DNA of 59,671 nt from the IMG/VR virus record IMGVR_UViG_3300032332_000896, positions 1 through 59,671 of that record. One strand, given 5' to 3'. This stretch comes from a virus (taxonomy: Duplodnaviria; Caudoviricetes). The notes under the pieces were generated by a model that saw only the letters and a list, made by a program, of their open reading frames with translations, was not told the DNA's origin and did not search any database. The position numbers were made by a program, and so were the translations under genes. Of this stretch, positions 1 through 59,671 are shown in pieces. Position 1 is the first letter of the stretch. Every line of letters begins with the position of its first letter.

Positions 1-123
1 CTACTCCCACTCAAACGCTCCGACCACCTCTTGTGGTTCGGCGAGGTCATGCATCCTCAGCCACGTCAGAAGATTGCGCGCCATCTTCATCGACCACGCC
101 TCGTTGTCGCGGTTCTGGTGGAG
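1..123. repeat. Exact terminal direct repeat, copy 1 (circular/permuted genome overlap)
   Basis: 1-123 is identical to 59549-59671; gene order continues seamlessly across the junction. Confidence 0.95.
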
Positions 124-438
124 CTGGTTCGACAGCGAGACCGAATACTGCGTGCCGTCCTGAAGATTTCTCCCGCGCGCCACCAGCAGGTATCCGTAGT
201 CCGCCCGCTCGACCTGCAGCGAACACTCAGGCTTGAGCGCGAGCTTCACCTGCTTGACGTAGCCGTGCAGGTGGACGTGGTCGACCTGACGCATCGCCCT
301 CATGCTCGATCCTACAGGCGTTATAAGCGTTATCGTCGTTGCGCTCCTCAGCTCCTCAGCTGCGAGGTCAACGCCCACTAGCGTCACCGCGCTGCCAGCC
401 CCTGCTAGTGACGCTGTCGTTGGCACGGTTGTCGGCAC
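1..438 (-). CDS. Hypothetical protein
   Basis: 145-aa ORF in tightly packed minus-strand run; stop at 1-3. Confidence 0.6.
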   Translation of the reverse strand: MPTTVPTTASLAGAGSAVTLVGVDLAAEELRSATTITLITPVGSSMRAMRQVDHVHLHGYVKQVKLALKPECSLQVERADYGYLLVARGRNLQDGTQYSVSLSNQLHQNRDNEAWSMKMARNLLTWLRMHDLAEPQEVVGAFEWE

Positions 439-439
439 G

Positions 440-691
440 TCAGCCCTCGCGCTTCTTCTTCATGGCGCCGGTGATCTGATCGACGGCCTTCATCATCGCG
501 TCAGCCATCTCGCTCTCGTCTTTCGTCCGCGTGCCATAGGCCACATCATCGCCACGCTGCAGGAAGCCCTGTCGCCACACGATGACGGCGAACTGCAGGC
601 CAGTGCCCGCCAGCTCGTCGTGAACCACGTCAGCAAGCACCTTGGTATCGAGGTTCGTCTTCGCAACTAGCATCAGCTGTTTCTCATCCAT
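440..691 (-). CDS. Hypothetical protein
   Basis: MDEKQLMLV start; packs between neighbours. Confidence 0.6.
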   Translation of the reverse strand: MDEKQLMLVAKTNLDTKVLADVVHDELAGTGLQFAVIVWRQGFLQRGDDVAYGTRTKDESEMADAMMKAVDQITGAMKKKREG

Positions 692-1164
692 CCAGAGACT
701 TCTTCGTAGGTGTTGCGGACAGAGATCGAATTGGGCGAATACGTCAACCACACCTCGACGCCGCCAGTGGAGCGGTTCTGCGGCGCTGGTCCTGCTGCAT
801 ACTTAATCCCAGTGCCGCTTGTGGTGAGAGCGCTCATCGCAGAAAGCGTCGCATCGGCAAGCTGGTTGCTCTGGGCCGCTTGGCCAGCGCCAAGAACATT
901 CTGTAGTGTGTTATCCTCGCGCTGGCGCATTGCATGCCGATACGGATCGGGCAGCACCCGCTGCTCTGCCTGCCTCACCTCCAATGCCAGCATCTGAGAG
1001 CGCATTGCCGCCTCCATCATGTTGCGTGTGTGCGGCTCGTTCGAGCTGTTGCGACGCTGCGCGGGCCGCGACACGCCGCGAATGTCCGCCGCGCGCACCG
1101 ACATCTCCCCGCCATTGAGCAGGTAAAGAACCACCACGCCGACCTTCAAGCCTTCTTCGCTCAT
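673..1164 (-). CDS. Hypothetical protein
   Basis: 163-aa ORF in operon. Confidence 0.6.
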   Translation of the reverse strand: MSEEGLKVGVVVLYLLNGGEMSVRAADIRGVSRPAQRRNSSNEPHTRNMMEAAMRSQMLALEVRQAEQRVLPDPYRHAMRQREDNTLQNVLGAGQAAQSNQLADATLSAMSALTTSGTGIKYAAGPAPQNRSTGGVEVWLTYSPNSISVRNTYEEVSGWMRNS

Positions 1165-1168
1165 TGCC

Positions 1169-1288
1169 TTACCTTGATGATGCCATGCCGACCGCGACGA
1201 CGACCGCGATGATCGTGATGCCGCACATATAGACGATCAGCCCCTGCAGCGTGCCGCGCAAGCTCGACTCTCTTCGCTTGTGCCTCAT
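1169..1288 (-). CDS. Small membrane protein
   Basis: MRHKRRESS followed by a single hydrophobic segment; ATGA overlap with upstream stop. Confidence 0.5.
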   Translation of the reverse strand: MRHKRRESSLRGTLQGLIVYMCGITIIAVVVAVGMASSR

Positions 1289-1503
1289 CGCCCGTCCTTC
1301 AGAAATGGATCGTCCGCTATGTACCCGGCGTTGAAGCCGATCTCCATCGCAAGCCAGCCTTTCTTCGTGAAGTATTGCCGAAGGTCTGCGCGGGTCTTGC
1401 CAATCGCCCACTTCAGGATCGGCGCTGCCTCAGTGCATACGTCGCCTGTCATCATCAGCCCGGCGACGAAGTGCGGTGCGACGACACGGATCAGGTGACT
1501 CAT
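1285..1503 (-). CDS. Hypothetical protein
   Basis: 72 aa; GGAG RBS. Confidence 0.6.
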   Translation of the reverse strand: MSHLIRVVAPHFVAGLMMTGDVCTEAAPILKWAIGKTRADLRQYFTKKGWLAMEIGFNAGYIADDPFLKDGR

Positions 1504-1515
1504 GCGGGCTCCAGT

Positions 1516-1668
1516 TCACCTGAGAAAAAGCTCAGCCAGCAGGACGAGCGAGATAACGAAGAAGCCCTGAGCCACCATAACCCACTCAAGGAAACCCACG
1601 CGCTTGCCGAGACGGCGAACGTAATCGGCGTACTCTCTCTGCGTCGAGCCCTCACGTAACGGTTTCAT
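1516..1668 (-). CDS. Small membrane protein (below ORF-track cut-off)
   Basis: MKPLREGST...FFVISLVLLAELFLR, 50 aa; ATGA overlap with 1665 stop. Confidence 0.5.
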   Translation of the reverse strand: MKPLREGSTQREYADYVRRLGKRVGFLEWVMVAQGFFVISLVLLAELFLR

Positions 1669-1955
1669 TTCTGCCTCGCTTGGATGCAGAGCCAGATGGC
1701 GCGCGCTGTCGGCCTGTCGGTGTTGATGAAGAAGCGCGGCGGATCGCGCCGGAACTTGTCCCAGTCGTCATTGGTCAGCGGCAGCTGGTCAGCCTTGCGC
1801 AGCTCAGCGTCGACCCTGTCCTTGTCGATGTTGTAGAGGCTGGCGACTCGGTTGCGGAACACAGCCCGGATGTCGTCATCGCCCATCGTTTGCTCGTCAT
1901 AGACCATGTGTTGCTCCTCTGCCGGGAACGAAGCACACGGGGTCTGGCGCGTCAA
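1665..1955 (-). CDS. Hypothetical protein
   Basis: 96-aa ORF; true start may be MVYDEQ after GAGGAG. Confidence 0.55.
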   Translation of the reverse strand: MTRQTPCASFPAEEQHMVYDEQTMGDDDIRAVFRNRVASLYNIDKDRVDAELRKADQLPLTNDDWDKFRRDPPRFFINTDRPTARAIWLCIQARQK

Positions 1956-1964
1956 CTCTGGCGA

Positions 1965-2180
1965 CTAGAACCCAGTCGGCTTGGCCACTGAGCGCACCAG
2001 AGCCATGAAGCCCTGCTGCAGATTGGTTGCACCAATGGCGACCCAGCGTGCATCAGCAGCGCCAGCCTTCAGCTCGTCGACGATTTCCTCGACTTCGTTC
2101 GCCTTCGTCTTGATCGAGTTAATCAGCGCAAGCTCGCGCTCGCTCAGCGTGCGGTAGCCCTTGATGGGTTGGTCAGTCAT
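1965..2180 (-). CDS. acb2: Acb2/Tad1-family cyclic-oligonucleotide sponge (anti-CBASS)
   Basis: IKGYRTLSERELALINSIK ... RWVAIGATNLQQGFMALVRSVAKPTGF matches the Acb2 pattern IKGYRxLS ... RWxAIxxTxxQxGxMAxxRxxAxPxxF. Confidence 0.85.
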   Translation of the reverse strand: MTDQPIKGYRTLSERELALINSIKTKANEVEEIVDELKAGAADARWVAIGATNLQQGFMALVRSVAKPTGF

Positions 2181-2189
2181 GTTGCTTCC

Positions 2190-2381
2190 TCAGTTGATCG
2201 CCTGACGCACAGTGTTGCGCCAGTTCTTGATGACGAGAGCTTTCTCGGAGTTCAGCGGCAGCACGAGGTCGCCGTTGGGCTGGCAGAAGTCGTCGAGCTT
2301 CGGTGACTTAATCGAGATTTCCTCGCCGCCGATGGTGACGAAAGTGATCTCGCGTTTCTTGGACTTCTTCATAGCGCCCAT
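2190..2381 (-). CDS. Hypothetical protein
   Basis: 63 aa, GAGGAG RBS, overlaps terL end. Confidence 0.55.
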   Translation of the reverse strand: MGAMKKSKKREITFVTIGGEEISIKSPKLDDFCQPNGDLVLPLNSEKALVIKNWRNTVRQAIN

Positions 2382-3661
2382 TTGCTCCTCGGTGCGTGCG
2401 AGCGTTCCTTCTCGATCATCTTCCTTGGCGGCTCATACGTGATGGCCATCAGGCCAGCAGCGTCAGCCGCGTGTGATGACCAGTCGTGGTCTGGGCCAAG
2501 GCCGATCTTCCGGTCCTCGTCGATCTTCTCGTGGTAATAACCAATGGCTTTCACCCCTGCAAGAGTGGCGTCAGCATTGAACCAGATGCGGGGGAACACC
2601 TTGCGCAGCGCGTCGATGCGTTGCTGTGCGGCGCCCTTGCCTTGGTTCCTGACAACCCTGACTGAAAAGCCTGCGGCCTGCAACTGCCGCTCATATGACA
2701 TGGCGATAGGATTGTCTGGGTGAACACTCGACCCGTCGTGAGGTAGGACGCAGAGCGCCGATCCGTAGCCGTTTGAGCGCAGCCAGTTCATGTAGTAGCC
2801 GGGCGGCTGGCCCGAGCCCTCGCAATAGTCGATCACCTGAATGCGCTCGCCGCAGAACTGGTAGACCCAGATCGCGGTCGCATCCGAGTGGCCCAAGTCC
2901 CAAGCGCAGCGCAGCTGGAAGTCGGGATCGGTGACGACCGACGACATCCGCCCCTGTTCACGGCAGACCCGCAGGTCTTTGGCGAAGTAAGCACCGTCGA
3001 CCGCCTGAACATACTCGCCGCCCCAAACGTGCTCGGCCTGAGCCGAGTCGCGCTCGAAGTCGGCCTCCATCGTCTCGCGCAGCACCTTCGGAAACCAGAA
3101 GTTGTCCTGCCACTTCACCTTGACCACAGCCGAGCGCGGCGGCGGGCCTTTGGGGCCTCGGAACATCTGCTCGATGGCGTCGTGCTCGTATTCAGGGTTC
3201 CACGACCAGATGAACTTGGAGCCCTGTTTGCGTAAGGTCGGAATGAGCACTTTCAAAGAGGTTTTCGAGAAAGCGCTGGCTTCCTCACCCCAGAAATAGT
3301 CGTAGCCCTCCATCGACTTCAGGCCCTGTGGGTTTCGCCACAGGCCGGTGAACGTGAAGATGCTGTCGTTCTTGGTGCCCCGGATGGTCCCGTTGACCGC
3401 CTCGAAGCGGTCCTGAAGGCCCAGCTCGATGATCTGGTCGAGCAGGAGCTGGTAGACCGACTCGCTGAGGTTCTTCTGGATTTCACGACCGCAGCCAATG
3501 CGCAGCGTTCGGTTCGCAGCCGAGAACAGCAGGAAGCGGGCAATCGCCCATGACTTGCCGCCGCCCCGGCCACCATGGAAGGCGTAGTGGCGCAGGTTCG
3601 GATTGAACAGGACGGTCGACCACTCAGGAATAACTACCTGTGGGCTAGGCAGCTCAAGCAT
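2369..3661 (-). CDS. terL: Terminase large subunit (PBSX/terminase_3-like)
   Basis: Walker A GGRGGGKS, Walker B YFWGEEA, WNP motif, nuclease WDLGHSD ... HDWSSHAADA. Confidence 0.95.
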   Translation of the reverse strand: MLELPSPQVVIPEWSTVLFNPNLRHYAFHGGRGGGKSWAIARFLLFSAANRTLRIGCGREIQKNLSESVYQLLLDQIIELGLQDRFEAVNGTIRGTKNDSIFTFTGLWRNPQGLKSMEGYDYFWGEEASAFSKTSLKVLIPTLRKQGSKFIWSWNPEYEHDAIEQMFRGPKGPPPRSAVVKVKWQDNFWFPKVLRETMEADFERDSAQAEHVWGGEYVQAVDGAYFAKDLRVCREQGRMSSVVTDPDFQLRCAWDLGHSDATAIWVYQFCGERIQVIDYCEGSGQPPGYYMNWLRSNGYGSALCVLPHDGSSVHPDNPIAMSYERQLQAAGFSVRVVRNQGKGAAQQRIDALRKVFPRIWFNADATLAGVKAIGYYHEKIDEDRKIGLGPDHDWSSHAADAAGLMAITYEPPRKMIEKERSHAPRSKWAL

Positions 3662-4061
3662 CGACGGTTCCCTCGATCACGTCGTCGAAGTCGTCAGCGC
3701 CGCCCTCGATTTCGACGTTGAACTGCTTGGCTGGATTGAACGGGACAATCTGGCCATTGGGGCCGAGCACAGCGAGCAGCATCATGCCCCTCATAGGTTC
3801 GTTGGCAGCGGCGGGGTCAGCGATCTGGTGTGGCTTGCCGTAGGCGCGGTTGGCGAGGTCCATCATTGCGGCCAGCCTGACGCTGTCGCTCTGGGAAGCG
3901 CCGGGCGCAGGAGTGCCGTCAGGATTGCGTACAAGCCCCGCCAGTGTGGCTAGGCCACGGACGGCATCAGGCCCCCAGACGAGCGCGAGATCGCGACCAG
4001 CGACGGTCGCACGGTTCGTAGTGCCCTTCTGGCGACCGCCACCTTGCGGACGTGTTGTCAT
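3654..4061 (-). CDS. terS: Putative terminase small subunit
   Basis: N-terminal GGRQKGTTNR, ANRAYGKP motif; overlaps terL start. Confidence 0.7.
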   Translation of the reverse strand: MTTRPQGGGRQKGTTNRATVAGRDLALVWGPDAVRGLATLAGLVRNPDGTPAPGASQSDSVRLAAMMDLANRAYGKPHQIADPAAANEPMRGMMLLAVLGPNGQIVPFNPAKQFNVEIEGGADDFDDVIEGTVDA

Positions 4062-4111
4062 GTCCTCTCCTAATTATGGTTAGGGCATTGAAATTGCTTG
4101 GTGTGCCGGGC

Positions 4112-4120
4112 TGTGGATAA
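4112..4120 (-). promoter_or_regulatory. Perfect DnaA box TTATCCACA upstream of terS
   Basis: TGTGGATAA on + strand in an intergenic AT-richer gap. Confidence 0.45.
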
Positions 4121-4167
4121 GCAACCGTGAGGAGAATTATTCCCGCGCTATCCCACATGGTCCCAGC

Positions 4168-4440
4168 TCAGGAGAACTGACTCACAAGGGGGCCGGAGTC
4201 AGTATCTGGCTCAGGCTGGATTGCGGGCCGGATCGCGGCGGCGTTGGCTGCGTCCTCGGCGATCAGCTGGTTGGTGCGGATGCGCTTGGCTTCGAGGTAT
4301 TCAGCCCTGAGCTGGCCGATGATCTGCTCCAGCATGTCCATGCGGGTTTTGGCTTCCGTCTTGGCGTAGCGCTTGTTGAACTTCAGCTGGGCCTTGCCGA
4401 TGCCAAGGAATGGCGCTTCGAGCTTTCCGAACACTGGCAT
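4168..4440 (-). CDS. Hypothetical protein
   Basis: 90 aa, GGGGAG RBS. Confidence 0.6.
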   Translation of the reverse strand: MPVFGKLEAPFLGIGKAQLKFNKRYAKTEAKTRMDMLEQIIGQLRAEYLEAKRIRTNQLIAEDAANAAAIRPAIQPEPDTDSGPLVSQFS

Positions 4441-4444
4441 GGGG

Positions 4445-4549
4445 TCACTCCCCTTTGCCCGGCTTGAGATACCAGAGCAGGCATCCGACGCCGACGCCGA
4501 CGACCAGAACGACCCCGGCGATTATGCTGACACTGAGCAGCTCGTTCAT
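4445..4549 (-). CDS. Small single-TM peptide
   Basis: MNELLSVSIIAGVVLVVGVGVGCLLWYLKPGKGE, 34 aa. Confidence 0.45.
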   Translation of the reverse strand: MNELLSVSIIAGVVLVVGVGVGCLLWYLKPGKGE

Positions 4550-4577
4550 TACCTGTTCTCCCTGTGCATAACTTTTT

Positions 4578-4619
4578 TCTGTCGCCCCAGTTGACGGGCG
4601 CATGTCGGCCGTCTATCTA
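4578..4619 (+). promoter_or_regulatory. Early promoter P1 (TGTCGCCCCAG-TTGACG-17-TATCTA)
   Basis: -35 at 4591-4596; shares 20 bp with P2/P3; DnaA-box-like TTATGCACA (minus) at 4563-4571. Confidence 0.7.
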
Positions 4620-4657
4620 TCGTCATGTGAGGTTGGCTCACGAAGAGGAAGACGGCG

Positions 4658-5113
4658 ATGACCAACGAACTGACGCAGACCCTGACCCCCCAGATTGCCA
4701 CCCAGACCAGCTACGCGGTCTACGCTGCCCGCAAGGCAAAAGAGGAAGAGCTTCACGCCTGCATCAGGGGCTGGGGCAACATCGAGACCCAGATGTCGGG
4801 CAAACTCCGCGAAGAAGTCGCCGCCCTGCTTGCCCTGCAAATCTACTGGCAGGACGTGGCGAGCGAAATGCTCAACGCCCAGATCAAAAAAGAGTTTGCA
4901 ACGATGGTAACCGAGGTGAAGGCGATCAAGGCTCGGAACGGGGACAAGTTCCGCGTCGGCGACCGGGTTCGCTACTCCACGGGGAGCACTGCCTACACCC
5001 GCTTCACGGTTTTCGGCGTCGTCACCAAGGTCAATCAGGCCAGCTACGTCGTCACCAGTGAGGACGGTCGGAAGGCCACCATCAAGAAATCGAACGTGTT
5101 CGTTGGCGCGTAG
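4658..5113 (+). CDS. Early hypothetical protein with C-terminal SH3/KOW-like segment
   Basis: GAGGA RBS; FRVGDRV...GVVTKVNQASYVV pattern. Confidence 0.7.
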   Translation: MTNELTQTLTPQIATQTSYAVYAARKAKEEELHACIRGWGNIETQMSGKLREEVAALLALQIYWQDVASEMLNAQIKKEFATMVTEVKAIKARNGDKFRVGDRVRYSTGSTAYTRFTVFGVVTKVNQASYVVTSEDGRKATIKKSNVFVGA

Positions 5114-5145
5114 CCCTAAGCACAGACCGCCTGAGAGGAAGCACC

Positions 5146-5370
5146 ATGAAAACCGAAACCGTGACCATGCAGCGCGACAAGCTGTCGGTCCGCCTAGTCC
5201 GCGAGAAGGACAACGAAGTGTCAGTCCTGATCCTGAGCCGCAACACGGGGGCCACCATGAAGGTCGCCTCTGGCGCGTACCTCGACGCTCATGCGCTGGC
5301 CGTGCGGACCCGTGATGCTCTGGCCGGTGCTGGCGTGGACGTTGGCGCTGGCGTCTGGTGGGAGGACTAA
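5146..5370 (+). CDS. Early hypothetical protein
   Basis: GAGAGGA RBS, 74 aa. Confidence 0.7.
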   Translation: MKTETVTMQRDKLSVRLVREKDNEVSVLILSRNTGATMKVASGAYLDAHALAVRTRDALAGAGVDVGAGVWWED

Positions 5371-5374
5371 CAAC

Positions 5375-5626
5375 GTGCGCCTGACAACGAAGAAGATCAC
5401 CGCGTCGCGCTATGCGGTTGTGGCTGATGGCAGGATCACCGGCCTGTACATCTCGAAGGGCCAGCCCGCCCAGTATCGCTGCCCGCAGGAGTGGGATGTG
5501 TGCCGAATAAAGGGCGACGACTACCTGTTCTCCTGCAAGGGCCTGCACGCCTGCATGACAGCAATTCGGAAAATAATATCAGAAATATCTGTCGCCCCAG
5601 TTGACGGATTAGAACATAACGCCTAG
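5375..5626 (+). CDS. Early hypothetical protein
   Basis: GGAGG RBS plus GTG; 3' end runs into promoter repeat. Confidence 0.6.
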   Translation: MRLTTKKITASRYAVVADGRITGLYISKGQPAQYRCPQEWDVCRIKGDDYLFSCKGLHACMTAIRKIISEISVAPVDGLEHNA

Positions 5627-5648
5627 ATAGGTTGGGTAGCAAAGAGGA
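5579..5648 (+). repeat. 70-bp promoter/RBS repeat copy A (early promoter P2)
   Basis: TTGACG 5601-5606, 17-bp spacer, TAGATA 5624-5629; 68/70 identical to 6993-7062. Confidence 0.9.
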
Positions 5649-5655
5649 GGCCACC

Positions 5656-5937
5656 ATGAACGACCAACGCCGCAAAGCCATCAACAGCCTGATCGCCGAA
5701 TACGAGAAGGTGAAGGAACTCGCCACGGGAAACCTGTCCGACATCAAGGATCGGCTCGAAGCCCTTCGGGATGAGGAGCAGGAATACTTCGACAACATGC
5801 ACGACAACCTGAAGAGCGGCGACAAAGGAAGCCGCGCCGAGCAGGCCGTCAGCGAGATCGACGAACAGTGCAGCAATCTCGACACGCTGATCTGCGCTTT
5901 CGACGAAGTCGACATGCCCAGCATCGATCTGGGCTGA
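5656..5937 (+). CDS. Small acidic helical protein (MNxxRRK...EEQEYFDNM family)
   Basis: GAGGAGG RBS; D/E-rich; pattern common in phage early regions. Confidence 0.75.
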   Translation: MNDQRRKAINSLIAEYEKVKELATGNLSDIKDRLEALRDEEQEYFDNMHDNLKSGDKGSRAEQAVSEIDEQCSNLDTLICAFDEVDMPSIDLG

Positions 5938-5948
5938 GGAGCAACACG

Positions 5949-6248
5949 ATGACCAGCCACCTGATGCAAGCCATGCGAGCGGAGGGAGAGCGCATCACGC
6001 GCCTCCACGCTCAGAAGGCCCTCAAGGCCCGCCTGCGGGTCATGATGAAGGAGAACAGCGTCAACGCCTTGCAGGCGCTGAAGTGGGACTACGAGGCGAT
6101 GGATGCCACGAACAGCTGGGGCGACTACTGCGACCTGACCGGCATCGGCTTCGAGCTGGAGAACTATCTGGACCGGCGCGAAATCCATAGCCCCGGATAT
6201 CTGGCCCGCATGCGTGACGTGGCTGAAGACATGAGAGGAGATTACTGA
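5949..6248 (+). CDS. Early hypothetical protein
   Basis: GAGGAG RBS. Confidence 0.7.
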   Translation: MTSHLMQAMRAEGERITRLHAQKALKARLRVMMKENSVNALQALKWDYEAMDATNSWGDYCDLTGIGFELENYLDRREIHSPGYLARMRDVAEDMRGDY

Positions 6249-6448
6249 TGGTCCGCTACGAGTATCTCGTCACCGCCAAGCACCGCCAGAGCAAGCGCGT
6301 CATCACGCATGTCTGCTTTGGGGATACCAAGGCGCTCGCCGTCGACCACGCCTGCACAGCGTTTGAATACACATGCGAGCGTCAGCCAGTCACTACGCGG
6401 GGCTGGTTCATCAAGGCCGCTCGCACCGGCAGAATGGAGATCGTGTGA
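6248..6448 (+). CDS. Early hypothetical protein
   Basis: TGATG coupling. Confidence 0.65.
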   Translation: MVRYEYLVTAKHRQSKRVITHVCFGDTKALAVDHACTAFEYTCERQPVTTRGWFIKAARTGRMEIV

Positions 6449-6729
6449 TGACCACGATATTCAACCTGTACTGTCATAGCCGTCACCACGAGACCAATCG
6501 CTACTTCACAGATCGCGAGACCGCTCTGAGCGAAGCGCTCAAGGCGTCGGGAGATGAGGAGGGAGACGCGACGGTCTACGCAATCGTACTGGCCAAGCTG
6601 AAGCCTGCGGAGCTGGCGATCCGCCTGCTAGAGCACAGCGGCTGGTCGGACGCCGAGACCGTGATCGCTAAGTTCAGAGGCGGCAAGAAGGTTCGCCGCA
6701 AATTCGCTAAAACGCTGGAGGAAAGCTGA
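6448..6729 (+). CDS. Early hypothetical protein
   Basis: TGATG coupling. Confidence 0.65.
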   Translation: MTTIFNLYCHSRHHETNRYFTDRETALSEALKASGDEEGDATVYAIVLAKLKPAELAIRLLEHSGWSDAETVIAKFRGGKKVRRKFAKTLEES

Positions 6730-6989
6730 TGACCACGGCAAAACAACTTGTAGCCCAGAAGGCTTTCAAGAAGCTCGTTCGCGAACACTTGCAAGAGGGC
6801 GTTACCGGCTTTCAGATTCTGTCTTCGGAGTTCTGGCGCGTGGAGCGGAAGCTGGAGTGGCAGGACTGGAATACGTTCTGCGAGTTTTTGGGCATGGGTC
6901 CAGCTTTGGCTGATTACTTGGACAGGCGCTCCATCAATGTTGATGATTGGACAAGCGGCCCGAAGCTGCCTCAGTCCTTTGAAACTTAA
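6729..6989 (+). CDS. Early hypothetical protein
   Basis: TGATG coupling; looks lower in GC. Confidence 0.6.
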   Translation: MTTAKQLVAQKAFKKLVREHLQEGVTGFQILSSEFWRVERKLEWQDWNTFCEFLGMGPALADYLDRRSINVDDWTSGPKLPQSFET

Positions 6990-6992
6990 ACT

Positions 6993-7062
6993 TCAGAAAT
7001 ATCTGTCGCCCCAGTTGACGGATTAGAACCTAACGCCTAGATAGGTTGGGTAGCAACGAGGA
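6993..7062 (+). repeat. 70-bp promoter/RBS repeat copy B (early promoter P3)
   Basis: TTGACG 7015-7020, TAGATA 7038-7043; 2 mismatches to copy A. Confidence 0.9.
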
Positions 7063-7069
7063 AGCCCAA

Positions 7070-7261
7070 ATGACCTACCGCGAACTTCAAACCCGGATCA
7101 GCGCCGCCCTTGAAGAGCCGGGCGTGAAGCAGATCAACTCAGCCGCCTTCTACGCAGCCTGCGACAAGCACGGTATCGAAGCGGGCGATCTGGAAGACGC
7201 CATCCGCGACACCGAATTTCAGGCCCGCGAGGACCGCGACTACAATCACTGGAGCAACTGA
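7070..7261 (+). CDS. Early hypothetical protein
   Basis: GAGGA RBS within repeat. Confidence 0.65.
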   Translation: MTYRELQTRISAALEEPGVKQINSAAFYAACDKHGIEAGDLEDAIRDTEFQAREDRDYNHWSN

Positions 7262-7755
7262 TGACCACGTACACAGAGAACATGGACGCCGCCGCCAGAA
7301 TTGCCGTGCAGGCCACACAGAAGGCCGAGAGTGCCGCTTACAGCGCCTTGCGCAAGCTGGAGCGTGAGCGCGACGAAGAGATCAGCGAAGCCAAAGAGCG
7401 CATCCGCGTCGCATGGCTGGATAGGATCGGCGAAGCGTCGAGCGCTTACTACCGTGCTCGTGAGGACGCCAAAGACGCGCTGGTCGCGGCCAGCGTCGAC
7501 CACGAATGGGAAGGCAAGATCGTTATGCGGCTCACTGACAGATACGCTCGCTACGGCTCGCGCGTCCTCGGCCAGACCGTCGAGCGCGGCGTCGTCATCA
7601 CCTACCGTCCCGGCGTGACGCTGCCAGAGAGCACGGCGCGGTATAAGTACCCGGCCATCGGATCGCAGATCGTGCGCTTCCTGAAGAAGGACGGCACGCC
7701 CGGCGTGAAGTTCGAGCGGCTGACTGAAAGCTGGAAACTTGAGGAGACCAAGTGA
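7261..7755 (+). CDS. Early hypothetical protein (N-terminal coiled coil)
   Basis: TGATG coupling, 164 aa. Confidence 0.7.
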   Translation: MTTYTENMDAAARIAVQATQKAESAAYSALRKLERERDEEISEAKERIRVAWLDRIGEASSAYYRAREDAKDALVAASVDHEWEGKIVMRLTDRYARYGSRVLGQTVERGVVITYRPGVTLPESTARYKYPAIGSQIVRFLKKDGTPGVKFERLTESWKLEETK

Positions 7756-7943
7756 GCCGGGTCGTCAACTACCTGCAGTGGTTTGATAGCCAGCCGCAGT
7801 GGTTGCGCAGCCTTTTTCACGAGTACGGAGATATCGCCATCATAGTTCGCGACCTTGGACTGACGCCAGAGGAGGCTCGCGAAGTATTGGAACGCGAGCG
7901 CCTTAAGCGAGAGCAAGAGCGCCTTTCTGGAGAGACGACATGA
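7752..7943 (+). CDS. Early hypothetical protein
   Basis: GTGA overlap, GAGGAG RBS. Confidence 0.6.
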   Translation: MSRVVNYLQWFDSQPQWLRSLFHEYGDIAIIVRDLGLTPEEAREVLERERLKREQERLSGETT

Positions 7944-8260
7944 CTGAGAAAGAACTGGAGACGAGCATGGCCGCGTTTGCCGTGCCGAGCCACCTGCGCG
8001 GCGGCATTGCGCGCTGGATCATGTCAGGCATCGAGCCGGGCGGGTTCATGCAATGCGTCCTGCAGAACGACCTGCGCGGCGCTGTCACGCGCGCCAGCAC
8101 GTCGTCACGCGCTGGGTTTCTGGAGCTGGTTCACTGGCTGATCGCCGAGGCCCCGCCGCAGTGCTGGGGATCGGAGGGCGCTTATGTTGACTGGGCCAAC
8201 TCTGGCGGCTGGTCGGCGCTCGATGAAGGCGGCAAGCGTAGCGCGCGTCTCGTGCGCTGA
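7940..8260 (+). CDS. Conserved phage hypothetical protein (PGGFxxxVLxNDL...CWGS)
   Basis: Recognisable widespread phage motif; ATGA overlap. Confidence 0.7.
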   Translation: MTEKELETSMAAFAVPSHLRGGIARWIMSGIEPGGFMQCVLQNDLRGAVTRASTSSRAGFLELVHWLIAEAPPQCWGSEGAYVDWANSGGWSALDEGGKRSARLVR

Positions 8261-8327
8261 AGAATTTCATGCCCGGCGCTGCCTGCGGGTATGATCCATT
8301 TCTGGCAGCATCAAAGAGGAACTACAC

Positions 8328-8597
8328 ATGCAATACGAACTGACATTCCTGCAAACGTCTGGCGTCAATGTCGCCATCCTGAAAGCCGATGGCGCAACCG
8401 TCGCAACTATCGACACGACTAATGCGAATGGCGAGGTTGCTCTGGCTCTGCTCATCAACAGCCTGACCAAAGAAGGCTCGAATTACTCGGTCTTCGTGCC
8501 GGGCCACGGCGAGCACGGAGCCCTTGCGGTTGCGGCGACGAACGATGGCGGCGAACTCACCTTCGCTTACAAGGACGCGCAGAAGTTCGACGCCTAA
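8328..8597 (+). CDS. Hypothetical protein
   Basis: AGAGGA RBS; TATGAT -10-like element at ~8288. Confidence 0.65.
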   Translation: MQYELTFLQTSGVNVAILKADGATVATIDTTNANGEVALALLINSLTKEGSNYSVFVPGHGEHGALAVAATNDGGELTFAYKDAQKFDA

Positions 8598-8651
8598 CCC
8601 AAAGTGTGCCGCGCTCGAAAGGGCGCGGCGCCCACCTCAAGAGGAGACACC

Positions 8652-8897
8652 ATGCAGACGCCTATCGGAGTTCCGGCGCTCATCGTGCTGGCCACCATCC
8701 AGCGCTTGAAGAACCGAGCCAGCGGCCTTGCCATCATCAGGGAGACGGGCTTCTCGGAGGGCTCTGTCTACAACATCACATCGCGCCTTGTGCGCGCGTC
8801 TCTGATCGGATCGAAGCGCGCCCACACCACTCTCTACGCTCTCACCAATGACGGCGACACACTGCTGAAGGATGTGCGCAAGGCGATCTCGCCTTGA
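8652..8897 (+). CDS. PadR-like winged-helix regulator
   Basis: SGLAII...SEGSVYNITSRLVRASLI...YALTNDG follows the PadR/wHTH pattern. Confidence 0.7.
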   Translation: MQTPIGVPALIVLATIQRLKNRASGLAIIRETGFSEGSVYNITSRLVRASLIGSKRAHTTLYALTNDGDTLLKDVRKAISP

Positions 8898-9130
8898 AGC
8901 TCCACGTCAACATCTGGGAGGCGGCGACGTTCGTGCTGCTGCTCGTGACGCTTGGCGTGCTGGTGGCGAAGACGTGGGACTACGATGATCTGCGCTGCCG
9001 TGTGGCGCGAATGGAAACACTGGCGGTGAGCGCAGACCCGCTGCCAGACTGCGAAGAGGAAACGCACAGTGTCAAACAAGATCGAGGCTCCGACCCCGTC
9101 TCAAGAGGCGGCGTACCAACAAGGCCGTGA
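8894..9130 (+). CDS. Small membrane-anchored protein
   Basis: N-terminal TM segment; TTGA overlap. Confidence 0.45.
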   Translation: MKLHVNIWEAATFVLLLVTLGVLVAKTWDYDDLRCRVARMETLAVSADPLPDCEEETHSVKQDRGSDPVSRGGVPTRP

Positions 9131-9269
9131 GGCTCGCGCGCGCGGTCTCAACATCCCCAAGAATCCTTTCGTCTCCGACACGCCCAACGACCTTGCGCCG
9201 TTCTGGTTTCGCGGATGGAGTTCGGAGAACTCCGACATCATGGATCGCATCAGGGACAAGTCGACATGA
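9069..9269 (+). CDS. Rmf/CrpP-fold protein (ribosome modulation factor-like)
   Basis: AYQQGREARARG...NPF...WFRGW follows the Rmf signature. Confidence 0.65.
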   Translation: MSNKIEAPTPSQEAAYQQGREARARGLNIPKNPFVSDTPNDLAPFWFRGWSSENSDIMDRIRDKST

Positions 9270-9466
9270 CGCTCGGAAACATCATCTTTGGCATATGGCT
9301 GATCGTCTGCTGGTTTCTCGGCGGCGCGTTCGCAACGCGGGCGGCTGATGCATACAGGACCGGCAGGCGATCTGGCTCGTTCGTGCTTTTGTCAGTCGTG
9401 ACTTTCATGCTGTGCATACCGCCGCTCGGAATGCTTGTTCACGCCCTGACAAGGGGCATTCGGTAG
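9266..9466 (+). CDS. Two-TM membrane protein
   Basis: Two hydrophobic segments; ATGA overlap. Confidence 0.6.
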   Translation: MTLGNIIFGIWLIVCWFLGGAFATRAADAYRTGRRSGSFVLLSVVTFMLCIPPLGMLVHALTRGIR

Positions 9467-9532
9467 CGCCGGTACTACACGGCTTTTTAACTTCTTCCTG
9501 ACACAGTTTCTTCCTCAACAGAGGAGACCACT

Positions 9533-9781
9533 ATGACCATCATTGAACAACTCGAAAAAATCGCCGCTCAGGGCAATGACCCGGCATTTCCCAAAATCGT
9601 TGTGACGCGCGACTTCATGCTTGCCGTCGCTACGGAGATGCGCCGCCTGAATGCTGATGGCAAAGGTTTTGACCTTGTCCGCTGGCTGTCAGCGCCGAGC
9701 CGGATCAACCCGCTGGCGGCTACCGCCGCATATTATTTCAAACATCCTGAAAAAAGTTCGGTAAACCCAGTTGACGACTGA
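9533..9781 (+). CDS. Hypothetical protein
   Basis: GAGGAG RBS. Confidence 0.6.
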   Translation: MTIIEQLEKIAAQGNDPAFPKIVVTRDFMLAVATEMRRLNADGKGFDLVRWLSAPSRINPLAATAAYYFKHPEKSSVNPVDD

Positions 9782-9799
9782 TAATCTATCACCTAGATA
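9771..9799 (+). promoter_or_regulatory. Early promoter P4 (TTGACG-17-TAGATA)
   Basis: Same -35/-10 as P2/P3; ATCTA-TCACC-TAGAT palindrome over spacer/-10. Confidence 0.7.
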
Positions 9800-9845
9800 T
9801 ATCGTCACTGGCCGAGCAGTTCGGTCAGAAAGAGGAGCGACCCTA

Positions 9846-10742
9846 ATGCAAACCCTTTCTTCCCCCCTGTCGAACAAGATCACCCGCTTCGGTCGTGGCG
9901 CGACTATCGCCACCGCCCGCACGGACGCAGGTTTCGCGCTCGACGAAATCCGCAACATCGCCCCGGCCATCTTCGCCGAAGGCAAGCACTCCAGCCGCTC
10001 GGAACGCTACACCTACATCCCCACTGGTGACGTGATCACGGGACTTCTCGACAACGGCTTTCGCGCCGTCGAACTTCGCCAAGGCGGAACCCGCGACGAC
10101 GAGAAGCGCGGCTTCACGAAGCACATGATCCGCCTCCGTCACTCGGACGCGAAGAGTGCGCTGGTCGGAACCTCGCAGGTTTCGCCGGAAGTTGTCATCG
10201 TCAACTCGCACGACGGCACGTCCAGCTACCAGCTCTTCGAGGGTGCGTTCCGCTTCATCTGCACGAACGGCCTGATCTTCGGCGACCTGTCGAAGTCGAT
10301 CAAAGTCCCGCACAAGGGCAACGTGATCGACCGCGTTATCGAGGGTTCCTTCTCGGTCATCGAGACCGCGAAGAACACCGTCGAGCAGGCTCACGAGCTG
10401 AACGCCATCGCGCTGAACCGTGATGAGCAACAGGTCTTCGCTCGCGCCGCCCTCGCCTACCGCTTCGAGGATGTCGCCAACGCTCCTGTGCAAGCCGAGC
10501 AAGTGATCCGCGCTCGCCGCACGGCGGACGTAGAGCCGACGCTGTGGAACGTCTACAACCGCGCTCAGGAGAACCTGATCCGTGGTGGTCTCAGCGGCTC
10601 CCAGATGCAGGTGCGCGACGGTGAAGTTGTCCGCCGCCACGTCACGACGCGCCCGGTGAACGGCATCGACGGCAACCGCGATCTGAACCGCGCGCTGCAC
10701 ACTCTGGCCACGGAGTTCGCGAAGCTGAAGCAAGCCGCCTGA
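9846..10742 (+). CDS. DUF932/DUF945 (YubP/YfjQ-like) protein
   Basis: HSSRSERYTYIPT, FTKHMIRLR, NSHDGTSSYQL..G.FRF.CTNG, TLWNVYNRAQENLIRGG. Confidence 0.88.
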   Translation: MQTLSSPLSNKITRFGRGATIATARTDAGFALDEIRNIAPAIFAEGKHSSRSERYTYIPTGDVITGLLDNGFRAVELRQGGTRDDEKRGFTKHMIRLRHSDAKSALVGTSQVSPEVVIVNSHDGTSSYQLFEGAFRFICTNGLIFGDLSKSIKVPHKGNVIDRVIEGSFSVIETAKNTVEQAHELNAIALNRDEQQVFARAALAYRFEDVANAPVQAEQVIRARRTADVEPTLWNVYNRAQENLIRGGLSGSQMQVRDGEVVRRHVTTRPVNGIDGNRDLNRALHTLATEFAKLKQAA

Positions 10743-10771
10743 CGCACCTCTCTCCGTCAGGAGGCGAGACT

Positions 10772-10798
10772 GGCGGGGGCTTCGGCTCCCGCCTTTTT
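10772..10798 (+). terminator. Rho-independent terminator ending early arm
   Basis: GGCGGGGGC-TTCG-GCTCCCGCC-TTTTT. Confidence 0.85.
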
Positions 10799-10895
10799 CG
10801 TTTGAAATGGAACCGCCGCCTACGGAGCAACTCGCAGGCGGCGGTCTTCAGCGCTCTGGGAAAGAGGAAGCAAACCCTAGCAGCCGAATTGGTTC

Positions 10896-11288
10896 TTATC
10901 CTTCAAGGTCGTCGTCTTGCAATGGGCGCCCATCAGGGGCCAGCCCCTCACGCATGCGGATCGAGATCAGCGCGTCAGCGGCGGGCGTAGGCTTGCCGTT
11001 CTTGTCCATAACCTGCAGCACCAGCGACGCGCCGTGGTCATGACAGGCCGCGACGAAGTGGACCGTGCGGCCCGGAAATTTCTTGGCAACAGCCTCTGAC
11101 CTATCTCGCCGGAAGAGACCTTCAAGGGCGCCCGTGCGCGACATGAAGTCGGGGTAGACCATGTAGAGCTGATCCAGCTCGCCCGACCTGCAGAGCCAAA
11201 CTACCTCAGCCGTGAGAGCCGCAATGACCGCGTCCTCAACCTCGGGCGTTTCGCGCGTGAATATTGGCTGACGCAATGATCGGTGCAT
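10896..11288 (-). CDS. Hypothetical protein
   Basis: GGAGG RBS before MHRSLRQP. Confidence 0.6.
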   Translation of the reverse strand: MHRSLRQPIFTRETPEVEDAVIAALTAEVVWLCRSGELDQLYMVYPDFMSRTGALEGLFRRDRSEAVAKKFPGRTVHFVAACHDHGASLVLQVMDKNGKPTPAADALISIRMREGLAPDGRPLQDDDLEG

Positions 11289-11419
11289 GCATCCTCCATG
11301 GAGGGTTGCGCCCTGCGGTAACAAGCTGCCCAAAGGCACGAGGACGGCGCTTCCCTACCGGCCAGTCTGTCCATCGCATCCGCGTGACTGGCTCGGGGCT
11401 CTGATACCGCTCTCGAGTC

Positions 11420-11491
11420 TGGGAGCGGGGATGGGTGACAATCCCACCTATCGCCGGTTTATGAGACCGGCATCCTCTCGGAGGCCCCGCA
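11420..11491 (-). tRNA. Non-canonical tRNA-like gene, CAT anticodon (Met/fMet/Ile2-like), 72 nt with encoded CCA
   Basis: T-GCGGGG...CCCCGC-T-C-CCA acceptor; CCGGT-CTCATAA-ACCGG anticodon arm; GTGGG-ATTGTCA-CCCAT T arm; shortened D arm. Confidence 0.6.
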
Positions 11492-11566
11492 TAAATTCTT
11501 TGCAGCAAACACAAAACGCCACGCTGCATAAGTGACGTTTTGATCGAGGCTTTCGCCGATGTCAAC

Positions 11567-12163
11567 TCAGGTGCCGGTCTTCGCGCCCCGGCGTGTCTGG
11601 GCTGCGTAGTATTGCTCCAGTTGTTCGAATGCCATGCGCAGGTGCTCCCACGCCACCTTCTGAGCTGGGGCGGCATCCTTGGCGGGCTTGCCCATCGTCC
11701 GCATGAAGTAGCCGTCGATGACGCTGTTGCGCTTGCCCTCAATGCACGCCTCGTAAGCCAGCGTGTGACCGTAGACGCCGCAGCGATTGCGCAGGACGTG
11801 GCTCACCTCGTTGTAGCGCCGGGCGCTGCTGGCGCTGCTGTAGTCCTCGGACGCGGCGCGAACGCCTGTCAGGTTCAGGCCGTGCGGCGCCACATAGGGC
11901 AGACCGCTCGCGGCGCGATCTGCAATCCACGAGAAGGCGGCTGACCGCTGGTCGGCGCTGATCGCCCCCAGATCGGCAAGCATGTCGATTGGGTGCTTGT
12001 TCATTTTTTCCACGATGCTCGGAGCCAGCCAGCTGTACACTGGATCGGTTTTTGCCTTGGCTGATCGTGAGAGGCGTCCGTTGGGCTCGCGTGCGCCTTG
12101 TTCGCGCTTACGGCCCTGCTTAATCAGCTTTCGCTGTTTGAAGCTCAACGCTGTTTGTGACAT
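11567..12163 (-). CDS. Putative late transcription regulator (DUF6456-like, Q position)
   Basis: GRKR..GAREPNGRLSR and L...GAISADQRSAA motifs typical of alphaproteobacterial phages; last gene of replication arm. Confidence 0.55.
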   Translation of the reverse strand: MSQTALSFKQRKLIKQGRKREQGAREPNGRLSRSAKAKTDPVYSWLAPSIVEKMNKHPIDMLADLGAISADQRSAAFSWIADRAASGLPYVAPHGLNLTGVRAASEDYSSASSARRYNEVSHVLRNRCGVYGHTLAYEACIEGKRNSVIDGYFMRTMGKPAKDAAPAQKVAWEHLRMAFEQLEQYYAAQTRRGAKTGT

Positions 12164-12200
12164 GCCCGCCTCGACCAGACCCAGCACCAGAAAGCAGATT

Positions 12201-12425
12201 CTAGCCAGAACGTCGAGGGGAGCCTCTATGGCGCAGTTTCTTCTTTGGCCTGTCCTGCCATGCCATCGCCCCGTGAACGCTACAGTAGGGGCCTCCAGAG
12301 CGTTTCTGGGCGCAAAAAAGATGGACCCCATCTTCGTTGGCCACCGGCCAGCGGCAGTCCCAGACCTCCAGCCGGTCGAGCGGCTGGGGCTGGGCGATAA
12401 CATTCTTGCGATTCTCAGTCTTCAA
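12201..12425 (-). CDS. gcrA: GcrA-like protein (C-terminal Cys-rich domain only)
   Basis: CRWPV....FC......PYCSVH...AW signature. Confidence 0.75.
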   Translation of the reverse strand: MKTENRKNVIAQPQPLDRLEVWDCRWPVANEDGVHLFCAQKRSGGPYCSVHGAMAWQDRPKKKLRHRGSPRRSG

Positions 12426-12865
12426 TTTGCAACTACCATATCTTCGTCGAGCGGCTCAGGCGACGCCGACCAGCGCGGAATGGGCGGGCGGGCATCGATC
12501 TCCTGAGCAATCTTCGTTGCAATAGTTTTCATCTCGGACGCCCAGATTTCGTCGCGCTGCACAAACGACGCGACCTTGCGGTAGGCGAACATCGCAGTCG
12601 TGTGGTGCCGCGAACCAAAATACATCCCGATCATCGGGTAGCTCGCTTCGGTGTGGACGCGGCAAAGGTAGATCGCGATCTGGCGCGGATGTGCCCACTC
12701 CCGCTGCCGCGATGTTGCCTCCAGTGCGCCCGGTGGCAGCGCGTAGTGGCGACTGACTGCCCGCTTCACCTCTGAAATCTTCGCGAACTTCTTCGCCGCA
12801 CGCAGGGCTGATTCTTCCGACATTGGCGGTTCAACCAGCGCGTATTCATAGCCATTTTTTCTCAT
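12422..12865 (-). CDS. Stand-alone DnaA C-terminal (domain IV) DNA-binding protein
   Basis: R.REWAHPRQIAIYLCR..T.AS.P.IG..FG.RHHTT..FA.RKV is the Bac_DnaA_C signature. Confidence 0.88.
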   Translation of the reverse strand: MRKNGYEYALVEPPMSEESALRAAKKFAKISEVKRAVSRHYALPPGALEATSRQREWAHPRQIAIYLCRVHTEASYPMIGMYFGSRHHTTAMFAYRKVASFVQRDEIWASEMKTIATKIAQEIDARPPIPRWSASPEPLDEDMVVAN

Positions 12866-12890
12866 CGTTTCCCATTTCCTCTTTTGGGGG

Positions 12891-13793
12891 TTACTGCGCC
12901 CGCGCAGCGCGGCGCCTTGAGGCGGCGAGCAGGCGGTCGAGTTCGTCAGGTCCGTTTTTCGGGAGGGCTTGGCCCTTCGCCTTGGCGAGCAGGCGGTCGA
13001 GTTCGTCACCGCCGCTCGATGCGCGCTCTGGCGCGGGGTTCAGGCGCTGGTCGCGCGCTTGCAGGATTGATTTGCAGAAGTATCCGAGAGACTTCGCGCG
13101 TTTCTTGCTGGCGATCAGCCACGATGATGCCTGCAACATCCCAGCCTCAACGTCGTCCTCTGTGCAGGGGGTCTCGCCGGTCAGCAGCGCTTCGATCTTC
13201 TCAAAACCGGCTGCTTCAGTCGGGCAGGTCCGCCTCGCCCACTGGTCGACCTTTTTTCTGAGACCCTGTGAATAAACTTCTCGCGCACGCGGATGATCAT
13301 CAGGATGTTTCAAGAAGGATAGAGTCATGACCGCCGGGCGGACACTATCGGGGGGTGATTCAGACACTATGGAATTTGATAGTGTAGCCGGGGCGGACAC
13401 TATCGGGGGCGATACTGTAGCCGGGGCGGACACTATTGCCGCGTCATCCTCCTCCTCACCAAGGTCTGAATCCATAGTGTTCGGATTCAGACACTTATCC
13501 CAACTGGTTGGGAATGCTGCGATCTTCGCCACCGATATATGGTAGACGACCGTGTACCCACGACGCCCGGAGCGCTTGCCAGTCGCGCGCAGCACACCCT
13601 CGGCCTCGAAGCCCTGAATGACGCTGACCACGGTTGACCGCGCCAGTTCCGTCTCAGCCGCGATCCGCACTTTCGAGACCCAGACATCGCTGCCGTCATC
13701 GTTGGCGCGGTTCGCCAGAGACAGCAGCACTGCCTTCCGCTGCGCGCTGCCGCAGACGCGGGTTCTCACCAGTTGCTCAATATGCCAGCTCAC
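12891..13793 (-). CDS. Replication initiator with N-terminal HTH
   Basis: KAVLLSLANRANDDG..W.S..RIAAETEL.RSTV; internal iterons. Confidence 0.8.
   Translation of the reverse strand: MSWHIEQLVRTRVCGSAQRKAVLLSLANRANDDGSDVWVSKVRIAAETELARSTVVSVIQGFEAEGVLRATGKRSGRRGYTVVYHISVAKIAAFPTSWDKCLNPNTMDSDLGEEEDDAAIVSAPATVSPPIVSAPATLSNSIVSESPPDSVRPAVMTLSFLKHPDDHPRAREVYSQGLRKKVDQWARRTCPTEAAGFEKIEALLTGETPCTEDDVEAGMLQASSWLIASKKRAKSLGYFCKSILQARDQRLNPAPERASSGGDELDRLLAKAKGQALPKNGPDELDRLLAASRRRAARAQ
12924..13008. repeat. Two exact 25-bp direct repeats, 60-bp period (encode DELDRLLA)
   Basis: GGCGAGCAGGCGGTCGAGTTCGTCA at 12924-12948 and 12984-13008. Confidence 0.9.
13267..13496. repeat. Putative replication origin: iterons plus DnaA box
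   Basis: TGTAGCCGGGGCGGACACTAT at 13383 and 13416, GGGCGGACACTAT at 13336, GATTCAGACACT at 13357 and 13484, inverted ATAGTGT copies; TTATTCACA (minus) at 13267-13275. Confidence 0.75.
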
Positions 13794-14374
13794 TTACCGC
13801 CCCTCCACGAGACCCGCTCTAAAATCGTCTGCAGTGGCCGCTGGCGCGTGAAAACGAACCAAGCGAACTGCATAGCCCCAGACTTCACTTTCGCGCCCTG
13901 CCAGCCCTGCCTGTGCATCATGGGCAACCTTTCGGTGCCCACGAAGATTTTCGACAGGTGGCCGTCGATCAGATCAGATCGACGCGCGCCCTCCAGATAG
14001 GACAGGCGCGACAGGCAGATCACGACGGAGCAGAGGGAAAGGCCGTGGCGCACGCAGGCGTCATGCAGCTTGTACGGGAAGTTGGTAACGATGGTGTCGC
14101 AACCGCCCGGCGCCCGATGCTCCATCAAAAAATCAACACCTGAAAGCGAGTCCACGCAACCGTAATCCACAAGGTCAGTCGCAAAACATTTGCGTCCGCT
14201 CTCGCGAATCACGTTGACGATTGCGCCCGGCCCGCAGCAGGGCTCCCACACCTTGCTCGGCAGATTGACCATCCGCATCAGCGCGTGTGTGGCCGCTGGC
14301 GGCGTCTCATAAAGATCGTTCTTCCGATCCGCTATCGCGTCCCGGTTGGCGTCGCCCCGCTTCGCGTTCCCCAT
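13790..14374 (-). CDS. SAM-dependent DNA amino-methyltransferase-like protein
   Basis: DLYETP, WEPCCGPGAI (motif I), VDFL, IVTNFPY (motif IV variant), FAWFVF. Confidence 0.8.
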   Translation of the reverse strand: MGNAKRGDANRDAIADRKNDLYETPPAATHALMRMVNLPSKVWEPCCGPGAIVNVIRESGRKCFATDLVDYGCVDSLSGVDFLMEHRAPGGCDTIVTNFPYKLHDACVRHGLSLCSVVICLSRLSYLEGARRSDLIDGHLSKIFVGTERLPMMHRQGWQGAKVKSGAMQFAWFVFTRQRPLQTILERVSWRGGK

Positions 14375-14575
14375 CTACTTTTTCTTCTCTGGCTTCTTCA
14401 CCGCGCGCGCTTCACGCGGCCCGCCCAGAGCGGGCTTCACCGGAACGAGCCCCAGCTTCAGCTGGTCGTTCCAGTAGATCACCGTCTCCATCGGCCACGC
14501 CATCTTCATCGCCAGATCGCGGAGCGTCACGCAGGTCTTCGCAATCTCGCGAACTTCAGCCTGCCGTTTATCCAT
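14375..14575 (-). CDS. Small putative HTH protein
   Basis: TLRDLAMKMAWPMETVIYW helix-turn-helix-like segment. Confidence 0.5.
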   Translation of the reverse strand: MDKRQAEVREIAKTCVTLRDLAMKMAWPMETVIYWNDQLKLGLVPVKPALGGPREARAVKKPEKKK

Positions 14576-15668
14576 TTCTGTTTTCACGAAATCCCCTAAA
14601 CCAACGTCCAAAATCAACACGGGCGCGCTCCGCTTCTGTAGGCGCGCGCTTCGGCTCGAAGTCAGGCACGCGCACCGCAGCGTTCTTTGCGGGCTCCTGA
14701 AACGCCACCCTCTCGAACTCACCAGCCGCCGCCATCGCGTCCGAACCCGGCGCTGCGTTCTGGCGCGACTTGAACTGCTTCAGCACAAATGTGAATCGCG
14801 TTTCGGGATCATCTTTCGGGCCGACGAGATACTGTTTGCCCATTTCCAATTCGACGGTGCCCACGCGATCTCCGTTTTTTGAGCAAGCGTAGATCACGCT
14901 CTGCCCCTCCCTCACGACGCCGCCATAGCCGCCGACGCAGTGACGCATCGTCGCCCCCTCAGCCGCCAGTTGGTTGATCGTATTCAGCAAGGTGAAGGTG
15001 AATCCGCTCTTGCTCACGTATTCGGTCGGCACGTATTTGTGCGGGGTCAGCGGCTCGTTGAACCGCGCCTCGTGCCGCGCCTTCTCCTTGGCGAAGCTCT
15101 CCTCCCACTTCTTCATGCCCGACACCACATCGCGCCATTGGCTGTAATAGGTGATGCCCGCGCCGAAGGGAGAGCGCAGGAAGTCGATCAAGTGACTTGG
15201 CTCGCACGCCCACCCCACCGGCATATTCTCGGCAATAAAATTTATCACCGGGGGCGACGTGCCCATCGCAACGAGGTCTTGAAGATAGTTCAGGTAAATC
15301 CTCTGCAGGTCTGGCGTTCGGTTCGCGATCTGCTGGGCAAGGGCTGATGGATTTCCCGGCCTCAAAACCGTGCCGAGAAGCGTGTCGTGCGGGGTTGCCA
15401 TAGCGAGCGCCGACAGGCCGCGCAGGCCGCGATTGATCTGAAAAGCGTCGAGCACCACGCCGAGCTTCGCGCCGCGATTGCACACGTCTTTCCACGCGCT
15501 CAACACGCTCGCCGGACGATAGCCCAGCGAGACGCACACAATGACTGGCGCTTGTCTGATGTAGTCTGCGGCGCGCGGATGCATGCCCGCCAGCGTCACC
15601 GCACGACGGGTAAGCAGGTCGCTGGCGAAGACGCCGTACCACTCCCCTCTGACTTCCTGCTCCGACAT
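14568..15668 (-). CDS. PcfJ-like domain protein
   Basis: LAAEGATMRHCVGGY..., TVEL, QFKSRQN. Confidence 0.8.
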   Translation of the reverse strand: MSEQEVRGEWYGVFASDLLTRRAVTLAGMHPRAADYIRQAPVIVCVSLGYRPASVLSAWKDVCNRGAKLGVVLDAFQINRGLRGLSALAMATPHDTLLGTVLRPGNPSALAQQIANRTPDLQRIYLNYLQDLVAMGTSPPVINFIAENMPVGWACEPSHLIDFLRSPFGAGITYYSQWRDVVSGMKKWEESFAKEKARHEARFNEPLTPHKYVPTEYVSKSGFTFTLLNTINQLAAEGATMRHCVGGYGGVVREGQSVIYACSKNGDRVGTVELEMGKQYLVGPKDDPETRFTFVLKQFKSRQNAAPGSDAMAAAGEFERVAFQEPAKNAAVRVPDFEPKRAPTEAERARVDFGRWFRGFRENRNG

Positions 15669-15727
15669 CGTTGCTCCTTTTCCTGTCGGCAGTGGCAGGG
15701 GCGAGCCTGAGCCCGCCCCTGATAGGC

Positions 15728-16516
15728 TTACGGCACGAACATCGGCTCCAGCTTGAGCAGCCCGCCAACGCGCAGCGCCGCTGCCTCAAAGGCGCGGTCG
15801 CAGATCGACGCAACGCGGTGCAGATCGAACCACAGCTTCAGCGCGCCGTCATCGATCCGATAACGCAGGAGCGCCGTAAGCGCCCACTGGGACTCGCCAC
15901 GGAAGATTGGCATGCTCAGCTCGATCTTTTCGGGCATGGCCGCACGACCACCCGCGCCACCGTCCTTCTCGACATAGACCAACTCGCGCAAGCCGTTCTG
16001 CAGGCGACGCGATGATTTGAAGGTCACGGTCTTGATCTCCTCGAAGTCGGCGACCAGCTCCATGATTTTAGCGGCATCCGGCGAGACGATCTCGGCAGTG
16101 TTCTCTTCGAGGAAGCGCATGAACGCCTCCTGCGTCATCGACTTGCCAGCCACACTCGACCACGTCTTGAACTCCAGCGAGTCGGTAAGCTGCCACCATG
16201 CCTGATGAGCGTTGCGCGTAGGGCCTGCGTCAGTCGGGTAGTCGAGCGATACCTTGACGATCTTCTCGCTAATGGACGCAGTCACCAGCGGCGTCGAAGT
16301 CTCACGGAAGCGAGCGACGTATGCCGCCAGAGATGCGGCTTCAGAAAACCGAACGTGGCTCCTGATGTACTGCGGCGCTTCTTCCTTGTTGGTCAGCCAG
16401 ACAATCTGGCCTTCCTTGTCGACGGTAAACTCGCGCCCGTCTTCCGTCTGCTGGATCATCACGGCGCGGCGCTCTGCCTCGCGCGCAAGGTCAATTACTG
16501 CGGTTACATCAATCAC
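15728..16516 (-). CDS. DUF2303 (YfdQ-like) protein
   Basis: SLAAYVARF, Q..FMRFLEEN..EI, PE...L..PIFRG, LRYRI..G.L. Confidence 0.8.
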   Translation of the reverse strand: MIDVTAVIDLAREAERRAVMIQQTEDGREFTVDKEGQIVWLTNKEEAPQYIRSHVRFSEAASLAAYVARFRETSTPLVTASISEKIVKVSLDYPTDAGPTRNAHQAWWQLTDSLEFKTWSSVAGKSMTQEAFMRFLEENTAEIVSPDAAKIMELVADFEEIKTVTFKSSRRLQNGLRELVYVEKDGGAGGRAAMPEKIELSMPIFRGESQWALTALLRYRIDDGALKLWFDLHRVASICDRAFEAAALRVGGLLKLEPMFVP

Positions 16517-16845
16517 TGGCCGATCTCCCTCTTCTCGTCGCGCTGCTCACGCTTGCGCTTCAGTTCGTCTTCGATATCGATCTGGCGCGGATCACGCCGC
16601 AGCAGGTTCGTTCCGTCTGTGAAGAACATCGCCTCGCCAATACTGGGCTTCGGCTCGGTCGTCTTGATCGTCGCCGAGATGGCGACTCCCCGCTCGCCGT
16701 TCGGGCGCACCTTGAGCATGAGCGAAAACGCCCCGCCCTTGCGCGTCTCGGTGACGGCTGAAATCAGATCGGCGAAGTCGTTGGAGCACTGCTCCAGCAG
16801 ATCGCCGTCGCGAATGTCCTCGATGATTTTCGTAAACGAAGTCAC
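16513..16845 (-). CDS. YfdP-like partner of DUF2303
   Basis: LI.AV.ET.KGG..L, FF.DG.NL.R.DPRQ; conserved pairing. Confidence 0.7.
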   Translation of the reverse strand: MTSFTKIIEDIRDGDLLEQCSNDFADLISAVTETRKGGAFSLMLKVRPNGERGVAISATIKTTEPKPSIGEAMFFTDGTNLLRRDPRQIDIEDELKRKREQRDEKREIGQ

Positions 16846-16858
16846 ACGTCTCTCCTCT

Positions 16859-17089
16859 TTAGTTTGTGAAAAAGTCGTTGGCCGGGATTTTCAGTTTTGA
16901 TTCGATCAGAAGCGCAGAAGTACGCTCCAGCTGCCCGCCCTTCAGCCATTTGTGGAACAGCTGGCGCGAGACGCCAATCTCGGCTGCGCCCTCCGAAGGG
17001 CTCAGCTTTTTCTTTTCGAGCCACGCCTTCAACTGGCGCAAGCCAGCGGTCTCGTTTGTCTTGATTACCTTCTTCGGGCTTCTCGCCAT
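16859..17089 (-). CDS. Cro-like XRE helix-turn-helix protein
   Basis: LKAWL...LS..EGAAEIGVSRQLFHKWLKG; first gene of replication arm. Confidence 0.8.
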   Translation of the reverse strand: MARSPKKVIKTNETAGLRQLKAWLEKKKLSPSEGAAEIGVSRQLFHKWLKGGQLERTSALLIESKLKIPANDFFTN

Positions 17090-17095
17090 CAACAT

Positions 17096-17200
17096 CTCCA
17101 AAGTCAACTCGGTGTACATACACGCGGCACGCCATACATCGCAAGCGGGGTTGACGCCAGCCGTCACCTGAGTTTACAACAACTCGCATAGGAGGACAAA
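17096..17200. promoter_or_regulatory. Divergent promoter region between replication and recombination arms
   Basis: TTGACG at 17151-17156 (+) then TACAAC; AGGAGG RBS at 17190. Confidence 0.55.
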
Positions 17201-17201
17201 C

Positions 17202-17591
17202 ATGGCAAATCGCGAAATCGCTTATCGAGTCGCCGACCAGATTGAAAAGTCGGAGACGTTCAGCATGGCGCAGCAATTTCACGCTGATGGCCAGCCGTCG
17301 TGCATCGCCGGTCACATACTGGCCGACGCTGGCGACACCACTCGTCACATCCAGCCGGATATCGGCATGGAAGACATCGGCAAGCTGCAGCGGCGGCTGG
17401 GCATCGACTTCATCACGGCGATGATGCTGTGCATGCCATTGCGCCGTGACGCGCATGTTCACTCACTGCCGGGCTCGCCGGGGTACATCTCGAAAGAGCG
17501 CGCAGCAGCTCAGCTGCGCCGCGTTGGCGATGGTGAGTACCCAGACTGGGACTTGGTGATGGTCGACGGCAAGCTCACTGAGAAGCCGTAA
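17202..17591 (+). CDS. Hypothetical protein (SCIAGH motif)
   Basis: Strong RBS, 129 aa. Confidence 0.7.
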   Translation: MANREIAYRVADQIEKSETFSMAQQFHADGQPSCIAGHILADAGDTTRHIQPDIGMEDIGKLQRRLGIDFITAMMLCMPLRRDAHVHSLPGSPGYISKERAAAQLRRVGDGEYPDWDLVMVDGKLTEKP

Positions 17592-17727
17592 AAAGCCGGG
17601 GGGGCTGAACCGATGTTTCTATTGCAGGCTCTGTTTGAGTCTCCATATATTTTCATGACTGTACTCGTAGTGCCGGTCGCAATTTTGCAAATTGTGCTGG
17701 CTAACTTTTTGCCAAAAGAGGAAGCAG

Positions 17728-18300
17728 ATGGCGAAGAAATCGACACGTTCACCAGAGGCCGAAATCGCCGCACAGGCGTTGGCCGCGAAGACCTTACGGG
17801 AAGTTCTTGGAAGCGACGCAAATGATGCCGAGCTATTTCACGATATGGTCGAAGGAGAGACCAGCCTCTTCGAAATGATCGACGCGATCTATGACTCGAT
17901 CAGTGCCGATCAGGAGATCATCGACGGCATTGACAAGCGGGTAGCCAACTTGAAGGCCCGACAGTCTCGCGTCGAAGAGCGCATAGGCTGGCGACGCGCC
18001 AAGATCGAAGCGGCGCTGATGGTCTATGGAGACAAGATCGAGCGCCCGGAGGCGACGTTCTTCCTCTCTAACCGAGCGCCCTCCGTCATCATCACGGATG
18101 AAGCGATGATACCGGCCAAATACTTTGTGCAGGGCGATCCGAAGCTCGACAAAAAGCTCCTCAAGAAAGACCTCGATGCAATCCCGCAAAGGCTTGCTGA
18201 AGAGCTGGCCAAGCCAGAGGATGAGCGTCTGCCGGTCGAGGAAATCCCCGGCGCGACACTGAGCAACGGTTTTCAATCCCTCAACATTCGGGTTGCCTAA
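17728..18300 (+). CDS. Siphovirus Gp157-like protein
   Basis: DMVEGET, SV.ITDE..IP..YF....PKLDKK, IPGATLSNG..SL.IR. Confidence 0.8.
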   Translation: MAKKSTRSPEAEIAAQALAAKTLREVLGSDANDAELFHDMVEGETSLFEMIDAIYDSISADQEIIDGIDKRVANLKARQSRVEERIGWRRAKIEAALMVYGDKIERPEATFFLSNRAPSVIITDEAMIPAKYFVQGDPKLDKKLLKKDLDAIPQRLAEELAKPEDERLPVEEIPGATLSNGFQSLNIRVA

Positions 18301-19223
18301 TGAGCACCGCCGTCACCGCCTACACCTCGCCCCAGCTCCAGATCATCAAGCGGAGCTACGCCAAGGATACTAACGACGACGAGTTCAACCTGTTCGTCGA
18401 GCAAAGCCGAATGCTTGGCCTGTCGCCCTTCAAGGGCCAGATCACGGCACGGGTCTACTCCAAGAACGATCCGAAGAAACGCAACATGGTTGTGGTCACG
18501 CAGATCGGCGGACTACGCGCCATCGCTGCGCGCCAGAACGACTATCTCCCTGACGACGAAGCTCCGACCTTCACGTCCTGTGAGAAGAACCCGGCGACCA
18601 ATCCGCTTGGCATCGAGAGCGCGACCGTGCGCTGCTTCCGCATCATCAACGGCGAGAAGCACCGGATTGTCGGCACGGCCTACTGGGATGAGTTTGCGCC
18701 GGTCGAGCAGGACTGGGTTGACGATCCAGAGACCGGCAGGCGCAAACCATCAGGCAAGGAAAAGCTCGCACAAAACTGGCAGAAGATGCCGCGCCTGATG
18801 CTGGCGAAGTGCGCCGAAGCTCAGGCGCTTCGCAAGGGCTGGCCGGAAGACTTGTCGATGGTCTACTCCGAAGAGGAGATGGACCGCTCCGACGTGATCG
18901 AGGGCACGGCAACGGAGGTTCTCGATCAAGCCGCTGCCGATGAGCGGCTGCGCAAGCTGGGCTCACCCAAAAGTGGCTACGCCTTCCAGTGGGAGCTGGG
19001 CTCACCTCTGGAGATCGTCTCAACCGGCGCCCTGTTCGACCGCGTTGCAGCGTGGCTGCAGCACTCTGACAGGCACCTGCTCGAAGTGAAGCAGTTCCGC
19101 TCGACCAATGCAGAGTCGTTCCGCCGCTACTGGGCGGACGCTGGCAACGATGCGCTCGTCCTGAAAAAGCTGCTCGACGATGCTGAGCAGCGTCTGCGCG
19201 ACGCGGAGGCGGCGGATGTCTAA
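18300..19223 (+). CDS. bet: Bet/RecT-family ssDNA-annealing recombinase
   Basis: GLSPF..QI, IGGLRAIA.R, WQKMPRLMLAKCAEAQALRKGWPE. Confidence 0.9.
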   Translation: MSTAVTAYTSPQLQIIKRSYAKDTNDDEFNLFVEQSRMLGLSPFKGQITARVYSKNDPKKRNMVVVTQIGGLRAIAARQNDYLPDDEAPTFTSCEKNPATNPLGIESATVRCFRIINGEKHRIVGTAYWDEFAPVEQDWVDDPETGRRKPSGKEKLAQNWQKMPRLMLAKCAEAQALRKGWPEDLSMVYSEEEMDRSDVIEGTATEVLDQAAADERLRKLGSPKSGYAFQWELGSPLEIVSTGALFDRVAAWLQHSDRHLLEVKQFRSTNAESFRRYWADAGNDALVLKKLLDDAEQRLRDAEAADV

Positions 19224-19533
19224 CGAGCAGCCGTTCAGCGAACTCTACCGGCTCGCGGCGAAGGACTGGGTCGACAAACAGGCGGCGGCTGATCTTCTCG
19301 AAGAGCTGAAGACGACGACGTTGGCTCAGTGGAAGTCGCAGTACGGAGACATTGCGGACAACAAGGCTGAGAAGCTGGTGAAGGCAGAGGAGCGCTGGGA
19401 AAAATACATTCGGAGCATGGTCGCTGCGCGACAGGCCGCGAACTTGGCCAAAGTGAAACTTGAGTATCTGAGAATGAGGGCGTGGGAGAACCACTCTCAA
19501 GAGGCAACAGCAAGAGCAGAACGGAGATTGTAG
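19216..19533 (+). CDS. Conserved helical hypothetical protein of recombination module
   Basis: GGAGG RBS; overlaps bet stop. Confidence 0.7.
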   Translation: MSNEQPFSELYRLAAKDWVDKQAAADLLEELKTTTLAQWKSQYGDIADNKAEKLVKAEERWEKYIRSMVAARQAANLAKVKLEYLRMRAWENHSQEATARAERRL

Positions 19534-20378
19534 TGTCTAAATTTGGTCAACTAGCAAACAAGGACGTGCGTGACTTCGCCGAGAACATCGACACGTTCGC
19601 GGCGCGACGAGGCGTGAAGGTTGGGATCGATTTTGGCGGCTCACACCCTAAGCTGGTTTTTGAGAAGGGTGAGCGCAGCCGAAAGTGGGCAATCCCCTCA
19701 ACGCCAAGCGACACACGCTCGCTGTTGAACTTAGGCGCGGACATTCGACGAATGTTCAACACGATGGGCTGGATGGTCGAAGAGCCTGAAGTCGAGACGA
19801 CGGAAGCTGTCGAAGTGAAGACGCACGCACCGCCGCGCCTTGTCCAGAAAGACGAAGAGAGCGCCATGACGATGACGGCGCCTCCGCTAACTCGCCCAGA
19901 CGCGCCAAACGTCAAAGGCTGGGAAGTCCCGTCTATTCCTGAATGTGCAAAAGGTGCGCAGACAAAGGGCGGCAAGAAAACTGGCGAGTATGCGGCGTTT
20001 GCAGAAAAGCGAGCGCGCTGGGCCGACATCGTGTTGCGCGCTGGCGGCAGCTGGGAAGAAATTGTTGCGACGCTTGGAGTTGCTGGGCACATCACAAACA
20101 AAGAGGCCGTGGCTCAGGGACTTTATCAGCTCCGCCGCAAAAACAGCGTTCTCGAAACCGTCAGGACCGGCGCTAAGTCCAAGGTTGCCGATGTCAGTCT
20201 CAACGATAACTTGCGCGACCAGATTTTCACTGCGGTCGAGAAAGTCATTGAGAAGCGCCTTGCGCGAGCAGTGGCAGAGCGAGACGAGGCGATTGAAAAG
20301 ATGGTGGAGATGGAAATGGAGCGCGACCAGTACAAGAACGCCTTCGAGACCATTCAGAAAGTGATGAAGGGTGTCTGA
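19533..20378 (+). CDS. Protein with N-terminal HicA-like segment and C-terminal coiled coil
   Basis: GGSHPKL...IPSTPSDTRSLLN...DIRR; TAGTG coupling. Confidence 0.55.
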   Translation: MSKFGQLANKDVRDFAENIDTFAARRGVKVGIDFGGSHPKLVFEKGERSRKWAIPSTPSDTRSLLNLGADIRRMFNTMGWMVEEPEVETTEAVEVKTHAPPRLVQKDEESAMTMTAPPLTRPDAPNVKGWEVPSIPECAKGAQTKGGKKTGEYAAFAEKRARWADIVLRAGGSWEEIVATLGVAGHITNKEAVAQGLYQLRRKNSVLETVRTGAKSKVADVSLNDNLRDQIFTAVEKVIEKRLARAVAERDEAIEKMVEMEMERDQYKNAFETIQKVMKGV

Positions 20379-20821
20379 TGCAGCCGCTGTCCAGCAGCGT
20401 CCTGAAGCGCCTTAGATTGGCGGAAGCGCGCCAGCGTCGTGAGACACTGGCGCGCGGTCTGCCTGCGGAGAAGGTCGACGTGGAAGCGCTGTGGGAGGCG
20501 CAGGCCGGGATTTGCGGCTGCGGCTGCGGTCAGGCGCTCGACGTGGAGACCAAATGGGATTGGGCCAATCCGCCGCCGCTCTATGCCGTCATCGCTCACG
20601 TACTGGCGCGCGGATCGCATGGCGAGCACACGTCCGAGAACGTCGCCCTCTGGGCCTACCTATGCAACGCGCGCGCGGGACATCGCGAGACCAGCGAGGC
20701 TGCGAGCGTGAAGCGGTTCGCCGTCGTGAAGGGGCGCGAGAAGAGCGGGTCAATCCAGTCGCGCGGATTCTCGAAGCAGAAAACGACGTGGCCAAAGCGC
20801 GCATTTCCGAAGAAGCCATGA
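20378..20821 (+). CDS. HNH-like Zn-binding nuclease (Nin region type)
   Basis: Q.GICGCGCG...H...RG.HG.HT.ENV; basic C-terminal tail. Confidence 0.65.
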   Translation: MQPLSSSVLKRLRLAEARQRRETLARGLPAEKVDVEALWEAQAGICGCGCGQALDVETKWDWANPPPLYAVIAHVLARGSHGEHTSENVALWAYLCNARAGHRETSEAASVKRFAVVKGREKSGSIQSRGFSKQKTTWPKRAFPKKP

Positions 20822-20825
20822 ACAG

Positions 20826-20860
20826 AAAAAGAGCCCCGACGCCGAAGCGCCGGGGCTCTT
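20826..20860. terminator. Bidirectional terminator at convergence of recombination and late arms
   Basis: AAAAA-GAGCCCCG-N12-CGGGGCTC-TT. Confidence 0.8.
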
Positions 20861-20925
20861 GATTCTCGCCTCAGCCTCAGCGAGGCGTTCGGCAGATCGG
20901 CAGTCCGATCCGATGCCCTTTCGGG

Positions 20926-21114
20926 CTATACCTTGTTGTTGTTCTTGCGGACGAGACGCCAGACAAAGACGCCGACCGCAAGCGCCGCGATGAGCGGCAC
21001 AAACTCGCGGAAGCCCGGAATCGGATTTCCGCCTGCGAGTGAATAGGCCGCGTAAGCAGCGGCACCCGTGCCAATAACGTCGAGAGCGTTATCCAGCGTG
21101 ACTTCGAACTTCAT
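20926..21114 (-). CDS. Small two-TM membrane protein (possible holin)
   Basis: Two hydrophobic segments, basic C-terminus, end of lysis cassette; GGAGGG RBS. Confidence 0.6.
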   Translation of the reverse strand: MKFEVTLDNALDVIGTGAAAYAAYSLAGGNPIPGFREFVPLIAALAVGVFVWRLVRKNNNKV

Positions 21115-21118
21115 GGGC

Positions 21119-21370
21119 TCAGCCCTCCTGACAGTATTGGCGCCATTTCACGGCAAAAGCCTCCGCATGCTGGCGCCATTCCAGCGGGGCTGTCTCGGGT
21201 ATGGGTTTGGGTTTGAAGAGCGCGCAGTCAGCTGCCTTCTGCTTCGCTATTTCCTCGTCGAGCAGGGCCATATACGAGATCGGCGAGCGAGGGGTCTCGT
21301 GCGCGCAACTCGTCAATAGTAGAACTGACAACATGAGCATCAGCGGCACGCTCAGCTTCAAGTATTTCAT
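21119..21370 (-). CDS. Putative o-spanin (Rz1-like lipoprotein)
   Basis: Signal peptide with lipobox LLTSC; overlaps i-spanin in another frame. Confidence 0.65.
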   Translation of the reverse strand: MKYLKLSVPLMLMLSVLLLTSCAHETPRSPISYMALLDEEIAKQKAADCALFKPKPIPETAPLEWRQHAEAFAVKWRQYCQEG

Positions 21371-21593
21371 CGGTTCGTATTTCCTCCAGCTCCACACGAT
21401 GCTCGGCAATGCGGGCCTGCTCTCGTGCCTGTTCAATTTTCTGACTCTGACGCTCTTTCTGACGCACGTTGTTGTCACGCCACGCGAGGTAAAGACCAAG
21501 AGTTGCGATTGTCGTTATACCAACTATAACTACTTGCGCCCATTTGTGTCGGGCGACGAAATCGAAGAACTTGAAAAGAGCGGCTGCAAACAT
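21228..21593 (-). CDS. Putative i-spanin (Rz-like)
   Basis: N-terminal TM then coiled coil; overlapping lipoprotein gene. Confidence 0.65.
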   Translation of the reverse strand: MFAAALFKFFDFVARHKWAQVVIVGITTIATLGLYLAWRDNNVRQKERQSQKIEQAREQARIAEHRVELEEIRTDEILEAERAADAHVVSSTIDELRARDPSLADLVYGPARRGNSEAEGS

Positions 21594-22182
21594 GGCGTCA
21601 CCTATCAAAATCTGCGCCGTCAGTAGATGCGATAGTCCGGCGAAAAAGAAAGGATGGTGCGAGCCGCACTATCGCAGGTGGTTAAAATACGATGATCCCC
21701 TCGGCGGAGGAACAGCGCGAGGAGCTGCCCCAGAATTTATTGAGGCGGCGCTTCGCACAAAAAACAAACGGGCTTGCGTGGTGTGGCCGTTTTCTCGGGA
21801 TGGATACGGGTACGCAAAAATAAAAGCTGGGCCAAAGCCGAGGTACGTTCACCGCATTATCTGCGAGCGTGTTCACGGGCCAGCGCCGTCGCCAGATCAC
21901 GAAGCCGCGCATCGGTGCGGCAAGGGTCACACTGGCTGCATCAGTCCTCATCATCTTCGCTGGGCGACAGCAGCTCAGAATCAGAGGGACCGGGCAAAAC
22001 ACGGGACCGAGCTTTTTGGAGAGCGTCACCCATCCGCGAAACTGACAAACGAGCAGGTCGTGGAAATTCGTCGCGCATGCGCGCGTGGCGACATCACGCA
22101 AAAAGAGCTGGCACTGAGATACGGTGTAGCCCAAGGCCAAATCTCGCGTATTTTTCGACGGTCTCGCCGCGCACGTTTTTAA
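21592..22182 (+). CDS. HNH homing endonuclease (antisense insertion in lysis cassette)
   Basis: C...C......GWC..HY.RW; C..W....GY; VHRI....HG....AAH.CG...CISP.HLRWAT..QN..D; AKLT..V..IR; C-terminal HTH. Confidence 0.85.
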   Translation: MASPIKICAVSRCDSPAKKKGWCEPHYRRWLKYDDPLGGGTARGAAPEFIEAALRTKNKRACVVWPFSRDGYGYAKIKAGPKPRYVHRIICERVHGPAPSPDHEAAHRCGKGHTGCISPHHLRWATAAQNQRDRAKHGTELFGERHPSAKLTNEQVVEIRRACARGDITQKELALRYGVAQGQISRIFRRSRRARF

Positions 22183-23393
22183 AAAAGGGCCTGCACAGCC
22201 GCCTTCTCAGCGCGCTTCCGTTTCCAGTCGCCATAGGTCTTGATGGTAAAGCCGACGATTGCAACGCCTGCCGCAACGAAGGCTATCAGCACCATGTTGC
22301 TGAGAACGGGGTCTCCCTGCAGAACCTGAGCGCCGCTTTGGACGGTCGATCCGAACATTCCGAGCGCGCCCAAACGAATGACGCTGATCCCCACTTGCTG
22401 AACGACATAGCCCTTCGCCCTATCGGACTCCTCCAGCGGCTTGAGCCCTGCGTTGGGGTCGATCTTGTACGGCACCTCAGACGGCTGAACCGTGTTCGGG
22501 CTCTTCGACTTGGTCCCGACCGGGAGCGAGATGGGGGTAGGGGCCGGGGCGGGCTTAGGCGCCGCCTTGGTGGCGACCGTCACCGCAGGCGGAGGCATCG
22601 GGGCGGCGGGATAGCGCGGGATTGGGGCTGGCGTGACCACTGGTGCGGGTTTCGGGGCCGGGGGCGGCGCAGCGTCCATAATCACGGTGACGCTCCCTGC
22701 GGGCTCTGTGAGGAGCATTGGCAGGGGGTGCTTGCGGGCCGTCTCCAGAACCTGACCAAATGGCGTGGTCTGGTCCCACAGGACGCGGTCGTGCCAGCGG
22801 TTGTTGGGCTCGTCCCAGAGCTTCTCGGATCGCAGGGAAATCGCGTCGTCCGCGCAGGCTTCCTCGAAGTCGAAACCGGAATACACGCACCCCTCAGCGT
22901 AATGCCGTCTCAGGAGGCCCCGGAGGGCTCTGGTATAGCGACATGGCTCGCCGCTGGGGCCACGCCAATGGTTGCCGTTGGCGTCCACCTCAGAGGTCGC
23001 CTTCGTCCACATCCCGAACGCTCGGGCGGCATCCTCGAAGCGGCGCTCGTTCGTGAGGCGCAGCACCGAGCTGGTGGCGAACTGGGCATCCCCGATATTG
23101 AACACGAGGGCCACGAGGGCATCGAACTGGTATTGCGTCAGCTCGACCGTGACGCGGCTATTCACAACCTGTTCGAAGGTGTGCAGCGCATGAGCAAGCA
23201 AGGGCTGCACGTGATCCGGCAGGATCGTCTGACCTTCGCGCACAGGCCGACCGTCTGGATAGCCCTCCGAAGGGGGCCAGAACGTGCAGCCATAGCCAAG
23301 CTCCCACCGACCGCCCTCGCACAGGCGAGCCGACAGGCGCGGCTTCCCTTCGAAGGTGGTGATGAGTCTGAGACCGTCTGGACCTGTCTTCAT
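22179..23393 (-). CDS. Endolysin: GH24 lysozyme, Pro-rich linker, C-terminal TM helices
   Basis: FEG..L.A.LC.GG.W.LGYG, LTQYQFDALV.LVFNIG, GL.RR..E. Confidence 0.9.
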   Translation of the reverse strand: MKTGPDGLRLITTFEGKPRLSARLCEGGRWELGYGCTFWPPSEGYPDGRPVREGQTILPDHVQPLLAHALHTFEQVVNSRVTVELTQYQFDALVALVFNIGDAQFATSSVLRLTNERRFEDAARAFGMWTKATSEVDANGNHWRGPSGEPCRYTRALRGLLRRHYAEGCVYSGFDFEEACADDAISLRSEKLWDEPNNRWHDRVLWDQTTPFGQVLETARKHPLPMLLTEPAGSVTVIMDAAPPPAPKPAPVVTPAPIPRYPAAPMPPPAVTVATKAAPKPAPAPTPISLPVGTKSKSPNTVQPSEVPYKIDPNAGLKPLEESDRAKGYVVQQVGISVIRLGALGMFGSTVQSGAQVLQGDPVLSNMVLIAFVAAGVAIVGFTIKTYGDWKRKRAEKAAVQALF

Positions 23394-24862
23394 TTCGGCT
23401 TGCCCTCATAAATGGGAAACAGGTCGCCACCGGGAATGCGTCCATCGACGCGGAGCAGCGCATTTTCGTCGAGTGAGAACTTCACTTCGATGGTTGCGAC
23501 GCCCTTTGGTGCGGGCTCGATTGGCACATGCATGTGACCGAGCCTGTTGTTCTGGTTGGCCCGGTGATCCTCACCCTCGTAGATGTGGATGGTGCAGATT
23601 TCCTGATCGTCCTCGCTGCTGGTAATCAGCACGGTGTTGTCCACGGGATAGGTTGAGCCCTTCGGGATGACGCGCGAGAATGCATTTCCAGACGCGCGAA
23701 TGCCGAACGAGAACGACGTGCGGTCGTCGAGATTGAAGCGCGCACGATTGTCGAGCACGGCAGCGTATGTGGCCGCGCCGATGGCGACCACCTCTTCAGG
23801 ATTGAGCGCGTTCTTACGCGGCTTCTTCCCGAAGAACTTCTCGACCGCCGTGGCGACCGCAGGCATGCGCGTCATGCCGCCGACAAGGATCACCTCGTCC
23901 ACATCATCGCGCGTGCGTCCTGCTGAGGTCAGCGCGCGCTGGCATGTCGCCAGCGTCTGCTCGATCAGGTCCGCTGTCATGTTCTCCAGCTGGTCCTTGG
24001 TCAGAACCTCGTTCATGTGATGGTGGCCGCGCTCGGACGTGTGAGCGAAGCGCACCGAGATATTGGTCTCGTTCTGGGAGGAGAGCGCAATCTTCGCCTG
24101 CTCTGCAGCGTCACGCACGCGCGGCAGCACATCTCCAGTGAGGTCTTCGGGATGGCTCTTGTTCCACTCCGTCCGCGCGTACTCGACGATGCGACTGTCG
24201 AAGTCGGCCCCGCCCAGATGGCGCGTGCCGTTGGTCTCGACAGTGGTGTGCTCGCCCTTGCCGACATCCATCAGCGCGATATCGAACGTACCTCCGCCGA
24301 AATCGTAGATCGCCAGTCGGGTAAATTTCTGGTGCAGAACGCCATACGCCATAGCAGCGGCGGTAGGCTCATGAAGAAGAACCACTTCCTTCAAGCCAGC
24401 AAGTTGGGCTGCGAGTTTTGTCGCTTGAGATGCGGCATCGCCAAAATTGGCCGGGATGGTGATGACAGCCCGGTCTGGACGCTCACCAAGACGAGCCTCT
24501 GCTGCGTCAAGCATTGCCGAAATGAGATAGCTCGACATTTCTGGCGCAGAGATCAGGCCATTCGGCCCACGGAACCAGATCATGCCGTCTTCGCCTTCGG
24601 CAAACTGGATGCCGTGGTCTTCGCCGTCGTGATAGCGCTCGCCCATGTAGCGCTTGGTGTTGAAGTAGCTGAAGGCCGAGTTCGAGCGTGACTGGGTCAG
24701 CGCTGAGCGTCCAACGAGGCGCTCTCCGTTTTCCTTGAAAGCAATGACGGATGGCATCACGCGCAGGTTTTCTGCAGTTGCGATGACAGATGCTTCGCGA
24801 CCATCGTGAAAAGCGACGCACGAGTTTGTCGTTCCAAGGTCAATCCCGACTGTCAGACTCAT
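23390..24862 (-). CDS. Hsp70/DnaK-family protein, divergent, lacking the alpha-helical lid
   Basis: GIDLGTTNS, AVITIPA, EPTAAA.AYG, YDFGGGTFD, HLGGADFD, VILVGGMTRMP, NPEEVVAIGAA, GVATIEVKF; 490 aa. Confidence 0.95.
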   Translation of the reverse strand: MSLTVGIDLGTTNSCVAFHDGREASVIATAENLRVMPSVIAFKENGERLVGRSALTQSRSNSAFSYFNTKRYMGERYHDGEDHGIQFAEGEDGMIWFRGPNGLISAPEMSSYLISAMLDAAEARLGERPDRAVITIPANFGDAASQATKLAAQLAGLKEVVLLHEPTAAAMAYGVLHQKFTRLAIYDFGGGTFDIALMDVGKGEHTTVETNGTRHLGGADFDSRIVEYARTEWNKSHPEDLTGDVLPRVRDAAEQAKIALSSQNETNISVRFAHTSERGHHHMNEVLTKDQLENMTADLIEQTLATCQRALTSAGRTRDDVDEVILVGGMTRMPAVATAVEKFFGKKPRKNALNPEEVVAIGAATYAAVLDNRARFNLDDRTSFSFGIRASGNAFSRVIPKGSTYPVDNTVLITSSEDDQEICTIHIYEGEDHRANQNNRLGHMHVPIEPAPKGVATIEVKFSLDENALLRVDGRIPGGDLFPIYEGKPK

Positions 24863-26094
24863 GCGACTTCTTTCTCTTTGATCTCTTCTTTGACTTCGGG
24901 CTCGTCCTCGTAATCATCGCCGTCATCGAAGAACATTTCGTCTTCGTTGCGGTCATCAGTCACGGGAATTTTCTTCTGGTTCTTCTCGGCCCGGCGCTTG
25001 TGCTGCGATGCCTGTCCACCCTTGCGAGCGCGCTGCTGCTCGGTCGTGAGGGGCTCTTCCTTGACGACGACAACGACCTTCTCCTCGACGAGGGGGTCTT
25101 TGGTTTCGGGCTTGTCTGCCGTGTCTGGCTTCTCTGCGGCATCACGCAGGGCCTTGGCCTTGGCGCGCGATGCTGCAACACGCGCCTCGCTCTCGGCGAT
25201 CTCCTCGTCCATGATTGCCGCTTCTTCCGCTTCCTGAGCGATGAGGCGGCGCACCATGCCGACGAAGTGGCGGTGCAGGTCGTAGTAAGCGCCGGGGCCA
25301 AAGGCGACGATTGCCTCCAGCAGGAGGGCGAAGAAGAGCAGGCCGAAGTCAGACCAGTCCTGCTCCGACGTTCCAGTGCGCTTGGCCGCAAACGAGAACA
25401 CAGCCCATGTCGATGGTGTCTCGGCTTCCTTGACCTTGGCATCCGTGCGCGCTGTCTCGGTTGTATTTTCTGCCGCAGCGATCTGCGCGTCCAAGTCCTT
25501 CTGGCGAGCTTCGCTGTCAACGATGTACTGCGCGATATTCTTCTCGTACTGGCTGACATCGTCGTTTTTGGAGTTGCCGTCGTCGAGCACAAGGTCCATC
25601 GAGCGGCGCGCAGCTGCGATACGCTCTTTCGTGTTCTCGCGATCCGCTGCTTTCTCTTTTGTCAGGCGCTCAATCTTGCTTGCCTGACTATCGACAGCGA
25701 CACCCTCGACTTGGCCAATGATGCCTGCAGCGCGCTCTTTGCTTGCGTGACCGGCAGCGAAGAACGACACAGCCGAGAAGGCGCATGCGATAACCGTGCC
25801 CCACCACAGCAGGCGCCACGACGTGCGGGCAAGGCCGATACCCTTCTTCCCGCGCATGGCCTGCAGCATCACTGCAGCCCAGATGGCGAGCGTCCGTAGG
25901 CCAATGCCAAACAGCACGAACACGGGAACAAGCCACCACTGGTCGGCGTGTGACCCGAAGAAAATCGCATCGAGAATGTAGACAACAAGAATGCACAGCC
26001 CGAGCGCGACCATCACACCCTTGTCGGCGGTGCGAATGAAAGTAGTCGCGGTCACGCTATCAAGGCGTGTTCCGACAGCTTTGAAAATGTTCAT
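24859..26094 (-). CDS. Four-TM membrane protein with central coiled coil and charged tail (DUF4407-like architecture)
   Basis: Three N-terminal hydrophobic segments, long coiled region, fourth TM, E/K-rich tail; ATGA-coupled on both sides. Confidence 0.75.
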   Translation of the reverse strand: MNIFKAVGTRLDSVTATTFIRTADKGVMVALGLCILVVYILDAIFFGSHADQWWLVPVFVLFGIGLRTLAIWAAVMLQAMRGKKGIGLARTSWRLLWWGTVIACAFSAVSFFAAGHASKERAAGIIGQVEGVAVDSQASKIERLTKEKAADRENTKERIAAARRSMDLVLDDGNSKNDDVSQYEKNIAQYIVDSEARQKDLDAQIAAAENTTETARTDAKVKEAETPSTWAVFSFAAKRTGTSEQDWSDFGLLFFALLLEAIVAFGPGAYYDLHRHFVGMVRRLIAQEAEEAAIMDEEIAESEARVAASRAKAKALRDAAEKPDTADKPETKDPLVEEKVVVVVKEEPLTTEQQRARKGGQASQHKRRAEKNQKKIPVTDDRNEDEMFFDDGDDYEDEPEVKEEIKEKEVA

Positions 26095-26489
26095 GGGATA
26101 TGTACTCCGAAGGCTCGCAGCAGCAGATAAGCGGCGACGGCAACAGCAGCTCCAACCGTAGTAGCGACAGAGCCCATGAAGACTCTGCTGCCCCCACCAC
26201 CGGGAACTGGGTTGCTGTTTGCCACAGCTGTTGCAAGAGCTTCGAGGCGCTGCGTAAGCCCCTCCATCCGCGTCTCAATAGCGCTCACGGATTGCCGAAC
26301 AGTCTCGGATAAATGCTCTTCGACCTTATCAATGCGGTTTGTGATTTCATGGCGCTGTTGTGTGTTTTGCGCCATCAACTCCTTGTATGTGACCCGCTCG
26401 TTGATCTGGGCAGAAACCCCGCCAACATCCCGCGCAAGATCGGCTACAGCCGCAAAGTAGTTAGGCCCCTGCCCCATCATGTCCGACAT
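26091..26489 (-). CDS. Coiled-coil protein with C-terminal TM (holin/hemolysin-like position)
   Basis: Heptad region then GSVATTVGAAVAVAAYLLL. Confidence 0.6.
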   Translation of the reverse strand: MSDMMGQGPNYFAAVADLARDVGGVSAQINERVTYKELMAQNTQQRHEITNRIDKVEEHLSETVRQSVSAIETRMEGLTQRLEALATAVANSNPVPGGGGSRVFMGSVATTVGAAVAVAAYLLLRAFGVHIP

Positions 26490-26893
26490 TACTTCCTCAA
26501 CTCAAGCAGAATGGCAGAAATCGCCTCATGGCGATCCGTCTCAGCCCGGCCCATTTCGTATTTGTCGTCGAGCAGTTTTTGCGTGAGTGAATCATATTCG
26601 CGAAGCAGTCTGTTTTTGCCATCGCTGATTGTTTCGTCTTCAGCGAGAAGGGCCGCGAGTTCTTCCGATACCGCGACTGGCGCGGGCTCTGGAACGACAG
26701 GCGCAAACGCGCCAATGCCAACGAGATATTCCACGAGACTATCGACATCCTCGCGCGCGCCGCCGTGCTCGCGCCCATGAGGGTCCGTTGCGGAGACCTG
26801 ATAGAGGCGACCGATCTTCTGGATGTCCGCGCGGGGCCAGCCCGCATTGACCATCCTGATGGAAAGCTCTGCGCAGATATTATCTGTCATCAC
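26489..26893 (-). CDS. Hypothetical protein
   Basis: AGGAG RBS; TAATG coupling. Confidence 0.6.
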   Translation of the reverse strand: MMTDNICAELSIRMVNAGWPRADIQKIGRLYQVSATDPHGREHGGAREDVDSLVEYLVGIGAFAPVVPEPAPVAVSEELAALLAEDETISDGKNRLLREYDSLTQKLLDDKYEMGRAETDRHEAISAILLELRK

Positions 26894-26899
26894 GGGCTC

Positions 26900-27313
26900 C
26901 TATGCTTTCTCTGCGGCCATGCTGATGTTGGCTGTGCTCAGCACAACCAAATCCGAAGCGCGTCGAATTTGGACGAACAGGACCGGGAACACGGCGCCGG
27001 TCGGCCCCGACTTTGTGACTGACCACGCCCGTGTCGTGTTGAGCGGTAGCCACGTCGCCTCTGTGCCGGATGTCAGCGCGTCGCCGCTGTTCGTCACATA
27101 CGCTTCGTAAGCCGCCCCCGCAGCACCAGTCGGGTTGATCCAGTTTTGAAACGTGGCGGTTCCAAAACCCGATGTAAATGTCTGCACCAGACCGGTGTTA
27201 GTGAGGGTGTAGGTTGCCGTCGCCGAGACGCCCGAGCGAATGTCCGTAATGGACGTATCGTTGATGAGTACGCGCGGCCCGCCACCTATTACCGCAGCTA
27301 GAAGAAGGCTCAT
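26900..27313 (-). CDS. Tail-fibre-associated beta-rich protein
   Basis: T/S/G-rich; ATGA-coupled to tail fibre. Confidence 0.6.
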   Translation of the reverse strand: MSLLLAAVIGGGPRVLINDTSITDIRSGVSATATYTLTNTGLVQTFTSGFGTATFQNWINPTGAAGAAYEAYVTNSGDALTSGTEATWLPLNTTRAWSVTKSGPTGAVFPVLFVQIRRASDLVVLSTANISMAAEKA

Positions 27314-28293
27314 GAGAAGCCCCCTGACAAAACAACAACTGAAGCTGTTCGCCAGTAAGCCGTTCCGGTCTGGTCAATCGCCAGCGTGGCGGTCGCGGAG
27401 TTTGTGCCGTTGACATACATCGTCACGCTGGCCCCGCGTGTGAATGTGCGCGCCGCGCCGTTGCTGTCGAATACTGTGATGTCTCCTGCAGTGAAGATGG
27501 CGTTGTCAAGCGTGATGCCGCCGCTGCACAGCACGGATGCGTTCGCGCTGTTTGCTGCTGTGATTGAACCTGTCGTCTCCGAGCTGACTTTGACCCGGAT
27601 CGACTGCGCTGCAGACCATGTCGCTGCGGTGCTCGTGACAGCAGTATTTGCGTTATAGGCTTGGACGTTCGTGCCAATCGTGAGGTTGGTTGCAGTCTTG
27701 AAAGCCGCCTCGTTCGCCGTGGCAAGGATCGTCTCGCCCATCGCGCCGATGTCGATTGTCGAGAACGTGTCGACGCCCGTGCCCTTGATGATCTTGCCGC
27801 TGGCGATTGTGAGCGCAGCAAGGGCCGTCAGCGTTGCGTCGAGCGGCTGTAGCGACGCTGTTGATGTGGCGGGATCGCCAACAATCTGGAAGCGCGTTCC
27901 ATCATAGGCGAGCCAGTAGAACGTGCCTGAGACGATGTCTCCCGACGCAACCGCCGTCGTTCCGTTCTTGGTGATGGCCGTGGCCGCGAGACCGTCAACC
28001 GCCACCGTGGATGCGCCAGAGCAGGTGTGGTTCGCCTTGAGCAGGACAAGGCGCGGAGCGGTGAGTGAGGTCCACGCACCGACACCATCATTTGTGATGG
28101 TATAGGCATTGGACGCGCCGCCATACGTGACACCGCCGCCGATGGTGTTCGTGTATGCCCTGATCGCCGACATCATCGCGCGCGCAGAGTTGTTCACGGT
28201 CGGCCCGAGCTGACCTTCGGCCCAGTTGATGTTTGCGTCAGCCGTGCCGTTACTGCCAGCTGTGAGAGACCAGTCCTGCGGGCCTTGAGCCAT
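27310..28293 (-). CDS. Tail fibre/adaptor protein
   Basis: WS.TA.SN.TAD.NINWAEGQ....VNNSARAMM N-terminus typical of alphaproteobacterial podophage fibres; QPLDATLTALA repeat. Confidence 0.75.
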   Translation of the reverse strand: MAQGPQDWSLTAGSNGTADANINWAEGQLGPTVNNSARAMMSAIRAYTNTIGGGVTYGGASNAYTITNDGVGAWTSLTAPRLVLLKANHTCSGASTVAVDGLAATAITKNGTTAVASGDIVSGTFYWLAYDGTRFQIVGDPATSTASLQPLDATLTALAALTIASGKIIKGTGVDTFSTIDIGAMGETILATANEAAFKTATNLTIGTNVQAYNANTAVTSTAATWSAAQSIRVKVSSETTGSITAANSANASVLCSGGITLDNAIFTAGDITVFDSNGAARTFTRGASVTMYVNGTNSATATLAIDQTGTAYWRTASVVVLSGGFS

Positions 28294-28446
28294 CTAGTTC
28301 TCCCTGCGTGGTGTGATGTTCTTCATGGTCGCTTCGCGAGCGGCGTTGCGGCGCTTGATGTGGCGATCCATGAGATGCCAGCCGATGCGTCCGCCAATCC
28401 CCCACCCAGCCAGCACGAAGAGCATGCCGACGTATTTGGGGTCCAT
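28294..28446 (-). CDS. Small membrane protein
   Basis: MDPKYVGMLFVLAGWGIGG...; TAATG and TAGATG coupling. Confidence 0.55.
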   Translation of the reverse strand: MDPKYVGMLFVLAGWGIGGRIGWHLMDRHIKRRNAAREATMKNITPRREN

Positions 28447-30464
28447 TATTGACCACCACTCGCGAGCGTGTTGCCGCCGACGCCGAAGAAGACGCCATTG
28501 GTGAGAGCGTCTTGGAAATTCCTCTGGCGGAAGTTCTGGTTTTCCATCTGACGCGCAGCTGCGAGCGCCTGCACGCTTGGCCGCGTGTGGCCAATGGAGC
28601 CGCCGTTGATGCGAGCAAGGGTGCCAATGTTCTTGGCCCACTTGTCCACGCCGCCCGCAGCGTTGATCTCGGCGATAATCTCTGTCGGATTGCGCTGCAT
28701 CGCGGAGAGGATGTGATTGGAGACGGCTTCGTCGAACTTGTCCGCTCTCGGCTTGGTGACGAGCTGCCACAGCGCATTGAGAATGCCGCTTGATCCCTGC
28801 ATCGGGTTCGTCTGCGCGATCTGGGATTGGTAAGCGGCCAGCTTGTCTGCAGTGGGAGAGCCGACGCCAATCCTCGAATTGACGCTGTTCTCGAAATACT
28901 CGCGCTGCTGCTCCAGCTTCGGAAGCAGCTTTGCGAACCGCGTCCGCATGTCCATCGCCCCGGAAGCGGTCTTGCCGCCGATGACGGTGTTCAGGACGCC
29001 GATCTTGGCCTTCGTTCCGAGAATGGAGCGCAGCACATCAGCGCGGCCCGACTGTGTGTCGGCCATGTCCATGACGTTCTCGACGCGCGCCAGAGCGCCC
29101 TGACGAACCCAGCGCTTCTGCTCTTTCGAGAGCTTGGCGAAATCGCTGACGAACTCACCGACGTTGATGTTGTCGCCATTGTTGAGGGTCTGCTTCATGA
29201 AGTCATAGCCGAAGCGGATTTGCTCCTGCTCATCGGCAAGGGCGCGATACGCTGACTGCTTGGCTTCCCACTTTGCGCCAAGGATGCCGCCGATCTCCTT
29301 CCTGAGATTGGAGGAGTCGTTGGTGATGCGACGAAGGGCGTCGCGGCCCTGACCCGTGACGCGAACGGTGTGTTTTGCATCGGCGACATTCTCGCGCACA
29401 TTTGTCCAGAGCGTGCGCCAGAACTTCGGAAACTGGATGACATCTCCGAGCGTGTACTGGTCGCCGACAATGCGAAGGCCGACAACATTCGGGTTGTCGA
29501 CGCGAACGGCTTCAACTGCGTCCGCAATCGCTCCCTTGAATGGGCTGCTCTCCGAACGCAGGTGGTGAGCGACGAAATCCTTGGCCATCAGGCTGGGCTC
29601 GATCTGCATCGAGTCGATGTCTGAGTAATCGATCAGCTTCTTCAGGTCGGCCAGATCGCTGATGCGGTCTCCCGCGTCGATCCGCTTGACCGCAGCCGAA
29701 TGCCACAAGCCCTTCGCAGCCGTCTCGGCCATCCCGTTGTTGCGCTTGTCGAGCGCCTCACGGAACACTTCCTTCTGAGCTGACGGTCGAGACGCCGCGC
29801 CCATCACGAGGGACACGCCGCCCTTCTGAACGTCCATCATGGTTGCGTTGGGCGCTGCTGCCTTGGCCGCAGCCTCAAGCGCCTGTGGCGTCTGGCCATA
29901 ACGACCGCCCATCTCGGCGAGGACTTTTGCCGCGCGCTCAGAAGAGCTGAGAGCCGGGCGAACGCCTTCGCGATAAGCGTGACCAAGACCTGCGCCAACA
30001 ACGCGCGCGCCTGCTCCAAACCCGCCGCCGATGAGCGCGCCGCCCATCGCGCCTTCGAGGCGGTTTGGGTCTTCCGCAGAGCCTGCGCCATAGACGCCGC
30101 CGCCAAGAGCGCCCGTCGCAGCCGAAGTTGCGACGCGACCGAGAAGGCCGACATTCTTGCCAAGATTTGCAGCCAGACCCAGACCGCGAATAGCCGCGCC
30201 GCCAGCCATACCGCCAGCCATACCGCCCAAGACCTGACCACCGGCAAAGTAGCCGGGCTCATACGCCTGAGCGCGCTGCTGCTGGCGCCTCGACCAGTCG
30301 GTCACGTCAGCCCCATTCATGCCAAGCAGGCCCGCGCCGAAACCGAGCGCTTCGTCGCCCCATCCAAACGTCAATGCGTCACCCGCACCAGAGGCAAGCG
30401 CCTCCCATGCGTCTGGCACATTCTGTTTCTTGTTCGCGAATTGCGAAAACGAATTGAAAGCCAT
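28446..30464 (-). CDS. Putative internal virion / DNA ejection protein
   Basis: GAGDALTFGWGDE motif, Gly/Ala-rich hydrophobic segments, 672 aa. Confidence 0.7.
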   Translation of the reverse strand: MAFNSFSQFANKKQNVPDAWEALASGAGDALTFGWGDEALGFGAGLLGMNGADVTDWSRRQQQRAQAYEPGYFAGGQVLGGMAGGMAGGAAIRGLGLAANLGKNVGLLGRVATSAATGALGGGVYGAGSAEDPNRLEGAMGGALIGGGFGAGARVVGAGLGHAYREGVRPALSSSERAAKVLAEMGGRYGQTPQALEAAAKAAAPNATMMDVQKGGVSLVMGAASRPSAQKEVFREALDKRNNGMAETAAKGLWHSAAVKRIDAGDRISDLADLKKLIDYSDIDSMQIEPSLMAKDFVAHHLRSESSPFKGAIADAVEAVRVDNPNVVGLRIVGDQYTLGDVIQFPKFWRTLWTNVRENVADAKHTVRVTGQGRDALRRITNDSSNLRKEIGGILGAKWEAKQSAYRALADEQEQIRFGYDFMKQTLNNGDNINVGEFVSDFAKLSKEQKRWVRQGALARVENVMDMADTQSGRADVLRSILGTKAKIGVLNTVIGGKTASGAMDMRTRFAKLLPKLEQQREYFENSVNSRIGVGSPTADKLAAYQSQIAQTNPMQGSSGILNALWQLVTKPRADKFDEAVSNHILSAMQRNPTEIIAEINAAGGVDKWAKNIGTLARINGGSIGHTRPSVQALAAARQMENQNFRQRNFQDALTNGVFFGVGGNTLASGGQ

Positions 30465-30476
30465 GACGCCCTCCGA

Positions 30477-32414
30477 TTAGTAACCTAGCCGAGCAAGCGC
30501 CACGTCAGCGCTCATGTAGTCGCCGTACATATCGTTCCACTTCTTGCGATTTGCGGGCGTGTTGTTTTGTCGAAGCCCGAGTATTGCGGCTGCATCAGGC
30601 GGCGTGGACGACCTCGTGGACGTGGTGCTGGCCGCGCCCTTGCCATTCAGCTGGTTGAGAACATCATCGGCTTTGGCGTAATGGCCAAAAACCTCATCCC
30701 ACTCTTTCTTTTTTTCTGCCGTTGGATTTTGCCTGAGCATCCAGATGGCGTTGGTATCTGGCGGCGTGGACGAGGCTAGCGGTGAAAGCGCAGCTGTAGA
30801 ACTGACAGGTTTGGGCGGCGGACCCATCGCTTGATTGAGCGTCTGGCCCTTGTCATTCAGGCCATCAATGCTCCAACCTTTATCCATCCAGTTGACCATG
30901 CCGTTGTAGTAATTGACTCCACGGTTCAGCTCGTTCTCCATGTTGTCGAACATGCGTGTGGCGGCGGCAACTTCAGTGTTGGGACCAACGAGCGTTTTCT
31001 GAACCATCGCCAAGTCGACGTTGGATGCAGGCTTCAGCTTCTGAACTTCTTCGAGCACGAAGCCGCGCTGCAGGTCCGCGAACTCCTGCATGAGCCCTTG
31101 CGAGACTTTGTCGTCTAGCCCCCACTGCGCCAGTGTAACGCGAGAGTCTGCGTCAATGGGTCGGTTGACTCCATTCCGTTTGCCAAGCTCAGTCATGATT
31201 TCGCGCATGCGCTGAATGCGCGGGAGCGTTTGAGCCACTGCCGTGTTGGCCGCTTCTGACCACGGCTGAATACGCGCCATGTCTGCACGACCGCGAACAG
31301 TCGCCGTTGGATCAGTGCGCCGGAAGTCAGCAACCTGCAGCTGTGTGTCGCGGTCCTTCTGGGCTTCTGTAGTTTTCCAGACGCGCTCAGCGTAGGCGGC
31401 GTTGGCGTCCAGTCGTCCCTTAAGGTTTGTAAGGGCTACACTGCGGTCGTAGTCTTTGTTGTCTTTTGCAACGCTGAGCTGCCACTCAAGAACATTGCTG
31501 TATTTGTCGGGGTCTCTCACGGCGAGTTCCAGCAGACGACGCTCGTTCGGATCGCCGTCCGGTTTCAGCTCGCCAAGCATTGCCTGTGCTGCCGAAGCCG
31601 TGGACGCGCGAATCTGATTGGTGCGCGTGACTTCGGCTTCCTGCGCCTTGCGCGCATTGATGTCGTATCCGAACATCTCCTTGGTCATCGCGTCCTGCTC
31701 GACCTGACGCTTCTGCTCAGTGTCGTAGCGCTTCTTGTTTTCCTTCTCGCCCGTGATCTGGCCGAGCGCTTCCGTAGGCGCGGCCCATCCGCCACCGCCC
31801 GGCTGCGAACCGGCGAGCAGGGAGCCGCCAAGGCGAATCCAGTCCATGTTGTTGAAGCCGAGACCGAATGCGCCCTCAGTGCCCTGCGCCTGCGCGGTAT
31901 CGCCCGTGGCCTTCTCGCCCGCTTGCGGCTGGCGCGCGACCCCAGTGCCCTGCTGGAAGCCGCTCGCGCCGGGGTAGGCAGCAGCAGCCGGATCGTTCTG
32001 AAACCCACCAGCGGGCATCTGGCCGTTCGCGGCGACGAGCTGGTCGCTGTAAGCGCTTGATGAATCGTCGACGCCGGGAAGGGCAAGCCCTTGCGCAAAA
32101 TCAGCAGTCGTTGGGATGCCCCGTGGCGGCATCGGAATGTTCAGCGGATTGATTGGCGTTGGAGTGGGGCGCTGCCCCGTGCGCTGCGGCGCCGGGCGCT
32201 GCTGAGGCGGCGACTGCATCCCCGGCATTCCAGCGGTCCACGGTATCTGTGGCTGTGGAATTGGAGACGACTTCTGCGGCTGGTATGGCGACATGATTGT
32301 TCGCGGTCCAGCCGTGAACGGATTCATCCCCGGCTGTGCTGGTGCGTTTCCATACGAAGACGCCTGCATCTGCTGCAGCATCTTCTGGTACTTATCATCA
32401 GGGATGAACGGCAT
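30477..32414 (-). CDS. Putative internal virion / DNA ejection protein
   Basis: Q/P-rich N-terminus, helical core, duplicated C-terminal STPPD..AI..LRQN module. Confidence 0.7.
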   Translation of the reverse strand: MPFIPDDKYQKMLQQMQASSYGNAPAQPGMNPFTAGPRTIMSPYQPQKSSPIPQPQIPWTAGMPGMQSPPQQRPAPQRTGQRPTPTPINPLNIPMPPRGIPTTADFAQGLALPGVDDSSSAYSDQLVAANGQMPAGGFQNDPAAAAYPGASGFQQGTGVARQPQAGEKATGDTAQAQGTEGAFGLGFNNMDWIRLGGSLLAGSQPGGGGWAAPTEALGQITGEKENKKRYDTEQKRQVEQDAMTKEMFGYDINARKAQEAEVTRTNQIRASTASAAQAMLGELKPDGDPNERRLLELAVRDPDKYSNVLEWQLSVAKDNKDYDRSVALTNLKGRLDANAAYAERVWKTTEAQKDRDTQLQVADFRRTDPTATVRGRADMARIQPWSEAANTAVAQTLPRIQRMREIMTELGKRNGVNRPIDADSRVTLAQWGLDDKVSQGLMQEFADLQRGFVLEEVQKLKPASNVDLAMVQKTLVGPNTEVAAATRMFDNMENELNRGVNYYNGMVNWMDKGWSIDGLNDKGQTLNQAMGPPPKPVSSTAALSPLASSTPPDTNAIWMLRQNPTAEKKKEWDEVFGHYAKADDVLNQLNGKGAASTTSTRSSTPPDAAAILGLRQNNTPANRKKWNDMYGDYMSADVALARLGY

Positions 32415-32851
32415 CAGTAATCTCCCCTGCGCATCTTCTCGCGAGCGAGCTGGTTATTCGTCATTGTGTCGAGCGGATTTGGCTCGCGTGGGCCAAAGTC
32501 TCCACCGGGGCCAAAGGCGCGGCGCACGGGGCGCGGGTCGTCGTATCCATGTTTGGCGATGTTGGCGATTTCTTCGTCATTCATCTGCGAGATGATCTTC
32601 GCCAAGTCCTGCTCACTCATCGGCCCGAACAGCTTGCGCGCGCCCTTGATGAGAAGCGGCACGATGGCGTGAGCGCCCGCGCCAAACGCTGCACCCGACA
32701 GCGCGCCGGGTACCATCGAGTCATCACCGCCAAGCGCTGCACCAAGTCCACCACCGATGACGCCGCCGCCAACGCCCGACAGGAAATTGTCAGCGACTCC
32801 CTGCGCGGAGCCACGCGGGATCATCCTGCCGATATGACGAAGCAATCCCAT
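32414..32851 (-). CDS. Putative internal virion protein
   Basis: MGLLRH start, glycine-zipper segment; TGATG coupling. Confidence 0.6.
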   Translation of the reverse strand: MGLLRHIGRMIPRGSAQGVADNFLSGVGGGVIGGGLGAALGGDDSMVPGALSGAAFGAGAHAIVPLLIKGARKLFGPMSEQDLAKIISQMNDEEIANIAKHGYDDPRPVRRAFGPGGDFGPREPNPLDTMTNNQLAREKMRRGDY

Positions 32852-33288
32852 CAGAGCTTCCCTCTGTAATACGGTTGCGCGGTCGGCTGCTGAAGCCCGA
32901 GCGGATTGAGACCAGCATACTGGCCACGGTATGCGTACATATTCTGCTGAGGCACGGGCGGCAGAGGTGCTTGCTGCTGTGGTTGCGACTGCTTCATCAG
33001 GTTCAGGCCGATGCCGATGGCGGCGGTATCGGAGTCGCTCATGCCGTATGAGCCGGTTGGCACGAGCGGATTGACGCCCTTTGCGTCGGGGCCGGGAAGA
33101 GCAAGCCCTTGCGCGAAGCCAGCGGTCGTTGGGATGCCCCTGTCGAGACCCGGCTTGTAATCAAGCGGTGTCCCTCGCTGCCACGATGAGTTAAGCGCCT
33201 GCGCGCCTGCGCCTGCGCCATAGGGTGCAGCTGTTGGCGGCTGCATTCTTCCGAGGAAACCGCGTCCGCCACCGAATTGGTTGTTCAT
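32851..33288 (-). CDS. Putative internal virion protein
   Basis: GGAGGG RBS; low-complexity G/P/Q. Confidence 0.6.
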   Translation of the reverse strand: MNNQFGGGRGFLGRMQPPTAAPYGAGAGAQALNSSWQRGTPLDYKPGLDRGIPTTAGFAQGLALPGPDAKGVNPLVPTGSYGMSDSDTAAIGIGLNLMKQSQPQQQAPLPPVPQQNMYAYRGQYAGLNPLGLQQPTAQPYYRGKL

Positions 33289-33292
33289 GACA

Positions 33293-34261
33293 TCACCCTC
33301 CGAACAGGCCAGCGAGACCGCCTGCTGCGGCCATCCACGGATTGCCACCGCTTGCGCCGAATGCAGAGGCCGCCCCACCGAGACCGGCCATCAGCTTGTT
33401 GCTTTGCTGGACCGGAGATGTCTGCGACGAGTTGGTCGTGCCCGGCATGCCCGACATGAGGCCCGCGTACATGTTTGCGGTCTGCCACGGGGCCATCTGG
33501 TTGAAGTCCCACTTCGCCTTCTCTGCGTCGATGTTGGCTTGGTTCTGCGAGTCGATTGCGCCGCCGACTTGCGCCATCTGCTGCGCTGGCATCGAGCCGT
33601 AGTTGTAGAGGCCCGCGAGCAGCTGCTGCTGGTTCATCGAGTTCTGCGCGCCCTGCTGGAACATATCGCCGTACATGCCGAGGCCCTGCATCTGTGACTG
33701 CAGGTTCGTGCCCGCAGCCGAGAGCGCGCGGTTAGCCGAGCTTTCGTAAGCTGGCATTGCGATGTTTGTGTAGAGGTCGCCCAGAGCGTTACCCATGCCC
33801 TGTCCGTAGGCGGCGTTTGCACCGAACCTTCCCGACTTTGCGAACTGCGCATTCATGCTGTCGGTGACGTGCCGCGCGCCGTTGCTGTAGGCGCGATCAA
33901 TGTACGGGTTGACGCTGCCCATGCCGAACTGGTCGAGCTGCTGCTGCGGCGCGCTCTGACCTGTCGCGAACATCGCCGCGCCGCCCATCGCGGGATTGTA
34001 GCCTGAGAGGTTCTGCGCCGCTGACTGCTGGGCCAGCTCGTAGTTTGGAGCGCCTCCTGCAGCCTGCGTCTTCATCATATCGAGCGCTTGGTTGGTTTCC
34101 GGCGAATACTGGGCGACCGTGTTGCCGCCGAAGTATTGCAAAGGCCCTTGGCCGTAGAGCGTGCTGCCGATACCGGATAGCGTGCCCTGCCAAGCCTTCG
34201 TCGCCGGGTCCAGCTCGGTCTTGGTTGTGACCGTCTGGGTTTTGGGCGTTTTCTGACCCAT
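33293..34261 (-). CDS. DNA transfer/pilot protein
   Basis: MG...KTQT.TT..E N-terminus, Q/A/G-rich, SGRFG, C-terminal glycine zipper. Confidence 0.7.
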   Translation of the reverse strand: MGQKTPKTQTVTTKTELDPATKAWQGTLSGIGSTLYGQGPLQYFGGNTVAQYSPETNQALDMMKTQAAGGAPNYELAQQSAAQNLSGYNPAMGGAAMFATGQSAPQQQLDQFGMGSVNPYIDRAYSNGARHVTDSMNAQFAKSGRFGANAAYGQGMGNALGDLYTNIAMPAYESSANRALSAAGTNLQSQMQGLGMYGDMFQQGAQNSMNQQQLLAGLYNYGSMPAQQMAQVGGAIDSQNQANIDAEKAKWDFNQMAPWQTANMYAGLMSGMPGTTNSSQTSPVQQSNKLMAGLGGAASAFGASGGNPWMAAAGGLAGLFGG

Positions 34262-34287
34262 GTTCCCTCCATGCGCAGTAAACCGGG

Positions 34288-34316
34288 TTGACGGCTAAAT
34301 GCGCGTTTACTATTTC
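34288..34316 (+). promoter_or_regulatory. Antisense promoter TTGACG-17-TATTTC
   Basis: In the only gap of the ejection cluster; followed by GAGGAG RBS. Confidence 0.55.
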
Positions 34317-34338
34317 TGATGTCGAAGAGGAGACCGAC

Positions 34339-34461
34339 GTGACCCGCCAGACCCTGAAACTGATTGAACTCGCCTGCTCGATAGCGCTCATTGCTGGCGC
34401 TGTTCTTCTGACCGATCCGCTTGGCGATCAGCTCAGGCTGTGGTTCCCGTCGATTTTCTAG
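34339..34461 (+). CDS. 40-aa membrane peptide (moron; possible superinfection exclusion)
   Basis: GTG start, MTRQTLKLIELACSIALIAGAVLLTDPLGDQLRLWFPSIF; not in ORF track. Confidence 0.5.
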   Translation: MTRQTLKLIELACSIALIAGAVLLTDPLGDQLRLWFPSIF

Positions 34462-35270
34462 CGTTGGTTATGCGGCGCCAGTGACGGCGCGGGCGGGCCA
34501 TCGCCCCTGCGCTGCGTTTTCATTTTTTCCTCAACCATCTTTGAGATGGCTTGGATGGTCTGGTCGTCCCACTCGCCGGTCAGCGGAACGCCGACCTGAG
34601 CCTGAAACATCCTGATGCCGGTCGGCGTGTTCTCGAATCCGATTGCCTGCATGGCTTTGGAGCGGACTTCGTCATCCTGCCCGTCCTCGCCACTGAGCGC
34701 GCGCGCCAGCCCGTAGCCGAAGGCTCCCAGACCGCCGATGATGCCGCCGCCGACCAGCCAGCCAGCATTGTTGCCAACCTTGTCCTTGACGCCTTGGATC
34801 AGGTCACGAGGCATCGCGCGTCCGAAGGCGTCATCAACACCATCCCATGCTGCCGATCCGAGGCGACCGACTTCCTTGAGGCCGTCAATCGCCTTGTCGA
34901 CGCCATTCATGCCAATCTGCGCGCCGTACTTGTTCATCGCGTGGCCCTCGCCCAGATCGTCGATGGCTGACATTGCCTGAGCATTGGGGAACTGCGTCGC
35001 CTGACTTCCCGTCTGACCCAGAGCGCGACGTAGCTCCAGCGTCTTCGCGACCTTCTCGGCCTGAGACATCGTCGATACCGGAACGCGCGATAGGAGCCCA
35101 CGCACGCCGCGAATACCACGCCCGGCTGCAAGCCCAAGCGCTGCGCCTGCAACGCCATTGCCGAGCTTGTCATCGCCTTCCGAGAGCAGCGCACCAGCGC
35201 CGCCGATGCCGAGCATCGCCATCAGCTCAGGGCTGCGCATGATACGCGCGAGAAGACCATTGCCAGCCAT
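34458..35270 (-). CDS. Virion protein with hydrophobic segments and C-terminal peptidoglycan-binding-like motif
   Basis: GIRMFQAQVGVPLTGEWDDQT resembles PG_binding_1. Confidence 0.6.
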   Translation of the reverse strand: MAGNGLLARIMRSPELMAMLGIGGAGALLSEGDDKLGNGVAGAALGLAAGRGIRGVRGLLSRVPVSTMSQAEKVAKTLELRRALGQTGSQATQFPNAQAMSAIDDLGEGHAMNKYGAQIGMNGVDKAIDGLKEVGRLGSAAWDGVDDAFGRAMPRDLIQGVKDKVGNNAGWLVGGGIIGGLGAFGYGLARALSGEDGQDDEVRSKAMQAIGFENTPTGIRMFQAQVGVPLTGEWDDQTIQAISKMVEEKMKTQRRGDGPPAPSLAPHNQR

Positions 35271-35701
35271 TAGCCAACCTCCCGCTCAAGCACGATAGCC
35301 GTGCGCTTCCATTCCGGCATCAGCCGCTGCAGACCTTCGCGCCCGATCATCCGAAGGGACACGCACTCGTTTTCCTTGGCGTAGTCATCGAGCTGCGGCT
35401 GCAACGTGAGCCACTCTTTCAGGGCCGAACCAGAGGCCAGCAGGACTTCGAGGATGCGCTTGCCGGTTGGGAACTGGCTGACGCTCAGTATCATCATGGC
35501 CAGCGGCTTGCCCTTGTCGTCGAAGAAGATGGCTGGCCGATACTCGCCATTCATGACGCCCTCGACCACGCCAGCAACGCTGAACTGGCCCGCGCTCCAC
35601 TCGCACGCCTCTTTCAGCATGGGATGCAGATGGGGCCAGAGACGCGGAAAGTCGTTGGGTCCGACGAACTCCAGAGTGAGCCTCGTTGCGGTCTTCGTCA
35701 T
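35270..35701 (-). CDS. GNAT-like morphogenesis protein (P22 gp14 position)
   Basis: L..YAKENEC.SLRMIGREG..R pattern; position after tail tubular gene. Confidence 0.6.
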   Translation of the reverse strand: MTKTATRLTLEFVGPNDFPRLWPHLHPMLKEACEWSAGQFSVAGVVEGVMNGEYRPAIFFDDKGKPLAMMILSVSQFPTGKRILEVLLASGSALKEWLTLQPQLDDYAKENECVSLRMIGREGLQRLMPEWKRTAIVLEREVG

Positions 35702-35961
35702 GGCGTGGCGATGCCTCCAAGCGTGATCTTGCGCCAGTTCGTGCCGTTGCTGACAACGAGGCACGGCCCAGCGCTTTCATCGGGCACGTAGAACGAGCGC
35801 CCCTCTGTGAGTGTTGCATCTTCGTTTGCAAGCTCAGCCATCGTGCGCTTCTGGAACTGGCCGACATTGAGCAGATCGGCGTGCTGGTTGATCGCGTCCG
35901 TCATGCGGACGACGGTGTCACCCTTTGGCGCGAGCTTCTTTGCTGGTGCTGCGTCGTTCAT
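35698..35961 (-). CDS. Small tail-associated protein
   Basis: C-terminal SNGTNWRK motif; ATGA-coupled. Confidence 0.55.
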   Translation of the reverse strand: MNDAAPAKKLAPKGDTVVRMTDAINQHADLLNVGQFQKRTMAELANEDATLTEGRSFYVPDESAGPCLVVSNGTNWRKITLGGIATP

Positions 35962-37397
35962 CGTGCGCCCATCGCCTTGCCCTTGTAGTCAATCGCCGTC
36001 ACGAACGTCCACGTATCGGCTGCAGGGATTTGCATCTTGGCTCGGACGTAGTTGCCCATCACACCGCGCTGCGGGCAGCGTCCGCTGGCCTGCTGCGAGA
36101 TGGCTGGCTTGAATGTCACCGTCTGAGCTGGTCGCATTGTTCCAGCGCCCGCCATCGTCGCGCCCGTTGAGTCGGAGATTGGACGGAGCCACTCGACCGT
36201 TGCCGGTCCTTGCGTCAGCGCGAAGTCTCCGGTCTCCAGAACGGCTGCAACAGAGTCGCCCGAGAACGTGCCGAGCTTGTGCTCGGGGCTGAAGCCGCCG
36301 AAGTAGCGCGTGCCGCCAAGGAAGAACGGATCGTCAAACGAGATAGTCATATCATCGATGCTGTATGGGTAGTCGTCGATGCTGACGCCAAGCGACGCCG
36401 CGCTGATGATGAACTCTGTCGAGTATGGGACGACAGACGCCATTTTTGACGCCCAGTTGTAGATCAGAATCTGGTCAGGCGTTCCGCTCACATTGTCAGC
36501 CGAGCAATAGGCCCACGCCACCAGCTTGTCTGACGGGTTGATCGCCGCCGACATGCGGTTCCAGAGGGAGCGGTTGCTGTTCGCAATGAACCAGCGGTCG
36601 AACTTGCCAACACCAATCGGGATGACCTGCTGACCATCAAAGGCGTAGAAGCCGTCCTCCGACAGGAAGAAGAACATCGTGCCCCACTGCACGAGGCTGT
36701 TTGGCTCGATGCAGCCGATACCGTCCACCAGCTTGTCGATCTGCATGATCGTCGGCCCGCCGACATAGTTCATGCGGCGGATCGCATTTTCCTGAAATAC
36801 GTAGAGCACGTCGAGCGCGGCAAGGCCGGTGATCCTGCCGCCGTCCGCAAACTCCTGCTCGTCGCTCTGGTTCGTGCCCGGCGTCCAGCCCGTGCTGTCG
36901 CCAAAGCCGCTCCACTTGATCGCCATCGCTGACGTGCCAAGCGCACCGAGGACGACGAACTCGACAAAGGAGGACACGAACTGGGCAGATGGAGGAGAGC
37001 CGCCGAGATTGGCGAACGCGGTCGATGCCGTGCTCATGTCGATATACTGCGGCACGTCCGTTCCGTTCACCGCGATGAGGCGGTCGCCATAGGGCGAGAA
37101 ACGCCAGCGCGTTGTCTCACCGGCAGGGCCGTATCCGCCGACGCGGCTGCGATCCGTGAACGTGATGCTCTCCAGCTCGTAGAGCTTCGTCGAGTTGCCG
37201 GCGTAGATGTGGTGCGCTTGGTCGATGTCGCGCACAGCAATCGCGCCGAGACACTTCGCGTCGAGCGCGGAGGTCGTGATCGAGAGCCCGTTGAAAGGTC
37301 CATAGCCCTCGATCAGCGGCGTCACGCCAGATGCCGTGCGAAGGTGCGGGGAGCGTACAATGGGAAGGTCAGGAGACCACGCGCCAAGATCGATCAT
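35958..37397 (-). CDS. Tail tubular protein B / nozzle (P22 gp10-like)
   Basis: G.W.PD.P N-terminus, IKWSG, VFQENAI..M.Y.G, GIGC....S.V, FFLSEDGFY.FDG. Confidence 0.8.
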   Translation of the reverse strand: MIDLGAWSPDLPIVRSPHLRTASGVTPLIEGYGPFNGLSITTSALDAKCLGAIAVRDIDQAHHIYAGNSTKLYELESITFTDRSRVGGYGPAGETTRWRFSPYGDRLIAVNGTDVPQYIDMSTASTAFANLGGSPPSAQFVSSFVEFVVLGALGTSAMAIKWSGFGDSTGWTPGTNQSDEQEFADGGRITGLAALDVLYVFQENAIRRMNYVGGPTIMQIDKLVDGIGCIEPNSLVQWGTMFFFLSEDGFYAFDGQQVIPIGVGKFDRWFIANSNRSLWNRMSAAINPSDKLVAWAYCSADNVSGTPDQILIYNWASKMASVVPYSTEFIISAASLGVSIDDYPYSIDDMTISFDDPFFLGGTRYFGGFSPEHKLGTFSGDSVAAVLETGDFALTQGPATVEWLRPISDSTGATMAGAGTMRPAQTVTFKPAISQQASGRCPQRGVMGNYVRAKMQIPAADTWTFVTAIDYKGKAMGAR

Positions 37398-37399
37398 GG

Positions 37400-39916
37400 T
37401 TACGCCTTCTCATCGCTGCGCCTGCGGGAGAGCAGTCCCTGCGTAGCGCCAGCGACAGTTGCCGCGCCACCGCCACCAAGGAGCGGCACCATCATGAGCG
37501 GCATTGGCTCTTTCAGTTGCTTCTTCAGGTCGGGCGTTAATCGAACATAGGCGTAGTGAACAGGCCCGCCGCCCTGTGAAATGTTAGTACCGTCCACGAT
37601 GCGTTTCTGAACTTTCACGCCAGCTTTTTTCGTGATGTCTTCAATCGCTTTGAGGAACATTTTCTCGTAATAGTAATTTCCGCTGCGCCAGTAGGCGTCG
37701 CCATTCGACACGTTCAGCGGCCACGCAAAAATATCTTTCCCCTCATCTACCGCCTCTCTCAACGAGCGCTTTGCAATGAAGTTTGTCCACAAGTCCCCTT
37801 TGAACGGAGTTTTTGGAGGGCGTCGTTTCTTCTGTTGTGGATCAATCCTTGAAATCATTGGTTCGCCTCGAATGCCTGCAAGTCTGGATTGGGCGTCTTC
37901 CAAATCTTCAATGGGCTTTTCGTAGCTGAGATACTCTGCATGCGATGCTTTCTCTGCATCGTCCAGTTCTCTCAGGATGCGCTTTTGCTCCATATACTCT
38001 GGAGAGTTGGGGTCTGCATTGTACTGCGTAGCATTCTGATATTTGTCGCTATACAGGTGATCTTCCTTGGCCCCTCGGGCGTTCCGATGGATTCTGTATG
38101 CGGCGGTTTGCTTATTTTTCATGTCGATCAGCTCCGAACCAATCGCCTCGTATTGCGCCTGCTCTTCCGGCGTAAATTCTCGTGCGTATCCGTTATTCTG
38201 CCCGATCTGGTGAACGTCGGACTGCCCCTCATTCATGTCCTTGACCTTGAGCGTCAGCATGGGCTGATCTGGATTTGGGGGTAGTCCTGTTGTGCCGTTG
38301 GCTATCTCTTTATACAGGGCTCTTTGGGCGCCCTTCACATCATATTCCAATGATTGAAGTGGCGAATCTTTCGCTATCAAATCTGGAATCTTGTCGACAT
38401 CGGGGTGCAGCGTCTTTGCGACTTCCACACGCGCATTGAACGCCGCGAGGGCGTCATCAAAGTATTTCTGCCTGATTGCGATTTCGTCCGCATTCGGTGG
38501 CGGCGGCATCGTGCCATCAAGCTCGGCCTGCGACATCTTCCACTCGCGGTCGACAGATCGAGAGTGGGCAAAGCGTGTTGGATTGGGCTGGCCCAGCCCC
38601 GGCGATGAGTCGGGCCTTGACCCGCCGTTCCAGTGCGTATTGTAAAATGCCCTGCCCATCGGGGTCTTGTATTCTGGATCAACACCCCAGAGTTTTTCGA
38701 TGGAATCATCCCCCCCCCTCAAGGTGTATGTGTTGTAAACCGCTTTTACGCCGGGGTCTTGAAGAGGATGGCTCCACCGCACGTCTTGGAATGCGCTGTC
38801 ATATCCGAAGTTCGAGTCGTCAAGGGCTTGCCGCGCAGCTGCGCGCATCGTGTCATGGTAGTTCGTCCATTCTGGAGTGGAATAAGCGTGATCTTCAGCG
38901 CTATACCGAGAGGGAAAACGCTCATCAAATTGGTGCAGCAAAGTTCCGTCAGGCTTCAAGATTTTCGCGGTCCATTCTTTGCGCTTCGGCACAAGTTCTT
39001 TGCCGAGCACCACGGAATCAAGTTCACCCGTGAACAGGTCTGGCGTTGCTGGATCGCGGGCCATCAGGCTGTCGACATAGTCCAGCTGCGCTTGCGGGCG
39101 AGCCGCGTCGAGGAGGTAATCACGCGCCATTCTGTCGTAATACGCAATGGTATGTGGGTCCGCATTGCCATATAATTGTTGGCCAAGCATATCTCGGCCA
39201 TCAGACATTTGCTGAGCAGTCAGCAACATACTTTCGGCGCTGGAGTTGAGATCGTCGAGTTCGCGGATCAACGCGGCGCGATCAGGAAGTGTTCCGACAA
39301 TTTCTTCGTCAGTACCGACAACCGGGCGCCAATAGTCATAGTCGCTAATTTGGCGATCCGCGATGCGCTTTCGACGAGTCTCAACTTCTGGACCGTGCTT
39401 GGCGCTCCATTCCTCCTCAGTCAGAAGCGGGCCTTTTCTGCCCAGCTCCCATTCTTTAGGCGCGTACAAAGTCGTGCCGCGCGGCCCCCTGTTCGGGCCA
39501 CCGCCATCGCCGCCAGCCATGAAGTCGAGCAGGTCTTCCCGGCGCAGGGGCTTGTCCGACATCTCGCTCAAGTAATCCCTGATCTGGGAAGACTCGATCT
39601 CGTCCAGTTTGACTCCGGGAAGTACGGCGCGCTCGGGAATGAGCTGCGGCTTGCTCATCACCGGATTCTTGTTTTCATCAAACAGCAGTTTGTTATTTTC
39701 ATCTCGCAAGTGCGTTGTCTTAATGCGCTCTGGCTCGATTAGGCTGCTAAGCCACTCCGCGCCTGTACCTACCGATCTCGGATGGCCTGCAATCCCTTCG
39801 CGCAGCGCAGAATAAAACATCGGCTGTTCAACAGTAGAGTCGATGGCGCCAGCTGCGCCATTTTTTCCTATGTTCCGAATAAGCTCTCCGAGAAGTCTTT
39901 TGGGCAGCAAAGACAT
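37400..39916 (-). CDS. Large putative injected/internal virion protein
   Basis: FYSAL...GT.AEW...GVK.DEI, YTL.GG...HW...AHSR...E.QSD.HQ.G...GY, PFK..W...KR..EA...G.D; looks lower in GC. Confidence 0.65.
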   Translation of the reverse strand: MSLLPKRLLGELIRNIGKNGAAGAIDSTVEQPMFYSALREGIAGHPRSVGTGAEWLSSLIEPERIKTTHLRDENNKLLFDENKNPVMSKPQLIPERAVLPGVKLDEIESSQIRDYLSEMSDKPLRREDLLDFMAGGDGGGPNRGPRGTTLYAPKEWELGRKGPLLTEEEWSAKHGPEVETRRKRIADRQISDYDYWRPVVGTDEEIVGTLPDRAALIRELDDLNSSAESMLLTAQQMSDGRDMLGQQLYGNADPHTIAYYDRMARDYLLDAARPQAQLDYVDSLMARDPATPDLFTGELDSVVLGKELVPKRKEWTAKILKPDGTLLHQFDERFPSRYSAEDHAYSTPEWTNYHDTMRAAARQALDDSNFGYDSAFQDVRWSHPLQDPGVKAVYNTYTLRGGDDSIEKLWGVDPEYKTPMGRAFYNTHWNGGSRPDSSPGLGQPNPTRFAHSRSVDREWKMSQAELDGTMPPPPNADEIAIRQKYFDDALAAFNARVEVAKTLHPDVDKIPDLIAKDSPLQSLEYDVKGAQRALYKEIANGTTGLPPNPDQPMLTLKVKDMNEGQSDVHQIGQNNGYAREFTPEEQAQYEAIGSELIDMKNKQTAAYRIHRNARGAKEDHLYSDKYQNATQYNADPNSPEYMEQKRILRELDDAEKASHAEYLSYEKPIEDLEDAQSRLAGIRGEPMISRIDPQQKKRRPPKTPFKGDLWTNFIAKRSLREAVDEGKDIFAWPLNVSNGDAYWRSGNYYYEKMFLKAIEDITKKAGVKVQKRIVDGTNISQGGGPVHYAYVRLTPDLKKQLKEPMPLMMVPLLGGGGAATVAGATQGLLSRRRSDEKA

Positions 39917-39918
39917 CG

Positions 39919-40095
39919 TTAAACTCCTCCCTGTGCCGCTTTCGCAGCCTTGTCTCGCGCCTGTTCCTCAGCGCGCGAGCGTGCGTCTTCCTCACCCTTC
40001 GAGAACACGCGGGCCGTGCCCGTCTGGCCGTCATAGGTGCAGACCACGAGCGGCTTGCCGCCAACAGTCTTCAGCTCGAATGTTGCTTCAGGCAT
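39919..40095 (-). CDS. Hypothetical protein (58 aa, below ORF-track cut-off)
   Basis: MPEATFELKTVGGKPLVVCTYDG...; fills gap; GGAG RBS. Confidence 0.55.
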   Translation of the reverse strand: MPEATFELKTVGGKPLVVCTYDGQTGTARVFSKGEEDARSRAEEQARDKAAKAAQGGV

Positions 40096-40468
40096 CTCTT
40101 GCTCCGAACGGTATCGAGTAGAGGTCGGACATTCTGATGTTCTGCAGACCCGTCGACCCTCTCGCGGCCTGCTGGAACCTACCCTGCTGGTGCAGGTGCT
40201 GGAGCGCGTAGAAGAGATAGTCTGGATCGATGATGTCCGGCCTGTAGACGTAGGCGCCGTAGTGCTCGGGATTGAACTCCCGTGTCGGCATGCCGACCTT
40301 GTTGGCAGCGCCGCGTCGCACGACGAAGAAGTTGGCGTTCTCGTCTGGCACGCTCTCCAGCTTCACGAGGTCGGCCATTGTGAGCGCCTTGCGGGCGGCA
40401 GCGTACTTCTCGGCTTGTGGGATGTCTGCGACGGAGGCTTTCAGCAATCGCGTCAGCAGCCCCATCAA
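40088..40468 (-). CDS. Small protein with HsdS (type I R-M specificity subunit) TRD-like C-terminus
   Basis: IDPDYLFYAL...ARGSTGLQNIRMSDLYSIP resembles the HsdS conserved region; MGLLTR start. Confidence 0.5.
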   Translation of the reverse strand: MMGLLTRLLKASVADIPQAEKYAAARKALTMADLVKLESVPDENANFFVVRRGAANKVGMPTREFNPEHYGAYVYRPDIIDPDYLFYALQHLHQQGRFQQAARGSTGLQNIRMSDLYSIPFGARDA

Positions 40469-41421
40469 ATCCTCCGCGCGATCCGCTTCGAGGTCGTCCG
40501 CATGACGTGCTCGCGGTAGAGCGCCTTCTCGGCGTTTTCGAGCGCCTGTTGGGCGGCGGGCACATCCTCGTAGCTCTTGATGTAGTCACGCAGCAGTAAC
40601 AGCTTCGCGCTGGCGCGGATCAGCAGCTCGCCGTGCGTCATCCAGCCATTGCTGATCTCGTTGCCGGTGAGCGTCGAGTCCTCGAAGATGCCCGACCACG
40701 TCAGCGTGTAGGCAGCGTCTGGCACTGGGTAGATGCGGATGCGGCCACCATAGCGGCTGTACTCGTAGGGCTGGTTCTGCGTCGTCACGCCGTCAAAGCG
40801 CGACTCCATCTCGTTGAAGCTGATCTCGCGCATGGAGTAGCGCTGGCCGCTGATCGTGATGCGAAGGCTGTCGAGGCGGATCAGGCCAGTATAGTCGTTG
40901 ACGTATTCCGATCCAGACGTGGTCGAGGACGTGATGGTCAGCGTGTTCGGCTCCTGCAGAAACCAGAACGGTCGGCTCCTGTAGAGCTTGATCGAGTCGA
41001 AGATGGCGTCCTCGATCTCCTTGTCCCATGTGCGACCCAGAGTGACGTGCGTGACATCGGTGAGCGTGCGTTCGAGGTCGGAGGCAATCCGGTTCTTCAT
41101 GTCGCCAAGATTGGCGTCGTCGCCGCCGACGCTGGTAGAGCTGGAGAAGAGCTGGCCAGAGAGACCAGCGCCGCCCGTGACGCTATCCCAGACGACCTTC
41201 AGTATCTGGTAGACCTGCGGGGCCGTGACGGTCGCAGACGCTCCGGGGATCAGCGCAAAGTCGTGCTCGCCGATTGTCGAGCTGGGCGTCCCGCCATTGA
41301 AGCGGCCATACATGGTCGAGCCAGCGTTATTGCGAAGGTCCGCCGTGATGTTGTCGCCGCTCGCAGCCCACGCTGTTTGCGCGGTGGTTGAAGAGAAGAC
41401 GGCAATGTCAGTGGTTGCCAT
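40465..41421 (-). CDS. Head-tail adaptor / tail tubular protein A with N-terminal extension
   Basis: MK.RIA.DLER, IRIYPVPD.AYTL, SNGWM.HGE.LIR. Confidence 0.75.
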   Translation of the reverse strand: MATTDIAVFSSTTAQTAWAASGDNITADLRNNAGSTMYGRFNGGTPSSTIGEHDFALIPGASATVTAPQVYQILKVVWDSVTGGAGLSGQLFSSSTSVGGDDANLGDMKNRIASDLERTLTDVTHVTLGRTWDKEIEDAIFDSIKLYRSRPFWFLQEPNTLTITSSTTSGSEYVNDYTGLIRLDSLRITISGQRYSMREISFNEMESRFDGVTTQNQPYEYSRYGGRIRIYPVPDAAYTLTWSGIFEDSTLTGNEISNGWMTHGELLIRASAKLLLLRDYIKSYEDVPAAQQALENAEKALYREHVMRTTSKRIARRI

Positions 41422-41433
41422 TACCGTCTCCCC

Positions 41434-43824
41434 TTATGCGTCTGAAGTCATGTAGTGACCGCCTACGTGCAGCGTCACGGCAGTAGCGGACGGAAGATTT
41501 GTCATGGCTGAAACCGTGAGGCCACCCGTCGTTAGCGGCCACGTAATGCGGCATGTTGTGGTGCCAACGAGACCTTGGACAAGGGGAACGGTTGCGTTCG
41601 CGGGGCGCGTGACGTTTTGCACGCGGCCAAATGCGAAAGACGGGTCCAGCCCGGTGCTCTCAACCGTAAATGGGAGTCCTGCGATATTCCACTCGCCAGA
41701 GGCTGTCGTATAGGTCGGCGTAAACAGAAACTCCAACTGGAAAAAAACCAGCTTTCCAAAGCGGTGATAACGCCCGAGCTGCGTGGTGTATGCAATGGAA
41801 AGGTCGCCCGGCACGGCGGCTGTAATTGTTGGCGTGAAGCTGGTGTCAACGAGGTCGAGCTTACGGTCTGCGCCTCCGGTGCGGAAATTGACCAAGACGT
41901 TTGCCGTGATGTTCTCATCGGTTGTAAGGGTCATTGTGTGAGAGGCATTGGTGTCTTGAATCTTGACACCATTATTCGGGAATTGAACGGGGTAAAAAAA
42001 TTTCTTGACGGTTGGCGTCGTGCCCGAGCGCTCCCAGCGCTCCATCTCAGCGCCAAACGCGCCGCCGTCCGACATCGTCGCTGTCTGAAGAAAGCCGCTT
42101 GCGTTGATGGTCTGCTGGTACACCTTTTGGTTGGTGGTGGGCTCGTCGCTCCTCCAGCGCTGCAGCATTCCGGTTGGGTGATAGATCGCTACACGACAGC
42201 CATCGGATCGGTTGGTTGTGTATCCGATGTGGATGCTCCCCGTGCCGTCCTCATACGAGTTCGCACCGTTCGCATAGGCTTGGAATTTCTGGTTGTTGGG
42301 CTTCGACCACGAGCCCGAGCCGACGCCGTTAAAGTTTGGCTGCTGGTTTCCAGACGTTGCGGAAATTCCATAAAAATGCTGCGAGACTGACGGTTTGACT
42401 CCTGTCTCAAACAGCGGAGCCGTATCGCATGAAGTGACGCTGAAATAGTTGTCGTAGGAGTAGTTGTAATCAGAAGCCCCGCCGTCTCCCAGAACTCCGT
42501 CGCCAGCGCGAATAATCCAGCCCTGACCAGTGCCACCCGATTGACGCTGAACAATCATCTGGTCGCACAGATTGGTGTCTGACGCGCCGTGGTCGAAGCC
42601 AATGCCATTTTTGTGCTGGATACGGACGATGCCAAAGCGAGAAAGGCAGATATCCCAGCTGTTGCTGCCCTGCACGTTAGTCCACTTCAGGCCGTTTGCG
42701 CCATCCTGCGTGCCAGCTTGGGAGAAGTAGGCGTTTACCTCCATGCGCTCCCAGTAACAGAACATATAATTTCCGGTGGAAGTTGCGCCACACACGATCT
42801 GATAATCGGTGCATCCTTCTGCGGTGACGACGCCAGTATTGTGGTGCTCAATGCAGCCCCAGAGAGACAGCCCAATGGCCGCGACAAGATAACCATCAAA
42901 TGCAATGGAAGAGAGACCGCCTCCATTGTTCGCGGCAGGGGCGGCGCCAGCCGAGAACGTCAGGGCCGTTGTTCCCAGCGTGATGGTTGCAGGGTCTTGC
43001 GTGCATACCCAGCGCAGACCCGCATTCACTGTTCCGCCGACCGACTTGAAGTTGAAGTCATCTGCGCGGCCCGCAGTATAGTAAGTTGCGCGCGTGGCCG
43101 GGCCTGAAGCCCCGATCAGATAGGGGCCATTCTCGGACGCCGTCGTCTGGTTCTTCAGAAGAACGTAATCGCCCGTGACCAGCGCGACGCCATCAATCGT
43201 GCTTCCATTCGCAAGAGAGGCAATGCTGACGTTGGCAGTCGATGCTGCAACCACATACCGGCATTCCCGGTTGGTGCGATACATGACGCCGCCAACATGG
43301 CCGTCCCAGCGAAAGCACGCTTTGTAGATTCCAGAGTTGGCAATCGACTGCCCTTGAATGCGGATATTATGATAGCCGATAAGATCGATGGTTTTCTTGA
43401 TCTTGATCGGAACGGAGCGCGTGCAGGGCGGAACTTTCAGAATGCCGACGTTGTATGTGTTCGCGTAAGAAATTGCCGCAGCTATGCCGGTCGAATTTTG
43501 CGTGCTGGTTCGTGTGGCTCCGACGCCATACCAGCCGAGGTCGATCTCGTATCCATTGTCAAACTGCCGCTTGTAGCGCAGGGCGGTGCTGGGCGTTGAA
43601 GTGTTGACGATCACGCCGCCATCGTCGGCGGATGTCGTGTCGGTACTGTCGAGGCGAAACGTGCCGCCGCCATCACCCGCAACGTAGTTGTTCAGCACAC
43701 GGATTGTGTCGGGAGCCGCCGCAAGCAGGAATGTTGCCGCCCGGATTGCCGCGATATCCGCGAGCACAACTGTGCTGGCATCGGTATCTGCATCAAGCTG
43801 CGGATTGGAAACTGTGACTGGCAT
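41434..43824 (-). CDS. Tail spike / receptor-binding protein (beta-helix depolymerase-like)
   Basis: GDGGG.F..D..DTTSADDGG N-terminal module, WYGV, beta-helix-like body, QLGRY.R.G.LVF C-terminal domain. Confidence 0.75.
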   Translation of the reverse strand: MPVTVSNPQLDADTDASTVVLADIAAIRAATFLLAAAPDTIRVLNNYVAGDGGGTFRLDSTDTTSADDGGVIVNTSTPSTALRYKRQFDNGYEIDLGWYGVGATRTSTQNSTGIAAAISYANTYNVGILKVPPCTRSVPIKIKKTIDLIGYHNIRIQGQSIANSGIYKACFRWDGHVGGVMYRTNRECRYVVAASTANVSIASLANGSTIDGVALVTGDYVLLKNQTTASENGPYLIGASGPATRATYYTAGRADDFNFKSVGGTVNAGLRWVCTQDPATITLGTTALTFSAGAAPAANNGGGLSSIAFDGYLVAAIGLSLWGCIEHHNTGVVTAEGCTDYQIVCGATSTGNYMFCYWERMEVNAYFSQAGTQDGANGLKWTNVQGSNSWDICLSRFGIVRIQHKNGIGFDHGASDTNLCDQMIVQRQSGGTGQGWIIRAGDGVLGDGGASDYNYSYDNYFSVTSCDTAPLFETGVKPSVSQHFYGISATSGNQQPNFNGVGSGSWSKPNNQKFQAYANGANSYEDGTGSIHIGYTTNRSDGCRVAIYHPTGMLQRWRSDEPTTNQKVYQQTINASGFLQTATMSDGGAFGAEMERWERSGTTPTVKKFFYPVQFPNNGVKIQDTNASHTMTLTTDENITANVLVNFRTGGADRKLDLVDTSFTPTITAAVPGDLSIAYTTQLGRYHRFGKLVFFQLEFLFTPTYTTASGEWNIAGLPFTVESTGLDPSFAFGRVQNVTRPANATVPLVQGLVGTTTCRITWPLTTGGLTVSAMTNLPSATAVTLHVGGHYMTSDA

Positions 43825-43845
43825 AAAGCGCCTCCGCTACGTAGT

Positions 43846-44247
43846 TCAGGTGAACTCGGTGACGCGAGCAAAGCCGTTGGCGACTGCCCAGATGCCGCTG
43901 ATAATTCCGGTGTACCCGAACGGAATTGCAAAGAACCCGTCAGCAAGAATTTTTGTCGTGCAGTTGGTGGCGCTTACCGTGCCAGCGCCGAGCAGCAGAT
44001 AGAGAACCGATGTCGAATCGTTCCACACCGTCGCGCCATACCGGGCGGCGTTAGAAGCGAGCACCGTTCCTGCAGATGCAGACGAGGCAACCGAGCTTGC
44101 CGTGCCGGTGTTGACTGCGGTGTCACCCAGAGGGTTTCCGCCGCCGCCGCCTACAAGGTCAGCCGACGTGACGATGCGAATGGACGAGCCTTCCTTGACG
44201 AATAGAAGGACGTTCTGGGGCGTCTGCCCCTCGTTGAATGAAGGCAT
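43846..44247 (-). CDS. Virion structural protein
   Basis: LASNAARYGATVWNDS..LYL..G ... YTG.ISGIW..ANG.ARVTE. Confidence 0.65.
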   Translation of the reverse strand: MPSFNEGQTPQNVLLFVKEGSSIRIVTSADLVGGGGGNPLGDTAVNTGTASSVASSASAGTVLASNAARYGATVWNDSTSVLYLLLGAGTVSATNCTTKILADGFFAIPFGYTGIISGIWAVANGFARVTEFT

Positions 44248-44267
44248 GTCTTATCCCCTGAAAAGGT

Positions 44268-44296
44268 TCGGCCCCGCAGCTGCCTGCGGGGCCGAG
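44268..44296 (-). terminator. Strong hairpin after capsid operon
   Basis: TCGGCCCCGCAG-CTGC-CTGCGGGGCCGA followed by TTTT on minus strand. Confidence 0.7.
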
Positions 44297-44320
44297 AGGC
44301 CACTCAAATGTAAATCTGTG

Positions 44321-45121
44321 TCAGGCCGCTTGCGAGCCGTTGTCGACCTTGATCGCCCCGGTCTGCAGCATCTTCCTGAACGAAAGATCGTGCGCCACGC
44401 GGCCATCGTAGTGGATCAGCTCGACAGCTGTGTCGATGTACCGGGGCACGCCGAGCACGTCGCACTTGATCGAGAAGTCATAGTCCTCGCCGACATCGAC
44501 CATAGCGTCTTCGATGCCGAGTGCGGCAGCGCGCTTGGCTTCTGGCCCGTTCTCGGGAGCCGCCGCCAGTCCGTAGCCGAAATAGGTGGCGCAGAACGGC
44601 ATCGCAGCATCCGGCAGCTTCGGGTAGATGAAGCGGCGGACGAGGCCGCTGTCGTGCAGCTCTTCGTTGTTCAGCATCCCCTCAAACACGCTTCGATGTA
44701 TCCACATGAAGCAGGATGGGATGAATGTGTTGCTGGCCAAGCCGCGCTCATCGACTTCGAGGTTATGGTCGAGCGCTGCGTTGATCTCTGCGGGGGCGTT
44801 TGTGTTCGGGGCGCGCTTCTGCGCGACGCCCGCGACGATCTTCTCGCCGTGACTGACCATGCGAACAGCGTCTTCCGGCTTGAACGCGATGTCGTCGTCA
44901 ATGAAGAGGATGCCGTCGAAGTCCACCCCATCCGGCTGCGGCGACAGCATGTGCGCGCAGAGGACGTTTCTGACGCGGGGAAGAACCGGATTTCCCGGCG
45001 CGACCCAGCGCTCAAAACGAATGCCGGTCGATGCTGGCGTCGCCTGTGTTCTGGCCACCGACTCCGCGTGAGCGTAGTGGAGGTAGCCCGTGTAGCACGG
45101 CGTCGCCAGCATGACCTTCAT
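44321..45121 (-). CDS. GT-A fold glycosyltransferase-like protein
   Basis: MLATPCY, RVRN, ILFIDDDI (DxD), FMWIHRSVFE, GEDYDF, YID....H. Confidence 0.75.
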   Translation of the reverse strand: MKVMLATPCYTGYLHYAHAESVARTQATPASTGIRFERWVAPGNPVLPRVRNVLCAHMLSPQPDGVDFDGILFIDDDIAFKPEDAVRMVSHGEKIVAGVAQKRAPNTNAPAEINAALDHNLEVDERGLASNTFIPSCFMWIHRSVFEGMLNNEELHDSGLVRRFIYPKLPDAAMPFCATYFGYGLAAAPENGPEAKRAAALGIEDAMVDVGEDYDFSIKCDVLGVPRYIDTAVELIHYDGRVAHDLSFRKMLQTGAIKVDNGSQAA

Positions 45122-45130
45122 TCAGTCAGT

Positions 45131-45535
45131 CTATTCCCAGATCACGTAGGTGACAACGACATCGGCGGCGCCGGTCGTCGCTGCCGTGCCGGTCTGGGTA
45201 TATTTCACGAAGACATCGAGAGAGGTCGTCGTGCTGAGGATACCGGGACCGTTGACAGTCGTGGTCGCAACCGATCCTTCGGTCACGTCAGCCGCAGCAA
45301 CGAGGTTATCGCTGGTGGGGTTGTTCGTGCCGACAGTCAGGACGTTCGTGGTCGCCGCGTTGAACGCCGTCTTGATACGAACGACAGTGTTCATCACGAA
45401 GGCGTTCGCCGGGAGGCCAAACGCGAAGGCGACAGTCGATCCACCAGCGATGTCAGCGTCGGAGTAGGTGACGGACTTCGTCAGAAAGTGAACCTGACGC
45501 TCGTGATAATAACGAGCAATTTTGTTACTGGCCAT
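45131..45535 (-). CDS. Capsid decoration/minor capsid protein
   Basis: LPANA.V.....I.TAFNA.T...L.VG ... T.G.A..VVTY; directly after MCP. Confidence 0.7.
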   Translation of the reverse strand: MASNKIARYYHERQVHFLTKSVTYSDADIAGGSTVAFAFGLPANAFVMNTVVRIKTAFNAATTNVLTVGTNNPTSDNLVAAADVTEGSVATTTVNGPGILSTTTSLDVFVKYTQTGTAATTGAADVVVTYVIWE

Positions 45536-45550
45536 GATCCATTTCTCCTA

Positions 45551-46645
45551 TCAGGCCGCGTCAGCGGCGTAGGACGAGATCACGATGGTCGCGAAGTCCT
45601 TCGAGTTGAAGACGGACTTCTTGACCCCGTAGAGGCACAGGGCGTTCTGCCCGTACTCACGGTCGTAATCGAACGTCTGTTCACGGATACGCCACTCTTC
45701 GGGGCCGTAGCCCTGTCCGAATGCCATGATGAGCGACTGCGCGCCGCAGAAGATCGCGCGGCGAACCGTCGTGATGGCCGCGCCAGCGGCAGTGACGCCG
45801 TAGGGAACGCGGTTGGAGACCATGATGACCGTCTCGTTGTAGATACCGAGACCGCCCTTCCAGATCATCGACTCGTCGCCCTTGCCGCCCTGCAGCAGCG
45901 CCTTCTGCAAGTCCATCCAGTTGTTCGTGCTGGTGGACGTGCGCAGAGACGTGACCTGCGTGGGGTGAACGAAGCAAACGTACTTCGCGCCGCCCGGAAG
46001 GCCCTTGATCGGACGGATCGGGACAAGGCCGGTAGAGCCGCCCGTTTCCGCGAGTTCGCGAGCACGGTCGATCTGCTGCAGCGTCATCTCGTCGCCCGTT
46101 GAGTCGAGGTCGGAGTCCTGCGTTGCGCCAACTTCGGTCCAAATCTGACGACCAGTGGTCGGAGCAGTGATGGTGTTGAAGCCGTTGTACTGGCCGTTGG
46201 CGGCGAGCGAGTTCGCCGGGGTGTAGCCCGCGAGATGGTACATCGCGACCTGATCCAGACGGGCTGCGTGCCAGTCGGCGAGGGCGTCGTTGCCTTCCTT
46301 TGCGATGTCGAAGGGAACGCGCTGCTGGGCCATCGTGGTGCGGTTACGATAGGCGTTGGACAGCTCGCCGAGAGTGACATCATCCGTATAGGTGGTGATG
46401 CTTTCCTCGTTACCTTCTTGGGTCATGAGTTCGGTGACGCCGTCCGAGTTGAACTGCATGCGCAGCGCGACGCGAACGCGATCTCCCGCACCCTTCTGGG
46501 TTTCGGGAGCGAGAGTGATGAGGGCTGACCCGGAGTCTTTAATCATCGGGTAGATAACGGTCGCTTTCAGCGCTTCGCGCGCGAGCCGTTTCGACCAGAT
46601 TTTGACGACTTCGTTGTCGCCCACAGCATATGACTTGGTTGCCAT
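45551..46645 (-). CDS. Major capsid protein (N4-gp56/DUF4043 type)
   Basis: VK.WS..L.RE, KGAGDRV...L, EGNEE, YV.FVHP.Q...LR, G.LGIYN, RAIFCGAQ, G.KK..FN..DF. Confidence 0.9.
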   Translation of the reverse strand: MATKSYAVGDNEVVKIWSKRLAREALKATVIYPMIKDSGSALITLAPETQKGAGDRVRVALRMQFNSDGVTELMTQEGNEESITTYTDDVTLGELSNAYRNRTTMAQQRVPFDIAKEGNDALADWHAARLDQVAMYHLAGYTPANSLAANGQYNGFNTITAPTTGRQIWTEVGATQDSDLDSTGDEMTLQQIDRARELAETGGSTGLVPIRPIKGLPGGAKYVCFVHPTQVTSLRTSTSTNNWMDLQKALLQGGKGDESMIWKGGLGIYNETVIMVSNRVPYGVTAAGAAITTVRRAIFCGAQSLIMAFGQGYGPEEWRIREQTFDYDREYGQNALCLYGVKKSVFNSKDFATIVISSYAADAA

Positions 46646-46867
46646 GAGGGGGTGCCTGATTTGCCATGTTGAGGGGGGATCGGGCGCCGCGACGCTTCAG
46701 CCTCTAGGGCGAGCATCCTTGCTGACGTTGTCCGAGCCCGTTACCGGGGGCAAATCGAAGCAGATCGGGTTCGTGCCGTGAACCACTCGAAGTCAACAGT
46801 GGCGATACACACCACCGGACGGTGCATTAGTGACGTGGGGGTCCATTAGTTGTCAAGCGGGGCGACA
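46646..46867 (-). promoter_or_regulatory. Capsid promoter (TGTCGCCCC-GC-TTGACA) and long structured leader
   Basis: TTGACA at 46856-46851; CATTAGT repeated at 46825 and 46844; GATTTGCC/GGCAAATC long-range stem. Confidence 0.55.
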
Positions 46868-46897
46868 AAAGAAAACGGCGACCCGTGAGAGTCGCCG
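46867..46897 (-). terminator. Rho-independent terminator ending accessory island
   Basis: CGGCGAC-N8-GTCGCCG followed by TTTTCTTTT on minus strand. Confidence 0.75.
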
Positions 46898-46952
46898 CTT
46901 CCCCGCCACGGGCAACACTCCCCTTCGCGGAGGAGCGCCTGAACCGAAAACT

Positions 46953-47174
46953 CTAATCGCGAACGCGCCGCCACGCAATCATCGCGTGGTGCGGCGGCAG
47001 GTAATTCATCGACGGGCCATCGTAAAGAATCGCGACGCTGCCAGCGCCCATGATTTCAGTGAGCATTGCCTCGATCAGGTAAGGCTCGCCATCTGACGGG
47101 CTCTCGATCAGCGCCCAGATCATCTGGCCGAGCGGCGGCTTGCGGATGTCGTTGAAGGTCCAGCCCGCCCTCAC
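46953..47174 (-). CDS. Hypothetical protein
   Basis: GTGA overlap with upstream gene. Confidence 0.55.
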   Translation of the reverse strand: MRAGWTFNDIRKPPLGQMIWALIESPSDGEPYLIEAMLTEIMGAGSVAILYDGPSMNYLPPHHAMIAWRRVRD

Positions 47175-47740
47175 GCAACGCGCCTGAACTGCAGAACCTC
47201 TGCCGCCGACGCGCGGACGATCTTTCCGCTGCGCACCTTCTCGGCGAAGTATTCGTCATTCGCCTTGGCCTGCTTCGCGATGATCTGGGCGAGCAGGTCG
47301 TCGACGCTTGGGTCCGCTTCGATCTGAATCTGGCTGGCCGTGTAGGGTGCGAAGTGGAGCATGTCGGCCATTGACCTGATCTCTGTTCGCACCTCCATAA
47401 GCGGACTCACGCGGTCGAAGGTTGGCAGCACGCCGCCGTGCATCGCGTGTATCTGCACCTTGTCGCGGTGCCCGATCTGGGCGCGCATGGTCGGCATCTC
47501 GTCCCTACTGTAGTCCGCCCTGTGGACGTGTCGGTGATAGTCCCAGTGCGCGTCGCGCGCGTAGGCGGTCAGGCCGCTCTCGCGATGGTGCGCCACCAGC
47601 GACAACCCACCATGGGCGTAGTCCTGATCGGCATAAAGCTCCCAGCCAGCGCGGCCAAGGTCGAGCGTCGAGGATACCCACCCGTTCGCAATCAGGCGAA
47701 TAGGGCGACCGAACGGTTCAGGCAGGTATCCGTTCCGCAT
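47171..47740 (-). CDS. Conserved phage hypothetical protein
   Basis: GW.SST.DL..AGWE ... SVDDLL..I..KQ. Confidence 0.65.
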   Translation of the reverse strand: MRNGYLPEPFGRPIRLIANGWVSSTLDLGRAGWELYADQDYAHGGLSLVAHHRESGLTAYARDAHWDYHRHVHRADYSRDEMPTMRAQIGHRDKVQIHAMHGGVLPTFDRVSPLMEVRTEIRSMADMLHFAPYTASQIQIEADPSVDDLLAQIIAKQAKANDEYFAEKVRSGKIVRASAAEVLQFRRVA

Positions 47741-47742
47741 GC

Positions 47743-47946
47743 TTACAGCGCTCCAGCTTCAATCTTGGCCAGCGTGGTCTCGATCTCGCGCTCGATGCCG
47801 CGCACCGCCTCTTCAGCGACCGCCTTGCGCTTGTACAGCGCGATGAGCGCCTTCTTCGCAGCCTCGCCCTGCTCCTTGGCTACTTCCGCCTCAGCGGCCC
47901 GCCTGATGCCTTCTGCGCGGCTGACGGTAAACTCGATATCGCTCAT
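47743..47946 (-). CDS. Small coiled-coil protein
   Basis: GAGGA RBS. Confidence 0.6.
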   Translation of the reverse strand: MSDIEFTVSRAEGIRRAAEAEVAKEQGEAAKKALIALYKRKAVAEEAVRGIEREIETTLAKIEAGAL

Positions 47947-48110
47947 GTGATCCTCTTCACGGTTATGCGCCACGGAAACACTCTACTCCACCACGGACGC
48001 GCCATGCGCTCACGTATCCGGGCCTTCTCTGCGTCGATCTTGCAACGCCGATCCTCTTCCTCGATTTCAGCCAGAGCTGCTTCGCGGATCATCTCTGTGC
48101 TTTCACTCAT
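47943..48110 (-). CDS. Small hypothetical protein
   Basis: MSESTEMIREAAL...PWWSRVFPW. Confidence 0.55.
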   Translation of the reverse strand: MSESTEMIREAALAEIEEEDRRCKIDAEKARIRERMARPWWSRVFPWRITVKRIT

Positions 48111-48378
48111 GCTCACCCCCCTGTGCGAGAGCAGCGCGGGCTCTAGCCAGATTGGCGCGCTCGTGTTCAGTCGGCGGCGGGCTATTGAGTGCGCCTGAGA
48201 CGTGCGCGGCCTCCACATCAGCGGCGAGGTATTCCAGCGCGCTCCTGTAGCGATCACGCTCTGCCACGAGTGCGTCTAACGCGGTGGCGGCGTCTTCCCA
48301 AAGTTCCTCAATCGCTCGCAGGGAGAGATTTGCCGTTCCCGCCCGCAACTGCTCGATCAGTTCAGCGTGGTCGGTCAT
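48103..48378 (-). CDS. Ead/Ea22-like hypothetical protein
   Basis: ELIEQLR...AA.ALDALVAERD...ARAAL. Confidence 0.6.
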   Translation of the reverse strand: MTDHAELIEQLRAGTANLSLRAIEELWEDAATALDALVAERDRYRSALEYLAADVEAAHVSGALNSPPPTEHERANLARARAALAQGGEHE

Positions 48379-48560
48379 GCGCGTTCGCCCTTCAGCTTGT
48401 TGAGGTACTCACGCAATCCCGCGAGCGCATATTCACGCCCTTCGCGGTCGGTCCCGTGGCGCAAGCTGACAAGCATGTAGCCGTATGTTTCGGAGATTAG
48501 CCGCTCGACTTCTGATGGCGCGGAAAGATCAAACGGGCGCGGCTTTGTATTGTCGGTCAT
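48375..48560 (-). CDS. Hypothetical protein
   Basis: ATGA-coupled. Confidence 0.55.
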   Translation of the reverse strand: MTDNTKPRPFDLSAPSEVERLISETYGYMLVSLRHGTDREGREYALAGLREYLNKLKGERA

Positions 48561-49033
48561 GGCTTTTCTCCCGGTGGGGGTGTCAGTCGCTCAACAACCG
48601 TGTCGATCAGATCGCACGCCTCGTATTCGCCCTGCTCTGTGAGATACGTTGCCAGCTTGGTGAGCTTGTTGATTAGCTCGGGGGAGATGGACGGAGGCAT
48701 GGCGGCTATGGCGGCGCGGGCTTCCCAACGCATCGCATTGCGGCCCACATCGTCCAGCATCTCAAACGGACCTGACGTGGCTTCGCAGATCGCCCGCGCT
48801 ACCCGTTCGATTTGATCATCAGTCGCTATAGGACGGGCTTCAGGAGGCGGGAAAAACGCGGCACGGCAGACACCTAGGGCTGCGTGGGCTTGCTTCATCG
48901 CAAGATCGTGCTGGGCGTAAAAGCCTTGGCTCTCTAGGTCTTCCCATGCGTGGTAGAACTTCCCGCCCTTCGGAATGCCTGCCTCATAGATAGCCCTCGC
49001 CAACTTCTCTACCGTCTCATGCTCGGCCATCAC
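48557..49033 (-). CDS. Hypothetical protein with duplicated E..ARAI module
   Basis: VEKLARAIYEA and IERVARAICEA. Confidence 0.6.
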   Translation of the reverse strand: MMAEHETVEKLARAIYEAGIPKGGKFYHAWEDLESQGFYAQHDLAMKQAHAALGVCRAAFFPPPEARPIATDDQIERVARAICEATSGPFEMLDDVGRNAMRWEARAAIAAMPPSISPELINKLTKLATYLTEQGEYEACDLIDTVVERLTPPPGEKP

Positions 49034-49359
49034 GCGGGCTCCTTCACGCGCGCGCGATACTTCTTGGGCTCTGGATCGCCCGGCACAGGGTAGCCATTCT
49101 TGGCTGCGAGCTTGAGCGCTGAGCGCACGTCGCCGGGCAGCGTCGCCTTATCGAAGGTGCAGAGTGCATCTGCAATTTCAGCGTCGCTGTAGCCATGCAC
49201 GACCGCGAGCTTCCACGCCTCGAACTGGCGCGCGGACAGATTGTACGCCGCCTCGATCAGCTTCTCATCCGAAATTTCTATCTTCTGGCGCTTGCGGAAA
49301 TTGTCTGGCAGCTCGTTGAGGAAGCCAACGCCCTCATCGCCGCGTACTTGAAACGTCAT
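49030..49359 (-). CDS. Protein with sigma-70 region-4-like HTH
   Basis: LSARQFEAWKL.VVHGYS.AEIADAL; GAGGAG RBS. Confidence 0.6.
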   Translation of the reverse strand: MTFQVRGDEGVGFLNELPDNFRKRQKIEISDEKLIEAAYNLSARQFEAWKLAVVHGYSDAEIADALCTFDKATLPGDVRSALKLAAKNGYPVPGDPEPKKYRARVKEPA

Positions 49360-49382
49360 CGTTGCTCCTCTTCAAAATAGGT

Positions 49383-49463
49383 GCGCGGAGAGCTTGGGTT
49401 GGGGGAACGGGCTCTCCGCGCTGCGCACTGGGCGGGTTGGGGAACCGGCATTACCCAATGCGC
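49383..49463 (-). ncRNA. Tandem hairpins presenting C-rich loops (leader or sRNA)
   Basis: Two stems each enclosing GTTCCCC(C)AACCC, directly downstream of the 49498 promoter. Confidence 0.4.
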
Positions 49464-49469
49464 TTTCAG

Positions 49470-49509
49470 TACCTACTGATTTGGAGCGCCTCCGTCAACT
49501 GGAGCGACA
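49470..49509 (-). promoter_or_regulatory. Promoter TGTCGCTCCAG-TTGACG-17-TAGGTA
   Basis: 17/18 match to the early promoter core TGTCGCCCCAGTTGACGG. Confidence 0.75.
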
Positions 49510-49547
49510 TTTGTTCTCCACACAAAATTCCTCCGCTGTAGCCCGAG

Positions 49548-49576
49548 TTGACATATCAAACGTGGTGTGATATTGT
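49548..49576 (+). promoter_or_regulatory. Promoter TTGACA-17-TATTGT
   Basis: Near-consensus sigma70; divergent from 49498 promoter. Confidence 0.7.
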
Positions 49577-49624
49577 TCTTTGTCGCTGTAAATCGGCGGC
49601 GAATGCTTGAAAGAGGAAAATACC

Positions 49625-49885
49625 ATGAGCTTTTTTGGCGGCGACACGAATGTCGCGCACTTCACCTGCAGCCTGTCGATCAAGGATTTCCCGATCAGAT
49701 CGCAGGCGCGGCGAGACGCCTACAAGAAAATCTCGGATGCCTTTGGCAGGGAGAAGTACTTCCAGTTCAAAGTGAAGGATGAGCATGGAAAGGGCGTGGC
49801 GCGGCTATCATGCGAAGCGCACGCAGCGGACATACTCGCCAAGACTGGCGTGCCAACTGAAGTGTGCGAAGGCTGCTTCCTGTAA
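49625..49885 (+). CDS. Stand-alone small protein (moron-like)
   Basis: Own promoter, AGAGGA RBS, own terminator. Confidence 0.7.
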   Translation: MSFFGGDTNVAHFTCSLSIKDFPIRSQARRDAYKKISDAFGREKYFQFKVKDEHGKGVARLSCEAHAADILAKTGVPTEVCEGCFL

Positions 49886-49887
49886 CG

Positions 49888-49922
49888 AAAAAAAGCCCCG
49901 GCCATCACAGCCGGGGCTTTTA
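49888..49922. terminator. Bidirectional terminator
   Basis: AAAAAAAGCCCCGGC-CATCACA-GCCGGGGCTTTT. Confidence 0.85.
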
Positions 49923-49939
49923 CTTTTGTGGTCGCCGCT

Positions 49940-50233
49940 TCAGTGCCAGTCGGGATAGGCGCTCACGCCGTTGCCGTGCTTGTCCACGATGGCGATGCAC
50001 GCAACATTCGGAAGTTTCATCAGCTCCTCGAACCAGTGCTTGCTGTCGATGGTCGTGCAGATGTTCATCATCTGCTCGGACAGGATGCCGTGATTGAAAT
50101 CCTCTGCGGCCTTCAGCGACTTCGCGACGCGCCAGATACGAACCTTGTGGTTCTGCGCGGTGATCTCCGTCAGCGTCTCGTACTGGCGATTCTTCAGGCC
50201 GATCATGCGAGCGGCTTGGCGCAGTAATTCCAT
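49940..50233 (-). CDS. Hypothetical protein
   Basis: TGATG coupling. Confidence 0.55.
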   Translation of the reverse strand: MELLRQAARMIGLKNRQYETLTEITAQNHKVRIWRVAKSLKAAEDFNHGILSEQMMNICTTIDSKHWFEELMKLPNVACIAIVDKHGNGVSAYPDWH

Positions 50234-50454
50234 CAGGCGCGGCTTTCAAATGGGTCGGGGTGAGACAGGCCCCAAGCGGAATTGCCTGAGCCCTTCACAT
50301 CCAGCATGTCGAAGCAAAGGATGTCACGCGAGTCGTTCAGCTCCACAACGAACATCGGGTTAGTGTCAGGCCCATAGTCAAGCATGATACGCGCGATGCC
50401 GTCGCCACGCGGTGTAACAACGAACAGCGGCGGGTTCAGTTGGAGAGCAATCAA
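50233..50454 (-). CDS. Conserved phage hypothetical protein
   Basis: QLNPPL.V.TP.G.G.A....DYG. Confidence 0.65.
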   Translation of the reverse strand: MIALQLNPPLFVVTPRGDGIARIMLDYGPDTNPMFVVELNDSRDILCFDMLDVKGSGNSAWGLSHPDPFESRA

Positions 50455-50915
50455 TCAGGCACCTTGATCTTCTTCATTTCCGACTGGCGTATCTCGACGC
50501 ATCTCTCGATGTCGTGGATGTCGCCACGGTCGGTGCGACCGGCCTTCCGACTCTTCTCCAGATGCGCGTTGGTCAGGTGAGCCCACATCAGCTGGTCGTC
50601 GTAGTGGACGATGATGAGCACGTTGACCCGGCGCTCGTATCCCATGATGAGGAGCTTGCGTGCCTTGGCGTAGGACAGGATCAGCGTGTCGTAGGTATCC
50701 GCCGTCACCCGGCGCCGCTTGTGTTCGCCGATGGCCAGTAGCCTGCCCTCGCGCGTGATCTGGTAGTCAGCCGTCGCCAGTTTCGGCATCAGCTTGACAT
50801 CGACCTGCCACGCAGCGCGCAACACCTTCGCCACGGCCCGCTGCTCATCGCGGTCGGACTCGGTTTCGTAAACAGGTCTCTTTGCGTATCGGTTGACGCC
50901 GGGAATCATTTTCAT
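50451..50915 (-). CDS. PD-(D/E)xK-like nuclease
   Basis: ADY........IGEHKRR; GR.DRGD..DIE. Confidence 0.6.
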   Translation of the reverse strand: MKMIPGVNRYAKRPVYETESDRDEQRAVAKVLRAAWQVDVKLMPKLATADYQITREGRLLAIGEHKRRRVTADTYDTLILSYAKARKLLIMGYERRVNVLIIVHYDDQLMWAHLTNAHLEKSRKAGRTDRGDIHDIERCVEIRQSEMKKIKVPD

Positions 50916-50964
50916 AGAATAACCCAAGACAGGAGGGTCCACCAACTGTCGCCACCCAGACTAG

Positions 50965-50997
50965 GAAACCCCGGCATGCGTGTGCCGGGGTTTTTCC
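50965..50997. terminator. Terminator after scaffold gene
   Basis: AAACCCCGGCA-TGCGTG-TGCCGGGGTTT. Confidence 0.75.
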
Positions 50998-50998
50998 G

Positions 50999-51952
50999 TT
51001 AGCGGGACAGGTATTTCTCCATCGCCGAGTCGAACGCGGCCCCCTTCAGCTCGCCGATCTGGGCAAGAGAAAGCGTGCCGGAACTCTGCGCCCCGCCGCC
51101 GCCGATGGTCTTCGCGGCCTGCTGTCCTGCCTTCTGGGTTGAGAGCTTCTGTTGCTGAGCCGCAAGCTGCTGGGCGGCTGTATTGGCTCCCGCGCTCTTT
51201 GGCCTCCAGTTCAGCATCTTAGCGGCCTCGTAGGCCATCTGGGCGGGGTTACGTCCTTGGGACAAACCCATCTGCGCCATGTTGATCGCCCAGTTCAGGG
51301 CCATCTGCTCGGCCTGAGCTTTTGGAGCCCCGGCCAGCTCCAGCTTCTTCTGCTCCATGTCGACCAGCCACTCGGCTGCTTCGTCATAGTCAGGGTTGGC
51401 ATCGCGGAACTCGGCCTCGAAGTCCTCGACCGTGTTCTTCAGCTGCGTGACCTGATCGATCTGCTGCTGCTGGACCTGTTGCTGTTGCCAGCGCTGGCCC
51501 TCTTGCTGCTCGCGCTGCATGCGCAAGGCGCGCTCATACTTCAGCGCCTCGACGACGTTCTCTTCCGGGTCAGGGATGTTGCCCATCTGGCGACGCGCCT
51601 GCAGTGCTCGCTGCTGTTGCTCATAGCGTGCGAGCTGGTCAGCCATCTGCTTGTTCTGGGCTTCGGCGGCGCGGCGCTTGGCGCGCTCGGACGCGGCCTG
51701 ACCATCCTTGTCCGCCGCCTTCTTCTCGATGTCTGCGAGGCGCTTGCGGATCACCTCGATATCGTTCTCGGCAGCAAGCGCTTCTGCGGCCTTCTCGGCG
51801 TCAGTCTTCTCGACGATTGCAGTGGGCTCGTCCTGAACAGGCGCGGCCTTCTCTGGGATGGCTGAGGGAGAGAAGCCCTCGTCGCCCTCCTGCAGCGTCA
51901 TCGGCGCTTTCTCGATGACTGCAGAGAGTTGGGATTCGATGTCGTCTGCCAT
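50999..51952 (-). CDS. Capsid scaffolding protein
   Basis: Acidic N-terminus, ER.KRR coiled coil, PDPEE, F...NPDYDEA, G.NPA..AYE.AK. Confidence 0.8.
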   Translation of the reverse strand: MADDIESQLSAVIEKAPMTLQEGDEGFSPSAIPEKAAPVQDEPTAIVEKTDAEKAAEALAAENDIEVIRKRLADIEKKAADKDGQAASERAKRRAAEAQNKQMADQLARYEQQQRALQARRQMGNIPDPEENVVEALKYERALRMQREQQEGQRWQQQQVQQQQIDQVTQLKNTVEDFEAEFRDANPDYDEAAEWLVDMEQKKLELAGAPKAQAEQMALNWAINMAQMGLSQGRNPAQMAYEAAKMLNWRPKSAGANTAAQQLAAQQQKLSTQKAGQQAAKTIGGGGAQSSGTLSLAQIGELKGAAFDSAMEKYLSR

Positions 51953-52027
51953 GAGTGGTCTCCGTTTCTGAAATGAAAAAACCCAGCGCGATGGCTGGGT
52001 TCTCTGTCGTCTGATTGTGGTGGTGGA

Positions 52028-52270
52028 CTACTGAGTGACTTTGAACCCGGCCTCGGGAATGACGAGGCGAAGGTTGGGCAATCGTTTGTTGACGTGCTCA
52101 ACGAATGCGCGGTGTGTCTGCTTCAGCAGCTCGATGTGCTGCAGCATCATCTCGTTCTCGACCGCGAGCATGCCGAAGATCAGGTGAGGCTCATCGCCCG
52201 CTTGAATGTTCGCTCTTTCGAGGAGGCGGATGTAGGCGTCCTCCATGATCTTCTTGTCGTCCTTGTTCAT
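52028..52270 (-). CDS. Hypothetical protein
   Basis: ATGA-coupled; followed by hairpin 51975-52002. Confidence 0.55.
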   Translation of the reverse strand: MNKDDKKIMEDAYIRLLERANIQAGDEPHLIFGMLAVENEMMLQHIELLKQTHRAFVEHVNKRLPNLRLVIPEAGFKVTQ

Positions 52271-52494
52271 GCGCGGCCTCTTGCCTTCAGCAGTTTCAGT
52301 GGAATGTCATGCACTTCGCCATGACTGAGGGCTATCGCCATGTATCGTCGTCCGCTCGCGATGTCGGTCGCAGCAACGCCGATTGCGTTCAGTGCGCCGA
52401 ACCCGTTCAGCACGACATCCTTGAACCCGCAGACCGTGAGCCCGCGCTCGATGCGCGTGGCCTGACGCCTCGTCATCCAGAGTGGTAAGTCCAT
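52267..52494 (-). CDS. Hypothetical protein
   Basis: GGGAGGG RBS. Confidence 0.55.
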   Translation of the reverse strand: MDLPLWMTRRQATRIERGLTVCGFKDVVLNGFGALNAIGVAATDIASGRRYMAIALSHGEVHDIPLKLLKARGRA

Positions 52495-52507
52495 GTCTCA
52501 GCCCTCC

Positions 52508-53776
52508 CTATGCCGCCATGAGAAGGAGCATGTCATCCTCCTCCTCTTCCTCAAGACGGAGCTGCTCGGCATAGGCTGCAAGCTCGCGCTGGAATGCGAG
52601 AAGCTCCTGCCTGCGCCGCTCCTTCTCCTTCTCGACCTTCAGCGCCTCAAGCCCGATGGCTTCGAGCACGCGGTTGATCTTGTCGATCTTGCTGCGGTTC
52701 TCGGCGCGCAGCGCTTCTGTGGTGAGCTGCTCCAGCGCTTTGACCTGAACCTGATCGCTCGACACCGACAGGCGTGACAGCATGCCAGCGGAAATCTTGG
52801 CAGGCATGACCGCATCAGCGGCGAGCGGCTCTGGTTCCGGCTTGGGCTCGAAGTTGCGATAGTCGGTCGGATCGTAGTCGCGCTCTTCGGGGCGCAGCGG
52901 ACGCCACGATTCTTTCCTGCGCTTGCGGCGATGAAACCTGTCGATCAGGTTGTCGGCTGTGCTTAGGGCTGCGCTGCCTGTTACCGTTGGCGCGTAGCCG
53001 ACCAGTGTCAGCGTGCCTGTGCCCGGCGCGACCGTGACATCGACTGCGCCACCACTGACCGTTGGGGCAAAGCCATTGAGCACCAATGTGCCAGTGCCGG
53101 GCGATGCGGTGCTGTCTGCCGCGACAGACGGCGCGAGACCCGTGAGGGTCAGCGACCCAACACCCGGCGTTGCAACGCTGCTGGCTGACAGGGTCGGAGC
53201 AAAGCCGGTGAGCGTGAGTGCGCCAGTCCCCGGATTGGCGGTGAAGTCAACCACTCCGCTGCCGCCCGTTACGGTCGGAGCGAATCCAGTCAGCGTCAGC
53301 GAGCCAGCACCGGGCGTGACAGAACTATCGGCCACTACACTGGCCGCAAACCCGGTCAGCGTCAGCGATCCAACACCGGGAGTGACTGCAGACGACGCGG
53401 CGAGCGTTGCCGCAAACCCGGTAAGAGTAAGCGCACCCGCGCCGGGTGTGACAGAGCTGCTGGCCGCGAGCGTGACCGCAAGGCCGGTAAGAGTAAGCGA
53501 GCCCGCGCCGGGCGTTGCAGTGAAGTTGGCCGCGACTGTCGCGCCGAACCCTGTGAGCGTTAGTGAGCCCACTCCCGGCGTGACGGACGAACTCGCTGTA
53601 ACTGTTGCTGCCTGCCCAGCCAGCGTGAGCGTGCCCGCGCCGGGGAATAGCGTGACGCTGCCAGCCGCAACGCCAGTTGTAATCAGGTCTTCAGTGAAAA
53701 ATCCCTCGACAGACGCGGTGGGTGTGAACCACGTCGCGTCCCGCAGGAACCCGCTGAATGACCCAAACCTAGCCAT
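52508..53776 (-). CDS. Repeat-containing virion protein
   Basis: About ten ~23-aa TPG(V/A/T)G.LTL.G(F/L)A repeats; charged tail ending EEEEDDMLLLMAA. Confidence 0.7.
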   Translation of the reverse strand: MARFGSFSGFLRDATWFTPTASVEGFFTEDLITTGVAAGSVTLFPGAGTLTLAGQAATVTASSSVTPGVGSLTLTGFGATVAANFTATPGAGSLTLTGLAVTLAASSSVTPGAGALTLTGFAATLAASSAVTPGVGSLTLTGFAASVVADSSVTPGAGSLTLTGFAPTVTGGSGVVDFTANPGTGALTLTGFAPTLSASSVATPGVGSLTLTGLAPSVAADSTASPGTGTLVLNGFAPTVSGGAVDVTVAPGTGTLTLVGYAPTVTGSAALSTADNLIDRFHRRKRRKESWRPLRPEERDYDPTDYRNFEPKPEPEPLAADAVMPAKISAGMLSRLSVSSDQVQVKALEQLTTEALRAENRSKIDKINRVLEAIGLEALKVEKEKERRRQELLAFQRELAAYAEQLRLEEEEEDDMLLLMAA

Positions 53777-53782
53777 TCGTCA

Positions 53783-55090
53783 TCACCACGAATAGACGAT
53801 GCAGTAGCCAGCTCCACCCACGCCGCCCGCGCCGCCGACGCCGGGGTTCATGCCAACGCCACCGCCGCCGCCGCCTCCGCCACCGATGCCACCTGCACCG
53901 CCAGCGGCGCCTGCGCCAGATGCGGTGACGGTCGTGCCGCCGCCGCCGCCGCCATAGCCGCCACGGCCTGAGTTCGCGTTGGTGCCTGCCACGCCAGCCG
54001 TGGCCGGGCCGTTAGAGCCAGCCGTGCCGCCACCGCCCGCTGTATACGCGCCAGATCGCCCTCCAGCGCCGCCCAGTACGTTTGACGGGCCAGAGGCTGC
54101 GTGGCTACCGCCCGCGCCGCCACCGCCGCCGCCACGAAGGCTTGAGCCACCGAGAGAGTTGGCGATAGGCGCGGCGGCAATACCCGCGCCCGCGCCGCCG
54201 CCCCACTCAGCGTTGCCTGTCGTGGAGACTGCAACGGTGCCCGTAACGCCCGAACCGCCCGTGGCGTTGGTCGCGGCAGTCGGGAGACCGCCCGTGCCGC
54301 CTGCGGTTGTTCCAATGCCGCCTGCACCTCCCCAACCACCACCACCGCCGCCGCCAGTAACTGCGCCAGTGATTGCGCCGCCGCGTCCACCGCCACCACC
54401 AAAAGCCGTGATCCACGTTCCGAATGTCGAGCTACCCCCGACACCGCCGTCGCCTCCCGCCGCGCCTGCCGTAGACGCTGCGCCTGCCGTGCCGCCCGCG
54501 CCAATTGTAACCGTCTCGGTCGCACCTAGATCGCCAGCCTTGAACTGGAAACGCATAGCTGCGCCGCCACCGCCGCCACCGCCACCTTTGGCATCAGCTG
54601 CGGTCGCCAGAGATGCACCGCCGCCACCGCCACCGCCCGCGCCGATAATCTCGACCACCACAGTCGATGCGCCCGCAGGCTTCGTCCATGTGCCGCCCGT
54701 GCCGTTGAACTCCTGCACGTTCACCGCGTTGGCAATCGTCGAGAACATCGGGGTAAACCCCGCACCCTCGGTGTATTGAACGCCAGTTCCGGGCGTGAGG
54801 GTGAACACAGCGACGTTGAGTGAAGTGGTGCCGTCAGTGTGTGTGACCTGAACGGCGCACGACAGGGAGGCATCGCTGTTCCAGATCGTCATGCCACGAA
54901 TGTTCCGCTGCGTGGATGCAGCAGGTGACGCCACCACGTCAGTCGTCGCCGCCGACGCGATGGCGGTGTTGGTCCGCCCCGGCGTGACAGTCGTGCCGTT
55001 GAGGTCCACCCACGCCGCCTGAACCTTGATGGTCGCAGCCGTCGATGTAGTGATCGAAATCTTGTCGGACGTGCTTGCGAGCAAGAGCAT
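53783..55090 (-). CDS. Glycine-rich fibre-like protein
   Basis: GTWTKPAGA..V.VE.IGAGGGG ... GG.GYCIVYSW. Confidence 0.75.
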   Translation of the reverse strand: MLLLASTSDKISITTSTAATIKVQAAWVDLNGTTVTPGRTNTAIASAATTDVVASPAASTQRNIRGMTIWNSDASLSCAVQVTHTDGTTSLNVAVFTLTPGTGVQYTEGAGFTPMFSTIANAVNVQEFNGTGGTWTKPAGASTVVVEIIGAGGGGGGGASLATAADAKGGGGGGGGAAMRFQFKAGDLGATETVTIGAGGTAGAASTAGAAGGDGGVGGSSTFGTWITAFGGGGGRGGAITGAVTGGGGGGGWGGAGGIGTTAGGTGGLPTAATNATGGSGVTGTVAVSTTGNAEWGGGAGAGIAAAPIANSLGGSSLRGGGGGGAGGSHAASGPSNVLGGAGGRSGAYTAGGGGTAGSNGPATAGVAGTNANSGRGGYGGGGGGTTVTASGAGAAGGAGGIGGGGGGGGGVGMNPGVGGAGGVGGAGYCIVYSW

Positions 55091-55093
55091 GGA

Positions 55094-55342
55094 TTAGAAC
55101 CCTTCCGCCGCGAGGCGCTCGACCAGAACACGGACATCGTTTGCTGGCCCACCAGTGTCCGCAATGGTGAGCGTATTGCCTTCCTCAGGGAAGCGCACGC
55201 GGTCTTCCAGATAGACAGCGCGAGCGAGCGCCTTGAGCGTGAGCTTGTCATTGCTCTTCAGCAGGGGCTGGGGAATGGCATCGCCTGTGTCGGGTGTAGC
55301 GAGGTAGTCGTCGCCGTCTACGGTGATTGTCCAGATGGCCAT
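55094..55342 (-). CDS. Hypothetical protein
   Basis: AGGAG RBS. Confidence 0.6.
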   Translation of the reverse strand: MAIWTITVDGDDYLATPDTGDAIPQPLLKSNDKLTLKALARAVYLEDRVRFPEEGNTLTIADTGGPANDVRVLVERLAAEGF

Positions 55343-55350
55343 TGTAGCTC

Positions 55351-55794
55351 CTACGATTGCGTGAAAACGCCAGAGGCGTTGATGGTGACGGTAAGCGTGC
55401 CTGCCGTAGTCGAGACTGATCCGCCGCCCGTTTCAAGATCGACCCACGCCAGCAGGTTTTTGTTGGCGGTCGTGTTGTCATAGATGATCGCGTACTTTGC
55501 GGTAATCGTCGAGGCGGTCCACGCCTGATCGTCCACATCCCATGTGATTGTGCCGACCGACTGCGTCCATGTCGCGGTCAGTGCCTTGCCACCAGTCGTA
55601 TAGCCGCCGCCAGATGTCACCTCTGCCGTCAGGTCCGAATAGCGGCAGTCCGACGTGCCACCTATGAATGTCGATGTGATCGCCTGCGCCGAGGTCGTCA
55701 GCGCCATCTTGTAGGCGTTATTATCAAGGTCGAACGTACCGTCCGACAGTTTCTTCTTTGCGATGTTGAATACCGCGAAGCTACCAGCTGGCAT
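55351..55794 (-). CDS. Virion structural protein
   Basis: K.AL...E....GYT.GG.AL ... WTASTITA.YAIIY ... GT.T...NASG.F. Confidence 0.7.
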   Translation of the reverse strand: MPAGSFAVFNIAKKKLSDGTFDLDNNAYKMALTTSAQAITSTFIGGTSDCRYSDLTAEVTSGGGYTTGGKALTATWTQSVGTITWDVDDQAWTASTITAKYAIIYDNTTANKNLLAWVDLETGGGSVSTTAGTLTVTINASGVFTQS

Positions 55795-55807
55795 TTATAT
55801 TCTCCGA

Positions 55808-58297
55808 TCAATTGTTGGTTGAAGGCAGGACGCGACGTGCGCGTTTCTTGCCAGTTACGGGGTCAACTTCGATCTCGACCGGGGCCGACATCAGCTCGTG
55901 CAGTTCGCGCATACGTTTTGCCGCTGAACTTTCTTTGATGATGGGCGCGGCGTCGGAAGTGCCATCATCATTGTCGTCTACGCTGGACTCTTCGAGCGTC
56001 GCGTTGTGGATGCGGCTTGCGTGCCTGAGCTTCATGCGCTCGATGCCGACCTTGGCCTCCAGCTCAGCGCGCTGCAGCGCCATCTCCTGCTGGCGGAACT
56101 CCAGCTCAGCGCGCTTGATCTCCAGCTCCATCCGCCTGATCTCGGTGTCGGCCTGCAGCTTTTGCATGTCGGCGTCGATCTTGAGCTTGTCGTTGGCCTC
56201 GCGCATCTGCGTCTCGCGCGCTCGCAGCGTGGCTTCCTGTGAGGAGTTCATCTGCTCCATCTGGGCGCGAGCCATTTCGATCTTGACCCACTGGTTCTCG
56301 ACTTCGAGCTTCTGGTTTGCGCCCTGCACCTTCGACATATCGACCTGCGACTTCATTGAGCCGTGCTGCATCTCCATCTGCAGGCGTTGCGTGTCCATCT
56401 GCAGGCGTTGCTGCTCTATGGCCATTTCCATCTGCACCTTCTGAAGGTCGGCCTGCAGCTTGGCGTTCTCGGCCTTCGCCTTCTCCTCTTCGGGATTGGG
56501 CTGGGGCGGCATCTCGGCGATCATCTTCTGCATCTCGGAGACGAGCGCTGTCGGCAGGGGCGAGAACTCCAGAAACTTCATCCACACCGAAGGCGGCAGG
56601 TTAAGCTTCGAGAGCACGGGCGCTCCAAACATCATCAGGAACTGGAACACCTTGTCCTTCTGGTTCGGTCCTGTCGGCGCTTCGTCGACGATGGTGTCGA
56701 AGCGCGCCGTGTTCGGATCACGGAGCAGTGGCAGGTACTGCACGTTGCCGGTGCGCCCGACAATGCGGACCAGACGGCCATCGGTCATGTACTTCTGGAT
56801 CAGCTTGAGCAGGTGACGGCCATGCACCTTGCGGTAGCGGCGCAGTGAGTTGAAGAAGGCTTTCAAGACACCGTAGGCGGCTTCCTTGCGCTGCACGTCG
56901 ACGACGCCAGCCTGCTCGCGGTCGATGATGCCGAGCATCTCGTTGTTCACACCAGAGACGCCTTGGACGGCTTCCTGTGCGATGGCGAGCAGCTTGTCGA
57001 TGCCCGGAGGCGTTTGGGCGATGGGCTTGGGCATGACACGCGGGCTTGAGCCCAGCGAGCCCGGCTTGAGCCATACAATGCTGTCGCTTGCGGCCCAGTC
57101 GAGCTTGGCCTGCTCCGGGTCTTCAAACGCATCCATCTCGGCGAGCAGTCCACCCTTGGCGTTGTTGTCGATGATGCGCTGGGTCTGGCTGATCTGTTTG
57201 TTGAGCAGCTTCTGCGGCTCGATCATCGGGCGCACGATGCCGTACCAAACACCCTTGGTCTCATCGAGCTTGCCGGTCACGAACTTGTAAGTGAACTCTT
57301 CATCTGGGAGTTCGGTTGCTTCGAGGATGCGGTCGCCAACACGGAAGGCGCGATAGTAGCGGCGGCGCTTAACGCTGAAGCTTGACGCTTCCAGATCAGG
57401 CATCGCCTGAATGATGCGCTGATAGGCTTCGTCGCCCAGCTCTTCGATCTGCCCCGTGTTCGGGTTGAGCACGCGCCAGACTTTCTCCAGTTCCCACCAT
57501 TGGTATTCGGTGATCCAGACGTTGTCGCTCTCGGTTTCATCATCGCCCTGACCGCCCGCATAGGCCGAGCCCGGAAACCTGCGCTCCAATCGGCCTGTCG
57601 AGTTTGTTGCCCGGCCACTCTCGCCCTCGACGCCGAAGCGCAGCTTGGCTTCATCCGGCCCGAACGGTTTGCGACGACGGATGTACTGGGCATCCGTCGC
57701 GCCGGGGCGACGTGCTGACGCATCGATCCGCATCTCCAGTGGCGAGACGCGCATGATGAGGGCAACGCCTTCTGGGTCAGTCTCATAGTCCATGCGGGTT
57801 TCGGTGAGACCGATGCCGCAGATCACGCAGTCCCTGAATGCTGCGCTCTCCTCGTCAGCCGCGTCGCACTCATCCCTGACCCAGTCAGCTGCTGCCGTGA
57901 ACATCTCATTGACGACGGCGTCCTGTGCCTGCCCCGTCTCGTCCTTGGTCGCCATCTCGCGCGGGTAGTAGCGAACTTCCTGACGATTGGTCATCTCCGA
58001 ACCGCAGACAGCCGACACGATAGCGTCGATGCGGTTCACCGAGATGATATTGAGGCGAGCGTCGTCAGCCGCCTCCTCGGCGTCCTTGTCCCACTGGCGA
58101 CCAGCGACGATGTCGAACGCTTCGCGGGCCTCATCGACCCATGCTGTCCAGTGCCCATCGAGGCGCTTGTCCCAGTCGTTGAATTGCTTCGTGAGCTTGC
58201 CGTCTTCGAGGCGCGGGTCTTCCTCGCGCTCGCGCAGCTGCGCCTGTGCGGGGGCGGTCGCCACCATGCCAGTGCCGTTGGCGTATCCAGTTTCCAT
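55808..58297 (-). CDS. Portal protein (P22-like) with long C-terminal coiled coil
   Basis: F..VAG.QW, NRI...V..V.G.E..NR, F.D.VICG.G, YG.VR.M..PQ...NK, VSGVN...LG, FD.IVDE.P. Confidence 0.9.
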   Translation of the reverse strand: METGYANGTGMVATAPAQAQLREREEDPRLEDGKLTKQFNDWDKRLDGHWTAWVDEAREAFDIVAGRQWDKDAEEAADDARLNIISVNRIDAIVSAVCGSEMTNRQEVRYYPREMATKDETGQAQDAVVNEMFTAAADWVRDECDAADEESAAFRDCVICGIGLTETRMDYETDPEGVALIMRVSPLEMRIDASARRPGATDAQYIRRRKPFGPDEAKLRFGVEGESGRATNSTGRLERRFPGSAYAGGQGDDETESDNVWITEYQWWELEKVWRVLNPNTGQIEELGDEAYQRIIQAMPDLEASSFSVKRRRYYRAFRVGDRILEATELPDEEFTYKFVTGKLDETKGVWYGIVRPMIEPQKLLNKQISQTQRIIDNNAKGGLLAEMDAFEDPEQAKLDWAASDSIVWLKPGSLGSSPRVMPKPIAQTPPGIDKLLAIAQEAVQGVSGVNNEMLGIIDREQAGVVDVQRKEAAYGVLKAFFNSLRRYRKVHGRHLLKLIQKYMTDGRLVRIVGRTGNVQYLPLLRDPNTARFDTIVDEAPTGPNQKDKVFQFLMMFGAPVLSKLNLPPSVWMKFLEFSPLPTALVSEMQKMIAEMPPQPNPEEEKAKAENAKLQADLQKVQMEMAIEQQRLQMDTQRLQMEMQHGSMKSQVDMSKVQGANQKLEVENQWVKIEMARAQMEQMNSSQEATLRARETQMREANDKLKIDADMQKLQADTEIRRMELEIKRAELEFRQQEMALQRAELEAKVGIERMKLRHASRIHNATLEESSVDDNDDGTSDAAPIIKESSAAKRMRELHELMSAPVEIEVDPVTGKKRARRVLPSTNN

Positions 58298-58313
58298 GCG
58301 TATCCCCGCAAAT

Positions 58314-58342
58314 GAAAACGCCGCCCATTGCTGAGCGGCGTT
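58314..58342 (-). terminator. Hairpin upstream of portal
   Basis: AACGCCGC-N10-GCGGCGTT with TTTT on minus strand. Confidence 0.5.
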
Positions 58343-58369
58343 CTGATGTCTGCTACAACTGCTACAGTG

Positions 58370-58747
58370 CTACATGCCGCCCGGAGGCATGCCGCCGCCG
58401 CCCATCGGGGGCGCACCGCCCGGAGGCATGCCGCCTTGAGGAGGCGGGCCACCGCCGCCCTGCAGCTTCTGCATCACGATCTTCTGGGCCGTCATCAGGA
58501 TGTCCTGATCGGGCACGTCAGGATGCTGCTGCTTGAGCTGCTGGGCCACCTGCATGATTGCCTGCTGGATCATCTGCGGATCGGGGCCTTGGCCCTGTAG
58601 TGGCTGTCCCTGCCCCATTGGCGGGCCACCGGGAGGCGCTCCCATTGGCGGGGCGCCACCGCCCATTGGCGGCATTGGCGGGGCCTGCCCCATAGACGGG
58701 CCAGATGGTCCGCCCATTCCGGGCTGCATCTTGTCGAGGAGTCCCAT
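58370..58747 (-). CDS. Pro/Gly/Met/Gln-rich low-complexity protein
   Basis: AAGGA RBS; MGLLDK start; PPMG repeats flanking a short helical core. Confidence 0.65.
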   Translation of the reverse strand: MGLLDKMQPGMGGPSGPSMGQAPPMPPMGGGAPPMGAPPGGPPMGQGQPLQGQGPDPQMIQQAIMQVAQQLKQQHPDVPDQDILMTAQKIVMQKLQGGGGPPPQGGMPPGGAPPMGGGGMPPGGM

Positions 58748-58788
58748 GTTGTATCCTTCGGGGTTTCCTCAACGCGGGATGCGTGAGG

Positions 58789-59013
58789 CTATTTACGACG
58801 AAGCGGCAGGAAAGCCGCGTCAATCATCTGTGCAGCGCAACGAGCGCAAATGTATTCAGCTTTCGGGGTTGACCCGAGCGGATCGGTGATGACCCGCTTG
58901 TCGATCACATGAGCCGCCTGCATCAACACGTGCGTGTTCAGGACATCGGTTCCGATGTTGCCGTGCTTCGGGCAAGAGAACTCGGCGGCCTCAGACTCTT
59001 TTTGCTTCGGCAT
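58789..59013 (-). CDS. Small Zn-finger-like protein
   Basis: CPKHG ... CARC. Confidence 0.55.
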   Translation of the reverse strand: MPKQKESEAAEFSCPKHGNIGTDVLNTHVLMQAAHVIDKRVITDPLGSTPKAEYICARCAAQMIDAAFLPLRRK

Positions 59014-59332
59014 AGTGCGGTAGCTCCAGCTCTTCATCGTTGAGTCGACGCAAGAACCCGGCAGGCTTGTATGGCCGCTTCGGATGTCCTGTCGACGCCC
59101 TGTCCTTCTCGTCGCGCGGTCGCGTGTGGTCCTTGAACCACTGCTCCATTGCGGCGATGCCCTCGGCAATCTCTTCAGCTGTCGGATCACCACGATGGTC
59201 GCCCATGCGCGGCTTGATCCAGCGCTGGCAGACGATCTTGTCGTTCTCGGACCTGCACTCCAGCAGGACGTGGACCTGTCGCCCCATGTTGTGCGTGTAG
59301 GGGAGGAACACCAGACCGTCAGAGATAATCAC
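58991..59332 (-). CDS. Hypothetical protein
   Basis: GTGA overlap. Confidence 0.55.
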   Translation of the reverse strand: MIISDGLVFLPYTHNMGRQVHVLLECRSENDKIVCQRWIKPRMGDHRGDPTAEEIAEGIAAMEQWFKDHTRPRDEKDRASTGHPKRPYKPAGFLRRLNDEELELPHYAEAKRV

Positions 59333-59544
59333 CTCGGCATCCTCGCGAGCATCAGCTTGAACACGGCATAGGGCCAGACGGACGCGATGATTGCGGAGAA
59401 CACGAGCCCCAAGGCGAACGCCCTGAACCCGGAAGCGACTTGGCCATTCCTCGTGATGATGATGACGCCATTGAATAGCATGTAGGACACGACCGACAGG
59501 CCGATGATGTACCAGACACCGATGAAGGTCAGCGCGTCGTTCAT
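59329..59544 (-). CDS. Two-TM membrane protein
   Basis: MNDALTFIGVWY... starts just after the 1-438 stop across the junction. Confidence 0.6.
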   Translation of the reverse strand: MNDALTFIGVWYIIGLSVVSYMLFNGVIIITRNGQVASGFRAFALGLVFSAIIASVWPYAVFKLMLARMPR

Positions 59545-59548
59545 GCCG

Positions 59549-59671
59549 CTACTCCCACTCAAACGCTCCGACCACCTCTTGTGGTTCGGCGAGGTCATGC
59601 ATCCTCAGCCACGTCAGAAGATTGCGCGCCATCTTCATCGACCACGCCTCGTTGTCGCGGTTCTGGTGGAG
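59549..59671. repeat. Exact terminal direct repeat, copy 2
   Basis: Identical to 1-123. Confidence 0.95.

Follow-up and report, generated by a model that had tools for sequence, protein, structure and literature searches.

A lidless Hsp70 in a candidate lysis cassette of uncultured tailed phages

Organization of the Hsp70 region

The window considered here is a whole 59,671-bp stretch of DNA from an uncultured tailed phage (IMG/VR record IMGVR_UViG_3300032332_000896); this record is a complete one and carries a terminal repeat of 123 bp. The Hsp70 region forms the end of the structural operon and lies right behind the tail-fibre genes. Its features, from high to low coordinates, are:

26489..26893, minus strand: 134-aa protein, first in the overlapping chain (ORF)
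26091..26489, minus strand: 132-aa tail-anchored protein with a coiled-coil-like N-terminal part (ORF, hydropathy)
24859..26094, minus strand: 411-aa protein with four transmembrane helices, the 4-TM protein (ORF, hydropathy)
23390..24862, minus strand: lidless Hsp70, 490 aa (ATPase domain and beta-sandwich substrate domain)
22179..23393, minus strand: GH24 lysozyme, 404 aa (ORF, Pfam Phage_lysozyme)
21544..22182, plus strand: HNH homing-endonuclease gene (PF13392, 1.5e-08; phrog_59, 1.1e-20)
21228..21608, minus strand: i-spanin-like protein, up to 126 aa (ORF, hydropathy)
21119..21370, minus strand: o-spanin-like lipoprotein, 83 aa (signal peptide ending LLTSC)
20926..21114, minus strand: small membrane protein, 62 aa (ORF, hydropathy)

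Stop/start overlaps of 4 nt (..GCATGAGT..) chain the ORFs of the 132-aa protein, the 411-aa protein, the Hsp70 and the lysozyme, and the 134-aa and 132-aa genes overlap by 1 nt. The original prediction had described ATGA overlaps joining a coiled-coil/transmembrane gene, a 4-TM gene, the Hsp70 and an endolysin, and the four minus-strand ORFs bear this out. The 134-aa protein matches no Pfam, PHROG, NCBIfam or PADLOC family, and has a 61% identical counterpart in an Hsp70-bearing relative, L077 (tblastn). The 132-aa protein has a single C-terminal hydrophobic stretch (102-132) and only weak matches to coiled-coil-type families; L077 carries a 55% identical homologue in the corresponding position. 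Proteins of like architecture occupy this place in L056-L073, L132 and L115, the L056 counterpart having no similarity to it by BLASTP. The 132-aa protein could be a holin or antiholin partner.

The 411-aa protein has hydrophobic stretches at 22-51, 52-80, 94-118 and 246-271, giving three helices, a coiled-coil loop of ~130 residues, a fourth helix and a charged C-terminal tail of ~140 residues. At the end of the tail, KKIPVTDDR.EDEMF comes after a conserved basic stretch. No family was found for the protein in Pfam, PHROGs, NCBIfam or PADLOC, and its Atlas matches are to unnamed viral or bacterial clusters only. By gene position only, it is a candidate holin-like protein, of 2-5 times the size of typical holins.

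The 404-aa protein matches Phage_lysozyme over residues 14-135 (85.1 bits, cut-off 22.3). Its catalytic domain (~1-165) is followed by an extra conserved region, a proline-rich linker (236-300, 32% proline) and a C-terminal part whose end is basic and which has a weakly hydrophobic helix (~330-352) and then a strongly hydrophobic transmembrane one (360-388); by hydropathy, the protein has no N-terminal signal. The catalytic Glu is retained, with Cys at the Asp position and Glu at the Thr position. The domain match and the strong C-terminal hydrophobic stretch agree with the earlier description of a membrane-tailed GH24 endolysin.

The module runs past the span first proposed for it, downstream to ~20926, taking in the HNH gene, a spanin-like pair and the small membrane protein. 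The HNH gene is convergent with the lysozyme gene, which it separates from the spanin-like genes. The otherwise near-identical locus L075 is without the HNH gene, and its lysozyme abuts the i-spanin-like gene; by sequence comparison, the HNH gene is evidently a recent insertion. The i-spanin-like protein has an N-terminal transmembrane helix (23-44) and then a charged helical part, and its homologues directly follow the lysozyme in L074, L075, L077 and L091. Its PHROG matches are weak, to holin for the window protein (0.0091) and to Rz-like spanin for the L091 and L132 counterparts (0.0065-0.0097). The o-spanin-like gene starts within the i-spanin-like gene in another frame (the overlapped arrangement); its product has no PHROG match in the window, and the L056 counterpart matches phrog_1275 (Rz-like spanin, 2.7e-08). 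The 62-aa protein, which combines a weak helix rich in Gly and Ala with a single strong one (31-57), has no PHROG match, is kept 3' of the spanin-like genes in relatives, and is a small-holin candidate equal in merit to the 4-TM protein. Judged from sequence, the view that the Hsp70 lies in a real lysis cassette is supported.

A separate clade of lidless Hsp70s

The 490-aa protein matches Pfam HSP70 (PF00012) over residues 5-473, corresponding to profile positions 2-482 of 599 (E 3.9e-129), and the match ends at the expected start of the helical lid. Its translation contains GIDLGTTNS, EPTAAA, DFGGGTFD, LVGGMTRMP and RFNLDDR. The last of these aligns with the linker DVLLLDV of two full-length DnaKs, both of which run ~140 residues beyond the end of the window protein, and the position of the J-domain contact R167 of DnaK is valine. 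These results uphold the original claims of an Hsp70 with intact ATPase motifs and a beta domain, and of a missing lid and an altered linker. Among NCBIfam models those for DnaK come top, under their cut-offs (452.8 bits vs 648; 441.6 vs 822.55), as do HscA models (356.6 vs 620). The closest solved structures are mortalin and E. coli DnaK (E ~1e-105), and no DnaK is more than 44% identical to the window protein. As had been noted from the ORFs, the window offers no co-chaperone gene: across all 59,671 bp, six-frame profile searches with a limit of E <= 1 found neither a J-domain (PF00226) nor GrpE (PF01025), and in well-known control genomes the J-domain was matched in 12 of 14 and GrpE in 14 of 14.

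Eleven full-length relatives of 489-500 aa align with the window protein at 44-88% identity, several of them coming from contigs of 59.6-64.4 kb, and all 12 proteins terminate directly past the last beta strand. Among the best 150 Hsp70 representatives, 35 have 475-512 aa. In a 70-row tree, 44 lidless Hsp70s of ~490 aa form one clade (SH-aLRT 100, stem 0.69). This clade is separate from a Salmonella DnaK, the DnaKs of alphaproteobacteria and six viral DnaKs of full length. Of the 35 short representatives, P0171 and P0235 fall among the DnaKs. Residues K70, E165, D187 and T192 are invariant in all 59 aligned Hsp70s, and D8 and D194 are conserved in at least 90%. R167 and the linker residue L391 are given as J-domain contacts in the review by Mayer (PMC8215388). 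Arginine at the R167 position is present in 15/15 full-length proteins vs 1/44 lidless ones, N170 is retained in 15/15 vs 6/44, and the hydrophobic linker is missing from all 44 lidless Hsp70s.

The gene appears to be under selection. Its dN/dS is 0.13 against L077 and 0.15 against L076, at dS values of 1.1-1.3 that are near saturation, and its frame is intact (489-501 aa) in the nine loci that hold the whole gene. A clade-specific DNA pattern matched seven viral contigs and none of 185,579 prokaryote genomes. The deep, separate clade and the low dN/dS argue against a recent copy of host dnaK under relaxed selection; at the level of sequence, a conserved, selected lidless Hsp70 is supported over a host dnaK remnant.

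Linkage to the lysozyme and the 4-TM tail

The lysozyme gene lies directly downstream of the lidless Hsp70 gene in 4/4 metagenome loci and in 7/7 IMG/VR loci, the latter at 35-41% identity; with the window, the adjacency has an overlapping stop/start of 1-14 nt in 12/12 loci. These 12 represent ~8 lineages, since four pairs (window/L075, L074/L076, L091/L149 and L115/L118) consist of near-duplicates or close relatives. The gene upstream of the Hsp70 is a 4-TM homologue in all nine loci that hold upstream DNA, with a junction overlap of 1-4 nt in eight. Linkage is thus kept in every relative examined in viral and metagenome data. The 4-TM and lysozyme genes also stand as a pair without any Hsp70, in 18/18 related loci. 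The linkage first proposed therefore holds from the side of the Hsp70 and not from that of the pair: the Hsp70 is an addition to an older pair rather than a universal part, and the chaperone is dispensable for the basic mechanism. HNH genes occur near the lysozyme in the window, L056 and L061 (the L061 one precisely separating the 4-TM gene from the lysozyme), so insertion into intergenic sites around the lysozyme is evidently tolerated.

The best-conserved part of the 4-TM protein among Hsp70-bearing phages is its cytoplasmic C-terminal tail. Seven tail-bearing proteins, with membrane parts of two highly dissimilar kinds and an overall identity of 23-30%, share RKGGQ..QH..RA..N.KKIPVTDDR.EDEMF, and tblastn of the 411-aa protein against L076 and L077 matches the tail alone (50-53%), flanking genes being 55-75% identical. 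In distant lineages the basic stretch is followed by AVKVPVSD, KVRIPMDD or KILIPPKV; the tail of L144 ends in VVLVGDR and has no IPV-type motif. In the 18 Hsp70-less relatives the 4-TM proteins are shorter (333-357 aa in the 12 read) and end differently, their reduced tail being devoid of the motif.

Complex prediction for the Hsp70 with tail residues 335-411 gave a score of 0.58 in three runs, against 0.00 for the best of three controls. The mark applied is reached by 58/80 solved complexes and 2/110 mismatched pairs, and at scores of 0.60 or less, where this pair lies, just 7/80 solved complexes passed and both passing mismatches are found. The runs share at least 40% of contacts, with a partner pLDDT of 45-49, and the output named no interface. 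Because Hsp70-peptide complexes have already been solved, the pass may reflect likeness to them, and since the groove of an Hsp70 may take up a variety of extended peptides it is no specific proof. The prediction thus lends weak support to binding of the tail by the Hsp70. The conservation of the cytoplasmic tail and the weakly supported complex are both in keeping with the original idea that the ATPase has the membrane protein as its partner.

A possible role in lysis and known systems

We give a probability of about 0.5 to the reading that the Hsp70 is a dedicated, J-independent chaperone that docks on the 4-TM tail and controls lysis, as a third component of the cassette. The ATPase positions are conserved, and the lid, the linker and R167 are lost with no J-domain or GrpE gene present, from which we infer that the Hsp70 may work without a J-protein or exchange factor. 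The basic-then-hydrophobic peptide of the tail, of the KKIPVTDD type, would sit in the substrate groove and bring the Hsp70 to the inner face of the membrane. Holding and releasing the tail, coupled to ATP, might then determine the timing or manner in which the 4-TM protein gives the tethered lysozyme access to the cell wall, making the Hsp70 in effect a lysis regulator that senses energy from the cytoplasmic side. Recurrence of the Hsp70 trio in distant uncultured phages points to an undescribed chaperone-assisted step in host bursting. We found no description of a lidless Hsp70 in a phage lysis cassette in the published literature, consistent with the earlier suggestion of an undescribed system.

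Alternatively, the endolysin may be the client, which we consider somewhat unlikely. The Hsp70 would shield the C-terminal hydrophobic helices of the lysozyme, or keep its catalytic domain unfolded, for post-translational insertion or export, the 4-TM tail being a dock only or uninvolved. The lysozyme helices leave the ribosome only at termination, there is no N-terminal signal, the C-terminal anchor has a basic end, and the gene overlaps the end of the Hsp70 gene in 12/12 loci. Precedents exist: the C-terminal TMD of LysAP of phage AP1 is reported to be required for localisation and lysis (PMC8879335), tail-anchored proteins of E. coli are reportedly aided by DnaK/DnaJ (PMC6794478), and Gp1 of mycobacteriophage Ms6 is described as a chaperone-like phage protein assisting endolysin export (PMC6116114). 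Hsp70-linked lysozymes also form their own subtype, with an insertion of 12-22 residues in 11/11 vs 0/18 Hsp70-less ones; the two subtypes are two lineages, however, so the insertion may be a mere lineage marker. Moreover, the lysozyme/4-TM adjacency is older than the Hsp70 (18/18), whose own adjacency could follow from its insertion site, and a single substrate groove has no room for tail and lysozyme together.

That the Hsp70 is an accessory chaperone of general use, serving for example virion proteins or the proteostasis of the infected host, is doubtful. The Hsp70 would merely lie at the late operon end, just after the tail-fibre genes, and its neighbours would therefore say nothing about its clients. 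The region tolerates insertions, as the HNH genes show, and full-length DnaK and DnaJ homologues of large phages are regarded as takeover or folding aids in the available account (PMC12619734). Yet the same two neighbours with overlapping stops and starts are kept down to 35% identity, and the loss of lid, linker and J-contact better fits a narrow, dedicated task than broad folding. Conservation of the upstream gene's tail motif is confined to loci with the Hsp70, and the tail stayed beside the Hsp70 through an exchange of the 4-TM protein's membrane part.

It had also been suggested that the Hsp70 is a decoy or competitor titrating host DnaJ or GrpE, or interferes in the host DnaK network. 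Phages do manipulate that system, as reported for the J-domain protein of RB43 (PMC3486835), but a clade that keeps the J-contact arginine in 1/44 members and the hydrophobic linker in 0/44 makes this very improbable, and the fixed position in the lysis cassette would be left unexplained. Short Hsp70s from metagenomes can be fragments, and P0171 and P0235 do group with DnaKs, but a truncated or chimeric host dnaK fragment in a misassembled contig, or a decaying pseudogene, is hardly credible given the complete record, gene order and junctions that recur on independent contigs, intact frames in nine loci and 11 database relatives, the low dN/dS and the distance from any DnaK.

How, then, does the proposed tail-docked, J-independent Hsp70 compare with known systems? 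Closterovirus Hsp70h, giant-virus Hsp70s and the DnaKs of large phages are likewise virus-encoded members of the superfamily. Hsp70h has a shortened, variable substrate domain, and the one Caudoviricetes entry in a survey of viral Hsp70s is >96% identical to bacterial DnaK (PMC12978162); the large 'moraphages' acquired their DnaKs recently from hosts (PMC12619734). As far as these accounts describe them, none is lidless, J-independent or in a lysis cassette. Ms6 Gp1 is chaperone-like, encoded in a lysis cassette beside the endolysin, and assists holin-independent delivery (PMC6116114), but is small, secretion-chaperone-like and no ATPase.

The lysozyme resembles LysAP (Acidovorax phage AP1), Enc34 ORF39 and M4Lys in its N-terminal catalytic domain and missing N-terminal signal; in those endolysins a C-terminal anchor of one or two helices is reported as needed for lysis, and LysAP is GH24 as well (PMC8879335, PMC8943055). 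They differ in size (~227-260 aa) and in having no long proline-rich linker, and the available descriptions mention no adjoining Hsp70 or large 4-TM partner. SpmX of Caulobacterales is built alike in three parts, its N-terminal GH24 muramidase being joined through a charged, proline-rich middle to two transmembrane segments at the C-terminus; it reportedly derives from a phage lysin, and phage muramidases fused to other transmembrane segments are noted in the same report (bioRxiv 10.1101/418723). SpmX is, however, a cellular polarity factor, whereas the window lysozyme, at 62 bits against the SpmX cut-off of 700, lies in a phage cassette.

The window Hsp70 shares with DnaK the actin-like ATPase domain, all catalytic positions and the beta-sandwich substrate domain, but lacks the helical lid and C-terminal tail, has FNLDD for VLLLD and valine for R167, is without a J-protein or GrpE partner gene, and falls in a separate deep clade. 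HscA (IscU) and HscC (DjlB/DjlC) are GrpE-independent Hsp70s for few clients, with partner-adjacent genes, as the window Hsp70 would be. HscC is thought to be active at the plasma membrane via the tail-anchored co-chaperones DjlB/DjlC (PMC8215388). Both keep the lid and J-proteins, neither of which the window system has; HscC is compared here by description. HscA recognises a short proline-containing peptide of IscU, LPPVK, and this is what the motifs KKIPVT and KILIPPKV of the 4-TM tails resemble.

A lidless Hsp70 at the end of the late block

The overlapping Hsp70 and lysozyme genes of the window sit at the downstream end of a late minus-strand block that includes genes for a portal (phrog_156, 3.4e-84), virion proteins, tail-fibre-like proteins and the large terminase. 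The minus strand carries most genes of the window, which has a G+C content of about 60% and a 123-bp exact direct terminal repeat at the ends of its 59,671 bp. It holds no tRNA gene, and no integrase was found among the early genes scanned (RecT, Gp157-like, DUF932, PcfJ-like and DUF2303). On the plus strand, a 666-aa ORF (44102-46102) in the middle of the late block may be genuine or else an antisense shadow, like the shadow ORF (21774-23411) that overlaps the lysozyme gene. The genes of the cassette are as follows.

26091-26489, minus strand: 132-aa ORF, chained to the next by a 4-nt stop/start overlap
24859-26094, minus strand: 411-aa ORF, the protein with four transmembrane helices (4-TM protein), with 4-nt stop/start overlaps
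23390-24862, minus strand: 490-aa ORF, the Hsp70, with 4-nt stop/start overlaps
22179-23393, minus strand: 404-aa ORF, the lysozyme, with a 4-nt overlap with the Hsp70 gene
21544-22182, plus strand: HNH homing-endonuclease gene, between the lysozyme and i-spanin-like genes
21228-21608, minus strand: i-spanin-like protein with an N-terminal transmembrane helix (residues 23-44) and a charged helical part (hydropathy)
21119-21370, minus strand: o-spanin-like 83-aa lipoprotein, signal peptide ending in LLTSC; the gene starts inside the i-spanin-like gene
20926-21114, minus strand: 62-aa membrane protein (ORF and hydropathy)

Everything that the original prediction had read directly from the sequence was found again: the ORF chain, the lidless Hsp70 with its RFNLDDR linker, the four hydrophobic helices and the GH24 lysozyme.

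The Hsp70 matches Pfam PF00012 (E 3.9e-129) over profile positions 2-482 of 599 and contains the actin-like nucleotide-binding domain that defines the superfamily. K70, E165, D187 and T192 are invariant in 59/59 aligned sequences, and conservation at D8 and D194 is 90% or higher; following the DnaK literature, we take these to be catalytic positions. The beta-sandwich substrate-binding domain is present as well, with its last strand, FPIYEG, and the protein aligns to mortalin residues 22-503. The protein ends four residues past this strand and has neither helical lid nor C-terminal tail, whereas two alphaproteobacterial DnaKs aligned with it run about 140 residues further. The linker of these two DnaKs reads DVLLLDV, in contrast to FNLDD at the core of the phage linker. 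The 44 members of the clade to which the protein belongs likewise lack the lid.

Residues through which DnaK contacts J-domains are almost entirely lost from the clade as well. According to the available part of the Mayer review, the HPD motif of DnaJ contacts DnaK R167 and the linker residue L391 (PMC8215388). A VLLLD-type linker occurs in 0/44 lidless sequences versus 15/15 full-length ones; the R167 position, Val in the window, is Arg in 1/44 versus 15/15, and N170 is kept in 6/44 versus 15/15. As the original prediction had it, the phage supplies no J-domain protein or GrpE: six-frame searches of the whole 59,671-bp genome found neither. The protein also falls below the cut-offs of the NCBIfam models for DnaK (NF001413, 452.8 versus 648; TIGR02350, 441.6 versus 822.55) and HscA (NF003520, 356.6 versus 620; TIGR01991, 347.9 versus 708.55). 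No Fe-S assembly genes of the HscB/IscU neighbourhood were seen near its gene in the ORF and Pfam listing of the window, and the PADLOC defence families match neither the Hsp70 nor the 4-TM protein nor the lysozyme.

A large protein collection contains 11 full-length relatives of 489-500 aa (44-88% identity), several on contigs of 59.6-64.4 kb; the remaining matches are DnaK-like, at 40-44% identity. All 12 short sequences, the window's included, align to the same end point. In a representative library, 35 of the best 150 matches are 475-512 aa long. A maximum-likelihood tree of 70 sequences combined the 12 family members and these 35 short representatives with 15 full-length Hsp70s, six full-length DnaKs of IMG/VR viruses, one Salmonella DnaK and, as outgroup, an Acinetobacter HscA. 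In this tree, a quick search without bootstraps and with some long branches, 44 lidless sequences form one clade (SH-aLRT 100, stem of 0.69 substitutions per site), which the phylogeny called for in the original prediction thus separates from the Salmonella, alphaproteobacterial and full-length viral DnaKs. Two further short sequences fall among the DnaKs and are probably fragments, and one more is sister to the lidless clade. Among the representatives P0134-P0257, at least 32 clusters (50% identity) are lidless Hsp70s, about 480-510 aa long, that fall in one clade with the protein of the window; a similar final strand, I/L-Y/F-E/D-G, is common among them, and 7 were placed on viral contigs.

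The dN/dS of the window gene is 0.13 and 0.15 against two relatives of about 75% identity, with synonymous sites near saturation. A recent copy of a host dnaK under relaxed selection is ruled out by the relatives, the tree and these ratios. The separate clade, the conserved ATPase positions, the lost linker, R167 and N170, and the low dN/dS point to a family that is old and selected, and, as judged from sequence, probably active as an ATPase and uncoupled from J-proteins.

Gene order in related phages

Several database searches gave no close relatives. Among the GenBank phages of INPHARED, neither 22179-28293 in blastn nor the 411-aa protein in tblastn has a match, and tblastn matches to the Hsp70 do not exceed 41% identity. 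Searching IMG/VR with the single Hsp70 returned 54 loci; the 47 read all encode DnaKs (43 are complete, with 600-654 aa, three are cut by the contig end and one stops early at 506 aa), with no lidless relative among them. The single 411-aa protein and a first family-specific DNA pattern each found nothing in IMG/VR.

Searching IMG/VR with the 4-TM family gave 18 loci (35-37% identity), in all of which the lysozyme lies directly downstream of the 4-TM gene and none of which has the Hsp70. The pair of 4-TM protein and anchored lysozyme is thus older and more widespread than the Hsp70. These loci had suggested that the Hsp70 was a recent insertion confined to close kin, a reading overturned by distant IMG/VR loci. 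A DNA pattern from the linker region of the family found 4 metagenome loci, with the Hsp70 directly followed by the lysozyme in 4/4; locus L077, on a contig of 61,680 bp, keeps the whole order from tail fibre through small membrane protein. A clade-specific motif pattern, which matches 25/44 lidless and 0/206 full-length sequences, returned at least 80 IMG/VR stretches. Among those listed, 7 encode a lidless Hsp70 (35-41% identity), and 73 encode no Hsp70 and match by chance. With a stricter pattern the same 7 and no others came back; the lysozyme lies directly downstream in 7/7.

The conserved linkage on which the original prediction hinged is therefore present in 12/12 loci, window counted, and in every one the Hsp70 and lysozyme genes overlap (1-14 nt). 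The gene upstream of the Hsp70 is a 4-TM homologue in 9/9 loci that hold upstream DNA, with an overlap at 8/9 of these junctions. Near-duplicates and close kin (the window and L075, L074 and L076, L091 and L149, L115 and L118) reduce these loci to about 8 independent lineages, and the patterns that found them match 14 to 25 of the 44 clade members. Since the same junctions recur in related loci, the chimeric assembly against which the original prediction had cautioned is ruled out. The gene order thus fixes an Hsp70 that is under selection, lidless and J-less between a membrane protein in the holin position and a membrane-anchored lysozyme.

The i-spanin-like, o-spanin-like and 62-aa genes follow the lysozyme in relatives too. 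The two genes preceding the last have the architecture of a two-component spanin; PHROG matches of the window's own proteins are weak or lacking, and the lipoprotein counterpart in the related locus L056 matches a PHROG Rz-like spanin (2.7e-08). From the downstream genes and the relatives, the cassette order is membrane protein, (Hsp70), lysozyme, i-spanin-like and o-spanin-like, and the presence of spanin-like genes implies a Gram-negative-type host, one with two membranes. The phages of this group seem virulent, with metagenomes as their only known source: a search of 185,579 prokaryote genomes with the stricter Hsp70 DNA pattern gave no match, and the 4-TM protein of L056 has no relative in them.

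The 62-aa protein combines a Gly/Ala-rich weak helix, a strong helix and a basic end, and is found after the spanin-like genes in relatives at 53-100% identity. No PHROG matches it, and the true small holin of the cassette may be this protein. The HNH gene is absent from L075, a locus that agrees with the window at every one of the 490 codons of the Hsp70 and throughout the o-spanin-like and 62-aa proteins. The two differ in the C-terminal part of the lysozyme (90.6% identity, with 110 nucleotides differing) and, at 81% identity, in the i-spanin-like protein, which looks like co-conversion of flanks during homing. Different gene joints of the cassette hold an HNH gene in L056 and, in reverse orientation, in L061. 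Upstream, the 132-aa protein shows no BLASTP similarity to a like-shaped 135-aa protein of L056, and a 134-aa protein shares only a Pro-rich patch with its L056 counterpart.

The membrane protein tail and the anchored lysozyme

Hydropathy places four hydrophobic helices in the 411-aa protein, which has no family in Pfam, PHROGs, NCBIfam or PADLOC, holin families included; the Atlas offers unnamed clusters only. Holins are small membrane proteins encoded beside the endolysin, with a charged cytoplasmic C-terminus, which make timed, lethal membrane lesions. The position and charged tail of the 411-aa protein fit this description, whereas its size and its 130-aa coiled-coil loop are atypical. The loop between helices 2 and 3 has 4 Lys/Arg and no acidic residues and would be cytoplasmic by the positive-inside rule; in the topology so predicted the coiled-coil loop would be periplasmic and the C-terminal tail cytoplasmic. 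The Hsp70 would be in the cytoplasm, on the same side as the tail.

The 4-TM proteins evolve fast, and those adjacent to an Hsp70 have membrane parts of two strongly divergent kinds (overall identity 23-30%). Seven of them share the C-terminal element RKGGQ..QH..RA..N.KKIPVTDDR.EDEMF, and a protein search restricted to the tail brought in one more protein. In tblastn against L076 and L077, only the tail of the 411-aa protein was found (50-53%), with the genes on both sides at 55-75%; evidently the membrane part has been swapped and the tail has remained linked to the Hsp70. In distant lineages a basic stretch is followed by AVKVPVSD, KVRIPMDD or KILIPPKV; the tail of L144 has VVLVGDR. Hsp70-less relatives have shorter 4-TM proteins (333-357 aa in 12 read) that end in GGRTT.RRRLIEDLRK... 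and have no IPV-type motif. The membrane protein carries a tail, predicted to be cytoplasmic, that is co-conserved with the Hsp70. A basic stretch ahead of a short hydrophobic core with proline is the kind of peptide that Hsp70 grooves bind, an example being LPPVK in the recognition of IscU by HscA.

The partnership with the membrane protein put forward in the original prediction was carried into complex prediction with the Hsp70 and tail residues 335-411. Three runs gave a score of 0.58, against 0.00 for the best of 3 controls, which amounts to weak support: the mark was reached by 58/80 solved complexes and 2/110 mismatched pairs, but only 7 of the 80 passed with scores of 0.60 or below, where both passing mismatches also lie. 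Contact agreement between runs was at least 40%, the partner pLDDT was 45-49, and the score came without interface output; solved Hsp70-peptide complexes may colour it.

The lysozyme belongs to the GH24 family (Pfam PF00959, 85.1 bits, cut-off 22.3), and the catalytic Glu of its FEG motif is kept in 29/29 aligned lysozymes. The catalytic triad of the endolysin LysAP is given as E15, D24 and T30 in the available text of its report (PMC8879335). In the subclade of the window's lysozyme (5/5; residues 15-35 of the window's protein) the Asp column is Cys and the Thr column Glu; in six more distant Hsp70-linked lysozymes the Thr column is Gln in four and Thr in two, and the full Asp/Thr pattern is present in 18/18 Hsp70-less lysozymes. 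A 12-22-residue insertion occurs in 11/11 Hsp70-linked versus 0/18 Hsp70-less lysozymes, and may be a lineage marker only, since the two groups are two lineages. The linker is 32% proline, there is no N-terminal signal, and the anchor comprises two helices, the first weakly and the second strongly hydrophobic, the latter ending in a basic C-terminus. This arrangement suggests a hairpin that would leave the catalytic domain on the cytoplasmic side.

Proposed control of lysis and known systems

We propose that the tail of the 4-TM protein would serve as docking peptide or client of the chaperone, and that its ATP-dependent holding by the Hsp70 would control a step of lysis. We give such tail-centred control a probability of about 0.5; the broader statement, that the job of the Hsp70 lies within the lysis cassette, is likely.

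The main rival, in which the endolysin is the client, is unlikely, although it has points in its favour: the C-terminal anchor of the lysozyme needs handling after translation, host DnaK and DnaJ help tail-anchored proteins in E. coli (PMC6794478, in the part available), and chaperone-assisted endolysin delivery has a precedent in Ms6 Gp1 (PMC6116114, likewise in part). It and the tail-centred reading are not mutually exclusive. A general folding helper fits poorly with the fixed, overlapping position of the gene and with the tail, and is rather improbable. The decoy for host DnaJ/GrpE that the original prediction had also entertained is contradicted by the lost contact residues and has very little in its favour, and an artefact is excluded.

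A bolder form of the tail-centred reading can be offered tentatively, as a doubtful but possible extension. The family would be a fourth prokaryotic Hsp70 class, borne by virulent phages, without J-protein or exchange factor and recruited by the C-terminal peptide of the membrane protein in the holin position. The two would form an ATP-gated lysis device, either a clock tying lysis to the energy state of the cell or a chaperone-driven route of C-terminally anchored endolysins to the wall. In relatives without the Hsp70, the simpler tail might instead be served by the DnaK of the host. With three small genes that form a self-contained unit, and with a predicted partner peptide, these hypotheses are directly testable with cloned genes.

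The cassette order mirrors that of phage lambda, in which lysis genes run holin-endolysin-spanin; an ATP-using chaperone would be an addition to the parts list of such cassettes. Three prokaryotic Hsp70 types, DnaK, HscA and HscC, are recognized in the available part of the Mayer review (PMC8215388). A 2026 survey of viral Hsp70s has, in its accessible text, one Caudoviricetes entry, more than 96% identical to bacterial DnaK (PMC12978162), and the DnaKs of the large 'moraphages' are described, in the part of the report at hand, as full-length and recently acquired (PMC12619734). Neither a lidless Hsp70 of a phage nor an Hsp70 within a lysis cassette was found described in the literature searched, subscription papers and supplements being outside it. 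The family would add a large phage-borne class of Hsp70 and, with lid, linker and J coupling of the textbook allostery naturally removed, a natural test case for an Hsp70 without them.

In architecture the lysozyme resembles LysAP and Enc34 ORF39, endolysins with a C-terminal transmembrane domain (PMC8879335, PMC8943055; both in part). How such enzymes gain access to the wall is stated as an open problem in the available text of the Enc34 paper (PMC8943055), and the chaperone would give a handle on how they reach peptidoglycan. SpmX is built alike, with GH24 domain, Pro-rich middle and C-terminal membrane helices (bioRxiv 10.1101/418723, in part), but the lysozyme scores 62 bits against the cut-off of 700 for the SpmX equivalog NF051871; there is also a sub-threshold match to the BaGTA endolysin BgtA (60 bits versus 315). 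Phage lysozymes of this three-part build could be near the source of the co-opted SpmX. Set beside these systems, the lidless Hsp70 is, in our view, familiar machinery in reduced form, found in a new setting and with a new kind of partner.
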